Of a stretch of DNA of 64,000 bases, positions 1 to 64,000 are shown one piece after another. The notes under the pieces were generated by a model. It was not told where the DNA came from, did no database searches, and saw only the letters and a list, made by a program, of their open reading frames with translations. The stretch is from Candidatus Omnitrophota bacterium (GTDB lineage Bacteria; Omnitrophota; Gorgyraeia; JAFGGP01): positions 153,157-217,156 of the forward strand of contig JAFGGP010000013.1 in the NCBI GenBank assembly GCA_016930485.1, in the 5' to 3' direction. Made by a program: the position numbers and the translations under genes. Numbering within the stretch: the first letter of the stretch is position 1; every line of letters starts with the position of its first letter.

Positions 1-13
1 CCTGCCTCAGCGT

Positions 14-1327
14 TTGAACCGTGTGGCCCTCATCCCCCAATACTATGCGGAGACAATTCCCGCCTCCGTCGAACGAAGCAGCGCCGCCCTCGAACGGAAT
101 CTGGTTCACTATGTCATGCCAAACGGGGTAAGGCTTATCATTCAGGAAGACCACACCCTTCCGATAACCTCGATAGCCTGTGTATTTCTGGGGGGCATCA
201 GACTGGAGACCGGAGTGAACAATGGTCTGATTAATCTGCTTGCCGATATGATGCTTCAGGGTACCCACCGTTACTCCTCCGAAGAGATCTTCGAGCTGGT
301 CGAGTCTCAAGGGGGCATTCTAAACTCATACGGTGGCTATAACAGCTTTGGCATTTCTCTTAAGGCGCTCAGCAAGAACACCGCCGAAAGCCTCGATCTT
401 CTGGGAGAAATACTGCAAAACCCTTCTTTTCCTGATGAGGAGCTCTCGATCAGCAAAAAGAGAATCGCTGGACAAATTCGTCTCCAAGAAGAGGATGTTT
501 TTTATGAGGCCTTCTCTCTAACAAGAAAAGAGCTCTTCCAAAAACATCCGTACAGCCTAAATCCTCTGGGAACACTGCAATCCGTAGAAGCGCTTTCGCG
601 CGATGATGTGCGCGCTGCTTATGCGAAATATGTCGTTCCGGAAAATACCGTTATATGTATCGTGGGGGACGTAGAAACAGAAAAAGTGCGTGCCCTTGTT
701 GAACAATGTCTGAGATCGTGGAAGCAGCGTGCGTTCGAAGAACCCAGAATTCCGGATTGGAATTTTCCGAAAAAAGCCCAGACAGTCACCCAAAAAACAA
801 ATAAGAGCCAGTCTATTGTTATCACGGCCTTTCCCGGCACCCAGCTTTCATCAAAAGACAGGTATTCACTTGAGTTAATCAGCCGCCTTCTATCAGGAAA
901 TTCGGGGAGGCTCTTTGAGGCAATTCGTGAAGAGAGCGGTGCGGCCTACACACTTGGCGCGCTTTCAATACCGGGTATCGATACAGGATTCTTTGCACTG
1001 TACTGTGCGACTAAAACAGACAAAATCGACTGGATACAGGGGGTATTCAAGCAGGAGCTGGAAACGCTACGGTCAACGCCACCTGACGAACACGAACTGG
1101 AAACCACAAAAAAGGCCTTTCTCTCGTTAGAGGCCGAATCCTTCGAAAAAACGCAGGACAGGGCTTTGCGCTTTGCCCTCGATGAACTGTATGGAATGGG
1201 GTACGATTACTATCTTAAAGTGAAAGAGATCGTTTCTACTATAACGCCGCAGGATATCCAGAAAGCAGCCCAAACATACTTCATAGAAAACAACTCCGTC
1301 CGAACCGTGCTGACAGGCAAAGAATGA
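14..1327 (+). CDS. M16 (insulinase/pitrilysin) family peptidase-like protein, probably the non-catalytic partner; 5' end may lie outside the window
   Basis: 437-aa ORF with the M16 two-lobe layout. The position of the HxxEH zinc motif reads NLLADMMLQGT, so there is no catalytic His/Glu. The frame is open to the window edge and the called start is TTG. Confidence 0.7.
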   Translation: MNRVALIPQYYAETIPASVERSSAALERNLVHYVMPNGVRLIIQEDHTLPITSIACVFLGGIRLETGVNNGLINLLADMMLQGTHRYSSEEIFELVESQGGILNSYGGYNSFGISLKALSKNTAESLDLLGEILQNPSFPDEELSISKKRIAGQIRLQEEDVFYEAFSLTRKELFQKHPYSLNPLGTLQSVEALSRDDVRAAYAKYVVPENTVICIVGDVETEKVRALVEQCLRSWKQRAFEEPRIPDWNFPKKAQTVTQKTNKSQSIVITAFPGTQLSSKDRYSLELISRLLSGNSGRLFEAIREESGAAYTLGALSIPGIDTGFFALYCATKTDKIDWIQGVFKQELETLRSTPPDEHELETTKKAFLSLEAESFEKTQDRALRFALDELYGMGYDYYLKVKEIVSTITPQDIQKAAQTYFIENNSVRTVLTGKE

Positions 1328-2139
1328 ACGATCAACAGGCAAGGCAAGCTGCCGTGGCAGGTCAATTTTACCCGGGCGATAAAAAACGCCTTGACGCCCT
1401 GCTCGCAGGTCTCCTACCACTTCAGGACAAAAAACAAAAAGCGATCGGGGTTATTTCCCCACATGCAGGATATGTCTACTCGGGCAAAGTAGCCGGCAAG
1501 GTGCTATCGCGCGTCTCCCTCCCTGACACACTCATCATCCTGGGGCCAAACCACACCGGATACGGACCCGCTTACAGCATCATGAAAGAGGGGACATGGC
1601 AGACACCCCTTGGTGAAATAGCTGTCGACGCCTCTCTGGCTGAGATGCTTCTGAGTCACTGCCGGCATCTCACCGAAGACCGATCGGCCCATTTCAAAGA
1701 ACATTCTATAGAAGTACAGCTGCCTTTTCTGCAGTATCTTAAAAAAACGTTTACGTTTGTACCGATCGTGCTAGCGACCGGCCCTTTTGCAGATCTGCAG
1801 GCAATCGGCCTCGAACTGGCTCAGGGCATAACCGAGTGCAACCGCGAGGCGCTGATTATTGTTTCGAGCGACATGAATCACTATGAAACTCACCAAACCT
1901 GCGAAAAGAAAGATGCCCTTGCGATAGACGCCATACGCGCACTTGACGCGCAAAGGCTTTTTGAGGTCGTCAGGGACCATAACATTACCATGTGCGGTTA
2001 TGCCCCGACGATCGCCATGATTGAATGCGCAAGACAGCTCGGCGCCACAGAAGGAATCCTCGTTGACTATCAAACGAGTGGCAGCGTCTCAGGGGATTAT
2101 GATTCGGTCGTCGGATACGCAGGAATCATCATTGTGTAA
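1324..2139 (+). CDS. amrB: AmmeMemoRadiSam system protein B (MEMO1 family)
   Basis: 271 aa. AGQFYP and SPHAGYVYSG motifs are typical of the Memo/AmrB family. ATGA overlap with the upstream gene. Confidence 0.8.
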   Translation: MNDQQARQAAVAGQFYPGDKKRLDALLAGLLPLQDKKQKAIGVISPHAGYVYSGKVAGKVLSRVSLPDTLIILGPNHTGYGPAYSIMKEGTWQTPLGEIAVDASLAEMLLSHCRHLTEDRSAHFKEHSIEVQLPFLQYLKKTFTFVPIVLATGPFADLQAIGLELAQGITECNREALIIVSSDMNHYETHQTCEKKDALAIDAIRALDAQRLFEVVRDHNITMCGYAPTIAMIECARQLGATEGILVDYQTSGSVSGDYDSVVGYAGIIIV

Positions 2140-2158
2140 ACCTTAAGGAGAGTGTGAC

Positions 2159-2560
2159 ATGGAGGAGGAAAAATATTCCGATAAGAAAGATGTCGACGAA
2201 AGTTGGAAAGATGCGGCCCGAAAGGAAAAAGAGCGCTATGATAGGCCAGATGACATGGATGCAGAACATATGCCTCCTTTGGAGGCGAATTTTGCGCTTC
2301 TTATTTCCGGGTTGGCAATGCAGGCCCTTTTATCTCTGGGCAGATTGCCTTATTCTGAAGGTGAGGCGCCCGAGATTAACCTTGCTCAGGCAAAGTATCT
2401 GATCGACACTATCGCACTCCTCAGGGAGAAAACAGAAGGAAATTTGAGTGCCGACGAAATCGCTCTCATCGACGGCACCCTGTACGACCTGCGCATGCAG
2501 TACGTAGAGGCTTCTGACGGCGGCGATGGGCAAAAACACGAACAGACATCCTCATCATGA
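2159..2560 (+). CDS. DUF1844 domain-containing protein
   Basis: 133 aa. Acidic N-terminus, then PPLEANFALLISGLAMQALLSLG...NLAQAKYLIDTIALLREKTEGNL...LYDLRMQYVE, the pattern I recall for DUF1844. SD-like GGAGAG upstream. Confidence 0.65.
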   Translation: MEEEKYSDKKDVDESWKDAARKEKERYDRPDDMDAEHMPPLEANFALLISGLAMQALLSLGRLPYSEGEAPEINLAQAKYLIDTIALLREKTEGNLSADEIALIDGTLYDLRMQYVEASDGGDGQKHEQTSSS

Positions 2561-3546
2561 CACGCAAGACACTTTTCACTCTTTTTCGCATCTTCGTAAG
2601 TCTTTTTTTTCTTGGGTTGCTTTTCTGGCTCATGAGAGACAAGATAGATGCACTGCTGGAGGCCATTGCCTCAACCAATGTATTTCTGTTTAGTGTCTGC
2701 CTCGGGATTCAGATTCTAGTGATAGTTGCCGCGGCGCTCAGATTTAAAATTATCCTCTCCGCACAAAAAACCACTATCAGCGCCGCAAACAGCATAGCCT
2801 TGAGCTTTATCGGCCTCTTTTTCAATAACTTTCTGCCTACGGCCCTGGGCGGGGATCTGGTGCGCGGGTACTACGCCTCAAAAGATACAGGCAGGACACC
2901 TGAAATATATAGCGCTATTCTCATGGATCGTTTTTGCGGCTTTGTGCCTCTGGTGGCTATGGCGCTTGTTGGCATTGCCATTACATTCCGTACCATCCAG
3001 AATCAAAGCATTATTTTTGCCGTAACCATACTGTGCCTACTCTTCGTGGCAGCCGCATTAGTGGCCTTTCATCCCGCCGGAGACATCATCTCTACGATGC
3101 TGACAAGATGTATGCGTTCGGAGGGTCTTGCTGTCAGGCTGGGGCGTTTCTTTTATGCGATCAGAGACTATAGACATAACAAAGCTGCCTTGGGCAAGAG
3201 CATTGTCCTGTCGCTTGGCATACATCTTATCATCGTCGGCTGTGTATTTCTCTTGATAAAAAGCATTGCCGCAGACATAGGCATTCTTCACCTGTTCTGG
3301 TCGATGCCGCTTATATTCACGCTGAGCATGTTACCGTCATTAAATGGGCTCGGCATTCGTGAAAGTGCCTTTGTCTATTTCCTGAAGTCGGCAATTGGCC
3401 CGGAAAAGGCCCTCGCTATCGCACTCTTATGGCTTGCGCTTTTTTATATCACAAGCATCATCGGAGGAGTGGTGTATCTTTTATGTTCCCATCAATTTAA
3501 CATTACCATCAATCAGTTAAAAAACGAGGAGGTTCTGGATGCCTAA
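2557..3546 (+). CDS. Lysylphosphatidylglycerol-synthase-TM-like (UPF0104, flippase-like) membrane protein
   Basis: 329 aa, about 8 hydrophobic segments. [17 protein letters not shown] motif of the LPG_synthase_TM family. ATGA overlap with the previous gene. Confidence 0.65.
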
Positions 3547-3982
3547 AATTCTAGTAATCCACGGCCCAAATCTTGATCTGCTTGGTACGAGGGAACCCGA
3601 CATATACGGCACCACCACCATGGCCGAGATCAACGAGATGATGCTCGAAAAAGCACAAAAAGAGGGTATAGAGATCGAGTATTTTCAGTCGAATCACGAA
3701 GGCAAAATTGTCGACAAGATCGGTGAGGTGCCCTCGGAAAAAGTGGACCTCATCATTATTAACCCCGCTGCCTACACCCATACCAGCCTGGCTATCCGGG
3801 ACGCAATCCAGGCGGTCTCTGTGCCCACAATAGAAGTACACCTAAGCAATATTTATGCAAGGGAAGAGGTGCGACAGCAATCGTTGATTGCCCCCGCCTG
3901 TATCGGTCAAATATCCGGCTTTGGCGCCTACAGCTATATCCTGGCCCTCTTAGCAGCCGCAAACCTCCTCAACAGGGGATAA
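3539..3982 (+). CDS. aroQ: Type II 3-dehydroquinate dehydratase
   Basis: 147 aa. [35 protein letters not shown] and HLSNI motifs. Confidence 0.92.
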
Positions 3983-4011
3983 AGACAGCGTGCTCCTGTG
4001 TCAATGGCAGC

Positions 4012-4039
4012 TTGACAACAGGGGCTTTTATGATAAAAT
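4012..4039 (+). promoter_or_regulatory. Sigma70-type promoter candidate for efp (TTGACA-N16-TAAAAT with TGn extended -10)
   Basis: TTGACA at 4012-4017, TGATAAAAT at 4031-4039, 47 nt upstream of the efp ATG. The -35 overlaps an imperfect hairpin CCTGTGTCAA/TTGACAACAGG after aroQ. Confidence 0.5.
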
Positions 4040-4085
4040 ACCCGTACATTTCTCCTATTAATAATACTCCAATACAAGGGAAACT

Positions 4086-4643
4086 ATGATCGGAGCAAAT
4101 CAGCTGAAAAATGGCATGGCGATCGTCTTAGAGGGTGATCTATGTGTCGTTCTGGAGTTTCAGCATGTAAAACCCGGCAAAGGCGGGGCTTTTATCAGAA
4201 CGAAACTAAAGAGCCTTAAGAATTTTTCTGTTATCGACAGGACATTTCGTCCCGGTGACAAATTTGAGGATGCATACATTGAGGAACGGCCCTTGGCGTT
4301 TTTGTACCGCAGCGGGGAGGATTATATCTTCATGGACCACACAAGTTATGAACAGTTTAGCCTGCCTCCGCAACTTGTTGACGAGGCAAAAAATTACCTA
4401 AAGGAAGAGATGGAGGTGCGCGGCGTTTTTCATAATGGTTCCATGATTATGCTAAAATTACCCACCTGCGTCGATCTTGCCGTATCACATACTGAACCTG
4501 GCGTTAGAGGAGACACGCAAAAATCGGGCACAAAACCCGCAACGTTAGAGACAGGTGCGATCGTTCAGGTTCCGTTATTTATCAATATCGGTGATGTGGT
4601 AAAAATCGATACGCGCACGGGTGCATATCTTTCCCGTGCATAA
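4086..4643 (+). CDS. efp: Elongation factor P
   Basis: 185 aa. HVKPGKGGAFIRTKLK (conserved modified-Lys loop) and the three-domain EF-P length. Confidence 0.95.
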   Translation: MIGANQLKNGMAIVLEGDLCVVLEFQHVKPGKGGAFIRTKLKSLKNFSVIDRTFRPGDKFEDAYIEERPLAFLYRSGEDYIFMDHTSYEQFSLPPQLVDEAKNYLKEEMEVRGVFHNGSMIMLKLPTCVDLAVSHTEPGVRGDTQKSGTKPATLETGAIVQVPLFINIGDVVKIDTRTGAYLSRA

Positions 4644-4665
4644 CGTTTCAAGAGGAGCATCTCCC

Positions 4666-5115
4666 GTGAACCTAAAAGAAATTAAAGAATTGATCGAATT
4701 AATGAATGAAAATGAGCTGTCTGAGTTTGAGATGGAAAAAAATGGCATAAAAATAAAGCTCGTCAAGGGAAAAATGTCGGGCGCCCCGCATATAGCTGTC
4801 GAGGCGGCATCCCTGCCTGCGGCCCACCCGGAAGGTCCGACCCAGACCTCTCAACCGCAGGAAACATCCGCACATACTGTAGAAATAAAATCTCCGATGG
4901 TCGGCACATTCTATCGGGCACCGGCCCCGGACGCCCCCCCGTTTGTCGAGACAGGACAAGATGTTGATGTAGGGCAATCGGTATGCATTATTGAGGCCAT
5001 GAAGCTGATGAATGAAGTTAAATCAGACTACAAGGGCAAGATAGTCAAGCTGCTGGTTGAGAACGGGGAACCAGTAGAATATAATCAGCCTCTCTTTCTT
5101 ATTCAATTGCCATAA
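4666..5115 (+). CDS. accB: Acetyl-CoA carboxylase biotin carboxyl carrier protein
   Basis: [12 protein letters not shown] biotinyl-lysine motif and a Pro/Ala linker. I prefer the GTG at 4666 (AGAGGAG SD at 4651-4657) over the track ATG at 4621, which overlaps efp. Confidence 0.9.
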
Positions 5116-5122
5116 CGTCCCT

Positions 5123-6484
5123 ATGTTTTCAAAAATTTTAATCGCTAATCGGGGAGAAATCGCGTTGCGCATTATCAGGGCCTGCAAAGAGCTTGGTATT
5201 GCAACGGTAGCGGTTTACTCCCAGGCCGATATCGACAGCCTCCATGTACGTGTGGCAGACGAGGCGATTTGTATCGGCGGTCCATCACCGGCATCAAGCT
5301 ATCTTAATATCCCGGCGATCATCAGCGCCGCAGAAATAACCGACGTTGAGGCGATTCACCCAGGATACGGCTTTCTCGCTGAAAATGCGCACTTTGCCGA
5401 AATCTGTGAATCGTGCGAAATTATCTTTATCGGCCCAACCCCCGAAAATATCAGGCTCATGGGTGATAAGATCGCCGCAAAAAGCCTGATGAAAAAGGCG
5501 GGGGTTCCGATTATACCGGGAAGCAACGGCAGTGTCACATCAAAGGAAGAGGCCCTTAAAATCGCCAAGAAAATCAAATATCCGGTCATTATTAAGGCCG
5601 CTGCCGGCGGTGGAGGTAGAGGGATGAGAATCTGTCATAATGACGTACGTCTCATCAGCGCCTTTATGACGGCACAATCAGAAGCAGAGAATGCCTTTGG
5701 CAATCCCGCTGTCTACATCGAGAAATATTTCCAGGCGCCCCGCCATATCGAGGTACAGGTGCTTGCCGATACACAGGGAACCACGCTACATCTCGGTGAA
5801 AGAGACTGCACCATTCAGAGAAGGCATCAAAAATTGGTCGAGGAATCGCCGTCGCCCTTCTTAGATACAAAAGTACGCAAGAAAATCTGTGAAACCGCCC
5901 TGAAGGCAGCAAAGGCCTGCAACTACGTCAATGCCGGGACCGTTGAATTTTTGATGGATGAGGATAAAAACTTTTATTTTATGGAAATGAATACCCGGAT
6001 CCAGGTAGAGCACCCGGTTACCGAAATGGTAACAGGAATCGACCTTATTAAAGAACAGATTAGGGTTGCCGGCGGAGAAAAACTTAAAATGAAACAGGAC
6101 GATATTAAGATAAAAGGAGCGGCTATCGAGTGCCGCATTAATGCAGAGGACCCTGCAAATAACTTTTTGCCGTCACCGGGAGTTGTCTCTGTGCTGAATT
6201 TTCCCGGGGGGCCCGGCATTCGAGTCGACAGTCATGTCTGTTCGGGCTACAGCATCCCGCCATTCTATGATTCGATGATAGCGAAGATTATCTCGTACGG
6301 CTCCAATCGAAAAGATGCTATTAGCAAAATGAGGCGGGCACTTGAGGAAACGATTATTGAGCCGATCAAAACCACGGTGCCGTTGCATAAAGAGATACTG
6401 GCGCACCCGGATTTTTTAAAAGGGGATATCTCGACTGATTTTATTCAGAAAATATCCGAGTTTTCCGAAAAAGTTACCGCCTAA
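5123..6484 (+). CDS. accC: Acetyl-CoA carboxylase biotin carboxylase subunit
   Basis: 453 aa. [21 protein letters not shown]-grasp GGGGRGMR and [14 protein letters not shown]. Confidence 0.95.
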
Positions 6485-6497
6485 CCACGGAGGAGCA

Positions 6498-7094
6498 ATG
6501 AATACCATAAAAGCGCTTTTCGTCGTCATATACACACTGCTTATCGTCGTCTTCGGCACCTTTCTGATCGCCGCAGCCATTCAATTGATCACCTTGGATG
6601 ACATAATGAATTTTGTCGGCTATATATACCAATCGACGAACTCCAGGCTGATCACCGCCTGTATCGGGCTTGGCATCGCCCTGTTGGGAATTGTCCTGGG
6701 GCAATATTCTTTAACGAGACTGAAAAAAGCGCACATCCTTCATTTTGACGGGGAAGACGGCCCTACGTCGATCGCACTGAGCGCCATTGAAGACATAATT
6801 AAGAGAACCCTCTCCGACAATGATGAAGTAAAGGACCCGAAGATTATTATCGCCGCAAAGCGAAAAAAACTTGTTGTTTCACTCAAGGTGCAGCTCGTCG
6901 GTAATTTTTCTATTCAGGAACTGTCGAAGATCCTGCGGGCAGAGATTACCTCAAAGCTACAAAAATTACTGGGCCAGCAGTATCATATCGTCGTCAAACT
7001 GCATATTGCAAAGATCGACAAAAAAGAGGCGGAAACGGCTTCGGACTTCCAGGAAAACCGGCGGCTTCCGTTTCCTGAGTATCCTGAGGAGTGA
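6498..7094 (+). CDS. Hypothetical membrane protein (possibly AmaP-like alkaline-shock membrane anchor)
   Basis: 198 aa with two N-terminal TM segments and then a soluble region. Only a general resemblance to AmaP, no diagnostic motif. Confidence 0.35.
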   Translation: MNTIKALFVVIYTLLIVVFGTFLIAAAIQLITLDDIMNFVGYIYQSTNSRLITACIGLGIALLGIVLGQYSLTRLKKAHILHFDGEDGPTSIALSAIEDIIKRTLSDNDEVKDPKIIIAAKRKKLVVSLKVQLVGNFSIQELSKILRAEITSKLQKLLGQQYHIVVKLHIAKIDKKEAETASDFQENRRLPFPEYPEE

Positions 7095-7101
7095 CGTACC
7101 C

Positions 7102-7686
7102 ATGAAAGAATACATACAATCAGCCTTGAAACAGGGGATTGATCTGCGGCGTATCTGCCTCGAAGACAGCGGCCTTATAAGCAATATTGCTGCAGCGGTC
7201 AAAAATATAGTGCAGGCACTCAAACAGGGTGGGAAGATATGTCTCTTTGGAAACGGTGGCAGCGCCGCTGATGCCCAGCACATAGCCGCTGAACTGGTAG
7301 GAAGACTTAGACTGGAACGCAACGGCCTTCGCGCTATAGCGCTTACAACTAATACGTCAACCGTAACTGCCCTTGCCAACGACTATGGATACGAACACAT
7401 CTTTACGCGACAACTTGAGGCAGTGGGGGTATCGGGAGATGTAGCCTTTGGCATCTCAACGAGCGGTTCATCGGCCAACGTACTTAATGGACTTCTCCTG
7501 GCAAAGAAACTGGGTATGACAACCGTCGGGCTCACCGGTAAGGCCCCGAATAAAATCTCCGAAGCCTGCGATATTGCACTCGCCATTCCTTCTTCTGATA
7601 CCCAACGAATCCAGGAGCTTCATATTGCAGTCGGCCACATTATCTGCGAACTGACAGAGCAATCTCTTTTTAGTCAGGTCCGGTAA
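7102..7686 (+). CDS. gmhA: D-sedoheptulose 7-phosphate isomerase (SIS domain)
   Basis: ICLFGNGGSAADAQHIAAELVGR and GISTSGSS motifs. The start is moved to the ATG at 7102; the track ORF from 6871 overlaps the previous gene. Confidence 0.85.
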   Translation: MKEYIQSALKQGIDLRRICLEDSGLISNIAAAVKNIVQALKQGGKICLFGNGGSAADAQHIAAELVGRLRLERNGLRAIALTTNTSTVTALANDYGYEHIFTRQLEAVGVSGDVAFGISTSGSSANVLNGLLLAKKLGMTTVGLTGKAPNKISEACDIALAIPSSDTQRIQELHIAVGHIICELTEQSLFSQVR

Positions 7687-7689
7687 TTT

Positions 7690-8175
7690 ATGACGACCTA
7701 TCAAAAAAAGATCAAAACCATCGATCAAATCAAACAGCTCGCTGAAACATTCCGTTCACAAAAAAAACGGATTGTCTTTACGAACGGCTGCTTCGATCTG
7801 CTTCACCTTGGACACGTCCGCTATCTCACTGAGGCAAAAGATAAAGGCGACGTTTTAATTGTTGGAGTAAACTCGGACCAATCGGTAAAGAGGCTAAAAG
7901 GCCAAAACAGACCGATAACCCCCCAAGACGCCCGCTGCGAAGTGTTGGCGGCCCTTACGTGCATCGATTATCTCACCATCTTTGACGACGATACGCCTCT
8001 TGAGTTAATTGAGATGATACATCCGGATGTCCTCGTAAAAGGTGGTGACTGGCTTCCCGAGAATATCGTCGGGAGTGAACATGTCTCTTCGTACGGCGGA
8101 CGCGTTATAACCATACCGTATCTTCAGGGTTTCTCAAGTTCCGAAATCATCAAAAAAATTAACATCGATGGTTAA
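7690..8175 (+). CDS. rfaE2: D-glycero-beta-D-manno-heptose 1-phosphate adenylyltransferase (cytidylyltransferase fold)
   Basis: 161 aa. FTNGCFDLLHLGHVRYL nucleotidyltransferase motif. Adjacent to gmhA. Confidence 0.85.
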   Translation: MTTYQKKIKTIDQIKQLAETFRSQKKRIVFTNGCFDLLHLGHVRYLTEAKDKGDVLIVGVNSDQSVKRLKGQNRPITPQDARCEVLAALTCIDYLTIFDDDTPLELIEMIHPDVLVKGGDWLPENIVGSEHVSSYGGRVITIPYLQGFSSSEIIKKINIDG

Positions 8176-8611
8176 TACCGAACTGGCAAAAGCACTCCGC
8201 ATTATCGATGCCAATCTCAACCGTTCGCGAGAAGGTCTGCGCGTCTGCGAAGAGGTCATGCGCTTTTATCTCGAAGACCAGGCATTGGCAAAAGAATATA
8301 AGGTTCTCAGGCATCACATCACCGGTTTTATTCAGACATTGGACCGGCCCTTTTCCGAGCTCTTGGAGGCAAGAGATGTGCTGAACGATGTCGGAAAAGA
8401 ACTGGATTTCTCCCGAACAAAAGACGACAGCGTTATCTCATCTCTTTTTCTCGCGAATATAGAACGGGCAAAAGAAGCATTGCGGGTTCTGGAAGAGTTT
8501 TCAAAATCGTACCACCTCGGAGACCCCTCGTACTTTAAAACTGCACGGTATAAACTATATGCTCTCGAAAAAGAAACTATTGCAAAAATCAACGCTGTAC
8601 GCAATTCTTGA
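8168..8611 (+). CDS. ThiE-associated ThiD2-like protein
   Basis: 147 aa. ALRIIDANLNRSREGLRVCEE...ALRVLEEF resembles the domain found fused or adjacent to ThiE (ThiD2 family, from memory). It overlaps thiE by 53 nt in another frame. Confidence 0.45.
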   Translation: MVNTELAKALRIIDANLNRSREGLRVCEEVMRFYLEDQALAKEYKVLRHHITGFIQTLDRPFSELLEARDVLNDVGKELDFSRTKDDSVISSLFLANIERAKEALRVLEEFSKSYHLGDPSYFKTARYKLYALEKETIAKINAVRNS

Positions 8612-9200
8612 CCCTGAATTCCTGGGGAAAAGAGATATTGAAGAGGCTGTTGAAGATGCCCTGAGGGGCGGGGCCGATATTATTCAGTATAGAGACAAGC
8701 AAGCAAACGACCTGCTTTTTATACAAAATGCCTCTCGCATCAGATATATCGTAACACGACATGGAGGCATTTTTATCATTAATGACCGGGTGCCAATCGC
8801 CAAAGAGGTAGATGCCGACGGGGTGCACATAGGGGCCGGCGATCTCGCTCCCCAAGAAGCAAGAACCATGCTGGGACCCGACAGGATAATCGGCCTTACC
8901 ACACATTCCCTAGCAGAGATTGAGAGGGCCCCGCTCGACTGTATTGATTACATCTCAGTGGGGCCTGTATTTTTGACAAAAACAAAGCCTTCGTTGGAAC
9001 CTCTTGGCATAAAAGAAATTACAAACATAATTTCCTTTATTTCATTGCCTTTTTTTATAATAGGTGGTATAACCGTAGATAATCTTGAGGCGCTTCTCGA
9101 TGTTGGCGCAACGCGAATCGCTGTTATTGGGGCTATTTTCGGACAGGAGAATATCCGACAGGCAGCATCCGCACTCAAACAAAAACTCTCCGGAAATTAA
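8559..9200 (+). CDS. thiE: Thiamine-phosphate synthase
   Basis: 213 aa. LYAILD...GGADIIQYRDK, INDR, ADGVHIG, SVGPVF and GGI motifs. Confidence 0.9.
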   Translation: MLSKKKLLQKSTLYAILDPEFLGKRDIEEAVEDALRGGADIIQYRDKQANDLLFIQNASRIRYIVTRHGGIFIINDRVPIAKEVDADGVHIGAGDLAPQEARTMLGPDRIIGLTTHSLAEIERAPLDCIDYISVGPVFLTKTKPSLEPLGIKEITNIISFISLPFFIIGGITVDNLEALLDVGATRIAVIGAIFGQENIRQAASALKQKLSGN

Positions 9201-9207
9201 GATTTGG

Positions 9208-9282
9208 GCGGGTGTAGTTCAGTGGTAGAACGTCAGCTTCCCAAGCTGAATATCGTGGGTTCGATTCCCATCACCCGCTCCA
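9208..9282 (+). tRNA. tRNA-Gly (anticodon CCC), CCA encoded
   Basis: Cloverleaf drawn by hand: acceptor GCGGGTG/CACCCGC, D stem GTTC/GAAC, anticodon stem TCAGC/GCTGA with loop TTCCCAA, T arm GTGGG-TTCGATT-CCCAT, then TCCA. Confidence 0.9.
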
Positions 9283-9370
9283 ATCCTTCTTAAGCCATAA
9301 TGCCCCCGGAAAACTGGACCAAAAAAGTGAAAAAGTTAGGTATAATCTAACGAACTAAAGGAGGTCCAGA

Positions 9371-9652
9371 ATGGGCATGAGAACAAAACGCGGTAAAAAG
9401 TTTAAGGCAAAGGTTGCCTTGGCGGCATTGAAGGGCGACAAGACCGTGGCGGAGTTATCAAGCGAGTTTGGGGTACATGCTACAATGATCACCAAGTGGC
9501 GCAATGAGGCCAAAGAGGGTCTGGTCGGGATATTCGGGAAGAACGACCGCAAAGAGGTCAAAGAATATAAGATAAAGATCGAGGAATTATACAAGACGAT
9601 CGGCCGTATCCAGGCTGAAAACGAGTGGATGAGAAAAAACTTGGAGGTCTGA
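9371..9652 (+). CDS. IS3-family transposase OrfA (HTH)
   Basis: 93 aa. KTVAELSSEFGVHATMITKWR helix-turn-helix followed by a leucine-zipper-like tail, as in IS3 OrfA. Confidence 0.85.
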   Translation: MGMRTKRGKKFKAKVALAALKGDKTVAELSSEFGVHATMITKWRNEAKEGLVGIFGKNDRKEVKEYKIKIEELYKTIGRIQAENEWMRKNLEV

Positions 9653-10521
9653 CGCTCGAACAGAAGCGGGCCATTATCGTCAAAGAAGACGATAGTCGTC
9701 TGAGTGCCAGACAGCAATGTGAGTTTCTGGGATTAAACCGGTCGTCACTCTATTGTGAGCCGGCACCAATAAGTGAGTCGGACATTCAGCTGATGAATGT
9801 CATTGATGAGGTGTTTACAAAGAAGCCGTATCTGGGCGTTCGTCAGATAATGTGGCGTCTGCGGGATAGAGGTTTTCGCATCGGGCGCAAAAAGGTGCGG
9901 ACACCGATGCGCCGGATGGGGTTATTCCCGATATTTCCGAAGAGGAATACCAGCAAACGAAATCCAGAGCATCCTGTTTATCCGTATTTGTTGCGGGATG
10001 TGACGGTTGAGAGAGTAAACCAGATCTGGAGCATAGACATCACCTACATCCGGCTTGGAAAAGGATTCGCATATTTAACGGCGATCATGGATTGGCAGAG
10101 TCGTTATGTGATTGCCTGGCGGATGTCGAATACATTAACAGCCGATTTTTGTGTGGAATGCCTGAAAGAAGCCCTGGAATACGGCGGGCCCGAAATCTTT
10201 AATACGGATCAGGGATGCCAGTTTACAAGCGTGGAGTTTATCAGGGTTCTGGAAGGTGCTAATATTGCTATCAGTATGGACGGCAAAGGCCGGACCATTG
10301 ATAATATCTTTGTTGAGAGGCTCTGGCGTACAGTCAAATACGAGGATGTATACATTAAACAGTATCAGACAATCCCTGAAGCCACTGAAGGACTGAAAGA
10401 GTTCTTTGATGATTGCAATATGGAGCGACGTCATTCGTCGCTGGGTTTCAGAACGCCCTGGTCGGTTTTCTCTGGGGTTGATTTAAGCGACTGGATGACA
10501 GCGGCACACAGAAAACATTAA
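9625..10521 (+). CDS. IS3-family transposase OrfB (DDE integrase core), probably made as OrfAB fusion
   Basis: DDE candidates WSIDITY, NTDQGCQFTS and VERLWRTVKYE. OrfB is in the -1 frame relative to OrfA, with the slippery A AAA AAC at 9634-9640. Confidence 0.85.
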   Translation: MDEKKLGGLTLEQKRAIIVKEDDSRLSARQQCEFLGLNRSSLYCEPAPISESDIQLMNVIDEVFTKKPYLGVRQIMWRLRDRGFRIGRKKVRTPMRRMGLFPIFPKRNTSKRNPEHPVYPYLLRDVTVERVNQIWSIDITYIRLGKGFAYLTAIMDWQSRYVIAWRMSNTLTADFCVECLKEALEYGGPEIFNTDQGCQFTSVEFIRVLEGANIAISMDGKGRTIDNIFVERLWRTVKYEDVYIKQYQTIPEATEGLKEFFDDCNMERRHSSLGFRTPWSVFSGVDLSDWMTAAHRKH

Positions 10522-10550
10522 GCCGCCTTAACATAAAAAGATTGGTCTAG

Positions 10551-11906
<1,356 letters not shown>

Positions 11907-11922
11907 AAGCAATAAATAAAAA

Positions 11923-11957
11923 GGCGCGCATGCAGAATTGCCGCATATGTGCCTTTT
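11923..11957 (+). terminator. Rho-independent terminator candidate after gdhA
   Basis: GGCGCGCATGC / GCATATGTGCC hairpin (10 of 11 pairs including G-U) followed by TTTT. It overlaps the track start of the next ORF. Confidence 0.5.
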
Positions 11958-13189
11958 GATATGCACGAAACACTTTGTCTATTCCGGAAAAAAGAAAATA
12001 GTGCTGCCATTCAAACACCCTCGCAGCACCTTTCTCTACAAAAAAACCGCTTCCCGCGCCATTTCTTCTCAATCGCTCAAAAAACGCATCCAGGCTTTTC
12101 TTAACAAACACCAGAATGTACTATTCAATAAAAAGGTCTGCCTAGTCCTTCCTGATCATACACGCGACTTCGACTCTAAGCTTATCATGACACTGTTGTT
12201 CGATTCATTGAAACAATATGCTAAACGAATAGATTGTGTCGTCGCGCTGGGATTACACAAAAAACTAAACAGCGAAGAAAAGGACAAGTACGGTGCATCC
12301 GTCATTGTCCACCCTCATACATTCAGACAACATTCCTTAGTGCAGACAGTCCTCCTGGGTGCAACAAACGGTATCCCGGTTTGCCTCAATAAACATCTTT
12401 TTTCCTGCGATATAATCCTTACCATAGGTATTGTTGAGCCCCACCTCTATGCCGGATTCAGTGGAGGCATAAAATGCCTGAGTATCGGCTTGGCCGGAAG
12501 AGAGACTATTCTTGGAACGCACGCCGTATCGTTCCTTTCGCAACGTAACGTTGTCATGGGCAATGTAACCACCAATCCGTTCCAACGGTTCCTGTGGGAT
12601 GCGTTCGCGCTAATAGATATCCCGACCTACTCGTTCAATATCGTCAAAAATCATAAAAAACAAATTGTGTTTTGCTCCTTTGATTCCCCTCGGCAATCAT
12701 TTCGTAAGGCGACTGCTTTTGCCAAGGGCGTTTTTGGATATGTGGTAAAAAAAACAATTTGACGTCGTATTTATCGGATGCGACTATCCAAAAAATAAAA
12801 ACCTGCATCAGGCGTCACGGCTATTTAATTACGTCATTGATAGAAGAACCTTGGTAAAAAAGGGAGGGGCAATCGTTGTATTTGCAGCCATCGAAAAAGG
12901 GGAAAGGAGCACTACAGAAAAAAATTTTGAACGACTATTACACAGCAAAAGTATCCCCGAAAACTACTCATTTGTACGATTGGGCAAGCACCGGGCATAT
13001 AAGGTGTTGCAGGCGGCCAAGCACGCCGAACTCTGCATATGCAACAACACATCAGCATCAGGATATAACATGCCCAGCATCCGGTTTTTCAATACACCGA
13101 AATCAACCTATAGCTGGCGTCGGAAAAGATACGGGAAAGGACTGCGATTGGGAATTATCCCACTTGGTTTTTCCTTTACACCTCGCTAA
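11938..13189 (+). pseudogene. LarA-like (DUF2088, lactate-racemase family) gene split by a +1 frameshift in an A8 run
   Basis: The N-terminal ORF (LVLPDHTRDFD, ALGLHKK, VEPHLYAGFSGGIKC) stops at 12760-12762. The frame continues as QFDVVFIGCDYPKNKNLHQASRLF...KKGGAIVVFAA in the +1 frame right after A8 at 12747-12754. The combined length of about 417 aa equals LarA size. The true start is uncertain (11938-12001). Confidence 0.7.
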
Positions 13190-13234
13190 GAGTTCTATAC
13201 AATACACTACTATATGGCCTAAAGGAGACGCGAA

Positions 13235-14767
13235 ATGCAAGAAACAACCGGCATAAAAAATATAGGCTTTGATAATGAAAAATACCTCGAAAAGCAAAGC
13301 CGGGCAATCCTGGAACGGGTAAAGAAATTTAATAACAAATTATATCTTGAATTCGGCGGTAAACTGCTCTTTGATTACCATGCCTCGCGAGTCCTGCCAG
13401 GCTTTGACCCAAACGTAAAAATGCGACTCCTTCAGTCGCTGAAAGAAGAGGCCGATATCATTTTATGTATCTACGCGGGTGATATTGAACGACGGAAGAT
13501 GCGGGCTGATTTTGGGATTACCTATGATGTGGATGCGATGAAGCTTATCGACGATCTCGCGCAGTGGAGGCTTCCTGTGCGCGCAGTCGTCATCACCCGT
13601 TTCGAAGATCAACCAGCAGTAAATATCTTTAAGAATAAACTGGAGCGCAGGGGCATTGCCGTTTACACCCACCGGGCAATTAAAGGGTATCCAACGGATA
13701 TCAGCCGCATTGTTAGCGATGAAGGATTTGGCTCGAATGAATATATCAAAACCGAAAAATCCCTTATTGTGGTAACCGCGCCCGGGCCGGGAAGTGGTAA
13801 ATTGGCAACGTGCCTCAATCAACTCTACCACGAACATAAAAAAGGCATATCTGCCGGATATGCGAAATTCGAGACATTTCCCATATGGAACATCCCTGTT
13901 CATCACCCAGTCAATAAGGCCTATGAGGCCGCCACTGCCGACCTTAGAGACTTTAACCTTATCGACCCCTTCCATCTGGAGACATACGGTAAAACGGCTG
14001 TGAATTACAACAGGGACGTAGAGATCTTCCCGGTGCTTAAGCGTATCCTGGAAAAAATTATGGACCAGGAATCTCTATATCATTCGCCTACGGATATGGG
14101 GGTAAACTGCGCAGGGTTTGGGATTGTCGACGATGCGGCTGTCTCAGAGGCCGCAAAACAGGAGATTATCAGGAGATTTTTCAGGTATAGCTGCGAATTT
14201 GCCTTGGGGCTGGAAAATAAAGAAACCGTTGAGCGAACAACGAGGCTCCTAGAAGAGTTGGATATAACCCTGGAGGATAGAAAAACAGTCACGCCAGCCC
14301 GTGAGGCAGCCAAACAGGCAGAACAAATAGGGGCGGGAAATAAGGGGATTTACTGCGGGGCGGCTGTAGAGTTGCATGACGGTTTTATTGTAACCGGAAA
14401 AAACTCGGGGCTATTACACGCCTCTTCGAGCTTGATTTTAAACGCGATAAAAAGGCTTGCAGAAATTCCGGATAAATTGCATCTCCTTTCGCCAGTCGTC
14501 ATCGAATCAATAGGGGGACTGAAAAAGAATATCCTGCATGCAAAATCGGTAAGTCTTGATCTGGAAGAAACGTTAATTGCGCTCAGCATCTGTGCCGCCA
14601 GTAATCCAACCGCGCACCTCGCCATGCAGCAACTGCAGCACCTGCGCGGGTGTGAGGCTCATATAACGCACATCCCGACGCCTGGCGATGAGGCGGGACT
14701 GAGAAGGCTTGGAGTAAATCTGACGGCCGACCCTTACTTTTCTACAAAAAGCCTTTATGTTGCATAA
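13235..14767 (+). CDS. DUF1846 (UPF0371) family protein
   Basis: 510 aa. The N-terminus [19 protein letters not shown]...[25 protein letters not shown] matches my recollection of the UPF0371 family. Confidence 0.75.
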
Positions 14768-14879
14768 GGGACAGCTCTGACTATAGTGCTTGACCGAGAG
14801 GGAAAAGTATGTTAGTCTTATATATTTAAGATGTGCTTTTCCAACCATTCATTCCCCATAAAGACAAAGGAGTCGTATC

Positions 14880-16214
14880 ATGGCACACAATAACTTTACA
14901 AAAAAAGATGTTATCAGACTGGTTAAAGAAAATGACGTAAAGTTCATAAGACTATGGTTTGCAGATATTACCGGCCAGACTAAGGGATTTGCCATTACCA
15001 GAGAAGAGCTCGAAAATGCCCTTGAAGACGGCATGGGTTTTGACGGCTCTTCGATTAAAGGTTTTGCCCGCATCGACGAGTCTGACATGATCGCCATGCC
15101 CGATCCAACCACATTCACTATCCTTCCCTACAGACCCAAGGAAAAGGCGGTTGCCGGCATGCTCTGCGACATCCTCACCCCTGATAAAACTCCGTATCAG
15201 GGCGATTCGCGGTATATCCTCAAAAGAAATCTGGAAAAGGCCGCTCAAAAGGGGTGCACCTTCTATACCGGTCCCGAGCTTGAATTTTTCGTATTCCGCA
15301 ATGAAAAAGGGACCGAAACAATTGACGAAGGTGGGTATTTTGACATTACTACGCTGGATGCAGGAAATGACGTGCGGAGAGAGATAATTCTCACGCTTGA
15401 GCAGATGGGAATTCAGGTAGAGTATTCTCATCATGAAGTTGCGCCCTCACAGCATGAAATCGACCTACGTTATACCGAAGCCCTCACCATGGCTGACACC
15501 GTCATGCTGTACCGGATGGTGGTAAAAGAGGTTGCACAAAAACATGAGCTCTATGCGACCTTCATGCCAAAACCCATATTCGGCGTAAATGGCTCAGGTA
15601 TGCATACGCATCAGTCGCTTTTTAAGGGCAGCACCAATACATTTTTTGATGCTAACGACGAGTATCACCTGTCTACGGTAGCAAAGTCATACATCGCCGG
15701 CCTGCTTAAACATGCCCCGGAAATTACCCTGGTCTGTAACCAGTGGGTTAATTCGTATAAGCGTCTTGTGCCGGGATACGAAGCGCCGGTCTATATCTGC
15801 TGGGCCAGAAGGAACCGTTCTGCACTGGTAAGGGTGCCTATGTATCAGCCGGGAAAAGAAAAGGCTACCAGAATAGAATTTAGATCACCAGACCCGGCAT
15901 GTAACCCGTATCTTGCTTTCTCCTGCATGCTCGCAGCCGGGATGAAGGGCGTTGACGAAGGCTATGACTTTTGTGCACCGACCGAGCGAGATGTGTATAA
16001 CCTTTCTGAGGAAGAGCGCAAAAGCATGAACATCAAGTGCCTTCCGGGGAGTCTGATTGAGGCGATCGAAATAGCAGAACCAAGTACGCTTCTTAAGGAG
16101 GCGCTTGGAGAACATATCTTTGAAAATCTTATCGCAAGCAAAAAAATCGAGTGGGATGAATACCGGAAACAGGTGCATGAATTTGAGACAAAAACATACT
16201 TGCCGATTTTATAA
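14880..16214 (+). CDS. glnA: Glutamine synthetase, type I
   Basis: 444 aa. FDGSSI, the HHEVAPSQHEID region, NGSGMHTHQS and the NSYKRLVPGYEAP motif. Confidence 0.95.
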   Translation: MAHNNFTKKDVIRLVKENDVKFIRLWFADITGQTKGFAITREELENALEDGMGFDGSSIKGFARIDESDMIAMPDPTTFTILPYRPKEKAVAGMLCDILTPDKTPYQGDSRYILKRNLEKAAQKGCTFYTGPELEFFVFRNEKGTETIDEGGYFDITTLDAGNDVRREIILTLEQMGIQVEYSHHEVAPSQHEIDLRYTEALTMADTVMLYRMVVKEVAQKHELYATFMPKPIFGVNGSGMHTHQSLFKGSTNTFFDANDEYHLSTVAKSYIAGLLKHAPEITLVCNQWVNSYKRLVPGYEAPVYICWARRNRSALVRVPMYQPGKEKATRIEFRSPDPACNPYLAFSCMLAAGMKGVDEGYDFCAPTERDVYNLSEEERKSMNIKCLPGSLIEAIEIAEPSTLLKEALGEHIFENLIASKKIEWDEYRKQVHEFETKTYLPIL

Positions 16215-16316
16215 CGGTGGCAGTATTATCATGCCTATTGCAAGCAGACGACGAAAACGAAAAGACTACAGTAATGCGGTTTGTGTTTTGTAACACAATC
16301 AGGAAAGTGGGGAAAA

Positions 16317-16345
16317 GACAAGGGAGGGCGCCCTTGTCTTTTTTT
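16317..16345 (+). terminator. Rho-independent terminator between glnA and carA
   Basis: GACAAGGG / CCCTTGTC stem with a 6-nt loop, followed by T7. It ends only 25 nt before the carA ATG. Confidence 0.7.
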
Positions 16346-16370
16346 ATGTAGACAGGGGAGTGCGCGCAAT

Positions 16371-17448
16371 ATGAAGGCCTTGCTCATGCTCGAAGACGGA
16401 ACCTGTTTTGAAGGACAGACGTTCGGAGCCTCCGGCACGAAGACCGGCGAGGTCGTATTTAATACCAGCATGTCCGGATATCAGGAGATACTCACCGACC
16501 CCTCTTATAAAGGGCAAATCGTTGCCATGACGTATCCCTTGATCGGCAATTATGGCGTCAATGAGGAGGACGTGGAATCTCATCGGCCGTGGGTTGAAGG
16601 CTTTCTTATCAGAGAAAAGAGCAATCTGGCAAGCAACTGGAGAAGCACAGAATCACTCGAAGACTATCTCAGGCAACATGATATTCCCGGCATCGAAGGA
16701 ATCGACACAAGGGCCCTCACCAGACATATCAGAAGTGCCGGTGCCATGAAGGCTGTCATATCAACCGATGAAGCAATAAGTCGCGATAGCCTGCTTACAC
16801 TTGTACGAAAAAGTGACTCCCTTGTAGGGAAAGATCTGGTCAAAGAGGTAACATCCGATAAACCACAATGCTGGAATAAAAAAGGTGCCTATAAAGTCGT
16901 GGTGCTCGACTGCGGTGTAAAATATAATATTTTGAGAGAACTCGCCAAGCGAAACTGTGAAGTATATGTAGCCCCGGCATACAGTAGCGCAAAAGATATC
17001 CTCGGGCAGAAACCGCACGGGGTGCTACTCTCGAACGGCCCGGGAGACCCTGCAGGCGTACCGTATGTCGTTGAGACAGTAAAGGGCCTCGTCGGAAAAA
17101 TACCCTTGTTCGGTATCTGCCTCGGCCACCAGATGCTCGGTCTGGCGCTCGGGGGAAAAACGTTTAAACTTAAATTCGGACATCACGGGGCAAATCATCC
17201 GGTTAAAGACACAACCACAGGAAAGATTGCCATTACCGTTCAAAATCACGGCTTCTGTGTTGATGTAGAATCGCTGAATGACCCGGATATCGAAATCACA
17301 CACATCAACCTCAATGACCAAACCGTTGAGGGCTTACGGCATAAAAAGCTGCCTCTTTTTGCGGTGCAATTTCATCCTGAGGCATCACCGGGGCCGAACG
17401 ACGCAAAGTATCTTTTTGATGAGTTCATTAACCTCATGAAACAAAACA

Positions 17449-17456
<8 letters not shown>
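16371..17456 (+). CDS. carA: Carbamoyl-phosphate synthase small (glutaminase) subunit
   Basis: [20 protein letters not shown] start, GICLGHQ catalytic Cys and FHPE. The start is moved from the track 16281 to the ATG at 16371. Confidence 0.95.
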
Positions 17457-20731
<3,275 letters not shown>

Positions 20732-20892
20732 CCTGCATGCTGTTTCCTGCATGGTGTGTTTGCCTGTAGCGTGTTGCACCTCGCTGGAATGGCAGGGTGT
20801 TTCGCACCATTTTATTGCCATTGTGTTGAGGTGTAACGGGCCATCCAGGAAGAGCAGAGTTACACGGCCTCAAAATGACTTTTTTTATTAAT

Positions 20893-20919
20893 GTAACTTA
20901 TAATTAAATAATAAGTTAC
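20893..20919. repeat. Perfect 9-bp inverted repeat GTAACTTAT-N9-ATAAGTTAC (possible operator or hairpin)
   Basis: Read directly from the sequence. It lies 17 nt upstream of the -35 of the 21034 promoter, in an AT-rich spacer. Confidence 0.6.
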
Positions 20920-20936
20920 GGCTATCAAGAAAAAGG

Positions 20937-20965
20937 TTGACACCTCTTACCCTACGGTGTATAGT
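20937..20965 (+). promoter_or_regulatory. Near-consensus sigma70 promoter TTGACA-N17-TATAGT
   Basis: TTGACA at 20937-20942 and TATAGT at 20960-20965. The only strong promoter-like element in the 302-bp spacer before the ATPase gene. Confidence 0.6.
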
Positions 20966-21033
20966 ACATGTGTTTTTCCCCCAATTTTCCTTATTAGTAC
21001 TATTTAGTAGGACTTATATATACATACAATATA

Positions 21034-22671
21034 ATGTTTAGCGACCCTATCCTCGGAGAGGATTTTTTCGGCCGGGAAGAGGTTCTTTCTCTTCTTGAAA
21101 AAAGAGTAGAGGCATTTCAGGAAGGCTATAAGCAAAATATCGCCATTCTGGGGCCTGAACTCTCAGGAAAAACCTCCCTTGCATATCAATTCATATCCCG
21201 CATAGCATCAGCAAAAAAACTTATCCCAATCTACCTCGCAATACATAAGACATCTTTCGAAGAGTTCATACAACGATTTATCGGTGCCTGTCTGTACGGC
21301 GTTTATAATAACTGTGAAAAAAACTCTACAGAAAATATGGACTACGATATGCTGCTCATGTACACCAGGCAAAATTTTCCAAAATTGGCCGAGGCAATTG
21401 CCGGCATCAAAAATGATGTTGTCGAAGGGTACAACGAAAGGGCTTTTGAATCGGTTCTTGAGCTACTGAATGCTATACGGGGAGAAACGGAAAAAAATAT
21501 TATTATGGTGATGGATGAATTTCACGGACTGCAGGACCTGAGGCTTTCGAATCCATTCCTTGTGCTTGCAGATAGAATTATGGTTCAAAAGAATATTATG
21601 TACATCATTGTGAGTTCCAAGAAGATTATCGCTAAAGAAATCCTCTCACAAAAACTGTCCCTGCTCTTCGGAAATTTTGAACTGATTGATCTCGAACCTT
21701 TCTGCGAGCAGGCGGCACGGGAATTTATTAATCGCAAGCTGGTCGATCTTGAAATGTCCGAACATCTTGCTTCTTTCCTTATTTATTTCACTGCCGGATA
21801 CCCCCTCTATCTTGACCTCATTACATCAAAGATCCGCGACATAGCCAATACCGAAAACAAAAATATCGTGACCGTCTCATGCCTCAGCAGATCTATCGAG
21901 GCAATCATGTTTAATTCCCGGGGTGTCGCATTTCAGTACTACCTCAATATCATAAACCAACTGTCGAATGGTAGAAGCTGGTCGTATTATCTGTCGATCC
22001 TTTTGGCCATTACACATAACAATATCTCAAATAGGGAAATTGCTCGATATCTGAAAAAAACGACAAAAGAGATGTCGAAACATATAAGTAAGCTCGTGGA
22101 AGGGGGAATAATCATAAAGTGTGGCTCTTTCTATGTATTTGCCGACCGGATGTTCTCCTATTGGCTCAAAAATGTATACGCCGTTCGCCAGGCAACGTTC
22201 CTTTATGATTTACAAAATTTGTCAAAAAAATTCCGGAGGGACTTGGAAAGTTACATCTCCTTTTATATAAGTGAGATAAAGAAAAAAAAGGAGGATAGAA
22301 TCCTCGAGTTATTTCAGATGTTTGGTAATGACCTTGTGGAACTCGACGGCCGATCTTTTCGTCTTCCGCAATTCTCCCACGTAAGATTAAAAAGCACCAA
22401 AGACGGTTATCCGCTTATTACTGCTCAGCGACAAAATAAAAAATGGCTCTGCACATTTCAGGATCACACCATCTCTGAAAGCAAAATTCTCAATCTTATC
22501 GACAGCATCAAGCAGCAGAAGAAGGAATACAACAAAAAAATTCTGATCGCACTTAATGGCATGGATATTAATGCCAAGTTGTACGCAAAAGAAGCGAATA
22601 TTTGGCTATGGGATTTAAAAGAAATTAACCGCGTTCTTGAGATATACAAAAAAATTCATCTCTTACCCTAG
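21034..22671 (+). CDS. AAA/STAND-like ATP-binding protein (Arch_ATPase-type N-terminus, wHTH, DUF234-like C-terminus)
   Basis: 545 aa. FFGREEVLSLLEKRV, Walker A GPELSGKTS, Walker B IIMVMDEFH and a wHTH-like ISNREIARYLKKTTKEMSKHISKLVEGGII. The C-terminal roughly 120 aa resemble the DUF234/restriction-endonuclease-like tail but lack a clear D..ExK. Confidence 0.6.
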   Translation: MFSDPILGEDFFGREEVLSLLEKRVEAFQEGYKQNIAILGPELSGKTSLAYQFISRIASAKKLIPIYLAIHKTSFEEFIQRFIGACLYGVYNNCEKNSTENMDYDMLLMYTRQNFPKLAEAIAGIKNDVVEGYNERAFESVLELLNAIRGETEKNIIMVMDEFHGLQDLRLSNPFLVLADRIMVQKNIMYIIVSSKKIIAKEILSQKLSLLFGNFELIDLEPFCEQAAREFINRKLVDLEMSEHLASFLIYFTAGYPLYLDLITSKIRDIANTENKNIVTVSCLSRSIEAIMFNSRGVAFQYYLNIINQLSNGRSWSYYLSILLAITHNNISNREIARYLKKTTKEMSKHISKLVEGGIIIKCGSFYVFADRMFSYWLKNVYAVRQATFLYDLQNLSKKFRRDLESYISFYISEIKKKKEDRILELFQMFGNDLVELDGRSFRLPQFSHVRLKSTKDGYPLITAQRQNKKWLCTFQDHTISESKILNLIDSIKQQKKEYNKKILIALNGMDINAKLYAKEANIWLWDLKEINRVLEIYKKIHLLP

Positions 22672-22676
22672 TAACC

Positions 22677-23207
22677 ATGGCTGACTTAATGTGGGCCCCC
22701 TGGAGAAAAAAGTACGTTGCTTCACCCTCTGATGAAGGGTGTATTTTTTGCATCAAGCCCCAAGAGAAAAAAGACAGAAAAAATTATATACTGAGACGTG
22801 CTAAATATTCTTTTGCATTATTAAATCTCTATCCTTATAATAATGGCCATATAATGATTGCTCCGTATCGTCATGCAGCAACGCTCTCGGCATTAAAGCC
22901 GTGCGAACGCAATGAGCTCTGGAATATGGTTGTTGTCTTTGAGGAGATTTTACAGAATGCCCTGAATCCACATGGATTCAATATAGGACTGAATGTGGGA
23001 AAGGCCGGGGGAGCAGGGTTTGATGAACATCTGCATATCCACATTGTTCCCCGGTGGTCAGGGGATACAAATTTTATGCCGGTACTTGCTGATATTAAAG
23101 TCATCCCAGAATCCATGGAATCTGTTTATCAAGTGTTAACTGCTGAAATGCGAAAAAGAGGGGGCAGTGCTGGTAAAACGAAAAGATCTAGAAAAAAGAG
23201 AGCATGA
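22677..23207 (+). CDS. HIT family protein (Ap4A-phosphorylase / GalT-like branch) with basic C-terminal tail
   Basis: 176 aa. CIFC, LLNLYPYNNGHIMIAPYRH and HLHIHIVPR histidine triad. The tail is RKRGGSAGKTKRSRKKRA. Confidence 0.85.
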   Translation: MADLMWAPWRKKYVASPSDEGCIFCIKPQEKKDRKNYILRRAKYSFALLNLYPYNNGHIMIAPYRHAATLSALKPCERNELWNMVVVFEEILQNALNPHGFNIGLNVGKAGGAGFDEHLHIHIVPRWSGDTNFMPVLADIKVIPESMESVYQVLTAEMRKRGGSAGKTKRSRKKRA

Positions 23208-24330
23208 GCTCTTGGCCTCTTTTGCTGTAAAAAGCGCGGCGAGCAAAGGGAGAATATACAACGAACCAGAACACGATTACCGGAGTTGCTACCAGAGAGA
23301 CCGCGACCGGGTGATTCATTCAACCGCTTTTCGACGCCTCGAATATAAAACCCAGGTATTCGTGAATCACGAAGGCGATTACTATCGTACGCGGCTTACC
23401 CACACCCTCGAGGCAACACAACTTGCCCGTACAATCGCGCGCTCCCTGGGACTGAACGAAGATCTAGTTGAGACTATTTCTTTGGCGCATGACATCGGAC
23501 ACCCTCCTTTTGGGCACGCAGGAGAAACAGCCTTAAAGGAACTTATGAAGGAAAAAGGGGGGTTCGAACATAACAGGCAAGGGCTGCGAGTCGTCGATCG
23601 TTTGGAAAAAAGGTATCCTGATTTTGACGGGTTAAATCTCACTTGGGAAGTACGCGAGGGCATCAATAAACATTTTACAGCTTTCGATAAAACAGAAGCG
23701 AGTAAAGAATTTGCACAGCATGCCTTTCCGACACTTGAGGCTCAAGTTGCCGATGTCGCCGATGAGATTGCCTACGATAACCACGATCTGGACGACGGTC
23801 TGACATCAGGTCTTCTACAAGAAGAAGAGCTTGACAGAGTAGAATTATGGCACATTGCCAAAGAGCAGGTTCTGAGAAAAGAAAAACAATATGATCCTGA
23901 GATACATAAATACCAGATTATTAGATATTTGATCAACTGGCAGATTATCGACGTGATCACAGAAAGCTGTCGCAGGTTAAAGGAATATAACATACAATCT
24001 CCGGAAGAGGCAAAAAACTGCTCGGTCAGAATAATATCTTTTAGCAGTGATATGTTTCGGTTGCGAAAGCCGTTGGAAGCATTCTTGTTAGAAAATCTGT
24101 ATCACCATTATCGCGTCGTCCGCATGTCGGATAAGGCGCGCCGGTTTGTGAAAGATCTTTTTGAATTGTACGTTGCTAAACCCGCTCAACTGCCGCCCGG
24201 TCCACAAAAAAGACTGAAAGCCGGTGGCGAAGATGAATATGTGGTTGTCTGTGATTATATTGCGGGAATGACGGATCGATTTGCTCTTGACGAACATAAA
24301 AAACTATTCGAACCTTACGAAAAAGTGTAA
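23167..24330 (+). CDS. dgt: dGTP triphosphohydrolase-like HD-domain protein
   Basis: 387 aa. YQRDRDRVIHSTAFRRLEYKTQVF, RLTHTLE and AHDIGHPPFGH motifs. GTG start overlapping the HIT gene by 41 nt. Confidence 0.9.
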   Translation: MLVKRKDLEKREHELLASFAVKSAASKGRIYNEPEHDYRSCYQRDRDRVIHSTAFRRLEYKTQVFVNHEGDYYRTRLTHTLEATQLARTIARSLGLNEDLVETISLAHDIGHPPFGHAGETALKELMKEKGGFEHNRQGLRVVDRLEKRYPDFDGLNLTWEVREGINKHFTAFDKTEASKEFAQHAFPTLEAQVADVADEIAYDNHDLDDGLTSGLLQEEELDRVELWHIAKEQVLRKEKQYDPEIHKYQIIRYLINWQIIDVITESCRRLKEYNIQSPEEAKNCSVRIISFSSDMFRLRKPLEAFLLENLYHHYRVVRMSDKARRFVKDLFELYVAKPAQLPPGPQKRLKAGGEDEYVVVCDYIAGMTDRFALDEHKKLFEPYEKV

Positions 24331-24337
24331 GATCCTC

Positions 24338-25867
24338 ATGAAAAATAATACTACAAAAAACATAAAAGATGTTTTTCTCTCCGCTGTCATCGCGAGTGAA
24401 ACGTTTAAGACAATGATTGCACTCTTTGATGAAACGCTTAACCGTCCGCATTGGTGGATTATAGAAAAAGATGCAGGTGTTTTTGTTTCCCCGTTCTGCA
24501 ACACTTCTTTGGTGGAGTGCAGTTATGTAAAGCGTCCAAAAAAAGACGCACGGCTATGTAAAAAAATAATTCTTGAGAAGATAAGGGGCCTTTCGGAAAA
24601 AGAAAAGCACCTCATTACTTTTCGCTGTCACAAAAAACAGGTAGGCATTATTATTCCGTTAGAAGTAGAGTTCAGGAGAATCGGTTTTATGTGTGCGTGC
24701 CCCATTAAAAAAGATACTCCATCGATCGACAGTATTTTATCACTGATAGCCGCCCATATAAAAACAGGGATAGAGAATATCAAAAAGGAGGTTGAACTAA
24801 AAAAACTGTATGATAGTGTGAGACCTCGCGCCCTGGCCCTCTCTACCATTCATACGGTTCACCGGTTAATGGGATCTGCTGTCGATCTTAATGACCTGCT
24901 GCCACGTCTTTCCCGGTTGTGTCTGCAGGTATTCCGTGCCACATACTGTTCTATTATGATAATCGATAATGAAAAGAAAATGCTTTACCCTAAGGCATTG
25001 GTTAATCTTGAACGTGCCGCCAAACCAAAAAAAATCAAAATAGGAGAAGGAATTGCCGGTAAAGTAGCCCAGACAGAAAAGGCCATTTTAAAGAGAAATG
25101 TCCTCTCGGTGCCGCTTATCGATGAAGAACTCATTGGCGTTATTACCATTCGCGATAAACAGAATAACGAGGCTTTTACTGGTGCCGATCAGGAAGTTTT
25201 AGAAACCCTGGCTGAACAATCGGTCATTGCCATTCATAGTGCCCGCATGTATGAGGAGCAGGAAAATCTGACCTTAGGAAGCATTAAATCCATAGCAGCG
25301 GCCCTTGACATTAAAGGAACGTCGGAGTATCGCCGTTCCGAACAGTTTCCGAAACTGGTCAGAACGATTGGCGAAGAGCTCGGTTTGTCCTATATCGATT
25401 TGCGACATCTGTATTACGCTTCTCTTTTGCCGGAAACCGATAAATTTGTCATCCCTGAAGAAATCCTTACCAAATCTTCCCCGCTGAAGAAAAGTGAATA
25501 TGACATCATAAGAAAACATCCGGTAAGGGGGGCGCAGATTATCGAACCGCTTGGCATCCTCCAACCGGTAATTCCTATTATTATGTACCATCATGAAAAG
25601 TATGACGGTACGGGGTACCCCGAAGGTTTGAAGGGCGATAAAATTCCTATTGGGGCACGCATCCTGTGCTTGGCAGAGGCATTTGAGGTGCTTTTTAGAA
25701 AAACCCCTTATCGACAAAGAACAGCAAGTCTTAAAAGCGCCGTTGATGAAATCAAAAAAAACTCGGGCACCCAATTTGACCCGAAAATAGTTAAAGCCTT
25801 CTATAGCGCCTACAAAAAGGGGAAGTTGCGATCGTACTTGGATGGATTAAAAAATGAGAAAAAATAA
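24338..25867 (+). CDS. GAF domain / degenerate HD-GYP domain protein
   Basis: GAF (IAGKVAQTEKAILKRNV...VITIRDK), then an HD-GYP fold keeping HHEKYDGTGYPEGLKG. The H of HS-RV reads RRSEQF and LLHDIGK reads LLPETDK. The start is set to the ATG at 24338, after the dgt stop. Confidence 0.75.
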   Translation: MKNNTTKNIKDVFLSAVIASETFKTMIALFDETLNRPHWWIIEKDAGVFVSPFCNTSLVECSYVKRPKKDARLCKKIILEKIRGLSEKEKHLITFRCHKKQVGIIIPLEVEFRRIGFMCACPIKKDTPSIDSILSLIAAHIKTGIENIKKEVELKKLYDSVRPRALALSTIHTVHRLMGSAVDLNDLLPRLSRLCLQVFRATYCSIMIIDNEKKMLYPKALVNLERAAKPKKIKIGEGIAGKVAQTEKAILKRNVLSVPLIDEELIGVITIRDKQNNEAFTGADQEVLETLAEQSVIAIHSARMYEEQENLTLGSIKSIAAALDIKGTSEYRRSEQFPKLVRTIGEELGLSYIDLRHLYYASLLPETDKFVIPEEILTKSSPLKKSEYDIIRKHPVRGAQIIEPLGILQPVIPIIMYHHEKYDGTGYPEGLKGDKIPIGARILCLAEAFEVLFRKTPYRQRTASLKSAVDEIKKNSGTQFDPKIVKAFYSAYKKGKLRSYLDGLKNEKK

Positions 25868-26618
25868 CCTATTTCTTTTGTTGATTTCTGTGACCATTTC
25901 TGTCTCTTTTATTTTGTCCGGATGCAGCACAATCACCGGAAGAGGCAGCGTTATCGAGCGCCCCTCGAAAGAGCAGCTTACCATGGGCCTGCGGGATGAG
26001 GTGTATTTTGACCCAGTACTTTACCCCGATCACCAAACACTGACATATAACAACATCACAATAGAGGTGCAATACACCCCAAAAAGTGTCCTGCAACAGT
26101 TCTTTTCGGATGAAAAAATATTCGGTAAATACGCAGGAGAAAATCCTTATCCGGAAGAGTTGATTGTATTTTATACGAAGATCTCCAATATGGGCACCAG
26201 CACAATTCATGTAGACCCGGTAAAATTTATATTACAAGATGATTTTTTCAGTCAGTATAATTACCTGACCCCTGATTACATATCCGCCTTATACGAAAAC
26301 AGAGGAAGCCTTTTCGGATTTGCAAAAACAACCGCCCAGGCAGCTCCAGGCATCTACGGAGCAGGAATAGGCGCCCTCGGTGTCCTTGGATCAAACTTTT
26401 CATGGAAGCGTTATTACTTAATCAAACGCGTCACATTAACAGGCGGGTATGTGCACACCGGCGTTATCTATGACGGATATATTTGCTTCCTCAACCCCCA
26501 TAAAAATGCCCAACAACTGACCTTGGTTATTCCAAATATACGCTATGACTTTGATGCGAACGAGGAGGCTCGGGATAGTCTCGAATTTAGATTTAATTTC
26601 TCAATACAACCCCGATAG
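25854..26618 (+). CDS. Hypothetical lipoprotein
   Basis: 254 aa. Signal peptide with lipobox FILSGC. No recognisable domain. Confidence 0.55.
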   Translation: MRKNNLFLLLISVTISVSFILSGCSTITGRGSVIERPSKEQLTMGLRDEVYFDPVLYPDHQTLTYNNITIEVQYTPKSVLQQFFSDEKIFGKYAGENPYPEELIVFYTKISNMGTSTIHVDPVKFILQDDFFSQYNYLTPDYISALYENRGSLFGFAKTTAQAAPGIYGAGIGALGVLGSNFSWKRYYLIKRVTLTGGYVHTGVIYDGYICFLNPHKNAQQLTLVIPNIRYDFDANEEARDSLEFRFNFSIQPR

Positions 26619-26716
26619 AAATTGTTAATAAGCATTTTCTGGCGCGCAACATGGTAGTGGGCAACACACACGTATTTATTACAACGTACTATTAAATAAA
26701 GCTACAAGGAACTTCT

Positions 26717-27283
26717 ATGAGAGAAAAGCAACCTGAACTATTTCAAGATTTACCGAAGGACAGGCAGTCTTTTTGGAACGCTTATAAAAATACGCTCTTC
26801 AATAAGACAAGTTCCCCTCTATATGTAACGTTTGAGCAAACCGTTTTCTTTTTGTGTGGTATTATATTATTAACTTTATTTTCTTATTCGCTAGGAGTCC
26901 ACCAAGGAAAAAAACGAGCGGTCAACATCGCTGATGTCGAAAGGGCTGACATAACGCAACCTGTTGTCGTTCCTATTCAAAAAGAGCAAAAAATAACTCC
27001 TCTGCTGCAGGAAAGCAGCGAGGTTACTCAAAAAAAAGAAATGCTAGAGCAGGAACTTTTTTATACGGTTCAGGTCGCCACATATACCAAAGAAACACAT
27101 GCTGTCCAGGAAATCACCTTCCTCAAAAAAGGCGGTTTTGAGGCATTCTCGAGAAAAAGCGGTGGATACTATCAGGTCTTCGTAGGGGTCTACCCCTCGA
27201 GTAGCAACGCTACTAAAGATCTGGCAAAATTAAAAAAACGCTATGGAGATGCCTTTATCAAAAAGATGAAAAATAGCAACTAA
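26717..27283 (+). CDS. SPOR domain-containing membrane protein
   Basis: 188 aa. One TM segment and a C-terminal SPOR-like FYTVQVATYTKETHAVQE...GGYYQVFVGVYPSSSNATKDLAKLKK. Confidence 0.7.
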   Translation: MREKQPELFQDLPKDRQSFWNAYKNTLFNKTSSPLYVTFEQTVFFLCGIILLTLFSYSLGVHQGKKRAVNIADVERADITQPVVVPIQKEQKITPLLQESSEVTQKKEMLEQELFYTVQVATYTKETHAVQEITFLKKGGFEAFSRKSGGYYQVFVGVYPSSSNATKDLAKLKKRYGDAFIKKMKNSN

Positions 27284-27296
27284 GAGAGGAGTTACT

Positions 27297-27524
27297 ATGT
27301 CGCAACACCCGAGCCTCAAGGCAACCGGAAATCAAAAACAACGGAGCGTCCTTAACAGACTGGAGAGAATCAAGCATCTTAAGGACAAAGAGCTTTGGAA
27401 AAATGCTATGTCGATTTTTGGCCTGCCGAAAGTAAAAACACTGAAGATCAAGGCCGGTAAGCGTAAAGGGCCTGCCGAAGAAAAAGAACAGACGGCAACC
27501 GAAACCCAAAAACCAACGCAGTAA
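27297..27524 (+). CDS. Small basic protein (resembles PVC-group TIGR04137-type small basic protein)
   Basis: 75 aa, Lys/Arg-rich. MSQHPSLKATG...RSVLNRLERIKHLKDKELW...SIFGLPKVK, assigned from memory of that family. GAGAGGAG SD upstream. Confidence 0.5.
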   Translation: MSQHPSLKATGNQKQRSVLNRLERIKHLKDKELWKNAMSIFGLPKVKTLKIKAGKRKGPAEEKEQTATETQKPTQ

Positions 27525-27539
27525 GTGCAGTAAGCAAGC

Positions 27540-28637
27540 ATGCCCAACTATCTATTTTGTGTGTATAGGAGGAAAGTTTTATTCTTTTGTGTCGCTGTTG
27601 CAGGCCTCTTGTTACAGGGCCAAACAGAAGAAGCCCCAGCATTTCAACGATTTGTAGGGAGTGCGGCCACTGACAATGTATATATTCGGTCAGGGCCCAA
27701 TAAAAATTTTGAGATACTTCATAAACTCGAAAAAGGCGAAGAGGTCGTCGTTGTAGAAAAGCAGTATGACTGGTTTAGTGTTCTTCTTCCCACGGAGGCG
27801 CGTTGTTTCATAACAAAAGAATTCGTGACAATCGCGCGCAAAGAAAGTTTTGTAAATGCAGATAGCGTAAACCTCAGATCCCGCCCAAGTATTTCTTCCA
27901 GTGTTATCGGTCAAGCCAATATCTATGACGAGGTCATTATTGTTGATTCACAGGATAACTGGTATAGGATTATTCCGCCTCGGTCGGCCCGTGGGTGGGT
28001 GCATGCAAACTTTATCAATAAAAAAGAACGCGCCAGAGATCTGAGGCTTGAAAACCAAAAAATTACTCACGACCAACAACTCCCTCTTCCGGCACCTCAG
28101 TTACATATCGCTAAGCAGGATGATGTCATTGTGTCCTCTCTAAGAGGGGAGTCTCCCAATATAGCTCCCACAATTCAAAAAAAATATGACTTCGAAGCAC
28201 ATAAACCCTCACCCAGAACATCTCAGACAAAGCCTCTTTCTTCTCAAGGACCGATAAACGTATCGGTCGATCAGAGTCCGGAACTAGAAAAAACCGAGCC
28301 CTCTCAAGTACATAACCAACTGTTAGGCAAACAGATTACCGAAAGTCCTCGATCTGTATCATCCGACAAAAAACAGACTATCAGCAAAGAAGTGGCTGAT
28401 TCCTCTTTAACCCAGCTGACCGGTCTTTTAGAAGACGCCGGAAGGCTCTGGTCAAGGCCTGGAACGCATAAATTAGTCGATTCAAACGGCAATCTGCTGT
28501 GTTATCTAAAAAGCGATTCGATCGATTTAAATCAGTTTGTGTACCACAGAGTAACCCTTTGGGGAAAAAAGCTCATCGACTCAAAACATGCGGTAATCAC
28601 CGTCACCCGAATAGAATCAATGCCTGCTGTCCAATGA
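27540..28637 (+). CDS. Bacterial SH3 (SH3b) domain-containing secreted protein
   Basis: 365 aa. Signal-like N-terminus, two SH3b-like repeats (VYIRSGPNKNFEILHKLEKGEEVVVV..; VNLRSRPSISSSVIGQANIYDEVIIV..WYRI), then a low-complexity Ser/Pro/Gln region. Confidence 0.6.
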   Translation: MPNYLFCVYRRKVLFFCVAVAGLLLQGQTEEAPAFQRFVGSAATDNVYIRSGPNKNFEILHKLEKGEEVVVVEKQYDWFSVLLPTEARCFITKEFVTIARKESFVNADSVNLRSRPSISSSVIGQANIYDEVIIVDSQDNWYRIIPPRSARGWVHANFINKKERARDLRLENQKITHDQQLPLPAPQLHIAKQDDVIVSSLRGESPNIAPTIQKKYDFEAHKPSPRTSQTKPLSSQGPINVSVDQSPELEKTEPSQVHNQLLGKQITESPRSVSSDKKQTISKEVADSSLTQLTGLLEDAGRLWSRPGTHKLVDSNGNLLCYLKSDSIDLNQFVYHRVTLWGKKLIDSKHAVITVTRIESMPAVQ

Positions 28638-29725
28638 AATCCATTACCCTCGGTCTCGGTCATCGTTCATATAACATTTTAGTCACTACAAGAAATGTGC
28701 CTTGTTTCGGTGCATTGTTAAAAAAAGCTGGCATAGGCAATTTTGCTATTATCATTACGCACAAAATTATAAAAAGGTACTTTGGTCCTCAGCTAACGCA
28801 AACATTAAAGCAGAATGGGATCGAGTACGCCTATATTGCGGTACCCGCCCGTGAGACTTCGAAATCCATACAAGAATTTGTGCGCGTTACAAAAAAAGTT
28901 GCGTCCCTCTCGAAGCTCAAGCGCCCGTTTGTGATTACTTTCGGAGGAGGGGTTGTTGGAGATCTCGGGGGGTTTGTCGCAGCGACCTACAAAAGGGGAA
29001 TCCCATTTGTTCAGTTACCTACAACATTACTTGCACAGGTGGATTCGGCAATCGGAGGAAAAGTAGCTATTGATCTCCCTGAAGGAAAAAATCTGCTTGG
29101 TGCTTTTTATCAGCCGTCGCTTGTATATTCCGATACCTCATTTCTAAAGACGTTAAAAAAACGGGAGATCAAAAGCGGGCTTGCCGAAATCATAAAGTAT
29201 GGAATCATCAAAGATGCGGCGCTTTTTGTATACATCGAAAAAAACTATGAAAAAATCATCCATCTCGAAGACCGCCCTCTCTCCCATATTATTTATACCT
29301 GCTCTGCCATTAAGGCTCATATTGTCGAGCAAGATGAACGCGACTCAAAGGATATCAGGGCCTTGCTCAATTTCGGACATACCCTGGGACATGCCATCGA
29401 ATCATCCGCTCGATATTCAGGGGCATACACGCACGGAGAAGCTGTAGCCATCGGCATGGTCTGTGCATCAGAATTATCAGAGGCCCTCGGAGTAACCCAA
29501 CAGCCGATCACGTCTCGGTTGGAAGAGTTGCTGCAAGCGGTTGACCTCCCCACATACGTGCAGGGAATAAAGCCGGAGAAGCTTCTTAGAGCCATTCAGT
29601 ATGATAAAAAATTCAGAGGGAAGATAAGACGTTTTATCCTGCCGGTGCGTATCGGTCAAGCAGTCGTATATGACCGCATCCCCTTAGGGTTAGTAAGAAA
29701 AATCCTTGAGCGGCGCTGTCGCTAA
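28634..29725 (+). CDS. aroB: 3-dehydroquinate synthase
   Basis: GGGVVGDLGGFVAATYKRGIPFVQLPTTLLAQVDSAIGGK and NFGHTLGHAIE. The start ATG at 28634 overlaps the previous stop (ATGA). Confidence 0.9.
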   Translation: MKSITLGLGHRSYNILVTTRNVPCFGALLKKAGIGNFAIIITHKIIKRYFGPQLTQTLKQNGIEYAYIAVPARETSKSIQEFVRVTKKVASLSKLKRPFVITFGGGVVGDLGGFVAATYKRGIPFVQLPTTLLAQVDSAIGGKVAIDLPEGKNLLGAFYQPSLVYSDTSFLKTLKKREIKSGLAEIIKYGIIKDAALFVYIEKNYEKIIHLEDRPLSHIIYTCSAIKAHIVEQDERDSKDIRALLNFGHTLGHAIESSARYSGAYTHGEAVAIGMVCASELSEALGVTQQPITSRLEELLQAVDLPTYVQGIKPEKLLRAIQYDKKFRGKIRRFILPVRIGQAVVYDRIPLGLVRKILERRCR

Positions 29726-29819
29726 CTCTCACCATCGCCACTCCTTATAAAAAGATATCATAATGTTAAACAATCAAAGAATGTTGAAAAATCAACCGTT
29801 TTATGCTATGGTATAGCCA

Positions 29820-30200
29820 ATGGATGCACAACACGTTGAGAGAAGACGCTTTAAGAGAGAATCGCTCAAGGCACCACTCAAGGTATATAAAACAGGTAAG
29901 AGCGCGTGTCATGAGACAGTATTGCAGGATATCTCCGAAGGTGGGCTCTGTTTCTATACAGAAAAGTTCTTTTCGCGCCATTCGAGGCTGAAGCTCGAGC
30001 TTTTTACCGGCACGCCCCAGCAGTATGCCACTGTCTTTGGAACGGTGCACTGGATAAAAAAAATACCGTATCGTGTCTCGTATCATATAGGCGTCAAATT
30101 CGATGAGATATGCCCAAAGATCGCTACGCGTTTCGATCGAAAACGGATTGAAAAGAGTTTTGAAACATTCCCCACCGAACCGTATACACTCTCAGTCTAG
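29820..30200 (+). CDS. PilZ domain protein (stand-alone)
   Basis: 126 aa. ERRRFKR (RxxxR) and DISEGG (D/NxSxxG) c-di-GMP-binding motifs. Confidence 0.8.
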   Translation: MDAQHVERRRFKRESLKAPLKVYKTGKSACHETVLQDISEGGLCFYTEKFFSRHSRLKLELFTGTPQQYATVFGTVHWIKKIPYRVSYHIGVKFDEICPKIATRFDRKRIEKSFETFPTEPYTLSV

Positions 30201-30232
30201 CGCTTCAGACACACATTACTATAGCAGCTCCC

Positions 30233-30610
30233 ATGGAAAATGCGGTAGATCTGATACAGAAAATAGAAAAAATTATCAAAAAAGACCCACGATATAAAGA
30301 AGAGGCGTATACCTTTGTTTTGGCCGCTTTAAATTATACCGTTGGCAAGCTCCCAACAAAACGGCATATTTCAGGTCGGGAATTGCTCGAAGGCATACGG
30401 GAGTATGCCCTTAATCAATTTGGTCCCATGACCAAAACTGTTCTACACTACTGGGGAATTGCCGAAACACTTGATTTTGGAAATATTGTATTTCACATGA
30501 TAGACGCCAAATTACTCGGAAAGAGCGAAGAAGATTCCCTTGAGGATTTTAAAAACGTCTTTGACTTTAAGGCCGCCTTTACCCCTTCGAACGACTATAC
30601 CCTTGAGTAA
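30233..30610 (+). CDS. Minf_1886-like (TIGR04138-type) conserved protein
   Basis: 125 aa. RHISGRELLEGIREYALNQFGPMTKTVLHYWGIAETLDFGNIVFHMIDAKLLGKSEEDSLEDF resembles the PVC-restricted family as I recall it. Confidence 0.45.
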   Translation: MENAVDLIQKIEKIIKKDPRYKEEAYTFVLAALNYTVGKLPTKRHISGRELLEGIREYALNQFGPMTKTVLHYWGIAETLDFGNIVFHMIDAKLLGKSEEDSLEDFKNVFDFKAAFTPSNDYTLE

Positions 30611-30714
30611 GAAACATCCTTCCTCACTCATACACTCACCCCCCCCTCAAGGTTTCATACGAAGGGAATGAGCATAACTTTTGGGCATCGCATTGTAAAC
30701 AAAAAAGTTATTGA

Positions 30715-31422
30715 ATGTTTCGTGTTTATAGGCTATACTACATACCAACCTTGCAAAGCGGCTATACGAAAACACTCAACACTATATATGATAAGCTGTT
30801 AGAAAAATACGGACCACAATATTGGTGGCCTGCCGAAAGCCTTATCGAGGTCGCCGTCGGCATAATTCTGACCCAGAATACTGCATGGATCAATGTAGAA
30901 AAGGCAATTGAGAGCCTCAAACAAAACAAAGTATTGTCTCTGAAAAAGCTTGATGCCTTGGCACATCAAGAACTGGCCCGGTTAATAAGACCGTGTGGAT
31001 ATTATAATGTGAAGGCGCAACGGCTTAAAAATTTTCTTGATTTCTTTATGAAGGAATACGGTGGTTCTTTCATGAAAATGAAACAAGAAAAAACCGCCAC
31101 TATACGAAAGCGGCTTCTATCAATTAAGGGCGTCGGGAAAGAAACTGCTGATAGCATACTTCTTTATGTGCTAAAAAAACCTGTTTTTGTTGTTGACGCA
31201 TACACAAAAAGAATACTTGCACGACATCGATTAGTACGGCAAAGCGCTGATTATGATGAAGTGCAGCGGTTGTTTCATACCCATATAAAACGAAGTGCCA
31301 AAGTATTCAACGAATATCACGCATTAATTGTAAAACTAGGTAAAGAGCATTGCCAAAAAAACGCACAGTGCGATAGATGTCCATTGGAAATGATGTTAAA
31401 AGGAGGTGGAAGTGAACGCTGA
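30715..31422 (+). CDS. Endonuclease III-related HhH-GPD protein with Fe-S loop
   Basis: YGPQYWWPAES, ILTQNTAW, IKGVGKETADSILLY (HhH-GPD) and the C-terminal HCQKNAQCDRCPL cysteine cluster. The N-terminal start is uncertain. Confidence 0.8.
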   Translation: MFRVYRLYYIPTLQSGYTKTLNTIYDKLLEKYGPQYWWPAESLIEVAVGIILTQNTAWINVEKAIESLKQNKVLSLKKLDALAHQELARLIRPCGYYNVKAQRLKNFLDFFMKEYGGSFMKMKQEKTATIRKRLLSIKGVGKETADSILLYVLKKPVFVVDAYTKRILARHRLVRQSADYDEVQRLFHTHIKRSAKVFNEYHALIVKLGKEHCQKNAQCDRCPLEMMLKGGGSER

Positions 31423-31771
31423 AGAACAAAAACAGACTGCTGAAGAGTACCATCAACCCGAAGAACCCCAACAACTGCCGGAGCAGAATGCGGAGCAAAA
31501 TGCCGAGGTGCAGGAACAAAACTCGTCTGCACAACAACCCGAAGAAGACAAATCTGATGTTTCGAAAGAGAGCATACAAGCAGGAAAAGCATCTGAAGAA
31601 AAATTAAAACAACAGCCAAAAAAGGAAAGAACGCCACGTATTAAAACTGTAAACTGCGCCAACTGCAATAAGTTGCTCCACAAAGGGTGGTGGTATTATC
31701 GTGACTCTAAGTATTACTGCAACAAGCGTTGTTGGAAAAGCCTGAAATCAAAGGCCGCGGAAGAAGCCTAA
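31412..31771 (+). CDS. Acidic protein with C-terminal CxxC...CxxxC zinc-ribbon (TRASH-like)
   Basis: Glu/Gln-rich N-terminus with an EQNAEQNAE repeat. C-terminal VNCANCNKLLHKGWWYYRDSKYYCNKRCW. GTG at 31412 with an AGGAGG SD is preferred over 31406. Confidence 0.45.
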   Translation: MNAEEQKQTAEEYHQPEEPQQLPEQNAEQNAEVQEQNSSAQQPEEDKSDVSKESIQAGKASEEKLKQQPKKERTPRIKTVNCANCNKLLHKGWWYYRDSKYYCNKRCWKSLKSKAAEEA

Positions 31772-31795
31772 GCGCGAATCAGAGGGGAGCGCGTC

Positions 31796-32149
31796 ATGAA
31801 GGAGGATAGACAATGCATTTTCTGCAAAATTATTGCCCGTGAAATTGGTAGCACAATCTTGTATGAAGACAACGATATAATTGCCTTTAATGACATTGCT
31901 CCCAAGGCACCGGTCCATGTGATTATTATTCCCAAGCAGCATATCGAACGGATTAACGATATTACCGCTGAAACTGCCCTGTTGGTCGGAAGGTTGATTC
32001 TGGTCGCCAAGACACTTGCGGAAAAACTCGAGATTGCCGAATCGGGATACCGTCTTGTCTTCAACTGCAACCAAAACGCGGGCCAGGCAGTCTTCCACAT
32101 TCACCTGCATTTGCTGGGGGGGAGATTGTTGCATTGGCCTCCAGGGTAA
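31796..32149 (+). CDS. Histidine triad nucleotide-binding protein (HINT branch)
   Basis: 117 aa. CIFCKI, APVHVIIIPK and HIHLHLLGG. Confidence 0.9.
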   Translation: MKEDRQCIFCKIIAREIGSTILYEDNDIIAFNDIAPKAPVHVIIIPKQHIERINDITAETALLVGRLILVAKTLAEKLEIAESGYRLVFNCNQNAGQAVFHIHLHLLGGRLLHWPPG

Positions 32150-32152
32150 ACA

Positions 32153-32548
32153 ATGATGAGCGATAAAACCGAAAGAAGAAAACATCGACGGGTAGAACAC
32201 GCGCTTTCGCTAAAGCTGCGCAGCGAAAGTAACGATGATATATTTTCACAGACAAAAAATATCAGCTGTAGTGGGGCAAACTGCGAGGTGAGCGCAGAAC
32301 TGCCGTTAATGACAAAGCTTGCCATTACGCTCCTCGTTCCTGCGCAGTCAAAAAATAAAGAAAAATGTACAACAAAAAAAATAAATTGCGAAGGCGTAGT
32401 TGTAAGAAGTGAGTCATGCTATTTGCCGAATAATAATGAATTAGTTGAAGAGAGATACAGCATTGCTATCTTCTTTACTGAAATGTCGAAATCGGACAGA
32501 AAATGTCTTGCTGCGTATGTCGATTCTCTCATACAATCTCCACAGTAA
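32153..32548 (+). CDS. PilZ domain protein (stand-alone)
   Basis: 131 aa. RRKHRR (RxxxR) and NISCSG (D/NxSxxG). Confidence 0.75.
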   Translation: MMSDKTERRKHRRVEHALSLKLRSESNDDIFSQTKNISCSGANCEVSAELPLMTKLAITLLVPAQSKNKEKCTTKKINCEGVVVRSESCYLPNNNELVEERYSIAIFFTEMSKSDRKCLAAYVDSLIQSPQ

Positions 32549-33284
32549 CGCAAACACATACAACTCCTTACGGATAGGCCTGTTATTAGCAGGCTTCGTT
32601 TTATTTGGCTCCCTGTTTTGCACCGCCTCTCTTTTTTCTCAATCGATCAATGAGGACGTTGCGCAACAGTTTCTCCATGCCATCCACTGGTACGGGCACG
32701 GGTCTTTCAGAATCGAACTTGAGGGAGAAACCGTATACATCGATCCGTGGAATCTCCCAAATGCACCCAAGGCCGATTATATCCTGATCACGAATCCGCA
32801 TTTTGGTCATTTCTCAAAAGAAGATATAAACACACTCAAAACAGCAAAAACGGTAATCGTGGCAGTTAAGGCAGTAGCGGCAAAAATTGACGAGGGGAGT
32901 ATAAAAATTATTGAACCTGGCCAAAAGCTCCGTTTTGGAAGTTTGGTGATTGAAGCAGTCCCCGCTTATACTGTTACGAATAATTATTTTCCGCGCGAAA
33001 AAGACTACGCTGGTTATCTTATATCAAATGCGCATATTCGTATTTACTGTGCCGGAAGCACGGACGTCGTTCCTGAAATGGAACAGATACGGTGTGATAT
33101 TGCCCTCCTGCCGGTTTCTGGTGCCCCTGTTATGGGTCCTGAAGAAGCAGCGCAAGCTACGCGCATTATAAAACCTAGCATAGCCATTCCCATGCATTAC
33201 GGAGCTATTATCGGATCTATACGAGATGCCCACAGATTTAAAGACCTTGCCGAAACAAGAGTGGAAATCCTTGGCATAGAATGA
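32517..33284 (+). CDS. MBL-fold metal-dependent hydrolase (UPF0173-like), secreted
   Basis: Signal-like LLLAGFVLFGSLFCTASLFS, then WYGHGSFRIELEGETVYIDPW...ITNPHFGH. The start is uncertain (32445-32580). Confidence 0.65.
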   Translation: MSILSYNLHSNANTYNSLRIGLLLAGFVLFGSLFCTASLFSQSINEDVAQQFLHAIHWYGHGSFRIELEGETVYIDPWNLPNAPKADYILITNPHFGHFSKEDINTLKTAKTVIVAVKAVAAKIDEGSIKIIEPGQKLRFGSLVIEAVPAYTVTNNYFPREKDYAGYLISNAHIRIYCAGSTDVVPEMEQIRCDIALLPVSGAPVMGPEEAAQATRIIKPSIAIPMHYGAIIGSIRDAHRFKDLAETRVEILGIE

Positions 33285-34099
33285 ATGAACATCCTACAAC
33301 TCCTATTATAACGTTAACAACGGATTTCGGACTCAAGGATTCTTATGTTGCCTCATTAAAAGGTGTAATTCTCGGCATCCATCCTCATGCACGCATAGTC
33401 GACATCACCCATCTGATTTCCCCTCACAACATCGTTGAAGCTGCCTTCACACTTATGTGTACGTACCCGTATTTTCCAGAGGGAACTATCCATGTGGCCG
33501 TCATCGACCCCGGCGTTGGCTCCCACAGAAAGGCTATCTGTGTAACAGGAGATAACCGCATATTTTTAGGTCCTGACAACGGTGTGTTATGGCTATGCTC
33601 CCAGCGATTGAGTAATTTTTCAACATACCAGATTGATAATCATGCTCTTTTTACAGCATCACCGTCATATACATTCCATGGACGAGATATCTTTGCCCCT
33701 GTCGCAGCTCATCTCGCATTAGGAATGAGGGCCCAAGAACTTGGAGGGCCTGTTGCCCGCATACAATCACTGAATCTACCCCAGCCAATTGTCAATAATG
33801 ACGCTATCGAAGGCACGGTACTCCATATTGACAGTTTTGGAAATATCCTTACGAATATCCATCGCTCCCATCTTGCTCATTTCGACACAGACCAACGGCA
33901 ATACATTATACATATCGGTCAGATAACTTTCACCGGTATATCTCAGACATATGCGGAACAGCGAATGGGAGAGACATTCGCCCTTTTTTCGAGCAGCGAT
34001 TTCCTCGAAATAGCCACTAGAGAGAGAAGCGTTGCGGCGCTGCTCGGAGCACACATAGGGCAGGCGGTTGTCTTGAAAAGGTCTATTAGAAATGGATAA
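33281..34099 (+). CDS. SAM hydrolase / SAM hydroxide adenosyltransferase family (DUF62)
   Basis: 272 aa. ITLTTDFGLKDSYVASLKGVI, VIDPGVG and FHGRDIFAPVAAHL motifs. Confidence 0.85.
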   Translation: MNEHPTTPIITLTTDFGLKDSYVASLKGVILGIHPHARIVDITHLISPHNIVEAAFTLMCTYPYFPEGTIHVAVIDPGVGSHRKAICVTGDNRIFLGPDNGVLWLCSQRLSNFSTYQIDNHALFTASPSYTFHGRDIFAPVAAHLALGMRAQELGGPVARIQSLNLPQPIVNNDAIEGTVLHIDSFGNILTNIHRSHLAHFDTDQRQYIIHIGQITFTGISQTYAEQRMGETFALFSSSDFLEIATRERSVAALLGAHIGQAVVLKRSIRNG

Positions 34100-36080
34100 A
34101 ACGTATTTTTTATCTCAGTTAGCACCATTCCGTCATCTTGAACGAGATAGGCTGGAATTACTATCATCCAAAATGCGATTGGTCGAGTATAAAAAAAATG
34201 AAACGGTATATACCCAAGGTGACCCACCTCATGCATTTTACTTTGTAGTATTTGGAAAACTAAAAATATTTGCTCGGACAAACCGTGAAAAACAAAAAAT
34301 CCTTGCGTATCTTCACAAAGGGGACTTTTTTGGCGAAATATCACTACTTACTTATCAACCTCATTCGGTAACCGTAACCGCCCTGAATGATTGTCTCCTG
34401 TTAAAAATCTTAAAAGACGATTTTCAAAAAATACTCACCAGCATCCCTGAGATAAGTGTTTTAATCAGTCAATCCTTGGGAAAGAAATTGCGCAATTTGG
34501 AAAAAGACACGAGCACCACCTCTGCATCAGAAGTCTTCAGTTTCTATGCCCCTTTCCCGGACATCGATAAAACGCCCTGTGTTCTCGACATAGCCACTGA
34601 AATAGTTAAAAATAAAAGCGAAACACTTCTGGTTCTTCAGGTGGTCTCCTCTCAACAAGATATGCACCCCTTGATTGCCGAGGCCCCGAAAATATCACTT
34701 TGCAACTTCACAGAAGATAGACTTTCCTCGCCTCAATCAATTCTGAAGCAAATAAAAACACATGAATCCGGTTTTTCGATGCTCTGTCTAGCGCTTCAAA
34801 AAAGCACACAGAAAGACCTCAAAAATATCCCTATTCTTTTTGATTGCCTACATGAACTGTTCGATCGCACTATTATTAATTTGCCTTTGACGTTAGATGA
34901 ATACACCATTAAGTTTGTCGAACAATCGGATAAAATTTTCTTGATCGTTGACTCAACACCCTCTATACTAAATGCTTCAAAAAATGCCCTTGAACTCCTT
35001 GCCGAAACCGGGCTATCGGTTTCGGATAGTGCGATAGAGCTTATTGTCTATCATGATACCCACGAAAAAACCGACCCGCAACTTATTAAAAAAACGCTTG
35101 GGAAGCAGATTTACTCTGTTATTCCCAGGCTAGGACAGCACGACTCCAATAGAGAAAAATATCAGCGGGCTCTGAATCGCTTATCGAGAAAAATCGAGGG
35201 TAATGTCATTGGCCTTGCTCTAGGCAGCGGTGCTGCATTAGGTCTATCCCACATTGGCGTTCTCAAGGTTCTTGAAAAGCACCAGATTCCAATCGATATT
35301 CTCAGTGGATGCAGCATGGGGGCTTTCTTGGGCTCGTTGTGGGCCTGCGGCATTAAGGCGGGTCAGCTTGAACAACAAGTTATGAAAGTTATTGCCCATA
35401 AAAAACTTTTCTCCTTTTTCGACATCACCTTCCCTATTCGAGGTTTTTTTCGCGGCAGGAAAGTAATTGATTTCCTTAAAAAATTCATCGGTGAAAAGAA
35501 CTTTGCTGATGCAGAAATGGACCTTAAAATAGTAGCCGCAGACCTTCTTACTCGGGAAAAAATCGTCTTTCAAGAAGGCCCAATATACGAAGCGGTGCGA
35601 GCGAGCATCTCAATGCCCGGCATCTTTGAACCTCTCAAAAAAAATGGAAGTTTGCAAGTTGATGGCGGCATACTCGATCCTCTGCCAATTCACGTCCTTC
35701 AAGAAGCTGGGGCAACGAAAATTATCGCGGTTAACGCCTTACCTGACCCGATTCCCTTACGACAAATGCATCAAGAAATAGCCGATCGGGGCACTGAAGG
35801 TATAGCGGATACGAAAAAGAAACATGGTAATATAGGGCTTCTGCGGTGCCGACTGCACAATGCGCTATCGCCGGGCATTCTCGATATCTTAATTCGCTCT
35901 ATACAATCGATGGAAGCCGGCTTGGCAGAATCCTCATGCCAGGATGCCGATATTACCATACGGCCGCTTAAGGAATACCATAGTTACTTTGATTTTTTTA
36001 ATGCCAAATCACTCATATATAATGGGGAAAGAGCCGCTGAAAAAGCGCTCCCGAAAATAAAACAATTACTTTGCGAGTAA
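34092..36080 (+). CDS. Cyclic-nucleotide-binding domain / degenerate ParA-MinD-like module / patatin-like phospholipase
   Basis: 662 aa. The CAP_ED domain has GDFFGEISLL. The middle region has FSFYAPFPDIDKTP where a deviant Walker A is expected, and FDRTIINLP in the Walker B slot. The patatin domain has GSGAALG, GCSMG and DGG. Confidence 0.8.
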   Translation: MDKTYFLSQLAPFRHLERDRLELLSSKMRLVEYKKNETVYTQGDPPHAFYFVVFGKLKIFARTNREKQKILAYLHKGDFFGEISLLTYQPHSVTVTALNDCLLLKILKDDFQKILTSIPEISVLISQSLGKKLRNLEKDTSTTSASEVFSFYAPFPDIDKTPCVLDIATEIVKNKSETLLVLQVVSSQQDMHPLIAEAPKISLCNFTEDRLSSPQSILKQIKTHESGFSMLCLALQKSTQKDLKNIPILFDCLHELFDRTIINLPLTLDEYTIKFVEQSDKIFLIVDSTPSILNASKNALELLAETGLSVSDSAIELIVYHDTHEKTDPQLIKKTLGKQIYSVIPRLGQHDSNREKYQRALNRLSRKIEGNVIGLALGSGAALGLSHIGVLKVLEKHQIPIDILSGCSMGAFLGSLWACGIKAGQLEQQVMKVIAHKKLFSFFDITFPIRGFFRGRKVIDFLKKFIGEKNFADAEMDLKIVAADLLTREKIVFQEGPIYEAVRASISMPGIFEPLKKNGSLQVDGGILDPLPIHVLQEAGATKIIAVNALPDPIPLRQMHQEIADRGTEGIADTKKKHGNIGLLRCRLHNALSPGILDILIRSIQSMEAGLAESSCQDADITIRPLKEYHSYFDFFNAKSLIYNGERAAEKALPKIKQLLCE

Positions 36081-36113
36081 AACGGCTGACTTGCGACCAA
36101 AAGAGGAGGTGGC

Positions 36114-36893
36114 ATGAATATACTTATATGTCTAAAACAGGTGCCTGATACAGAATTGCAGATTATTCCGAACGAGGCAGAAAATGATATCAAAAGAGAC
36201 AACATCAAATATGTAGTTAACCCCTACGACGAATACGCCATAGAAGAAGCCTTAAAAATTAAAGAAGCAATGAAAGATGTCTCGGTTACTGCTATTGCAG
36301 TCGGCCCCGAACGTTCCAAGGAGGCCCTCAGGACCGCACTGGCAATGGGCTGTGATGATGCTATTCTCATTGTGCATAGCGATGATATAATCGAACCGTT
36401 ACATGTTTCAAAAATACTTTCCGCGTTTGCCAAAACGAAAGAGTACAGTTTAATCCTCTGTGGCAAACAGGCCATAGACGACGATTCAGCAAGCGTAGGC
36501 CCTGCACTGGCTGGTCTCATGGGGTGGGCTCAGGCAACTAATGTTATAAAACTTGAGATAGCAAAGGATGGGAAATGGGCACGGTGCTCCCGGCAGATTG
36601 AAAGCGGGACTGCGATTATCGAGTGCACCTTGCCAGCGGTTATTACTGCCCAGAAGGGTCTGAATGAGCCACGATATGTTTCATTGCCGGGGATCATGAA
36701 GGCTAAAAAGAAAGAGATTCCCTTAATCGCTGTCGATACATTATCGGTAGGGGATCTCTCTCCCGCTTTCACTATTCTTCATTTCTCAAGGCCGCCCGAG
36801 AGAAAATCAGAACACAGAATTTTCGCGGGAAGTATTCAGCAGGTGGTTGAGCAGACAATAAGCGTCCTTAAAGAAGAGGTAAAGGTGTTATAG
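36114..36893 (+). CDS. etfB: Electron transfer flavoprotein beta subunit
   Basis: 259 aa. MNILICLKQVPD...VNPYDEYAIEEAL and LILCGKQAIDDD. Confidence 0.9.
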   Translation: MNILICLKQVPDTELQIIPNEAENDIKRDNIKYVVNPYDEYAIEEALKIKEAMKDVSVTAIAVGPERSKEALRTALAMGCDDAILIVHSDDIIEPLHVSKILSAFAKTKEYSLILCGKQAIDDDSASVGPALAGLMGWAQATNVIKLEIAKDGKWARCSRQIESGTAIIECTLPAVITAQKGLNEPRYVSLPGIMKAKKKEIPLIAVDTLSVGDLSPAFTILHFSRPPERKSEHRIFAGSIQQVVEQTISVLKEEVKVL

Positions 36894-36938
36894 TATTCTT
36901 CAAATAAAGAACGACTATCGCAAAACTGAGGAGTTGTC

Positions 36939-37925
36939 ATGAAAAGTATTTTAATCATCATCGAACATAGTGAGAGTGTAATACGAAATGCATCGCTGGA
37001 AGTTATTTCTGAGGCGGTAAGAATAAAAAAATCCTTGGGCCTGACTCTTAATGCACTCATTCTCGGCAATATAACTGACAGCGCTTTAAAAGAGATTCAA
37101 AAATTCGATATAGATACTATTCGTTACGATCAATCGAAGGTCTTTGTGTCCTATACGCCAGAAGGTTATGCAGAGGCAGCAATTCACATAGTCGATGAGC
37201 TTCCAAAACCTCTTATTATTATGATGGGTGCAACATCACAGGGAAAAGATCTAGCAGGAAGACTGTCTGCACTCCTTGATTGTGGCCTTGCGACCGAGTG
37301 CACTAAAATAACTGTCAATGACGGCTCCGGGCTGTTATATGAGCGACCGATATACGCGGGAAAAATCGTTTCACAGATTAAGCCGAACGATCGAGATATT
37401 CATATAGTAACTCTCAGGCCAAAGATTTTTGAAAAAGAATATTCGGAAGGAACTCCGAGACTCATTACGAATGCCATTGGGGTCGTTCAGGACGCACTTT
37501 TATCTCGATATGTCGAAAGTATAAAACGCGAGGGTTCGCGGCCTGACCTCACCGAGGCAGATATTATCGTGGCGGGGGGGAGAGGTATAAAATCGGCTGA
37601 GAATTTTCGAGTCCTTGAGGAACTCGCAGACACACTCGGCGGCGCAGTGGGTGCTTCACGTGCTGCCGTAGACTCTGGTTTTCGCCCTCAATCCGACCAA
37701 GTAGGTCAGACAGGAAAAACCGTAAGTCCAAAATTATACATAGCTTGCGGCATTTCAGGAGCCATCCAACATCTTGTCGGCATGTCCTCTTCCCAGTATA
37801 TTCTCGCTATTAACAAAGATCCCGATGCCCCCATCTTTAAAAAGGCTGATTTTGGCATCGTGGGGGATATTTTCGAGGTAGCCCCCCTGTTAGTAGAAGA
37901 AATAAAAAAAGCGAAATCTGCGTAA
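36939..37925 (+). CDS. etfA: Electron transfer flavoprotein alpha subunit
   Basis: 328 aa. [43 protein letters not shown]. Confidence 0.9.
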
Positions 37926-37998
37926 TATCCTTGTACAATTTGAAGTTCCGTTTGTCAAATGCTATACTTTAAGGTGGAATAGTATAACTTAAAACGGA

Positions 37999-38460
37999 GT
38001 GAGTAGAATTGTACAAATGTTTGCTATCGCTGGAGTTGCAATATTTACGTTAACCTGTGTCCTTGGGTTGGTCCTGATCGAAGAGAAAAAGGCGCGCCTC
38101 GAAAATCAACCGCATGCCATTCTGTCTCATGATGCGTCCTTTATTGAGGAACGCAGAAGCGAAGGTCGTTCGAACGTAGATCTAGAGTTTCCGTATCAAT
38201 GCCTCCCCTGTAGTAAAAACAAGAATAACACCTTTGCTTCTACAAAAAATATCAGTTCAAAAGGCATTTGCATACGACTTCCAGAAAAGCTCCCTGTCAA
38301 CAGCCTCATTAAAATTTTCATTCCCAAAAACATCGCCCGACAATATAAAAACAAAAGTCTCACAGGCAAAATTATCTGGGTTGCCGAAAACGGTAAAATA
38401 GATGTTAACGGCAAGCGTACCTTTGAGACAGGCGTCCAATTCCTTAACTCAGCTATGTAA
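37999..38460 (+). CDS. Membrane-anchored PilZ domain protein
   Basis: 153 aa. N-terminal TM helix, ERRSEGR (RxxxR) and NISSKG (D/NxSxxG). The start is either the GTG at 37999 or the ATG at 38017. Confidence 0.7.
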   Translation: MSRIVQMFAIAGVAIFTLTCVLGLVLIEEKKARLENQPHAILSHDASFIEERRSEGRSNVDLEFPYQCLPCSKNKNNTFASTKNISSKGICIRLPEKLPVNSLIKIFIPKNIARQYKNKSLTGKIIWVAENGKIDVNGKRTFETGVQFLNSAM

Positions 38461-38593
38461 CTCTCCGTCCTAGGCGGAAGAAGGTAAATATTGTCAGACA
38501 GACCTCTATCTGCATACCGAAGTGGGTTTAATGGTGCATTGCCGCCCAGAGTTTCTAAGAATGGATAAAACGCGATTGCAGAATGCAGGAAAC

Positions 38594-38622
38594 TTGTGAG
38601 TTAGCACTGAATAGTATATAAT
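38594..38622 (+). promoter_or_regulatory. Promoter candidate TTGTGA-N17-TATAAT placed for a leaderless or near-leaderless mRNA
   Basis: The -10 ends at 38622. The ATG codons at 38624 and 38630 fall at or next to the expected transcription start. No SD is present. Confidence 0.45.
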
Positions 38623-38623
38623 T

Positions 38624-39382
38624 ATGATTATGAAACTTACACTTATTGGTTCGGGTACCAGCATACCACTTTCTCGACAACGATGCCCCTGTTACCTAAT
38701 CGAAACAGGAATGGCAAAACTTCTTCTTGACACCGGTCCAGGCTGTCTGCAAACACTGCAAGAGCTTACTATCACATATAACGACATTGATTGCCTGTGT
38801 TATACACATATCCATCTCGATCACATTGCTGCCTTGCCGTGGTTGTTGTTCATTGCAAAAAATGCCTTTCATCTCCGTGTAAAACCCCTGTATATCTACG
38901 GTCCTAAAGGCATTGGTTCTTTCTACCAAAAAATGTTGCAGCTTTATGAATCTCAAATAAACCCGACCTCCTTTGACGTTTCTGTAAAGGAATTGGCAGA
39001 GGAGGCATTTTCCATAAAGGATGTACATATCTCTTCCATCCCTGTTCCGCACTTCAATCAGTGTCTGGCCTATAGAATAGAAAATAAAAATGGGTACAGT
39101 ATCGTCTATTCCGGAGATACCGATTATACCGAAGCTTTAAGTGCGTTCGCTGCTGACAGCGATCTTCTTCTCCTGGAATGCGCGATGCCTGAGGGGCAAA
39201 AAGTAAATGGTCACCTAATTCCTTCTTTAGCGGGAAAAATTGCTGCTGAGGCGCGCGCAAAAAAACTCATAATCATCCACCGCTATCCTATATGTAACGA
39301 CAAAGAAATATGCCATATTATTAAAGAAATATACAGCGGAACAGTTGTGTTAGCATACGATCTTATGACCTTTGAAATATAA
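38624..39382 (+). CDS. MBL-fold metallo-hydrolase (RNase Z/ElaC-like short form)
   Basis: LTLIGSGTS, HIHLDHIAAL (HxHxDH) and a late SGDT. The start is the ATG at 38624 or 38630. Confidence 0.75.
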   Translation: MIMKLTLIGSGTSIPLSRQRCPCYLIETGMAKLLLDTGPGCLQTLQELTITYNDIDCLCYTHIHLDHIAALPWLLFIAKNAFHLRVKPLYIYGPKGIGSFYQKMLQLYESQINPTSFDVSVKELAEEAFSIKDVHISSIPVPHFNQCLAYRIENKNGYSIVYSGDTDYTEALSAFAADSDLLLLECAMPEGQKVNGHLIPSLAGKIAAEARAKKLIIIHRYPICNDKEICHIIKEIYSGTVVLAYDLMTFEI

Positions 39383-39400
39383 AAATCGGTTGCCCTATCT

Positions 39401-40915
39401 ATGGTTTTCCTGAGAAAATGTCTTTTTGTAGATGTAATATATATGGTCGCGTTAGCAATCTGCTGGTATTTTTTTCTTTCCGGGAACACGTTTAAAACCG
39501 GATTGATTCTTCAGGCAATTCCCAATCCCACGGCATCCTCAGAGGCAATCCCCATTATAGACAGCTGGAAGGGGATCTACTTCAACAATTCCAAAATAGG
39601 GTTTTCCAACACACAAATAAAAAAGCTGGCTGTGACCGAACCATCGGCCTATCACATAAAAACAGAAATGCACATGCTCCTCGGCATGTTGGGTCAGTAT
39701 AGAGAAACGGCCATCAAGGCAAGCACTTACCTTCATACTGACCTTTCACTGCACATGTTTGATCTCGGCATCTATTCCGCAAACCATAAGATGTATATAA
39801 GGGGAGAAACCACCGATGGTGATATATTAGAGCTAAAAATTGTAACGGGCGAATCCGTTTTAAAAAAACGGATAAATATGCAACACAACATTATTCCCTC
39901 ACCGGCATTGGCCGCATTTTTAAGCATCCAAAAATTCAATATACACGATCGCATTGTCGTTCCCGTTTTTGATCCCTTTATCTTGCATACTGACCATATG
40001 ACAGTCACATTTACCGGCACCGAAAGATTAAAACTGCACGGCATCGTCTTTAATACCTTAGTCGCCGAGACGGAATTCCGGGGCATCAAAACCCGTTCCT
40101 GGATAGCCGATACAGGGGAGGTGGTCAAAGAAACCACGCCTTTTGGCTGGGTGATGGTAGTCGAGTCACCCCAAGAAGCAACACGACTCATCTCCGATAA
40201 GGCGCAGATGCCCGATATATTATCTCAGGTGTCCATCCCCAGTAACCGCCCTCTGCAGCATCCGCAGGATATTGCTTTTTTAAAGGCGCTGTTAAAAAAT
40301 ATTCCCGGCGACATGTTTGATTTGATAACGCAACGTCAGACCGCCCAAAAACAGGAAGAAGGGTTGTGGATCATTGCGGTACAAAAAGAAAATGGGGAGG
40401 AGATAGCAAAAAATAGCCTACCCGTACATCAAATTTCCGATATTACGCCCCTTATGCCGACTTATTTTATTCAGAGCAACGATCCGGTAATACATAAACT
40501 GGCTAACGAAATTCGGCAAAATGATGATGACGCATGGCAGATTGTGCTCAAATTACACGAATGGATCTACAAAAATATAAGAAAAACTCCGACCCTTAGC
40601 GTACCTTCGTCACTCGATGTGTTGCGCACTAGGGAAGGGGATTGCAATGAGCATACCGTCCTTTTTACCGCCCTGTCACGTGCCTGCGGCATCCCTACCA
40701 AAATGTGTGCAGGTATTGTCTACTACCAAGGAGATTTTTATTATCACTCATGGCCAAAAGTTTTTGTCGGCCGATGGGTTGATGTTGATCCTACATTAGG
40801 ACAGGTTATCTGCGACGGAACTCATATTCAGCTTATTGAGGGAGACCTGTTGCAACAGATACAGCTTGCATCAATCCTTGGCCGCATCGAAGTTGAAATA
40901 CTCGAGGCACGATGA
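39401..40915 (+). CDS. Transglutaminase-like domain membrane protein
   Basis: 504 aa. N-terminal TM. The C-terminal core REGDCNEHTVLFTALSRACGIPTK...YHSWPKVFV..WVDVDPT supplies the Cys-His-Asp residues. Confidence 0.8.
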   Translation: MVFLRKCLFVDVIYMVALAICWYFFLSGNTFKTGLILQAIPNPTASSEAIPIIDSWKGIYFNNSKIGFSNTQIKKLAVTEPSAYHIKTEMHMLLGMLGQYRETAIKASTYLHTDLSLHMFDLGIYSANHKMYIRGETTDGDILELKIVTGESVLKKRINMQHNIIPSPALAAFLSIQKFNIHDRIVVPVFDPFILHTDHMTVTFTGTERLKLHGIVFNTLVAETEFRGIKTRSWIADTGEVVKETTPFGWVMVVESPQEATRLISDKAQMPDILSQVSIPSNRPLQHPQDIAFLKALLKNIPGDMFDLITQRQTAQKQEEGLWIIAVQKENGEEIAKNSLPVHQISDITPLMPTYFIQSNDPVIHKLANEIRQNDDDAWQIVLKLHEWIYKNIRKTPTLSVPSSLDVLRTREGDCNEHTVLFTALSRACGIPTKMCAGIVYYQGDFYYHSWPKVFVGRWVDVDPTLGQVICDGTHIQLIEGDLLQQIQLASILGRIEVEILEAR

Positions 40916-41637
40916 TTACGACATACAACCTCAATAAAAGCTTCGGAACTCATCAGGTAATTAAAAATCTCGATTTGTGTGTCCGGAAGAACGCGTTTTT
41001 TGTCCTGCTCGGACCGAACGCGGCAGGCAAAACTACTACCATGAAACTCTTGGCAGGGCTTCTTAAGCCGGACTCAGGGCAGATATCGATAGGGTCCATT
41101 GATCTCCTGAAAAATCCTGTAAGGGCAAGGGAGATTATCGGATATATCCCCGACCATCCTTTTTTGTATGAAAAGCTAACTGGTCTGGAATTCATCGAAT
41201 TTATCCGTGATATATACCGAAAGGATAAACGCGCGTTCGATCTGAATATGGGTCGCCTGTTGCAGTTGCTTGGCCTAAACAGACACATTACTGGTGAATG
41301 CATAGAAAATTATTCGCATGGCATGAAGCAGCGCCTTATTATTGCGGTAACACTTGCCAGAGAACCGCTCGTTCTTATGATGGATGAGCCGTTGGTCGGA
41401 CTTGACCCGCGTACCGCCAATATCTTTAAAACGCTCCTTAAGAAGGAATGCGAAAAGGGTAGGCTGACAGTCATAATTTCAACCCATACTCTTTCGGTTG
41501 CAAAAGAACTGGCCGATGAAGTAGGCATTATTCACAGGGGGGAGCTTTCGGCCTGCGGTCCTCTCAGTATGCTGGAAGAGATAGCCGGAACAACAGACCT
41601 GGAAAAAATCTTTCTTACAATAACACAAGATGATTAA
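40912..41637 (+). CDS. ABC transporter ATP-binding protein
   Basis: 241 aa. Walker A GPNAAGKTTT, signature YSHGMKQRL and Walker B LMMDEP. ATGA overlap with the transglutaminase gene. Confidence 0.9.
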   Translation: MITTYNLNKSFGTHQVIKNLDLCVRKNAFFVLLGPNAAGKTTTMKLLAGLLKPDSGQISIGSIDLLKNPVRAREIIGYIPDHPFLYEKLTGLEFIEFIRDIYRKDKRAFDLNMGRLLQLLGLNRHITGECIENYSHGMKQRLIIAVTLAREPLVLMMDEPLVGLDPRTANIFKTLLKKECEKGRLTVIISTHTLSVAKELADEVGIIHRGELSACGPLSMLEEIAGTTDLEKIFLTITQDD

Positions 41638-43315
41638 AAAACTGTATAACTTGAAAATAGTCAATTTTAAAAATACCTGCGTTGCTTCATATCGTCGCAA
41701 TCCCTATGAGGCTGTGATACTTTTTTCCATCTTCCTTTGCATCTCAAGTGCGGTCTTGGTCGCCTCGCTCAAAATACTCTCTATCCTAAACGGTCTCTCT
41801 GTCGTAGGTCCGATTCTGGTCGACAGGCTCATGTATGTCCTTCTTATGATTATTTTCCTTATGCTGATCATCAGCTCAATCATCGTTAGTTTTTCCACCC
41901 TCTATAACGATAAAGAGGTTGACTCGCTTATATTTCTCCCGCTACCTGTCCGCTCTATCTTCCTTCTCAAAGGAACAGAGACGGTTGTGTACAGCGCATG
42001 GGGTTTTATCTTTCTCTTTACACCTTTTTTTGTGGCGTATGGCATTGTGCTGCGGGCACCGAATATATATTATGTCTTTTTAATTCCCTGTGTATGCCTC
42101 CTGAGTCTGCTCGCCACCAGCATAGGCCTCAGCATCACCCTTATATTGACAAGGTTGTTCATTAAATACCGAACCATAGTCCTGTTCGTAATAAGCGTGT
42201 ACGGTTCTTATGCATTATATAGTTCGGGTATAAAAGAAATCAGGCTGTTAAACAAGCTTGACCCTACCTCTACCATCGCCATTATTAATAGCCTTGTTCC
42301 GAATATCAGATTTTCCCAGTGGCGGCTTTTGCCCAGTTTCTGGTGTGCGGAAGGGCTTTCCTGTTTCATCCAGGGATCTACGGTTCAAGGTCTCTTTTAC
42401 TCGTTCTTTCTCTGCATGAATACTGTTTTTACTGTACGGATAACACTGCTTTTATCCCGGTTATTATTCTATGCAGGATGGGAAGGTATGCAGACTGCTC
42501 CGGGAACAACACAGAAAACCCTTTATAAAAAAAAGAGTCTCTTAGATTGCCTCTGCATACCACTCAAAATAACCGGACAACATTACTATGCCTTTATCAA
42601 AAAAGATATCAAGATGTTCTGGAGAGACCCGTTTCAAAGAACTCAATGTATCCTGCTCTTTGGTCTGTTGGCGTTTTATTTCGGGAACCTACGGTCGTTC
42701 CAGGGTGTCATCATTAATGATCCCATCTGGAAAAACATTATATGGTTCCTTAATCTCGGCGCCACTAATTTAATCCTGGGGACCCTAGCAGCACGTTTTG
42801 CCTTTCCGCAGTTCAGCCTAGAGGGTAAATGCTTTTGGGTTCTTGGTCTGGCCCCGATTGAATTAAAAAAGCTGTTTTTCCAAAAACTGCTTCTCAACGC
42901 ATGTGCCGCCCTCTGCTTGGTAAATATCGTCATTTCTATCTCAAGCAAATCACTTAACCTTTCGTCATCCCTGTTATGGCTGGGCATTCTTATGACATCG
43001 CTCATGTCGCTGTGTATTACTACCATATCGGTTGGGTTTGGAGTAATATTCATCGACCTGAAAGAGGAGGTGTCGGCAAAGATTGTGTCAGGTATGGGGG
43101 GAACTTTAACATTGATATTCAGTTTGATGTATATTATTATGTCGATTGCGCTGATCGCCATCCCTATACATCTCATGGTGACAAAACGCCTCAGCATAAC
43201 CGTTCTCAAACAACTTGAATGGGGCGCGGGCATGCTGCTGGTCACCATCAGCATCTTAAGCATCTCTCTAATAATTAGGTGCGCCCTACACAAAATAAGT
43301 CGGTTAGAATTCTAA
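41630..43315 (+). CDS. Polytopic membrane protein, putative ABC exporter permease
   Basis: 561 aa, 10 or more hydrophobic segments. It overlaps the ATPase gene by 8 nt. No soluble-domain motif. Confidence 0.55.
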   Translation: MIKKLYNLKIVNFKNTCVASYRRNPYEAVILFSIFLCISSAVLVASLKILSILNGLSVVGPILVDRLMYVLLMIIFLMLIISSIIVSFSTLYNDKEVDSLIFLPLPVRSIFLLKGTETVVYSAWGFIFLFTPFFVAYGIVLRAPNIYYVFLIPCVCLLSLLATSIGLSITLILTRLFIKYRTIVLFVISVYGSYALYSSGIKEIRLLNKLDPTSTIAIINSLVPNIRFSQWRLLPSFWCAEGLSCFIQGSTVQGLFYSFFLCMNTVFTVRITLLLSRLLFYAGWEGMQTAPGTTQKTLYKKKSLLDCLCIPLKITGQHYYAFIKKDIKMFWRDPFQRTQCILLFGLLAFYFGNLRSFQGVIINDPIWKNIIWFLNLGATNLILGTLAARFAFPQFSLEGKCFWVLGLAPIELKKLFFQKLLLNACAALCLVNIVISISSKSLNLSSSLLWLGILMTSLMSLCITTISVGFGVIFIDLKEEVSAKIVSGMGGTLTLIFSLMYIIMSIALIAIPIHLMVTKRLSITVLKQLEWGAGMLLVTISILSISLIIRCALHKISRLEF

Positions 43316-43326
43316 AGGGGGGGAAC

Positions 43327-43653
43327 ATGATTGGTATTGAAGAGTTTAAAAAAGTGCGTCTCGTCATTGCAAGAGTCGCATCGGTAGAGGACATCCCCGG
43401 GGCTGATAAATTATATAAACTGACCATTGACGCGGGTCAAGGGGAGATGCGTACGATTGTCGCCGGCATCAAAAGGTTTTATGGGGCCAACGAACTCGAA
43501 GGTAGATTAATCGTCCTCTTAGAAAACCTAACCCCTGCTGTCATCAGAGGCGTAGAAAGTCATGGCATGCTTTTAGCCGCCTCAACCAGCGAAGGAGCCC
43601 TCTCACTTTTGACGCCCGATAAAGATATCGCCCCAGGCTCGGTAATTGCATGA
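43327..43653 (+). CDS. tRNA-binding OB-fold protein (CsaA / Trbp111 / MetRS C-terminal type)
   Basis: FKKVRLVIARVASVEDIPGADKLYKLTIDAG...IVAGI...LEGRLIVLLENLTPAVIRGVESHGMLLAA. The start is set to the ATG at 43327. Confidence 0.8.
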   Translation: MIGIEEFKKVRLVIARVASVEDIPGADKLYKLTIDAGQGEMRTIVAGIKRFYGANELEGRLIVLLENLTPAVIRGVESHGMLLAASTSEGALSLLTPDKDIAPGSVIA

Positions 43654-43749
43654 AACTCCGGGCATAAAAATCTGCGTAGAAACCGTAGCGCTTTTTTCTT
43701 GTAAAAGAAAGCCTCTTATTGCTATAATACGGTGAAAAGGCGAGGACCT

Positions 43750-44163
43750 ATGGAAGAAGAAATACATAATATGTTACCCGATCTGCAGTGTTCGATTCTG
43801 TGTGACGATGTCGTACAGGATAAAATTACCGGAAAACTCGTCCTCCACGGTATATTCTCCAATATCGAAGGCAAGCAATTGCCTATGACCCACAACAGAT
43901 GTTTTGTGGTAAACGGGTGGTGTAACGGACTCGGCACCTTTAAACAAAAAACCAAAGTAATTACCCCGGAAAAACAGATTCTTATTGAAGATCACGAAAC
44001 AGAATTTACCCTTTTCGACACACGCGCCAAGCATACCGTCATTGCCCAATTTAATAACCTTGCCTTTAAAACGCAGGGGACATACTGGGTAGAGATCTAC
44101 CTCGATAACCGCCTTATCTTGAGCTACCCTTTTGAGATACGTCTCAAAGAACGCGTCTTTTGA
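43750..44163 (+). CDS. Conserved hypothetical beta-rich protein
   Basis: A TTGTAA-N18-TATAAT-like promoter lies at about 43698-43727 and an SD-like AGGCGAGG precedes the ATG at 43750. No motif recognised. Confidence 0.4.
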   Translation: MEEEIHNMLPDLQCSILCDDVVQDKITGKLVLHGIFSNIEGKQLPMTHNRCFVVNGWCNGLGTFKQKTKVITPEKQILIEDHETEFTLFDTRAKHTVIAQFNNLAFKTQGTYWVEIYLDNRLILSYPFEIRLKERVF

Positions 44164-44355
44164 TCCCGCATTCGCTGTGCAACGGGCCTCTCCACAACTG
44201 CCACGGCAGGAAACTTTGCCTTGTCAACCCTTAAAATTTCATTCAGGGGCTTTATACATACGGTTTTTATGCTATACTTGAAGTAAAAGGTGAGACGCCT
44301 CCCACGGGTTTCGCATGCGCATTAGCAGGGAAATTAGACCTGCGGGGAGACTTTA

Positions 44356-45741
44356 ATGGATGCGAAACGGGGAGGATCAATCCCGTTCTTCAACAAAAAA
44401 GTGCTAAGGCAGGCTGAACGAATCCTCCTTAATCGCTATTTTTGGCTTTTCCGCATCAAACTTTCCTGTATCCTCGTATTCGTCTGGCTGTATGACTTAA
44501 CCGCGATCCTTCTTGTTGCTAAACCCCACCTCGTCGATCGAATCTGGCTATTGCGTCATTTTGATTTTCAGCCGTCTGTTCTGTGCATGCTGTTCGTTTT
44601 AGGGCTGGCGGTCAATTTTCCGTATCCGGGGCTTCTGCAACTTGTAACGCGCTGGCACTGTCATAATCCGATAGCAACAAAACAACGGTTGGTCCATCTA
44701 AGCGGCATGGTAGACCTTGCACTGCTTACCGGTATCAGTTTTTGCTGCGGGAGGGAAAATGCGCTTTTTTCATTCAACGTGTTTATCTTCATCATAGCCC
44801 TCGGCGCCTTTGTATACACCTATAAAACAGGCTTCTTCCTGGCATGCTATTCAAGTATTGCATTCGGAATCCTTTCGCTGGGCGAACATTGGGGATGTAT
44901 TTCGAGCCTTGAGCCATGTATCGGCCTAGCTATCGAAGACGAAGTATTATGCATAATCGGCTATGCGATCCTCTTTTTCGCCGTTGCCTTTATATCTACC
45001 ATATTAACCAGTCCTATGAGAACGAGGGCGCGGGAGTTGAAAAAATGGGGGGCCGTCCTGGAACGAAGACTTAGGGCCGCCCAGATTCAAGTAGTTAACG
45101 CACTCCTGACGACCCTTGCCGCCAAAGATCCCTACACGATGAAACATTCGCGGAATGTGGCGTTTTACGCCTCTCTTATCGCGAAAGAAATCGGACTTAC
45201 GCACCAAGATATTCTGCAGATCAAGCAGGCCTGTAAGCTCCATGATATTGGTAAGGTGGGAATCAGTGAAAAAATACTCAATAAACCAGGCCCTCTTGAG
45301 GCGCAGGAATGGGAAATCATTAAAATGCATACTATCATAGGCTCTGAAATCCTCTCAACCGTCGGTTTCCTTGAAAAAGTTGCCCTAATGGTCAAACAGG
45401 AGCACGAACGGTTTGATGGCCGTGGATATCCTGAAGGGCTAAAAGGCAACGAAATTATCCTGGGGGCCCAGATCATGTCGGTGGCTGATGCCTTTGATGT
45501 CATAGCCTCAAGACGGACCTATAAAGAGTCCCTGTGCATGGATGCAGCCCTTGTGGAGATTGAGAAAAATAGCGGGACCCAGTTCAATCCGGCTGTGGTT
45601 CGGGTCTTTAAAGGTGTCTACGAAAAATATGGACGGAGGATCAAAAAATTCATATCGCTGAGCGAGACCACCAATACCGACCCACGGGACATGGCACCAG
45701 TGCTCGTTACCCAAAGGATGCTTAAAAAACTCTACGGCTAA
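44356..45741 (+). CDS. Membrane-bound HD-GYP domain phosphodiesterase (canonical)
   Basis: 461 aa. About 7 TM segments, then KHSRNVAFYA, KLHDIGK, HERFDGRGYPEGLKG and SVADAFD. All HD-GYP metal ligands are present. Confidence 0.85.
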   Translation: MDAKRGGSIPFFNKKVLRQAERILLNRYFWLFRIKLSCILVFVWLYDLTAILLVAKPHLVDRIWLLRHFDFQPSVLCMLFVLGLAVNFPYPGLLQLVTRWHCHNPIATKQRLVHLSGMVDLALLTGISFCCGRENALFSFNVFIFIIALGAFVYTYKTGFFLACYSSIAFGILSLGEHWGCISSLEPCIGLAIEDEVLCIIGYAILFFAVAFISTILTSPMRTRARELKKWGAVLERRLRAAQIQVVNALLTTLAAKDPYTMKHSRNVAFYASLIAKEIGLTHQDILQIKQACKLHDIGKVGISEKILNKPGPLEAQEWEIIKMHTIIGSEILSTVGFLEKVALMVKQEHERFDGRGYPEGLKGNEIILGAQIMSVADAFDVIASRRTYKESLCMDAALVEIEKNSGTQFNPAVVRVFKGVYEKYGRRIKKFISLSETTNTDPRDMAPVLVTQRMLKKLYG

Positions 45742-45812
45742 CATGCAATGCTTCCAGCAAAGGCACCCTCACATGCATATGAAGGGAAGCATTGGTATTT
45801 CCCAATATAAAA

Positions 45813-45840
45813 AGTTAACATAACATATATTATAGGACAT
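45813..45840 (-). other. dif-like XerC/XerD recombination site
   Basis: The minus strand reads ATGTCCTATAA-TATATG-TTATGTTAACT (11-6-11). The XerD arm is close to E. coli TTATGTTAAAT and B. subtilis TTATGTAAACT, with the inner ATAA-N6-TTAT palindrome. It lies in the only convergent strand-switch spacer. Confidence 0.6.
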
Positions 45841-46058
45841 ACAGTATTATAAAAATCATCCTGCTCGCCTATGTTTTCTACAGAAACACAAAGCGCCGCA
45901 GCCTCAGCCCGACAAGATTGTAGGGGGGTTTTCAAAAGAAGCTGGTGGGCTATTTAGATTACGGGTTAACTAACTCATGTAACAGGGTAATTCGCCTTTT
46001 TTATCAGGCTTTCCCTGCTCCTGGATTGATATGCTGCACCCCCTAAGAACCCCTTCGC

Positions 46059-46598
46059 TTACTGTATTATGCCCTCTTTAACGGCAAGAAGTGCCTCTTT
46101 CAGACGTGCAGGCTGCTCGTCGAAACCATAGCGCAGGGCCTCTTCATATGCCGCCTGGATGCCCCAGTGATCTACTAAAACGCGGTATATAGCAATAGCC
46201 ATACCCGTCACATTCTTCCCGTCACTGCAGTGCACCAGTATGGGGTGCTTATTGCTGTCTTTAAGCAGGCCTGTAATGGTCGCTATATCGTCTTTCCGGG
46301 ATCCAGCATGCCCCCTCTCTATCGGAATATGAAAAAATGCTATATGAAATTTTTCCGCCTGCGCCTCTTCCCATTCTGTCTTTGGGCCGTCTGGACAAAG
46401 GCTAATCACGGTCTTTATCTGTATCTCTTCGAGCCGTTCATAGCCCTTTTCTCTGGGAAAACCGCTTCTAAAAATACCTTTCTTTACCTCGTGAAAATGA
46501 GGTAGGTCATAAGCAAACTTTACCGGGTATGGCATGCATCCTGCTACGGTTACATATATCCATAAAGCCGCAATAATGCTATTTCTGATATGTCTCAT
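46059..46598 (-). CDS. Tyrosine/dual-specificity phosphatase-fold lipoprotein with non-canonical P-loop
   Basis: 179 aa. Lipobox VTVAGC. The P-loop reads VHCSDGKNVTG, so the CX5R arginine position is Val. Confidence 0.6.
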   Translation of the reverse strand: MRHIRNSIIAALWIYVTVAGCMPYPVKFAYDLPHFHEVKKGIFRSGFPREKGYERLEEIQIKTVISLCPDGPKTEWEEAQAEKFHIAFFHIPIERGHAGSRKDDIATITGLLKDSNKHPILVHCSDGKNVTGMAIAIYRVLVDHWGIQAAYEEALRYGFDEQPARLKEALLAVKEGIIQ

Positions 46599-47133
46599 GG
46601 ATCAGTATTGCCCCTCGTGTGAGAGAAAAAATAGTAACTTCGAGTAATTGTCCGATTGCGCTAATCATGGCAAAACTGGGAATAGGATTCCTTTTGTCCT
46701 CGTCTTTCAAATGCCCCGGATTAATCCATATAATACCGTCCGCCGATTGCGCTGACTGCGGAATATGGGTGTGGCCATGGATTACTACATCGATTTCTCG
46801 CTTCTGGACCAGGGTCTCAGGGCGAATAAGGTCCGGTGGGTCATTGGCGTGAGAGTGCGGCGTATGTGTTATCAGAAATCGCCACCCCTCGATTTTTTTA
46901 ATAGGGCGCTTCTCGATGCGGCGATCGCGATAAAACGTGCTATGGACACCGGGCACCCTGATAAGCGGCACAGATAAATCGGATAGTACCGTTGCGTCTT
47001 CATAATCGTCGCCCAGGTGAATCAACATATCCACAGCAAACTGCCTGCACAGGATAGCCCCTGCCTCCCGCAGATTATCAAGATATCCGTGACTATCGCT
47101 AACAACCCCTGCTTTCATGGCTTTTAAAAGCAC
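46579..47133 (-). CDS. YfcE/MJ0936-type metallophosphoesterase
   Basis: VVSDSHG, HLGDD, ITHTPH and HGHTHIP motifs. The start is 47133 or 47118. Confidence 0.8.
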   Translation of the reverse strand: MLLKAMKAGVVSDSHGYLDNLREAGAILCRQFAVDMLIHLGDDYEDATVLSDLSVPLIRVPGVHSTFYRDRRIEKRPIKKIEGWRFLITHTPHSHANDPPDLIRPETLVQKREIDVVIHGHTHIPQSAQSADGIIWINPGHLKDEDKRNPIPSFAMISAIGQLLEVTIFSLTRGAILIHETYQK

Positions 47134-47621
47134 CCCCAGTGAATAACATCAGCGAGAGACCGTCTCTCTTTTTTTAAGCCCTCAGCCCCTGATCGATACC
47201 CCAGGGCAATAAGGGAAACCAGCTTCATGCCAGAAGGCCCGCCCAGAAGCTCCCTCACCTTATCGGCATAGGGCTTTTTGTCACCGGCTATCCAGCATGA
47301 CCCTATATCCCTGCTAGTAGCGGCAAGCAGGATATTTTCGGTTGCAGCACATCCATCTTCAAGATAGTACGTAGTGTCCCTGCAGAATACGGCGATGGCG
47401 GCGGCAGCACCCTTAAGAAAAGCGCCGTTTGGAGCAAAATCAGCGAGTCTGCCAAGCGTCTTCTCAGATTGAATCACTACAAATTCCCACGGTTCTTCAC
47501 CGCGAGCCGTAGGGGCCAATCTGGCCGCATCGACCAGTTCCTCGAGAGTCCCTCTCTCTATCTTCTGATTGCCATAGGACCGTTCGCTCCTTCGTCTTTT
47601 TATAGCCTCTATCAACTCCAT
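47124..47621 (-). CDS. Nitroreductase family protein
   Basis: MELIEAIKRRRSERSY start with a GAGGAGGAGG SD. The start is moved from the track 47771, which overlaps the DJ-1 gene. Confidence 0.85.
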   Translation of the reverse strand: MELIEAIKRRRSERSYGNQKIERGTLEELVDAARLAPTARGEEPWEFVVIQSEKTLGRLADFAPNGAFLKGAAAAIAVFCRDTTYYLEDGCAATENILLAATSRDIGSCWIAGDKKPYADKVRELLGGPSGMKLVSLIALGYRSGAEGLKKERRSLADVIHWGCF

Positions 47622-47637
47622 ACCTAGCCCCTCCTCC

Positions 47638-48258
47638 TCATTCGTTAAGATGCTGTTCCTCTTGTAATGCATCAACGATGGCCTGACCGAATAGCGCGGC
47701 GCTCTCCGGGCCGTTTGCGGTAATGCACCTGCCAGAGCGCACCACCGGCTCAACCGCATAAAGCACCCCATGCTCTTTCAAACGAGAAGCCTCCGATTTC
47801 CAGACCGTTGCCTTCTTACCCTCAAGCACACCGGCCTTTGCCAGAGTTACCGGCGCTATGCAGATAGCACACAGCAGCCTATTCTGCCTTAGTGCCTCCT
47901 GGGCAATTGTATGGGCCAGAGGATTATCCCAATAGAGCGCGGCACCGCTCCCCCCGACAAAAATAACCGCATCATACTCTGCTACCGTAATATCGCCAAC
48001 GGTAATATCGGGTTTGACCCTGAGGCCCAACATGCCGGTTGCCGTCTTGAGTGACGTCGACGCTACAATAATCTCGGCCCCCCTGCTCTGAAGCATTAGC
48101 TTGGGAATGCTGAACTCCTCATCACGAAAATTCTGTGGCGCAATAATCATGACCACCTTCTTCCCTGCAAGATCGGCAATATCGGCAAAAACAGATAAAC
48201 AGACCGTCTCCAGTATAAGAAACGATAAACAAAAAACGATCATTCGAATCGTCCTCAT
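47638..48258 (-). CDS. DJ-1/PfpI family protein with N-terminal signal/anchor
   Basis: KKVVMIIAPQNFRDEEF, DAVIFVGGSGA and the nucleophile elbow AICIAP. Hydrophobic N-terminus MRTIRMIVFCLSFLILETVCLSVFA. AAGGAGGT SD before the ATG at 48258. Confidence 0.85.
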   Translation of the reverse strand: MRTIRMIVFCLSFLILETVCLSVFADIADLAGKKVVMIIAPQNFRDEEFSIPKLMLQSRGAEIIVASTSLKTATGMLGLRVKPDITVGDITVAEYDAVIFVGGSGAALYWDNPLAHTIAQEALRQNRLLCAICIAPVTLAKAGVLEGKKATVWKSEASRLKEHGVLYAVEPVVRSGRCITANGPESAALFGQAIVDALQEEQHLNE

Positions 48259-48271
48259 TATAACCTCCTTG

Positions 48272-49024
48272 TTAGGCAGCATATTTCGAATCAGGCATCC
48301 CGCATGATGGACACGTCGGATTTTTCCGCAATCTTACCCAGGAAAAAGAGAGCGTTTCTCCATCAAAAATAAGCAATTCATTGAGCCTGATCTTACCGAT
48401 ACCGGTAATATACTTTATAACCTCGGTAGCCTGCAACGCCCCCATAATCCCTGGTGTAACACCAACCACAGGAAATAGTTCAGGAGGAGGTGCCGTTGTC
48501 ATCATACAGCGAAAACAGCCGGTTTCCGGCGTCCAAAAAAAACTCAACTGCCCGGTAAAACCCCAAATACTGGCATAAACCAGAGGCAGGTGTTTCGCTA
48601 TGCAATACCCATTCAGAATATAGCGCCCCGGAATGTTGTCCAGGCAGTCGACAATGATATCGCTCCCGGCTGCAAAATCCTCGATATTGCTCTCGGTGAT
48701 CTTTTCAGGAACGGCCCTAATCGATATCGCCGGATTCAGTTGTCCTAACCGAACCTGGGCGGAAAATGCCTTGCTTTCTCCGACAGATCCCGTTGTATGC
48801 ACTATTTGCCTGTTTAGATTGGAGAGCTCAACAGCATCATAGTCACAGATCAGAAGAGAGCCGACGCCGGCCGCCGCAAGATAAAATGCGCAGGAACTCC
48901 CCAAGCCACCCGCACCGGCTATAAAAACCGTAGCCGCCTTGAGCCTTTCCTGTCCATCCGCACCCCAGACAGGAAGATGCATCTGGCGGTCGTAGCGGAT
49001 GGCCTCCTCTCGCGTAATGGTCAT
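48272..49024 (-). CDS. ThiF/MoeB/HesA family E1-like adenylyltransferase
   Basis: 250 aa. YDRQ, IAGAGGLGS, DYDAVELSNLNRQ, and CFRC plus CPSC zinc cysteines. Confidence 0.9.
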   Translation of the reverse strand: MTITREEAIRYDRQMHLPVWGADGQERLKAATVFIAGAGGLGSSCAFYLAAAGVGSLLICDYDAVELSNLNRQIVHTTGSVGESKAFSAQVRLGQLNPAISIRAVPEKITESNIEDFAAGSDIIVDCLDNIPGRYILNGYCIAKHLPLVYASIWGFTGQLSFFWTPETGCFRCMMTTAPPPELFPVVGVTPGIMGALQATEVIKYITGIGKIRLNELLIFDGETLSFSWVRLRKNPTCPSCGMPDSKYAA

Positions 49025-49365
49025 TCTTCTTTCTCCTCCGGCATATTCTTAAATAGTAGATCCTTCGCCCGATGTTTCCCTGTCTGGTCTTTGTAATCAA
49101 GGTAATCAACAATAATAAGGTCCGGCCTCCTTGCCCGTATTCTCCGTATAATCGAAAATCTGCCGTGTGAATCCGCTGTCTCGCGCCGATAGGTAATATA
49201 TTTAAATGGCGTCTGGCAATTCGGGCAGGTGTACGTCTGTGCATAGTCAATACCCAAATGCCTACACTGGGCACAGTCACACGAAACCGCCCCCAGTATC
49301 AACAGATGTCTCGTTACCTCATTAACGTCAACCTCTTCCCACTTTCTGACATATGTCCGGTCCAT
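49021..49365 (-). CDS. Cys-rich hypothetical protein (CxC...CxxC zinc-ribbon-like)
   Basis: 114 aa from the ATG at 49365 (AAGGAG SD, 2 nt after the DUF362 stop). SCDCAQC...CPNC. ATGA overlap with the thiF-like start. Confidence 0.45.
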   Translation of the reverse strand: MDRTYVRKWEEVDVNEVTRHLLILGAVSCDCAQCRHLGIDYAQTYTCPNCQTPFKYITYRRETADSHGRFSIIRRIRARRPDLIIVDYLDYKDQTGKHRAKDLLFKNMPEEKEE

Positions 49366-49367
49366 AG

Positions 49368-50372
49368 CTACTCCTTGCAATCGTTAATCCCCGGTTTCCT
49401 CGCCGCATGAGACCGAGGCATAATGTGTTCGCATATCCTTTTGATAAAAAAATGCCTGACCGCACTCCTGATTACCCGCGGCAGATTGAAGGTAATATCG
49501 TCGAGTTCCTGCGGCAATTCAAGCTTCAAGCCGTTTGAGATATCAACATCTATCCCGATCGTTTCAATATCTTCCTGCCTCCCCGTTCCAACACCGAGGC
49601 CTCTTGCCATAGACAGAATATCGTATCGATCCTCCTTTATTCTCAGCATGCCTGATATAACTGTATCGATAGCGACATCGTCCTTTCCCAAGACGATAAC
49701 CCCGAGTTCGGCCGTACTCCCCTTACGGGGCCCACGCCCCTGCATGGCAATTATTCCATCCATAATGGTAAGCGGCGGCTTAAGCACCGCGCATATCCTT
49801 ACAAGCATCTCGCAGAACCGTTTGGTGTCGTTCTGGGCTACAAAATGGGGCCATACCTTCCGCTTGCCTGGCATACACCCGTAGAGATTCTTTACCGCCC
49901 CCGAATAGATAAGCTGTACATGGGATTTCAGTTTGGGAAGGTTAATAAGACACTCAGCGTCGATGGCGGCCCGATCAAGCACCAAGCCCCTCGGCGTAAT
50001 AGAGGTTATGAGGTCCAGTCTGACGGGTTGTTTAAACTCGCGGAGAGGCACGTTGTAGCGGCGGGCAATATCAAAAAGGCCGCATTTTTTTGCCACTCCA
50101 ACTAGAGAGCCAAAGGCAGGGCTATCACTGATAACCGGCCTTCCCCCCAGGTCTTTTACAATCTGGATAACCCCCTCAATAAATACCGGATGCGTTGTGA
50201 CGTGCCGATCGGCCTCAGCGGCACAGATCATGTTTGGCTTCAGGATAACTTCCCGTTGCGGCCGGATGATTGCATTGAGGGGGCCGATATAGCCGGCCAT
50301 CTGAAGAATAGCCTCTTTGACCAACGAGGCATCATATCCTTTACATTTTCCGACAATGACCTTCTGTTTCAT
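49368..50372 (-). CDS. DUF362 domain-containing protein
   Basis: 334 aa. KVIVGKCKGYD...VILKPNM...HPVFIEGV...KSHV pattern as recalled for DUF362. Confidence 0.75.
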   Translation of the reverse strand: MKQKVIVGKCKGYDASLVKEAILQMAGYIGPLNAIIRPQREVILKPNMICAAEADRHVTTHPVFIEGVIQIVKDLGGRPVISDSPAFGSLVGVAKKCGLFDIARRYNVPLREFKQPVRLDLITSITPRGLVLDRAAIDAECLINLPKLKSHVQLIYSGAVKNLYGCMPGKRKVWPHFVAQNDTKRFCEMLVRICAVLKPPLTIMDGIIAMQGRGPRKGSTAELGVIVLGKDDVAIDTVISGMLRIKEDRYDILSMARGLGVGTGRQEDIETIGIDVDISNGLKLELPQELDDITFNLPRVIRSAVRHFFIKRICEHIMPRSHAARKPGINDCKE

Positions 50373-50462
50373 AGGTTCTTATTATAACGAAACTCGGCGG
50401 GTAAATCTATAATACTGTTTATAGTATACCAACACGGTGAAATGGTGTGAAAAGGAGGGGTG

Positions 50463-50903
50463 CTATTGCGGAAAGCTCGGGAGCGTAGAAATAGTAAAAT
50501 CGACCCGTACAGCCTCATCTTTTGCTACGGTAATTTCTTTCATCTGCGTCTCGCCTGTCTCACCTTCCTTGACTGCTATTCGATATCTGCCCGGTACAAG
50601 CTGTTTAAACGAGTAATGGCCGTCTTTTACCTTGATGGTCCGGTATGTCAGGCTGGTAACCGGGGTGCCCTGTAAACCCGCTTTTCCCATGCCTCGCAGC
50701 GTTACCATTGCATTAGCAACCGGCCGGCCCTGTGAATTAACCACCATACCCGATATGGAGCATTCGGAGGCATTTTGCACACCTCCTATACTTTGCACCG
50801 GCGTAATCCTTACACTTTCCCCATGCGCCGAAACCGCATAACCGAGGATGCCGAAAAGAACCGCACCTGTGACCAGTATTGTGTCAACCGATTTCATATT
50901 CAT
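50463..50903 (-). CDS. Secreted carboxypeptidase-regulatory-like (Ig-like fold) domain protein
   Basis: 146 aa. Signal peptide. ISGMVVNSQGRPVANAMVTL...DGHYSFKQLVPGRYRIAV, typical of CarboxypepD_reg repeats. Confidence 0.6.
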   Translation of the reverse strand: MNMKSVDTILVTGAVLFGILGYAVSAHGESVRITPVQSIGGVQNASECSISGMVVNSQGRPVANAMVTLRGMGKAGLQGTPVTSLTYRTIKVKDGHYSFKQLVPGRYRIAVKEGETGETQMKEITVAKDEAVRVDFTISTLPSFPQ

Positions 50904-51487
50904 CGAAGCCGTTCCTTGAGCACAAAACCGGATATGGATTGCCTTAATTCATCCAGACTCATGTGCATTACTTCTTCTTTTTTCTGATACAGCTTTCCTG
51001 TCTCAAGGTCATGAAATATAATGCCATCCAGATCCCGTGAAAGCCGATTGGCCGTCCCGGGTTCCTCCTGCGTAATGAGAATCTTCCCCTGCGCCAACCC
51101 CAGGACATGTCGATATCCCTCCGGGTCCTTTCCGGTCAGGAAAAGAACTGCCTCCTCATCGGGCAAAAACGTCAGGCCGTCATATGCATCCTGCTCCTCT
51201 ATATCGATATAGTTATTAATATGGCGTATGGTAAGCTCCTCTGTCCCCAGATGGTTCTTCCAGTACTCATCGACGTGCAATGTTACAAAGGTCTCCACAC
51301 TCGCTACGTATGGATCCCATACATCCCGTTTGGCTATACACCGGGCAAGGACAATACAGTCTGCCCTTAGCGCCAACTCCTCTATTCCCATTTCAATCAT
51401 AGTAAGGCCATAGGCAGTGGGAATAAGACATGTCATAGTTAGCCCTACACAGACAATAATATGATAAAAAAGCTTCTTTAATGTCAT
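50900..51487 (-). CDS. Secreted hypothetical protein
   Basis: The signal peptide MTLKKLFYHIIVCVGLTMTCLIPTAYG begins at the ATG at 51487. The track start at 51559 would read through the G11 tract and the leader terminator. ATGA coupling to the downstream gene. Confidence 0.5.
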   Translation of the reverse strand: MTLKKLFYHIIVCVGLTMTCLIPTAYGLTMIEMGIEELALRADCIVLARCIAKRDVWDPYVASVETFVTLHVDEYWKNHLGTEELTIRHINNYIDIEEQDAYDGLTFLPDEEAVLFLTGKDPEGYRHVLGLAQGKILITQEEPGTANRLSRDLDGIIFHDLETGKLYQKKEEVMHMSLDELRQSISGFVLKERLR

Positions 51488-51492
51488 AAACG

Positions 51493-51503
51493 CCCCCCCC
51501 CCC
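51493..51503 (-). repeat. Homopolymeric G11 tract (C11 on + strand) at the ribosome-binding position
   Basis: Counted directly: 11 consecutive C at 51493-51503, 5 nt upstream of the ATG at 51487 on the minus strand. Confidence 0.95.
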
Positions 51504-51570
51504 GTTATATAAAAGGCCCCATTCCATCTCTGGAAAAAGGCCTCTGTATTTGCTACCATATACTATTCCG

Positions 51571-51700
51571 TTTCGGCAGCCCAGCCTTCCGCCTCCGACA
51601 ATACAGTGTGCACGTTAGCGGAACTGAAACTTTGCTCTCCCCTTTTGCAGGAAAGACCCTTGGAACAGGGGCCCCATTCTTACGAATGGTTTGCCTTTTC
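51571..51700 (-). ncRNA. GEMM-I (c-di-GMP-I)-like riboswitch aptamer candidate, copy B
   Basis: GAAAAGGCAAACC-AUUC-GUAA-GAAU-GGGGC...GCAAAG...GG-CUG-GGCUGCCGAAA. Paralogous to 59221-59330, with compensatory changes in two helices. Confidence 0.5.
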
Positions 51701-51721
51701 GTAACTCTATTTTCTAGTTAA

Positions 51722-51750
51722 AGTATGCCACACATAGTATAAATATGCAA
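51722..51750 (-). promoter_or_regulatory. Promoter candidate TTGCAT-N17-CATACT for leader B
   Basis: Same architecture and the same TGG-CATA context as the promoter of leader A (59393-59421). Confidence 0.45.
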
Positions 51751-51795
51751 ATCTTCACATCAAAAAAATAATATATTAATCAAATTTAATCAATT

Positions 51796-53859
51796 TTAAT
51801 CACCACCCCCCTCATCGTTGCCCATTATCCCTATATTATCCCACTTGGCCCATGACACAGCGCCCTCAGCCACTGACGGATCAGCCCAAACCTCAAACGA
51901 TACATGTATAATAGCGAGGGCTTCTGGAATGTCGCCGTATGTGTTAGCATAATCATCATGGACATTCCGGATAATCTCGCCCAGTTCGTTTACGCATATT
52001 GTCTGCCAGTAGGGAAAGGAGCCGTCCGCCTCGCCCGTATAATCCGCATCATGAGCGAATGCATAGGTCAAAAAATACCCGTTACTGAATTTGACTGTCG
52101 CGCATATCCTGGAAACATAATTATTGCCTTTCGACGCACGACCAGGAGCGATCTCTCCGCCTACCGTGCAGCAAAATTCTGTAGTCGGTCGGACAGGAAC
52201 GTTCATGCCGCGCCCCAAGCACCTGACAAAACCGGCATATATTACACGATCACCAGAAGTTGGATATGTAGTCAAAAGAGCCGTTTTATTCCCGTCCTTC
52301 TGGATAATCTCGAATAAACCGCATGGCGAAGGTGGCTCATAGGTATGATAACTAATTTCCCAAGGGCCGACATCCCCCATAAACGGTTCCTTCGACCCCT
52401 TAATCCCCTCTGTTGCCGACTCCCATCTCTCAAGCCAACCCGCGGGATTAAATCCGGTGCATTCCTCGACGGTTATAGGTATGCTGGCCGAGGTGGTTAT
52501 GCCGGCCGGGTTTTCAATCTCGACGATTAGCTCGTATTCCCCCGGCACAGGAAACCCCTGGAGCTCTTCCTCAAGTTGTGCAACCGGCGAATCCTCATCA
52601 AACGGGTCCCATAACAGACTCGGCTTTAGAAGTTTGCCTTCTTTGATGGTATATGCGGGCGCCCCTTCCTCCCTGATACCCCCTTTAATGCGTACTATGC
52701 AATCGGCCGGGAAAAACTCATGGCAAATAACCCCCTTCACCGAAAAGGGGTTCTCGGCAAAAACGGCCTGGGAAGGCACGGGTTCCTCGATAGTGAGGAG
52801 CGGCTCTGTGTAATCGATTAATTTGAGGAGAGGCGGGGAATCGCCTTCGACCGATGCCACAACCTCCCTTTCATGCATGGATATGATTTCAAGTTCTGGC
52901 GGAAATTCCTCCAGCCGATCGTCCAGTGGAAAAACACGTCCTTCTTCCCGTCTGTTGTTATACACAATACCGCGCTGACTATGCACGTCTACTACTCCGT
53001 CGCCACCCTGAGGATCGTTGAGCAGGATATTTCTTAATCCTTTTATCCTGCCGTAGATTAACAGATGTCGTATCCACTCAGGCTGAAGCCGGTTATTTAA
53101 TGTATCTAAAAAATCACTTCCGGGCCTCATGTCTGCTATGGCATCACCGCCCATATCAACGAATCCGATAAAGTGCACCTGTTCCTCGATGATATCCGCA
53201 AAAACAGAAAAGGCGACAGTAATAGGCAACGCAATAAAACCGAAACGCTGATAGCGCGTAAGAATACGGGCATACGATGCCAGCTCGGATCCAAGATGAG
53301 GACTTCCTATAGTAATGAGTTTTTGCACCCGGTTCCGTTCGGAGTCATATTTTGAGTTTGTTAAAAATTCCCTCGCCGCCAGGCCGCCCATGCTGTGTGC
53401 AATAAAAATAAGATGTTCGGGAGAGTTCATATGCCTCTCCAACTCCTGGGTTACCGCCTTTACGCTATGAAAGAGTATATCGGCCCATCCAGGACTTACC
53501 CCTGCCACCCTCTCCCCCGTAGAGACATAGTAATCACCGTCTTGATAGGTATCGATCGAACTATTGCAATTGATAAAACGGACCCTTTCGGGGGCAAGGG
53601 TATCCACAAAATCAACCGTTCTCAGATACGCAATGCCCGGATAATACGCACTAAAATACGGGCTCAAAGCTGCTATCGCGTCATCCCAGCTATTAGGACC
53701 GCCCATACCAAATCCATGCAAAAATATAACAGGAGACGGCCTGTAGGCCTCTTCATGTCCCCAGTCTACATTCTCTGCATAAGAGAAATGTGTCCGGGAG
53801 ATGATGATAACAACCCAAAAAACAAATACCATCCATTGCCTGCTTTTACACCATCTCAT
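51796..53859 (-). CDS. Secreted alpha/beta-hydrolase (lipase/PGAP1-like) with large uncharacterised C-terminal region
   Basis: 687 aa. Signal peptide. VIFLHGFGMGGPNSW and the nucleophile elbow FIAHSMGGLAAREF, then GSPHLGS. The last roughly 350 aa have no recognised motif. Confidence 0.6.
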   Translation of the reverse strand: MRWCKSRQWMVFVFWVVIIISRTHFSYAENVDWGHEEAYRPSPVIFLHGFGMGGPNSWDDAIAALSPYFSAYYPGIAYLRTVDFVDTLAPERVRFINCNSSIDTYQDGDYYVSTGERVAGVSPGWADILFHSVKAVTQELERHMNSPEHLIFIAHSMGGLAAREFLTNSKYDSERNRVQKLITIGSPHLGSELASYARILTRYQRFGFIALPITVAFSVFADIIEEQVHFIGFVDMGGDAIADMRPGSDFLDTLNNRLQPEWIRHLLIYGRIKGLRNILLNDPQGGDGVVDVHSQRGIVYNNRREEGRVFPLDDRLEEFPPELEIISMHEREVVASVEGDSPPLLKLIDYTEPLLTIEEPVPSQAVFAENPFSVKGVICHEFFPADCIVRIKGGIREEGAPAYTIKEGKLLKPSLLWDPFDEDSPVAQLEEELQGFPVPGEYELIVEIENPAGITTSASIPITVEECTGFNPAGWLERWESATEGIKGSKEPFMGDVGPWEISYHTYEPPSPCGLFEIIQKDGNKTALLTTYPTSGDRVIYAGFVRCLGRGMNVPVRPTTEFCCTVGGEIAPGRASKGNNYVSRICATVKFSNGYFLTYAFAHDADYTGEADGSFPYWQTICVNELGEIIRNVHDDYANTYGDIPEALAIIHVSFEVWADPSVAEGAVSWAKWDNIGIMGNDEGGGD

Positions 53860-53908
53860 AATGCGCTCCTTTTTTTAACGTGGTAAAATCCTCGCACAGG
53901 CAGTACGT

Positions 53909-54766
53909 TTATTTCGCGGCTGCAAGCACTCCTGGGTCAAACTCAGTATCAGAAATTCCCTGATTGAGCTGAATACGTGAAAATGTCATGATGGTAACAA
54001 GAGTGTTTTCTCCGCTTCTAAACACAGGTTCTTTATGCACCACCATAGGAAACCAGACTCCCGGCTCCAAAAATGCACTCTCAAGCACGGTCATTTTTTC
54101 CACAAGGCGCCTCTCCCACGCATCGTAAATGCGGGTTTCATAGGCTAGGCCTTTTTGATAATCAATATCAAACTCAAGATAACTGTATATTGAATTGGCG
54201 CTGCGCGCCTCGGCCCTTACAGTCACCATTCTCCTTGACTGATCCACCTGGAGCATAGAGAGAAGATGGTTCTCAATAAAGGTCTCGGGATAATACCAAA
54301 AATGAAGCCCGTAGAACCCGCCCTGGCCCAGCTCCTGGCCTTCCAGCATATCCGCCTCAGTGACAGAGCCGGCTGTCTCGTCTTTCGCGTAGATGCGCGA
54401 ACCAACCATCAAAATGGTCTCGCCTGTCTGGGATGTCTTCTGATTGGAGGGCGTCTCGATTCGTATCTTGTCGGGTGCCTGAAACAGATACCGCATCTGC
54501 TCCACCACATCCACCTCCTCGCCGTTTAAAACAGTACGGCTCTGGGCCGAGGCACTAAAATCAAGTATCCGGGAAAAGTTATCCGAGATGCGGAGAATAG
54601 CCTCTTCTGCCGTCTGGGGTGGTTCCTTTTCAGGGGCTGGCTCCTTCTGCGAGGGGCCCCGCTCCTTTGCCGCCCATGCGTTCTGTGGAATCCCGGAAAC
54701 ATAAGATAAAACGGCTGAGCAGATAAGAAGGGAAAGAAAGGTGGGGAAAAAACGCCTAATAAACAT
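53909..54766 (-). CDS. LolA/RseB-like outer-membrane lipoprotein-sorting fold protein (tentative)
   Basis: 285 aa. Signal peptide. Only a general beta-rich pattern (FSASAQSRTVLNGEEV...YLFQAPDKIRIETP) reminiscent of LolA-like proteins. Confidence 0.4.
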   Translation of the reverse strand: MFIRRFFPTFLSLLICSAVLSYVSGIPQNAWAAKERGPSQKEPAPEKEPPQTAEEAILRISDNFSRILDFSASAQSRTVLNGEEVDVVEQMRYLFQAPDKIRIETPSNQKTSQTGETILMVGSRIYAKDETAGSVTEADMLEGQELGQGGFYGLHFWYYPETFIENHLLSMLQVDQSRRMVTVRAEARSANSIYSYLEFDIDYQKGLAYETRIYDAWERRLVEKMTVLESAFLEPGVWFPMVVHKEPVFRSGENTLVTIMTFSRIQLNQGISDTEFDPGVLAAAK

Positions 54767-54859
54767 ACGGCCCTCCTTTTTTGAAGCGTTAAGGAAGGCC
54801 GTAACATACGTTACACCACTATTTCAGAAAAGTCAATACAAAAATTGCTAAAAAATCAA

Positions 54860-55807
54860 CTATTCCTCCCCACCTTTTTCCTTCAGATATCTAAAATAGT
54901 CGCTGTCAGTGGTAAGAATCATTCGTGTCTTTTTTCCCAGTGATTTCTGGTATGCCTCAAGTGTCCGCAAAAACTGGTAAAAGTCAGGGTCCTTGCCATA
55001 GGCCTCGGCGTATATCGTGGTTGCCTCGGCATCGGCCTGCCCTTTAATCTCCTCTGCCTTTTTGTAGGCCTCGGACTGTATTTTTTTTAACTCCTTAACC
55101 GTCAGGCCTTCGATCTCGGCAGACTTGCCCATGCCCTCTGACCGGTACTCCTCTGCCGCGCGCTTGCGCTCCGATATCATACGGTCAAAAACCTTCTGCT
55201 GCACCTCTTCTACATATCTGATGCGTTTGATCCTCACATCTATCAGCTGGATACCGTACTCAGGCACAAACTGAGATGCCTGGTCAAATATCATTTTGAC
55301 CAATTGTTCGCGTCCGACCAGAATTTCCTCCATCTGCTCTTCCTGTCCCATACCTTCAATATCTTCTAACTTTGTCAGCATCCGATTAGAACTGCGGACT
55401 ACCTCGATAAGATTATGGCTGGTCACATAATCCCTCGTAGCAGAGTCTATGATGTCATCAAGTCTGGCCTGTGCCCCTATTTCATTATGCACCGTTCTCA
55501 GAAATTTTAGCGGGTCAACTATCTTCCACCTGGCAGTGGTATCTACATAGATATATTTTTTATCTTTTGTGGGGATCTGATTCGGGTCCCCATCCCACTC
55601 AAGTAAGCGCTTATCAAAATAGTTTGCCTTCTGGATAAAGGGCATCTTCATCTTAAGACCAGCCTCTTTAATCGGCTCACCCACTGGTTTTCCGAATTGA
55701 GTAACGACTACCTGCTGCGTCTCATCCACAATATAAAAAAGCCCGCTCGCAAGAAGAAATACCCACAGCAGGGCTATTATACCGATAGCGATAGTCACGC
55801 CTCTCAT
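54860..55807 (-). CDS. hflC: Protease modulator HflC (SPFH/band-7)
   Basis: 315 aa. N-terminal TM, FYIVDETQQVVVTQFGKP and the SPFH core. ATGA-type overlap with hflK. Confidence 0.88.
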   Translation of the reverse strand: MRGVTIAIGIIALLWVFLLASGLFYIVDETQQVVVTQFGKPVGEPIKEAGLKMKMPFIQKANYFDKRLLEWDGDPNQIPTKDKKYIYVDTTARWKIVDPLKFLRTVHNEIGAQARLDDIIDSATRDYVTSHNLIEVVRSSNRMLTKLEDIEGMGQEEQMEEILVGREQLVKMIFDQASQFVPEYGIQLIDVRIKRIRYVEEVQQKVFDRMISERKRAAEEYRSEGMGKSAEIEGLTVKELKKIQSEAYKKAEEIKGQADAEATTIYAEAYGKDPDFYQFLRTLEAYQKSLGKKTRMILTTDSDYFRYLKEKGGEE

Positions 55808-56790
55808 TGTGCACCCTCCTCTCCAGTCAAATGTAAAAGCGGCAAAATGCCTTTCTCTTCCGAGTCAATCACATACATCTGTTCAACGCCCGTCAACACC
55901 TCCTGCATACTTTCAAGATACAACCGCTCGCGGGTAATATCCCGTGCCTTACTGTATTCCTCCCAGCGCAGTACGAACCGTTCAGCATCGCCCTGCGCCC
56001 TATTGACAAGATCCAGGGCATAGCCTTCTGCCTCACGCACAAGCCGCTCTGCCTCCCCCTTCGCCCGGGGTATTTGCCGGTTGTACTCTTTCCATGCCTG
56101 ATTGATGAGCTGTTCGCGTTCCTGCTTTGCCTGGTTTACCTCGTTGAACGAAGGCTTTACCTGATCAGGAGGATTGACGTCCTGAAGTTTCACCGTTACC
56201 ACCTGAATGCCGCTTTCATAGAGATCCAGCATTTCCTGCAACTTCTCCTGCGCCGAATTCGCTATCTCGATGCGTCCCTCGGTAAGAACTTCGTTGATTG
56301 TATGGTCTCCGACCACCTGCCGCATTACCGCCTCAGAGGCATCACGGATAACCTTCCGTGAATACCGCAGATGAAATACATATTGTGTCGGGTCCTTTAT
56401 CTTGTACTGGACAATCCACTCTACCACCGCCATATTCAGACCGCCGGTAAGCATCAATGATTCATCCAGATACGACCTCTGCGAATACTGTGTTGTTACA
56501 CCGGCCTTGAGCGTTTTGAATCCAAACTCCTCCTTATCGATAAAGGTTACCGGCACCAGTCTCGCATTATCAATCCCGTAAGGAAGTTTCAGATGAAGAC
56601 CCGGTTTGGTAATATCAACAAATTTGCCGAACCGGCGCACAACGGCCAGTTCGTCGGTCCCCACCGAGTATACGCTACCCAGGATTGTGGAGATAAGAAA
56701 TAGCACAAAGAATAGTGGTACAAAATAATGGGTGAAATCCAATGGGTGTCGGCGCGGATTAATAATATCATCCGGTGTTCTGATGTCCAT
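55804..56790 (-). CDS. hflK: Protease modulator HflK (SPFH/band-7)
   Basis: 328 aa. TM, VGTDELAVVRRFGKF...PGLHLKLPYGID, and a coiled-coil C-terminus. Confidence 0.88.
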   Translation of the reverse strand: MDIRTPDDIINPRRHPLDFTHYFVPLFFVLFLISTILGSVYSVGTDELAVVRRFGKFVDITKPGLHLKLPYGIDNARLVPVTFIDKEEFGFKTLKAGVTTQYSQRSYLDESLMLTGGLNMAVVEWIVQYKIKDPTQYVFHLRYSRKVIRDASEAVMRQVVGDHTINEVLTEGRIEIANSAQEKLQEMLDLYESGIQVVTVKLQDVNPPDQVKPSFNEVNQAKQEREQLINQAWKEYNRQIPRAKGEAERLVREAEGYALDLVNRAQGDAERFVLRWEEYSKARDITRERLYLESMQEVLTGVEQMYVIDSEEKGILPLLHLTGEEGAQ

Positions 56791-56811
56791 ATCCCCTCCC
56801 TTATAAGATAG

Positions 56812-57651
56812 TTAGCCCTTTAACTCCCTGGCTGTTCCGATACAGTGGATATATATAATCGACTCCTCTTCCCCGTCAAGACCACAGAAAAGATTCATCT
56901 CATCATCAAGAAAGGCGCCGATAACGCACGACCCCAGATCTAGTGCGGTGGCGCCGAGGTAGAGATTCTGGGCAATGTGCCCGGCCTCCATGTAGACATA
57001 CCGGTAGCCTCGGTTGCCGTACCGGGCGCAGACACGCGGAAATACACCACTCATCAGAATGATTGCCGAGGCATCCTTAACAAAGGCCTGCCCTAAACAG
57101 AGTTCCTTGAGTTGAACAGCAAAATCCCCCTTGCGTATCACCTCAAGAAGATGCTCCTCGGGAACATAGTGATAGAATCCCTTTTCCAGCCCGGCAACCG
57201 CATTCGCTACTACATATATTTCAATGGGATAAGACGCCCCTGCAGAAGGTGCGCTCCGTAATGAGATATACGGTTTTTTATCGGTAACACCGCTCCCCAG
57301 AAAAAGAAGGTCAGAAAGCTCTTGGAGAGAAATCGGTCTGGCTGTATACTCTCTGATGGAACGCCTCTTATTAATAACCGCAACAAGGTCTGCTCCAGAT
57401 ATCTGTCCCGAAGGGACCGGCAACGAGACCGTCTCAGCCGCCTCATATCGCTTCTGTGACATAACCCACCCCTCGGTTGGCGCAGTATACGTCTCGGTAA
57501 GTAACGCCGGCAATGAGGTCCTGCGTTGAAATTGACAGCCGATATCCTCCGCACCGGCCTGGGTCGAAAACAGAAATGCTGAAACTGCGAGAGCTACCGG
57601 AACTATAACCGTGCCATTGCGCATAGCGTTGTCACCCTTTCTCCTGAGCAT
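56812..57651 (-). CDS. SagB/ThcOx-type nitroreductase-fold dehydrogenase with signal peptide
   Basis: RRSIREYTARPISLQELSDLLF, PSAGASYPIEIYVV and YRYVYMEAGHIAQNLYL. The N-terminus MRNGTVIVPVALAVSAFLFSTQAGA looks exported. Confidence 0.7.
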   Translation of the reverse strand: MLRRKGDNAMRNGTVIVPVALAVSAFLFSTQAGAEDIGCQFQRRTSLPALLTETYTAPTEGWVMSQKRYEAAETVSLPVPSGQISGADLVAVINKRRSIREYTARPISLQELSDLLFLGSGVTDKKPYISLRSAPSAGASYPIEIYVVANAVAGLEKGFYHYVPEEHLLEVIRKGDFAVQLKELCLGQAFVKDASAIILMSGVFPRVCARYGNRGYRYVYMEAGHIAQNLYLGATALDLGSCVIGAFLDDEMNLFCGLDGEEESIIYIHCIGTARELKG

Positions 57652-57657
57652 GTTTTA

Positions 57658-58113
57658 TTATAGAATAGAGCCGTTCCGAGCCTCGATGACAAAGGTGACC
57701 GGACCGTCATTGTGGATTTCGACAAGCATCGTCTCCTGAAATGCCCCTTCACTGACAGAGACCCCGCACCCCTTTAAAGCCGCTATAAAGGCCTCATAGA
57801 CGGCTCGGGCCTTCGCCGGCTCTTCGCTCTCGGTAAAACTGGGGCGCCGGCCTTTTCGGCAATCCCCCAGCAGTGTAAACTGGGATATGACCAAAAATGA
57901 CCCTCCGATCTCGGCGATAGGGCAATTCATCTTGCCATCCGGATCGTCAAAGATCCTGAGGTGATATATCTTATCGGCAAGCGCACGGGCCGTTGTCTCG
58001 GTGTCGCCCTTCTGAACACCTGCTAATATGACGGCCCCCTGCGATATGCCAGCAATCTGCTTTTCGCCTATGCGAACCGCCGCCTGTTTTACCCTTTGAA
58101 TCACTGCCTTCAT
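57658..58113 (-). CDS. dtd: D-aminoacyl-tRNA deacylase
   Basis: 151 aa. MKAVIQRV...LVISQFTL...GRRPSF motifs. Confidence 0.95.
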   Translation of the reverse strand: MKAVIQRVKQAAVRIGEKQIAGISQGAVILAGVQKGDTETTARALADKIYHLRIFDDPDGKMNCPIAEIGGSFLVISQFTLLGDCRKGRRPSFTESEEPAKARAVYEAFIAALKGCGVSVSEGAFQETMLVEIHNDGPVTFVIEARNGSIL

Positions 58114-58152
58114 GCGATGTCCTTCCTTGCCGGAGACGGTATGCGAAACATA

Positions 58153-58578
58153 TCACTTGTACACCTTATCGCCGATACGCACTCTCTTTTTCAGCAAAAT
58201 CCCGATTTCCTGCCCCTTCTTTGCTGTATCTATAGGTTTATGGTCTATTTCCATTGAGGAGACTTTCTGCCTAAAATCGGTTGTAGCACCCTTGCAGCAG
58301 ATGGTGTCACCGATTTGAAGAGATCCTCTCCGGAGGCGTATAACGCCGGCCTTTACCTTTGGAAAAAAATGAATAACATCGCCGATATGCTGGAGTGAGT
58401 GCTCTTTTTTTACCTGCGGCCTCTTAGCCTTTTGAGGCGAACTCCTTCTCAACAAAGAAGATCTCTTGTCTTTCTCCTTTTTCCGCCCCGATGCCCTGGA
58501 ACCGGAGGGGCCTTTTTTCTTGGACGACTTCTTTTTGGAGGGGCCCTTTTTCCTGCCGAATAGCCAACTTAATAGCAA
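58153..58578 (-). CDS. Small protein: highly basic N-terminal tail plus EF-Tu-domain-2-like beta-barrel
   Basis: 141 aa. The first roughly 65 aa are Lys/Arg/Ser-rich, followed by IGDVIHFFPKVKAGVIRL..GSLQIGDTICCKGATTDFRQKVSSMEIDHKPIDTAKKGQEIG...RIGDKVY. Confidence 0.5.
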   Translation of the reverse strand: MLLSWLFGRKKGPSKKKSSKKKGPSGSRASGRKKEKDKRSSLLRRSSPQKAKRPQVKKEHSLQHIGDVIHFFPKVKAGVIRLRRGSLQIGDTICCKGATTDFRQKVSSMEIDHKPIDTAKKGQEIGILLKKRVRIGDKVYK

Positions 58579-58706
58579 AATACTACCCTCACCTTAGATG
58601 CCTCTTCACTTTTTGAATAGCGGAGACTCTCCAGAAAATGAAGATATTCCCCGCAGCCGTAAAGGTGTATTATAGCATTTTTTGGGGGGCTTGATAAGTT
58701 AAATAA

Positions 58707-59156
58707 TCATTTTGGGGGTATATCAGCCTGTGGGAAGGAATGTCTCCGCTGCAGCACCGCAACTGTAACCTCAATGAGACCTTCGTCGAGTTCTGCTATA
58801 TGAGAGAAGGCCTCTTTCGTTAGATCAATCACCCTGCCCTCTTCTACAAAACGGAACGCCGGGCCACGGTCATTGACGCGTACGATAACGGATTTATTAT
58901 TACGGATATTTACTACCTCGACAAGCGTCTGAAAAGGGACGCCCCACATAGCACACGTAAGTTCTTTATCATTAAATAGTTCCATATTTGCGGTCGTTGC
59001 CATGATGCCTGGATCATCACAGGAATACCATGATGAAACACCGTACAGTTCGGCGGCAACGACGTCATGCACTTCATCAACCGTACCCTGTGCAAGGGTG
59101 GCCACCGATAAAAAAACCATTATGAAAATGAATAGTGCAAACAGATGGCGATTCAT
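58707..59156 (-). CDS. RlpA-like double-psi beta-barrel (septal ring lytic transglycosylase family) protein
   Basis: Signal peptide MNRHLFALFIFIMVFLSVATLAQG, then SWY...TANMELFNDKELTCA...VVNIRNNKSVIVRVNDRGP. The track start at 59192 lies inside the leader terminator. Confidence 0.8.
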   Translation of the reverse strand: MNRHLFALFIFIMVFLSVATLAQGTVDEVHDVVAAELYGVSSWYSCDDPGIMATTANMELFNDKELTCAMWGVPFQTLVEVVNIRNNKSVIVRVNDRGPAFRFVEEGRVIDLTKEAFSHIAELDEGLIEVTVAVLQRRHSFPQADIPPK

Positions 59157-59173
59157 GCGGACCTCGCATACAT

Positions 59174-59209
59174 AAAAAAAGCCCTGTTTCATCCATAATG
59201 AAACAGGGC
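59174..59209 (-). terminator. Intrinsic terminator (expression platform of leader A)
   Basis: Perfect 12-bp stem GCCCUGUUUCAU/AUGAAACAGGGC, 5-nt loop, U7. It lies between the aptamer and the RlpA-like start codon. Confidence 0.75.
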
Positions 59210-59220
59210 ACAGACAATAA

Positions 59221-59330
59221 GTGGCAGCCCAACCCTCCTTGTGGAGTCGTGGCTTTGCCTCACCGAATTTCCCGATGAGTCCCGGAGATCAAACCGAGAG
59301 CCCCATCTTTACAGATGGTTTGCCTTTTTC
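59221..59330 (-). ncRNA. GEMM-I (c-di-GMP-I)-like riboswitch aptamer candidate, copy A
   Basis: GAAAAAGGCAAACC-AUCU-GUAA-AGAU-GGGGC...GAGGCAAAGCC-ACGA-CUCC-ACAA-GGAG-GG-UUG-GGCUGCCAC. Compare Vc2 GGCAAACCAUUCGAAAGAGUGGGACGCAAAGCC. Confidence 0.55.
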
Positions 59331-59392
59331 ACAGAATCGAAGCAGGCTGTCAAATAACAAAAGGCACGCACACTTCTTGCGTCCTTACTTTA

Positions 59393-59421
59393 ACTATGCC
59401 ATATAAAAAAAGGAAATGCAA
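59393..59421 (-). promoter_or_regulatory. Promoter candidate TTGCAT-N17-CATAGT for leader A
   Basis: Hexamers read directly from the sequence. Same layout as 51722-51750. Confidence 0.45.
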
Positions 59422-59443
59422 GATAGGGGACGAAAATGTTTAT

Positions 59444-59983
59444 TTACTTATCATAGCGATCAACAAAAAACTTTGCTTCTTCGATTTTAAACTTAAAGGA
59501 GGTAAATGGAGGGGGGTCTCTGAAGAAAAAATCAAACGGGAGGGCCTCTCCTGGTTTGAGCGACTTTGATAAATCCCTGATAAAAAAAGACGGGCCCTTT
59601 ACTACCTGGCCCTGGTTAATCAACACAGCAGAAATACTGATAAATTTCAGCGATGACTGTGAATCATTTTGTAAGCGCCCACAAAGCCGTATGCTCCCAT
59701 TGGGGTTTTTTACCAGATCCTTGTCAACGATCTTAAGAAAAAGAAGGCTTCTGTCCGCCGCCCATGAACTATCCTCGCTGCCATCATAGCCAATCCCCCG
59801 TGCGCTACCTCTATCGGCAACACCCTGCCCCCCTTGAACGATAATAGCATCAAAAACCGCCACTGCCTTCTCTTCGGTTTTCCTTGCAAGGTCCTTGACT
59901 TCCTCCCTTGAAAAATTGATTACCCCGGTGTAGTAAGCCCATACAACCGCGACAATCAGTGCCAACAAAATAAGAAATTTCAC
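59444..59983 (-). CDS. Membrane-anchored hypothetical protein
   Basis: 179 aa. A single N-terminal TM and a beta-rich C-terminal domain ending ...GEALPFDFFF (faintly FxLYD-like). Confidence 0.4.
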   Translation of the reverse strand: MKFLILLALIVAVVWAYYTGVINFSREEVKDLARKTEEKAVAVFDAIIVQGGQGVADRGSARGIGYDGSEDSSWAADRSLLFLKIVDKDLVKNPNGSIRLCGRLQNDSQSSLKFISISAVLINQGQVVKGPSFFIRDLSKSLKPGEALPFDFFFRDPPPFTSFKFKIEEAKFFVDRYDK

Positions 59984-60024
59984 TGTTGTGTAACCTCTTT
60001 TATTACAACATAATGCGATTCAGG

Positions 60025-60480
60025 TTAGTCCTCTTCAACCTCTTTATAGGTGCCGTCCTTTAGCATCCGCGGAATCCTGAAGTTGCGGGCCATGCGATAC
60101 GTCAAAAGGTAGACGGCGGGGGATGCGCTGATTTTTGACATGGCAATCTGATCGCAGAGCAGATGAACTGTCATCCCCCAAGCCACACCGATAATCCACT
60201 CATTGCGATTCCACAAAAGCACAGAGAACCATAAAAAAAAGATAATTTCATACGAATGGAGAATCAGATAGAATTTATGCAAACGGTTTTCTAAAAGGCG
60301 CCGATACATCACGCGCAACGTAGAAAATCTCCTGTATGTCATAAAGTAATCCAAAAAATGGTCGATGTCAATGAATATCCCTATTAGGAGACAACCAAGG
60401 GCAACCTCTAGAGAGCGTACCATACCGTAGAGTATTGCGCTGCTTGCTGTTGAAAGAATCACGTGCGTCATCGGCTTCAT
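60025..60480 (-). CDS. Membrane-bound metal-dependent hydrolase, YdjM/DUF457-like
   Basis: MKPMTHVILS..., FIDIDHFLDYF and 4-5 TM segments. The start is set to the ATG at 60480 to avoid overlap with the M48 gene. Confidence 0.5.
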   Translation of the reverse strand: MKPMTHVILSTASSAILYGMVRSLEVALGCLLIGIFIDIDHFLDYFMTYRRFSTLRVMYRRLLENRLHKFYLILHSYEIIFFLWFSVLLWNRNEWIIGVAWGMTVHLLCDQIAMSKISASPAVYLLTYRMARNFRIPRMLKDGTYKEVEED

Positions 60481-60502
60481 GAGGAATGAGGTCGCTGTCT
60501 TT

Positions 60503-61642
60503 TTATGATATATTCTGTGCGTAGGCAATACGCTTTTCGATGGGTGGATGATTATAAAAAAAGATTTCTATCAGTCTCCCCGGACTGATATCCGCCAGGT
60601 TATCTCTGGCGAGGCGTTGCATGCAACTGACAAAGGAATCGCGTAGGCCGGTTAACTCCAATGCAAAAAGGTCGGCCCGTTTTTCTAAATATCGGGAATA
60701 TCCGTTTGAGAGCGGCATCGCCAGGAGATTCAAAAAAAGAAAGCTGAGATACAGCATGGGGAATATATCAATTTGAAAAATCACCTCTGCATGTAGCGCT
60801 GCCGCTATAACCCCAAGAAACCGCTGCATGACAAAAAACCCCAGAGACGACAGAATCGCACTAAAAATGAGGGCTTTTGCTGTATGTCTCAGAATATGAT
60901 GCGCAAATTCATGGGCTATAACCACCTCTATTTCTTCGGTGCTGTAGTGTTCGAGCAGCGTATCTGCCAGCAACACCCGTTTGGACGCGCCCAACCCCGC
61001 CAGGGCGGCATTGGCCTTTTTGGTGTCCTTGCTCAAATTAATCTCGCATACATCAAACAGCTTCATGTGTGCCTTGTTAGCTAAGGCAAAGATCCTTTCC
61101 CGAATCTCACGATCGGTTATTGGCCGATACCTGTAAAAAAGCGGGATGATGAGAACGGGAAAAAGGTGTCTCACAATAACGGTGCATAAAAGCCAAAATG
61201 CTGCCGCTGCTATCCACCAATTATCGGGCAGGGTGCGCAAAAGATAATACCATGCCTCGATAACAAGGATGAAAAAGGCATAGGAGAGGAGAAATCGCTT
61301 GAGATAGTCGTCTACCCAACGGGAAAGAGTCTGATTGGAAAGTCCGAATTGATGTTCAACGATATACCCCTGATAAAAACTAAGGGGAATGGTTACAAGG
61401 TGAAAAATGAGGATAAAGGCGGTAAGGTACAAAAAAAGCGCGGCCGCGAAATGAGTCGCAATCTTCCCACAATGCCCTGCAAGGTCAAGCGAGAATCCAG
61501 AGAACTGAAAGATAAGCAAAAAAACCGTACTTACGGCAAGGCTGATGAAGAAAAGAAGATATCTCCTTCGGGCGTAGGCCTTTGCCCGTAACACCCTGCA
61601 CCCGCTATCGATACACAAGATCATCTGCTGTGCCCCAGCCAC
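60503..61642 (-). CDS. M48 family (HtpX/Ste24-like) zinc metallopeptidase
   Basis: 379 aa, multi-TM. VIAHEFAHHILRH (HExxH) and a downstream E..AD. Confidence 0.8.
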   Translation of the reverse strand: MAGAQQMILCIDSGCRVLRAKAYARRRYLLFFISLAVSTVFLLIFQFSGFSLDLAGHCGKIATHFAAALFLYLTAFILIFHLVTIPLSFYQGYIVEHQFGLSNQTLSRWVDDYLKRFLLSYAFFILVIEAWYYLLRTLPDNWWIAAAAFWLLCTVIVRHLFPVLIIPLFYRYRPITDREIRERIFALANKAHMKLFDVCEINLSKDTKKANAALAGLGASKRVLLADTLLEHYSTEEIEVVIAHEFAHHILRHTAKALIFSAILSSLGFFVMQRFLGVIAAALHAEVIFQIDIFPMLYLSFLFLNLLAMPLSNGYSRYLEKRADLFALELTGLRDSFVSCMQRLARDNLADISPGRLIEIFFYNHPPIEKRIAYAQNIS

Positions 61643-61708
61643 ATATTAAAAAAGATATCTCTTCTCTGGTTAAAACCACACCCTCTCCTACATGCGATGG
61701 CGCCTCTT

Positions 61709-62002
61709 TTATTGCGTCGCGGTAAAAACCGAGGCCTCCTCAGTTCCATTAACCTCCAAAGGTTTGAGCCCCACCTTATAGGCAATATCGCATAACTCCT
61801 CTTTGCCGACATCATCTAACGTTTTGTGCCTGCTCTTGAGCTGTTCATTAATCTTGATGCTTTTTTCCTGCAGCAGGGCATGGGTAGACTGAGAGCCGCC
61901 GTACAGCCTGAAATTCTTTCCCAGTGTAACTCTTTTATGCCCGTCTTGTGCATCTAATCCGAGCCCAAGGATCTCCCTTTTCTCTTTCATCCATCTCTCC
62001 AC
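61709..62002 (-). CDS. Hypothetical small protein
   Basis: 97 aa, hydrophilic. No motif recognised. The coding call rests on position and length only. Confidence 0.35.
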   Translation of the reverse strand: MERWMKEKREILGLGLDAQDGHKRVTLGKNFRLYGGSQSTHALLQEKSIKINEQLKSRHKTLDDVGKEELCDIAYKVGLKPLEVNGTEEASVFTATQ

Positions 62003-62059
62003 AAAATGTTATTCTCCGTTACTTTATATTATATAATATGTTAGATAGAGATACAATCA

Positions 62060-62569
62060 TTAATCACCTATCCCCCAGTACTCTTTTAGCTCATCCTCCA
62101 ATCGCCTCTTCTGGGCGTATGACAGTCTTCTTTTGTTTGTTTGAGTAACGCCCCATCCCCGCCTCTCCTGTCCTGTGGATTGTTTAAGACATATCTCTAA
62201 TAACAGGACAGTACTCATACAAAATGCACAAAAACTCTTTGCCGTACTCATAATCTCGCGATCATCAGAGACGATAATAAACTTCTCGGGCGCAGGTGAA
62301 GACCGTATGCGATCTCTGATATAGCTGTCGGCTGACTCTGTCGCAAAGACTTCTCTGGGCATAGCAGAAACCCGGTCTCCGTTCGGCTGACAAACATCAG
62401 GGCTTCCGTCATAGACGATATATATCCCCCTGACCGGTTTGGCAAAACGGGCCCGCATAACGAGGGATCTGAGAAATCGGCGGTTGTCTTGCAGCGTCCC
62501 AGTAAAGATGTCATCTCTCCCTTTAATAACATTATATCCGTCGATAAGTACCGTATATCCTGTGCTCAT
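62060..62569 (-). CDS. NYN-domain protein, YacP/Rae1-like ribonuclease family
   Basis: 169 aa. VLIDGYNVIK, IYIVYDG, SADSYI and IIVSDDREI, the pattern of YacP-like NYN domains. Confidence 0.72.
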   Translation of the reverse strand: MSTGYTVLIDGYNVIKGRDDIFTGTLQDNRRFLRSLVMRARFAKPVRGIYIVYDGSPDVCQPNGDRVSAMPREVFATESADSYIRDRIRSSPAPEKFIIVSDDREIMSTAKSFCAFCMSTVLLLEICLKQSTGQERRGWGVTQTNKRRLSYAQKRRLEDELKEYWGIGD

Positions 62570-63339
62570 CGTCTCTCCTGGCGATTCTTGATCTTCTCCT
62601 TAATGGGGCAGATTTCCAGATAATCGCACCATGCACACAACGCATTCATACGCGGCACAAACTCCCTTTGGTTTTTCATCTGCTCGGCAATTCCTATTGC
62701 CCGGGAACGCGTTTCCTCAAGCATATCATCGGTAGGATAAATCGAGCGAAACTCCCCCTTCTTAAGAAAAAAATAACTCGCCTTGACAACAGGTATATCG
62801 GGATGGCTTTGCTGGATGATCAGGGTATAGAGTTTCAGCTGGAGGCAGTCGTCATCCGTAACGACGCCAACCGAGTCCTCAAGTGGAGAACCGGTCTTGT
62901 AGTCGACAATATGGAGCCCTTCGGGTTCGTGATCGATGCGGTCGATGCGCCCTGATAGCGAGACTGCGTTGGCCAGTTCGATTGAACAGTAGGTCTCGGG
63001 GAGGAGATAGGGATCTTTTGTGACATCAAAGCCGAGATAGAAATTTCGTAACTGCCTGAGTCCTTCCATGCCCCACTCACGCTCCTCATCGAGAGAAGAA
63101 AATCCCCTTCTGTTTCTCTTCCACTTTTCCCGAAACAGATGTTCGAGGTTTGCCAACGTCCGATCGCCAGGGGCAAAATCCTTGTAAAAGCTATTGAGTG
63201 TATCGTGGATATTTTCCCCGAGGGTCAGGAAGGGCCTTTCTTTTCTGTATCGCTTTCTGATCTCAGGTGTCGTATAAAAGCGATACTGCATCGGGCACCG
63301 GCTAAATATGACAATGGTATGATGACTAAGCTGAAACAT
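62566..63339 (-). CDS. PD-(D/E)XK nuclease with Cas4/AddB-type Fe-S cysteines
   Basis: 257 aa. N-terminal Cys (FSRCP) plus C-terminal CAWCDYLEIC. GRIDRID...IVDYKTG (D...DxK) and QLKLY (QxxxY). Confidence 0.78.
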   Translation of the reverse strand: MFQLSHHTIVIFSRCPMQYRFYTTPEIRKRYRKERPFLTLGENIHDTLNSFYKDFAPGDRTLANLEHLFREKWKRNRRGFSSLDEEREWGMEGLRQLRNFYLGFDVTKDPYLLPETYCSIELANAVSLSGRIDRIDHEPEGLHIVDYKTGSPLEDSVGVVTDDDCLQLKLYTLIIQQSHPDIPVVKASYFFLKKGEFRSIYPTDDMLEETRSRAIGIAEQMKNQREFVPRMNALCAWCDYLEICPIKEKIKNRQERR

Positions 63340-63357
63340 TACTCCTGATTTTTCCGT

Positions 63358-63717
63358 CTACTTGCCAACGATCAATCTGATAGAAAAAAGAAGCAACACA
63401 ACACCAAATACCTTTTTAAGCACCGCATCAGAAATGAGATGTGAAAACATAGCGCCGATGTATCCTCCGAAAAAGAAGCCGATGCACACAAAAAGTGCGA
63501 TACTCAATTGCACGTTTCCCGCGACATAGTAGCGCCAGGCGGCTAAAAGCCCGATCGGAGGAATCATGATAGCAAGCGAGGTCCCCTGTGCCTGGTGTTG
63601 CGTCAGGCCGTAGATATAGACAAGCATCGGTACCATGATAATGCCACCGCCCAAACCAAGAAAACCGCTGACTATACCGGTACACAACCCTAAGGCTATA
63701 TATCCAAGCCAATTCAT
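63358..63717 (-). CDS. Half-size TauE/SafE (TSUP) family membrane protein
   Basis: 119 aa, 4 TM. GIVSGFLGLGGGIIMVPML and QAQGTSLA motifs. About half the usual TSUP length. Confidence 0.7.
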   Translation of the reverse strand: MNWLGYIALGLCTGIVSGFLGLGGGIIMVPMLVYIYGLTQHQAQGTSLAIMIPPIGLLAAWRYYVAGNVQLSIALFVCIGFFFGGYIGAMFSHLISDAVLKKVFGVVLLLFSIRLIVGK

Positions 63718-63741
63718 ACTACCCCCCCCTCTCGAATGAAG

Positions 63742-64000
63742 TTATATCCTTTTCCCGATCAACAACTTAAAAATGCCGATTACGGCAATAACCCCGAAAC
63801 TGCACAATATAATGGGTATGCCGACCTTCAACTCACAGTAAAGCAACATATGGGCTGCATCCCTGTAATACAGCTTATAGTAACCGCCTGCCGCCACGGT
63901 GCCCGAAAGCATAATAAGTGCTGCGCTATATACCCTCCCCTGGATCGACAAAAGCCCGAGCAGTCCGCATACTATTGCCACAATAGGCACCAGATACACC
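63742..64000 (-). CDS. Membrane protein, 5'-truncated by window edge
   Basis: The frame is open to the window end. Three hydrophobic segments, no motif. Confidence 0.3.
   Translation of the reverse strand, partial: VYLVPIVAIVCGLLGLLSIQGRVYSAALIMLSGTVAAGGYYKLYYRDAAHMLLYCELKVGIPIILCSFGVIAVIGIFKLLIGKRI

Follow-up and report, generated by a model that had tools for sequence, protein, structure and literature searches.

The question raised by this locus is whether the leader preceding a gene for a secreted protein in an Omnitrophica genome contains a riboswitch and, if so, to which class it belongs and in which direction it acts. The DNA analysed (the window) is a stretch of 64,000 nucleotides from a Candidatus Omnitrophota bacterium, a member of an uncultured phylum with very small cells and a poorly understood lifestyle. 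An earlier sequence-only reading had described the leader as GEMM-I-like, the second of two such elements in the window (copy B, the one studied here; the other is copy A), and the minus-strand sequence quoted then, including two small hairpins, is all present at that place. According to our results the GEMM-I core of that description holds, with full-model matches to the Rfam clan and canonical contact nucleotides, and we consider, with a probability of about 0.8, that the minus-strand segment 51571-51704 constitutes the sensor domain of a cyclic-di-GMP riboswitch of class I (GEMM-I), within the 5' leader of an operon for secreted proteins. The elements of the locus are as follows:

51722-51750, minus strand: promoter-like motif TTGCAT-N14-TGG-CATACT, a candidate -35 plus extended -10 (putative function), with an exact counterpart at 59393-59421
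51571-51704, minus strand: complete c-di-GMP-I aptamer belonging to the insertion subtype, bounded by the 5' and 3' strands of P1 (Rfam clan, nhmmer and structure checks)
51700-51704, minus strand: P1 5' strand UUACG, with partner CGAAA at 51571-51575 (four pairs and an A-A mismatch), placed by the Rfam alignment
51671-51694, minus strand: first GEMM hairpin (P1 of Weinberg, P1b of Vc2), with GC base, AAA loop, 6-bp stem CCAUUC/GAAUGG, GUAA tetraloop, then G-G-C
51657-51670, minus strand: insert hairpin H1, CCCU-GUUCCA-AGGG; each of the four pairs varies on both sides, with every cell (100%) paired in the relatives
51636-51656, minus strand: insert hairpin H2, UCUUUCCU-GCAAA-AGGGGAGA; all seven pairs change on both sides, with 98.3% of cells paired
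51630-51635, minus strand: GCAAAG block; its GC closes the first hairpin and its first A (51633) is the equivalent of A47
51576-51631, minus strand: second GEMM hairpin (P2 of Weinberg, P2/P3 of Vc2), with GG bulge and 25-nt loop, then G-C
51552-51557, minus strand: GGUAGC, with which the aptamer 3' strand GCUGCC (51574-51579) might pair alternatively, forming a 6-bp hairpin in unconstrained MFE folds (putative role)
51507-51542, minus strand: intrinsic terminator GGCCUUUUUCCA-GAGA-UGGAAUGGGGCC followed by UUUUAUAU, which folds with -15.9 kcal/mol
51493-51503, minus strand: stretch of 11 G; no other Shine-Dalgarno-like element lies 5' of the ATG at 51487 (putative function, from sequence)
50900-51487, minus strand: gene 1, 195 aa, with a signal-peptide-like N-terminus and without a Pfam match
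50463-50903, minus strand: gene 2, a 146-aa CarboxypepD_reg-domain protein with a hydrophobic N-terminus (PF13620, E = 5e-13)
59219-59333, minus strand: copy A, a second aptamer of the same subtype with a 41-nt two-hairpin insert (Rfam clan; nhmmer, E = 5.7e-15)
59181-59209, minus strand: terminator of copy A
58707-59156, minus strand: secreted DPBB_1/RlpA-like gene 3' of copy A

GEMM RNAs have been defined by a first hairpin with stems of 2 and 6 bp, a highly conserved 3-nt internal loop and a GNRA loop, an AAA linker and a second hairpin, often followed by a terminator (Weinberg 2007, PMC1950547). The minus strand of copy B reads GAAAAGGCAAACC-AUUC-GUAA-GAAU-GGGGC in its 5' part and GCAAAG-UUU-CAG-UUCCGC, a 25-nt loop and GCGGAA-GG-CUG-GGCUGCCGAAA in its 3' part, the aptamer ending with GGGCUGCCGAAA. 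The 2-bp plus 6-bp first hairpin with its GNRA tetraloop, the AAA linker between hairpins (GC-AAA-G, including A47) and the second hairpin with its bulged G could all be recognized, and the element occupies a 5' regulatory position with an expression platform, since promoter-like motif, aptamer, terminator and ATG follow each other on one strand within 265 nt. The sole architectural departure from the class, whose three-helix core is otherwise canonical here, concerns the highly conserved 3-nt internal loop of the first hairpin: its 5' side (AAA) is canonical, while the 3' side consists of G-G-C plus a 35-nt insert with two hairpins, after which the closing GC follows. In the Vc2 aptamer, the roles of G20, A47 and C92 and of the inter-helix pair between C44 and G83 have been described (PMC11705072). 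The equivalents of these nucleotides are all canonical in copy B: the Rfam alignment places that of G20 at G 51695 and that of C92 at C 51576, the C of ...UGCC, while the C44 equivalent is the last C of the G-G-C that closes the segment 51671-51694, and the G83 equivalent lies in the GG bulge at 51585-51586.

Standard annotation overlooks this leader. At the Rfam gathering thresholds (35 bits for RF01051 and 59 bits for RF03167), a tRNA was the sole match in the whole window, and none was obtained for clan CL00126. Below those thresholds, copy B matched the clan with 29.0 bits (E = 9e-5 for the local region) over model positions 1-80 of 80, and copy A with 26.7 bits (E = 3e-4 for the local region), also over the full model; the E-values for the whole window were 0.0096 and 0.043, respectively. 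A cmsearch comparison with RF01051 had been suggested earlier as a check; the clan models match both copies, below every gathering score. The alignments indicate where the score was lost, namely in 43 or 58 nt within the first hairpin that remain unaligned, and the penalty for the insert accounts entirely for the position of copy B below the threshold; it is because of this conserved two-hairpin insert that the leader goes unannotated. The core pattern shared by both copies, with an insert of 20-50 nt, was found twice in the window, as compared to 0.00 expected from window shuffles. Also, an nhmmer profile constructed exclusively from 31 relatives recovered copy B (E = 2.6e-17) and copy A (E = 5.7e-15), both end to end, and gave no further match in the rest of the window.

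The top-scoring Rfam model for both copies was RF03167, which describes the GGC variant of the class. This reading of copy B was rejected, given that the window has GCAAAG where the model consensus is GCGAAg. The label itself was also discarded as evidence: ordinary canonical aptamers with GCAAAG match RF03167 at 63-72 bits, above the threshold of that model, so that the label is uninformative.

Comparison of the two copies in the window showed cores that are 76% identical and inserts with 37% identity (58% overall). They had been presented as a paralogous pair with covariation. Copy B is indeed the second of two GEMM-I leaders, but the two are not especially close, in view of their 58% identity and of the fact that the aptamer of locus L006, from another genome, is nearer to the core of copy B than copy A is. 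As to the covariation, the swap of two base pairs pointed out in the first hairpin was confirmed (U-A/C-G to C-G/U-A, with pairing kept), and, as had been stated, both copies have the same GG bulge and the same GGGCUGCC block. In the outer P2 helix (CAG/CUG versus CGA/UUG), proposed to covary, a G-C pair is replaced by A-U in a compensatory manner, an A-U pair has become G-U through a change on a single side, and the third pair stays as it is; over the entire second hairpin there are two compensatory changes between the copies (G-C/A-U and U-A/C-G) along with several one-sided ones. The compensatory changes are real, but they are no evidence for a new class of structured RNA, because Rfam models match both copies below threshold and the RF01051 threshold is exceeded by several relatives that carry the same insert.

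These relatives were obtained by scanning a genome collection with the pattern AAAGGCAAACC-N8-18-GGGRC-N20-50-GCAAAG, which yielded at least 118 loci of three kinds: chance matches in coding DNA (for example in Helicobacter pylori), canonical GEMM-I elements that had entered the scan through an accidental second GCAAAG, and aptamers with a true insert. A covariance model (R1) was built from the two window copies and the scan loci were searched with cmsearch; insertion-type matches (28-78 bits, 120-195 nt) were thereby set apart from the canonical ones. Counting the two window copies, at least some 36 sequences of the insertion type carry a two-hairpin insert at exactly the same site. Among the matches listed, the subtype comes mostly from MAGs labelled as Omnitrophota, with about 27 loci labelled Omnitrophota or Omnitrophica, about six in third-party MAGs labelled "uncultured Planctomycetia" or "Planctomycetales", and one labelled "Actinomycetota". 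Nine of these insertion-type relatives (L067, L014, L078, L113, L086, L006, L112, L069 and L040) pass the RF01051 threshold with 36.5-40.8 bits, so that database practice already counts RNAs of this kind as c-di-GMP-I.

The insert of copy B (35 nt) is placed between GGGGC and GCAAAG, right after the C equivalent to C44, and H2 adjoins the closing GC of the first hairpin without any linker; in Vc2 numbering we take this site to be between the C44 equivalent and G45. It had been viewed as a tolerated variable arm, present in both copies with different sequences. The latter is correct, but a free variable arm does not agree with its fixed site and with the covariation of every pair across about 36 relatives. 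When the inserts, which range from 25 to 53 nt, were folded alone, exactly two hairpins were obtained in 37 out of 37 sequences, and in nearly all of them H1 comes directly after GGGRC and abuts H2, whereas the loops have no sequence in common. In a 40-sequence alignment (A3), all 11 insert pairs show compensatory change, as do four of the six pairs in the 6-bp stem of the first hairpin and nine of the 11 in the second hairpin, these counts excluding P1, whose columns are poorly aligned, and being biased by the fitting of A3 to a model derived from the window copies, a bias mitigated by the RNAalifold, insert-only folding and relatives-only nhmmer results. A standard pair is formed in 97.8% of the A3 cells, as opposed to 30-49% when the partners are slid by 1-3 columns, and the covariation score (0.726) was reached in none of 500 shuffles, which gave 0.19. 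Independently, RNAalifold predicted the same helices, H2 among them. The addition of more sequences, put forward earlier as the way to challenge the compensatory changes, has thus lent the structure strong support.

Conservation of the contact nucleotides among the relatives was assessed at positions left free in the search pattern: all 35 of the 35 relatives listed have G in the bulge (G83 equivalent), and 34 of 36 have C at the position equivalent to C92. The equivalents of G20, A47 and C44, as well as GCAAAG, were fixed by the pattern, which makes their conservation in the relatives uninformative. Altogether, the insert is a conserved two-hairpin module that defines a structural subtype of c-di-GMP-I. 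From its sequence, the two abutting hairpins would convert the internal loop into a four-way junction, and the module probably plays a role as structural scaffolding; a helical scaffold at the junction, rather than a sequence-specific site, is indicated by the lack of conservation in the loops and by the way in which the hairpins abut without linkers.

With respect to the surroundings of the aptamer, the exact motif TTGCAT-N14-TGGCATA(C/G)T is found with zero mismatches only at 51722-51750 and 59393-59421 in the whole window. The same promoter with the same TGG context had been noted upstream of both copies; it is exact in both, but it is a weak sigma-70 match, with 7 of 12 consensus positions, too weak to be listed in a consensus scan. 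Such a scan lists TTGATG-16-TATACT at 51763-51736 instead. A weaker hairpin with a U tract, also anticipated 3' of the aptamer, was found at 51542-51507; the terminator stem (51542-51515) starts 30 nt 3' of the aptamer, and a U-U mismatch in it is the reason why a strict terminator scan misses the element.

Downstream, the succession of a secreted hypothetical gene and a CarboxypepD_reg-like gene was borne out by the signal-peptide-like N-terminus of the first product and the PF13620 match of the second (E = 5e-13). The product of gene 1 corresponds to NCBI protein JW844_02435 (100% identity), for which the NCBI call is of 219 aa from the ATG at 51559 and spans the expression platform; no homologues besides itself were found among 5.8 billion proteins. 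The start of gene 2 overlaps the stop of gene 1 by 4 nt (ATGA). The suggested two-gene operon is likely; no terminator was found 3' of gene 2, and the DUF362 gene that comes next has a good promoter-like site in front of it. In the relatives, the first genes 3' of the aptamer mostly code for signal-peptide proteins. The downstream genes include those for pilin-like proteins, PilM, a PilZ protein, two response regulators and proteases, and also for beta-helix, fn3 and PKD proteins and two more CarboxypepD_reg proteins. Such a set is typical of the class and agrees with its "environment, membrane, motility" regulon.

The direction of the switch was approached through the pairings available to the terminator. 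We lean towards copy B being an OFF switch, in which c-di-GMP would promote termination. In the model proposed, ligand binding would lock P1 and the junction, as expected from the class, and the terminator 51542-51507 would act as the expression platform. Without ligand, the aptamer 3' strand GCUGCC would be captured by GGUAGC (51557-51552), and the 5' core thus freed, GAAAAGGC, would pair with the terminator 5' strand, GCCUUUUU, so that the terminator would be blocked and read-through would take place; with c-di-GMP bound, the core would be occupied, the terminator would form and transcription would stop before gene 1. This direction is favoured because the terminator 5' strand is complementary to the 5' core of the aptamer. 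The GCCUUUUU:GAAAAGGC duplex of copy B has -10.2 kcal/mol (z = -2.4 relative to composition-preserving shuffles), and the corresponding duplex in copy A -9.4 kcal/mol (z = -1.5). In L087 there is a 13-bp match (-13.4 kcal/mol, z = -3.3), and the values for L030, L067 and L041 are also below -2.2, the range for these four leaders being -3.3 to -2.3. Over 20 leaders with hand-curated terminator 5' strands, the mean z was -0.72 (p = 0.02, uncorrected). In L021, L069 and L078, the terminator 5' strand pairs with the 3' tail of P1 instead. Such pairings may represent antiterminators that ligand binding would dissolve, which would amount to OFF logic.

The signals obtained when duplexes were tested specifically with the 5' core or the 3' tail are only weak, and a search for antiterminators in which the terminator 5' strand was compared with the whole aptamer was not significant (mean z = -0.19). 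Equilibrium folding leaves the direction undecided, because the terminator is present in the MFE folds both when the RNA is free and when the aptamer is enforced. According to nearest-neighbour folding, in which the competing GCUGCC:GGUAGC hairpin appears, the full aptamer lies 14-16 kcal/mol above the MFE fold. A gap of this size is usual for junction-rich aptamers that rely on the ligand and on tertiary contacts. A 10-nt repeat, GAAUGGGGCC, is common to the P2 3' strand and the terminator 3' strand, and in the fold of the truncated transcript it takes the place of an antiterminator; the P2 3' strand was nonetheless rejected for this role, since a local hairpin that is stable would have to be opened and nothing equivalent is present in the relatives.

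The possibility that the same aptamer and ligand make up an ON switch, with c-di-GMP suppressing termination or opening the ribosome-binding site, has to be weighed next, and we regard it as a minority option; the secreted proteins would then be produced at high c-di-GMP. In L112, in L052 and in the canonical copies of L009 and L011, the 3' strand of the aptamer itself serves as the terminator 5' strand, which is the classical ON design, and the 3' strand of the copy B aptamer does have a competing partner, GGUAGC; yet in copy B the GCUGCC:GGUAGC hairpin lacks a U tract, the terminator lies apart from the aptamer and is present in enforced and free folds alike, and no element that would disrupt it specifically in the bound state was found in the copy B folds. 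The controlled genes encode surface or secreted proteins, and c-di-GMP often turns surface proteins on, which speaks for ON control and against OFF. The overlap of the aptamer 3' strand with the terminator 5' strand was reported for 78 of 322 GEMM RNAs (Weinberg 2007, PMC1950547). Judging from these pairings, the insertion subtype uses both OFF and ON designs. The probability that falls to neither direction corresponds to translational or stability effects, or to the absence of switching at this terminator.

Returning to copy B as a c-di-GMP riboswitch with a probable scaffold, it could be considered whether the module is a functional addition, making these RNAs a second type of c-di-GMP-I sensor in Omnitrophota, one that differs in affinity, kinetics or specificity, or that offers a site at which a protein or another RNA can dock. 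The predicted four-way junction would adjoin the C44-G83 contact and the ligand pocket. Insertion-type and canonical aptamers occur together in single loci (L009 and L011), and in tandem in one leader in L021; this coexistence in the same genomes hints at a possible functional differentiation, although we consider it rather unlikely. Less probable still is a change of ligand, whereby the insert or another feature would shift specificity so that 3'3'-cGAMP, pGpG or another cyclic dinucleotide is sensed. The insert adjoins the C44 contact, two nucleotides from A47, the formal top Rfam match is a variant model, and the two types of aptamer share genomes and even one leader (L021), all of which could be invoked in its favour. 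However, the A47 position is A, in contrast with the G in the RF03167 consensus GCGAAg, and that model cannot tell variants apart, given the 63-72 bits of canonical GCAAAG relatives. Besides, the G20 equivalent is G, unlike the A found at position 20 of cGAMP-selective GEMM-Ib RNAs, and the subtype as a whole conserves the equivalents of C92 and G83. The ligand predicted from sequence is c-di-GMP. Finally, a decayed or chance GEMM-like sequence without regulatory function, as might be thought from the sub-threshold Rfam score and the orphan gene 1, is very improbable, since the core and contact nucleotides are intact, the same architecture is found with pervasive compensatory change in about 35 other sequences among those listed, the low score is fully explained by the insert penalty, and promoter-like motif, terminator and start codon follow in the expected order.

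Both leaders in the window are invisible to annotation at Rfam thresholds, and this is probably the case for many others in Omnitrophota. A model aware of the subtype would recover a c-di-GMP regulon composed of pilins, proteases, and adhesin-like and secreted proteins. Moreover, a large insert that is tolerated and conserved beside a tertiary contact essential in Vc2 provides a natural experiment for studying what stabilises the c-di-GMP-I fold. The results are of use both for the annotation of Omnitrophota and for RNA structural biology.

Among known systems, an analogy, and only that, is offered by the 5S rRNA of Halococcus morrhuae, another RNA with another function, in which a lineage-specific helix insertion is accommodated by a four-way junction (PMC7530397); there, too, an extra helical domain is located at a junction or loop and the conserved core is unchanged. 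Closer to the window copies, c-di-GMP-I-GGC (RF03167) belongs to the same clan and is the top model for both, but it has GCGAAg where they have GCAAAG, and their scores are far under 59 bits. The GEMM-Ib riboswitches for 3'3'-cGAMP, known from Geobacter, have the same fold and belong to the same clan; they differ in the A at position 20, which is G in the window copies and in their relatives (where it was fixed by the search pattern). The greatest likeness is with c-di-GMP-I itself (RF01051, exemplified by Vc2 of Vibrio cholerae). The conserved AAAGGCAAACC, the 2+6-bp hairpin capped by a GNRA loop, the GC-AAA-G linker, the second hairpin with a bulged G, the YRCC 3' block, the short P1 and the canonical contact equivalents are shared, and so are the position in a 5' leader, the intrinsic terminator and the association with genes for surface or secreted proteins. 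The difference is the 25-53-nt two-hairpin insert of the subtype, by which the 3-nt internal loop is replaced with a predicted four-way junction. No description of c-di-GMP-I RNAs with such an insertion or four-way junction, nor of GEMM-I in Omnitrophota, was found in the open-access papers covered, an incomplete sample of the literature. Copy B is therefore best regarded as a new member of an apparently undescribed structural subtype within the known c-di-GMP-I class, and not as the representative of a new class.

Gene 1, the signal-peptide-like orphan downstream of the copy B aptamer, is modelled by NCBI (JW844_02435) as a 219-aa protein with its start at ATG 51559 (minus strand; region 51485-51559), a codon within the riboswitch expression platform; the resulting ORF then spans the terminator. 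Translation more probably begins at ATG 51487, since the 195-aa product opens with a signal-peptide-like sequence. Two further features of this leader are:

Window 51493-51503, minus strand: 11 consecutive G residues between the copy B terminator and ATG 51487.
Window 51515-51524 and 51671-51680, minus strand: two occurrences of the 10-nt string GAAUGGGGCC.

The G run is the sole Shine-Dalgarno-like element for gene 1, and such a homopolymer could be slippage-prone or an assembly artefact. As for the repeated string, one occurrence serves as the terminator 3' strand and the other falls in the aptamer, where it covers the P2 3' strand plus GGGGC; the terminator 5' strand could therefore pair with the aptamer copy too. 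This pairing (-13.2 kcal/mol) was seen in the fold of a truncated transcript. The duplication of the string in the copy B leader may be due to chance.

In the leader of copy A, the second aptamer of the same subtype, about 60 nt (window 59334-59392, minus strand) separate the candidate -10 element from the aptamer. This stretch includes an element listed by the terminator scan:

Window 59366-59382, minus strand: a small hairpin followed by a T-rich tail.

Among the relatives, the minus-strand leader at L021 1475-1751, from the Omnitrophota MAG JADFYE010000009.1, holds an insertion-type aptamer and its terminator followed by a canonical c-di-GMP-I aptamer scoring 72 bits, a tandem of the two subtypes. 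Both subtypes also occur within 8 kb in L009 and likewise in L011. At a further locus, L057, a 5.25-kb contig carries a repeat of about 300 nt, which includes the aptamer, at each end (1-290 and 4948-5251; identity 91-97%). The repeat spacing is about 4.95 kb, and the arrangement suggests tandem duplication of a riboswitch-plus-pilin-like cassette rather than a circular wrap-around.

No terminator was found after gene 2, the CarboxypepD_reg gene of the copy B operon, and a good promoter-like site is positioned between this gene and the DUF362 gene:

Window 50423-50451, minus strand: TTCACA-17-TGgTATACT (10/12, with TG).

With its TGG(C/T)ATA(C/G)T form, the -10 element near the DUF362 gene resembles the -10 region of both riboswitch leaders.

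Follow-up and report, generated by a model that had tools for sequence, protein, structure and literature searches.

A two-hairpin insert in a c-di-GMP-I-like leader of an RlpA-like gene from Omnitrophota

Known c-di-GMP-I RNAs and the leader of the RlpA-like gene

Riboswitches for c-di-GMP are a main route by which this second messenger is linked to surface and motility genes. In the structures of Vc2 from V. cholerae, the type member of the c-di-GMP-I aptamers (GEMM-I; RF01051), residue A47 has an intercalating role. Of the two guanines of c-di-GMP, one is read by G20 (Vc2 numbering) and the other pairs with C92; GEMM-Ib RNAs, which sense cGAMP, have an A at position 20 (PMC6140456). The 2007 description of GEMM-I presents its GNRA-capped stem as a 2-bp and a 6-bp helix around a highly conserved internal loop of 3 nt, and classes GEMM RNAs as variable in length, not modular, in their stems (PMC1950547). 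We found no published account of a two-hairpin insert in this fold, in a search that was incomplete for subscription papers and therefore amounts to absence of evidence only.

We compared these RNAs with a minus-strand leader in the window, by which we mean the whole 64-kb stretch of Omnitrophota DNA that was analysed. The leader lies in the 287-nt gap between an upstream ORF that ends at 59444 and an ATG at 59156. Its aptamer sits between a promoter-like site and the gene of a secreted DPBB protein, which is a 5'-UTR position (Table 1). The elements of the leader follow in the order GUG-AAAAA-GGCAAACC-AUCU-GUAA-AGAU-GGGGC, a 41-nt segment, GCAAAGCC-A-CGA-CUCC-ACAA-GGAG-GG-UUG-GGCU-GC-CAC, an 11-nt spacer and a terminator, and its fold has a z-score of -4.5. 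We consider it likely that the RNA from 59334 to 59218 is a functional c-di-GMP-I aptamer of a two-hairpin subtype, which would act through termination, probably sense c-di-GMP and switch its gene OFF. Structurally it is a new variant within a well-known riboswitch class and not a new kind of system.

Table 1. Coordinates of the two leaders, their structural elements and the genes that follow them
Feature	Position	Strand	Basis
Promoter-like site TTGCAT-N17-CATAGT	59393..59421	minus	direct reading; promoter function inferred
Aptamer, c-di-GMP-I (GEMM-I) fold with two-hairpin insert	59218..59334	minus	model R1, 73.5 bits
P1 5' strand GUG, pairs with CAC at 59223-59221	59330..59332	minus	model alignment and folding
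G20 (59324) and G21-C22 (59323-59322), the latter pairing with G45-C46 (59258-59257)	59322..59324	minus	alignment to Rfam and R1 consensus
Distal P2 hairpin CCAUCU-GUAA-AGAUGG, GNRA loop	59303..59318	minus	covariation in 5/6 pairs in the class
Inserted hairpin A, UCUCGG / CCGGGA, 8-nt loop	59280..59299	minus	7/7 pairs covary, 94.9% paired
Inserted hairpin B, CUCAUCGG / UCGGUGAG, 5-nt loop, abuts hairpin A and G45	59259..59279	minus	6/6 pairs covary, 97.8% paired
P3 hairpin AGCC-A-CGA-CUCC / GGAG-GG-UUG-GGCU, short, without tetraloop receptor	59226..59254	minus	covariation in 7/10 pairs in the class
Intrinsic terminator, 13-bp stem (59209-59197 with 59193-59181) and U7 (59180-59174)	59174..59209	minus	stem -20.4 kcal/mol
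Terminator 5' arm, proposed anti-terminator partner of the aptamer 5' edge (59332-59321)	59197..59209	minus	fold of the 152-nt intermediate; complementarity, p=0.043
Regulated gene, secreted RlpA-like DPBB protein, 149 aa	58707..59156	minus	DPBB_1 domain, E=9e-15
Second-copy promoter-like site TTGCAT-N17-CATACT	51722..51750	minus	pattern match
Second insert-bearing GEMM-I aptamer	51570..51704	minus	R1 55 bits, E=1.2e-11
Second-copy terminator GGCCUUUUUCCA...UGGAAUGGGGCC and UUUU	51511..51542	minus	stem -15.3 kcal/mol
Gene after the second copy, 195 aa, N-terminal hydrophobic segment	50900..51487	minus	no Pfam family

The gene downstream of the leader was predicted to encode an RlpA-like protein starting at 59156, and both claims hold. 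Translation from this ATG yields a 149-aa protein with a hydrophobic segment at its N-terminus, which is 100% identical, from end to end, to an RlpA-family protein annotated in Candidatus Omnitrophica and contains a DPBB_1 domain. A longer ORF from 59192 was ruled out as the true gene start, as its start falls within the terminator stem.

At the other end of the leader, the proposed promoter TTGCAT-N17-CATAGT is indeed found at 59421-59393, and a near-identical site precedes a second copy of the riboswitch in the window. The site fails a generic sigma-70 scan. The pattern TTGCAT-N17-CATAST occurs at two sites in the 64 kb, one ahead of each riboswitch copy, against 0.02 expected; this expectation is generous, since the pattern was loosened by one base after the second copy had been seen.

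The terminator hairpin that had been predicted 11 nt past the aptamer was also recovered, with its U7, at 59209-59174, and does not overlap the aptamer. We count 13 pairs in its stem, 12 of them Watson-Crick and one G-U, around a loop of 3 nt. Such a stem with U7 downstream of an aptamer points to an expression platform of the terminator type, as the original prediction had proposed.

The conserved core of GEMM-I consists of an A-rich J1/2 with GGCAAACC, GRC, GCAAAGCC and a 3' UGCC, and all of these blocks are present when the window is aligned to the consensus. On the minus strand they read GAAAAAGGCAAACC-AUCU-GUAA-AGAU-GGGGC, followed by the insert (59299-59259) and then by GCAAAGCC...GGGCUGCCAC. 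Like GEMM-I, the window element combines the blocks AAAGGCAAACC, GRC, GCAAAGCC and UGCC with a P3 hairpin, a short P1 and the residues G20, A47 and C92. It also shares with GEMM-I the 5'-UTR site with an intrinsic terminator and the context of a secreted or surface gene. Unlike GEMM-I, it has two extra covarying hairpins at C44/G45 and scores below the Rfam threshold. In P2, helices of 2 bp and 6 bp, a GUAA loop and the AAA and GGC strands are all in place, but the 3' strand exits after C44 into the inserted hairpins A and B, which deviates from the stem of the 2007 description. The P3 hairpin and the closing P1 helix are both present and both covary in the insert class, with P1 columns of CG 34, UA 12 and UG 4.

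These blocks and the GNRA hairpin, together with a match to the c-di-GMP-I clan (E=2.7e-4) and the score of our own model R1, bear out the claim of a GEMM-I-like core. The closing GGCA/UGCC helix that had been part of this claim is not in the fold. In the covariation-supported structure it is replaced by the pairing of G21-C22 with G45-C46 and by a P1 of GUG and CAC.

The two-hairpin insert and its relation to Rfam families

At curated thresholds, a scan of the whole 64-kb window with Rfam returned a single tRNA and no match to the c-di-GMP-I clan; the second copy was likewise missed at gathering thresholds. A relaxed local scan of 59100-59500 gave one meaningful match, to c-di-GMP-I-GGC (RF03167), a family of the c-di-GMP-I clan, with 26.7 bits and E=2.7e-4 against a threshold of 59 bits. 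The match spans the full model, with 58 nt in the window against 17 in the model. RF01051, with a gathering threshold of 35 bits, does not match the window at threshold, and its relaxed score is lower than that of RF03167. The original prediction had pointed to RF01051 and c-di-GMP-II (RF01786) as the covariance models to run on this leader; what emerged is a sub-threshold match within the clan, through RF03167, and no match to RF01786 even at E<=10 in 59100-59500.

Literal membership of RF03167 is a reading to which we give almost no credence. The family tops the clan scores for the window and for many short-P3 relatives and, like the window element, has a short P3 without a tetraloop receptor. 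However, the score of the window lies far under the family threshold, and the model consensus is GCGAAG where the window has GCAAAG, with A rather than G at the A47 equivalent. From this consensus we take the "GGC" of the family name to denote the G in place of A47, and the window has the canonical A at this apparent naming position. Canonical GEMM-I RNAs with a short P3 (L099 and L142) also score best on RF03167, which indicates that the preference reflects P3 length.

A core split by an insert of about 40 nt was the most unusual claim about this leader, and it turned out to describe a recurrent module rather than an oddity of one locus. The insert is 41 nt long and folds as two abutting hairpins that take up its full span, as do 0.2% of its dinucleotide shuffles. 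It separates C44 from G45 on the 3' side of the internal loop in the GNRA-capped stem, where it is modelled to create a separate four-way junction with no unpaired linker, two bp from the ligand pocket. A four-way junction had been expected from the start, but as a conversion of the three-way junction, which is itself left unconverted by an insert between C44 and G45.

To describe the insert beyond the window, metagenomes were scanned with the pattern GGCAAACC-N4-GNRA-N4-GG-N{20,50}-GCAAARCC-N{12,42}-GGNTRCC, which was derived from the window and in which G20, A47 and C92 are fixed. The scan yielded 52 loci against about 2 by chance, by a rough estimate. About 35 distinct loci share the layout of the window, which is GGGRC, hairpin A, hairpin B and GCAAAGCC (GCAAARCC). 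About 10 others are canonical GEMM-I RNAs with a second GCAAARCC within P3, and two (L110 and L115) look random. Folded each alone, the inserts of the roughly 35 loci formed two abutting hairpins in every case, with hairpin sequences that are unrelated from locus to locus. Within the GRC triplet, G33 and C35 do not vary across the insert-bearing set, though the pattern had left them free. Some members that carry the insert have a GAAA loop with a receptor-like P3, others a GYRA loop with a short P3, which suggests that the insert is a modular add-on.

In the MAFFT alignments of the insert-bearing set (A2 and A3), the hairpin arms were off by one column in several rows. Model R1 therefore draws on a subset (A4) of 10 metagenome sequences whose columns are consistent, from which the window was excluded. 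Its hand-written structure comprises P1, the 2-bp helix, the distal GNRA stem, hairpin A, hairpin B and P3. At 59334-59218, R1 aligns over its full length with the window (model positions 1-118; 73.5 bits), with both hairpins on model stems and E=3.7e-16, where R1 E-values are rough owing to a shortened calibration. As a control of specificity, R1 was run on 247 kb of RlpA flanks (80 loci in diverse genomes), where no match reached E<=0.1. The control loci came from a protein-guided scan of GTDB genomes in which the matches listed are mainly distant RlpA genes from many phyla; L001-L003, the only close RlpA loci among the matches listed, do not carry the motif.

Realignment of 58 matches with R1 gave alignment A5, with 53 distinct rows. 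In A5, which is fitted to R1 in a way that favours pairing counts, 97.1% of the cells form standard pairs, against 29-45% when the partners are slid by 1-3 columns. None of 500 shuffles reached any of the observed pairing measures. All 13 counted pairs in the two hairpins (7/7 in A and 6/6 in B) change on both sides, and each pair uses four to six pair types. The single-sequence folds of the inserts agree with A5 independently. The two-hairpin insert is a recurrent, covariation-supported subtype.

The second copy in the window belongs to it as well. Its insert also forms two abutting hairpins, CCCU/AGGG and UCUUUCC/GGGGAGA, with sequences that differ from those of the first copy. For the inserts of the window copies, 0.2-0.5% of shuffles fold into the same two-hairpin form.

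A score below every Rfam threshold is what one would see if the window held a decayed or chance GEMM-like sequence, its core broken by an insertion and its terminator constitutive or merely attenuating. We regard such decay or chance as very unlikely, because about 35 distinct sequences show the same interrupted layout, with compensatory changes in hairpin A as well as in hairpin B, and because the genome has two copies whose hairpin sequences are unrelated. The E-value from the independent model R1 and the small fraction of insert shuffles that fold alike also argue against it.

Like the window, much of the insert-bearing set scores poorly in Rfam. Among 19 scanned loci, the five with a long P3 pass the threshold of RF01051 (42-59 bits); the other 14 fall below Rfam thresholds, ten of them with 30-42 bits on RF03167. 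Hairpins A and B have no counterpart among the 87 positions of the Rfam model. Rfam thus detects part of the subtype, as matches that contain a large insertion outside the model, and misses the rest, both window copies included. This makes a whole structural subtype partly invisible to threshold-based annotation. With both window copies and 14 of the 19 scanned relatives under these thresholds, the c-di-GMP regulons of Omnitrophota and other candidate phyla are likely under-counted.

As in the natural four-way-junction form of the hairpin ribozyme, extra helices without linkers could stack coaxially and pre-organise a core. The ribozyme has no sequence or functional relation to the window RNA, and the analogy is limited to the possible role of hairpins A and B, which as a coaxial stack may serve to pre-organise the junction. 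It is conceivable, if rather unlikely, that this module marks a structurally distinct subclass of c-di-GMP-I riboswitches with a four-way junction, found in uncultivated lineages (Omnitrophota among them), in which the coaxial stack changes how the pocket is assembled. If so, the stack could replace or supplement the tetraloop-receptor contact and could alter ligand kinetics, the dependence on Mg2+ or even the specificity among cyclic dinucleotides, and curated Rfam thresholds would under-count c-di-GMP riboswitches in such lineages. The linker-free insertion of two helices two bp from the pocket of a structurally solved riboswitch is a natural experiment on peripheral helices, and could reveal how these tune aptamer folding and ligand response.

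Ligand and gene associations

By alignment to the Rfam and R1 consensus, the equivalents of A47 and C92 in the window are at 59256 and 59224. All three ligand-contacting positions are of the c-di-GMP type, with G at 59324, A at 59256 and C at 59224, and we infer from them that the ligand is most likely c-di-GMP. The insert class has no independent word on G20, A47 and C92, since the search pattern fixed all three. GEMM-Ib of Geobacter, which binds 3'3'-cGAMP, has the same overall fold with A at position 20 (PMC6140456). This type was ruled out for the window, where both copies have G.

The genomic context of these RNAs fits c-di-GMP. Among the proteins encoded in the window are a PilZ protein (29820-30200) and an HD_5 (HD-GYP-type) protein (44356-45741). 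Genes downstream of insert-bearing relatives encode type IV and Flp pilins, an HD-GYP-type protein with GAF and PAS domains, a response regulator and a transglutaminase-like protein, and resemble the published GEMM gene set (PMC1950547).

The same fold could also serve another ligand if the insert beside G45-C46-A47 reshaped the pocket for 3'3'-cGAMP or a different molecule. The insert lies one to two nucleotides from A47, a position from which it could alter affinity or specificity. Moreover, Rfam scores are highest for a variant family rather than for RF01051, and point variants of the fold are known to shift specificity, as G20A does in GEMM-Ib (PMC6140456). We nevertheless find a change of ligand quite improbable, as G20, A47 and C92 are all of the c-di-GMP type, canonical GEMM-I RNAs control orthologous genes, and the genes downstream of the insert class (pilins, the HD-GYP-type protein and others) resemble the published set. 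That the insert accompanies GAAA with a receptor-like P3 in some members and GYRA without a receptor in others suggests an add-on, not a re-engineered pocket.

Four of the 11 distinct orthologous RlpA-like loci examined, the window included, have a GEMM-I-type leader, and among these four the window is the insert-bearing one. The other three carry canonical GEMM-I RNAs that all score above Rfam thresholds: L082 with 85.8 bits and L140 with 45.2 bits on RF01051, and L142, which has a short P3, with 62.7 bits on RF03167. Because of these three orthologues, the RlpA-like gene appears to be a recurrent GEMM-I target in the lineage of the window. The remark that RlpA is not a classic GEMM target is fair for the literature but does not apply to this lineage, where the pairing recurs. 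A small secreted RlpA-like DPBB protein thereby emerges as a recurrent and putatively c-di-GMP-controlled gene.

Alternative pairing and the predicted direction of switching

We modelled a 152-nt transcription intermediate that ends past the terminator loop. In its minimum-energy fold, GUGAAA and GGCA of the aptamer (59332-59321) pair with UUUCAU and UGCC of the terminator 5' arm, at -49.7 kcal/mol; the aptamer fold without ligand is at -39.2 kcal/mol. The 5' edge of the aptamer that enters this alternative pairing consists of the P1 5' strand, J1/2 and G20-C22. Complementarity between the 5' edge and the terminator arm was compared with shuffles for the first and second copy of the window (p=0.043 and p=0.02, respectively). 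Among relatives it was seen by eye in L125, with 10 perfect pairs, in L112, with 9 perfect pairs (p<0.004 for each), and in L094. The complementary sequences differ among these five RNAs.

Because the 5' edge that would be locked by the ligand is complementary to the terminator 5' arm, the leader is predicted to be an OFF switch. Without ligand, the free 5' edge (P1 5' strand, A-rich J1/2 and G20-G21-C22) would pair with the loop-proximal part and the base of the terminator 5' arm. The terminator could then not nucleate, and the RlpA-like gene would be transcribed. With c-di-GMP bound, the 5' edge would be locked in P1 and the pocket, the 13-bp terminator would form and transcription would stop at U7. 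On balance, we lean towards c-di-GMP turning the RlpA-like gene OFF. The predicted anti-terminator of the window contains a bulge and a mismatch and reaches about -10 kcal/mol, against -20.4 kcal/mol for the terminator, and the full-length minimum-energy fold includes the terminator either way. For this reason, the OFF assignment rests on kinetics and on about five relatives.

ON logic, in which c-di-GMP would prevent termination and raise RlpA-like expression, was originally proposed for the many GEMM RNAs in which terminator and aptamer compete (PMC1950547), and the imperfect anti-terminator of the window would fit it. Here we think it unlikely. The 11-nt spacer separates an aptamer and a terminator that do not overlap, so that the folded aptamer cannot exclude the terminator. 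The sole significant alternative pairing of the terminator 5' arm is with aptamer residues that the ligand would sequester.

OFF switching by this anti-terminator appears to be a feature of the sub-lineage of the window. A general anti-terminator rule for the insert class was rejected, as 6 of its 23 terminator-bearing members reach p<=0.05. Other subgroups of the class have different expression platforms.

Second riboswitch copy and gene starts

A second c-di-GMP-I (GEMM-I) riboswitch with the hairpin insert was found in the window, with a promoter-like site and a terminator of its own (table below). A run of ten G residues (51500-51491) lies directly ahead of the start codon behind this copy, and the 195-aa product of that gene has no Pfam family.

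The original prediction placed the start of the RlpA-like gene behind the main aptamer at 59156, which agrees with the annotated start and with a Shine-Dalgarno-like GAGG ahead of it. A mechanical ORF list lengthened this gene to an ATG at 59192 (59157-59192, minus strand); this ATG was rejected as the start since it falls within the 3' arm of the terminator.

Features in the window and at metagenome locus L125
Feature	Position	Strand	Remark
HD-GYP-type-like stretch	24845-25807	+	second such stretch; by similarity
PilZ-domain protein	29820-30200	+	
HD_5 protein	44356-45741	+	HD-GYP-type
CarboxypepD_reg-domain gene	50463-50903		next after 195-aa protein gene
195-aa protein gene	50900-51487	-	behind second copy; hydrophobic N-terminal segment
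Terminator, second copy	51511-51542	-	
Second insert-bearing GEMM-I riboswitch	51570-51704	-	below Rfam thresholds
Promoter-like site, second copy	51722-51750	-	TTGCAT-N17-CATACT
~100-aa conserved protein ORF	L125 ~700-760		downstream of L125 aptamer

c-di-GMP signalling genes

The window encodes a PilZ-domain protein, an HD_5 protein and an HD-GYP-like stretch, and parts of c-di-GMP signalling therefore lie near both riboswitches. At the locus of an RlpA-like orthologue (L083-L085, 654-1352), which is without a riboswitch, a PilZ-domain protein gene is located directly upstream of the orthologue.

Related aptamers in metagenome loci

The aptamers of L125, L112 and L094, the three that resemble the window's most closely, all precede a conserved protein of ~100 aa with the motif HRVIA-LNREQVD-LD-GKDA-FSSG-KLSRT. 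This protein has no significant Pfam family, and tblastn revealed no homologue in the window.

One contig, L099, carried three GEMM-I-like matches within 1.5 kb (1249-1385, 1837-1922 and 2607-2723), one of them canonical and above the Rfam threshold and another with an unusual insert.

In the subgroup of L093 (564-780), L102 and L129, the terminator 5' arm repeats almost exactly the 3' strand of the aptamer itself (AGCCGGGUUGCCG); this expression-platform design differs from that in the window. The insert position in L128 (8066-8205) is occupied by a partial duplicate of the aptamer 5' half, a second GGCAAACC-hairpin-GGGGC, so placed that the two appear to be nested or in tandem.
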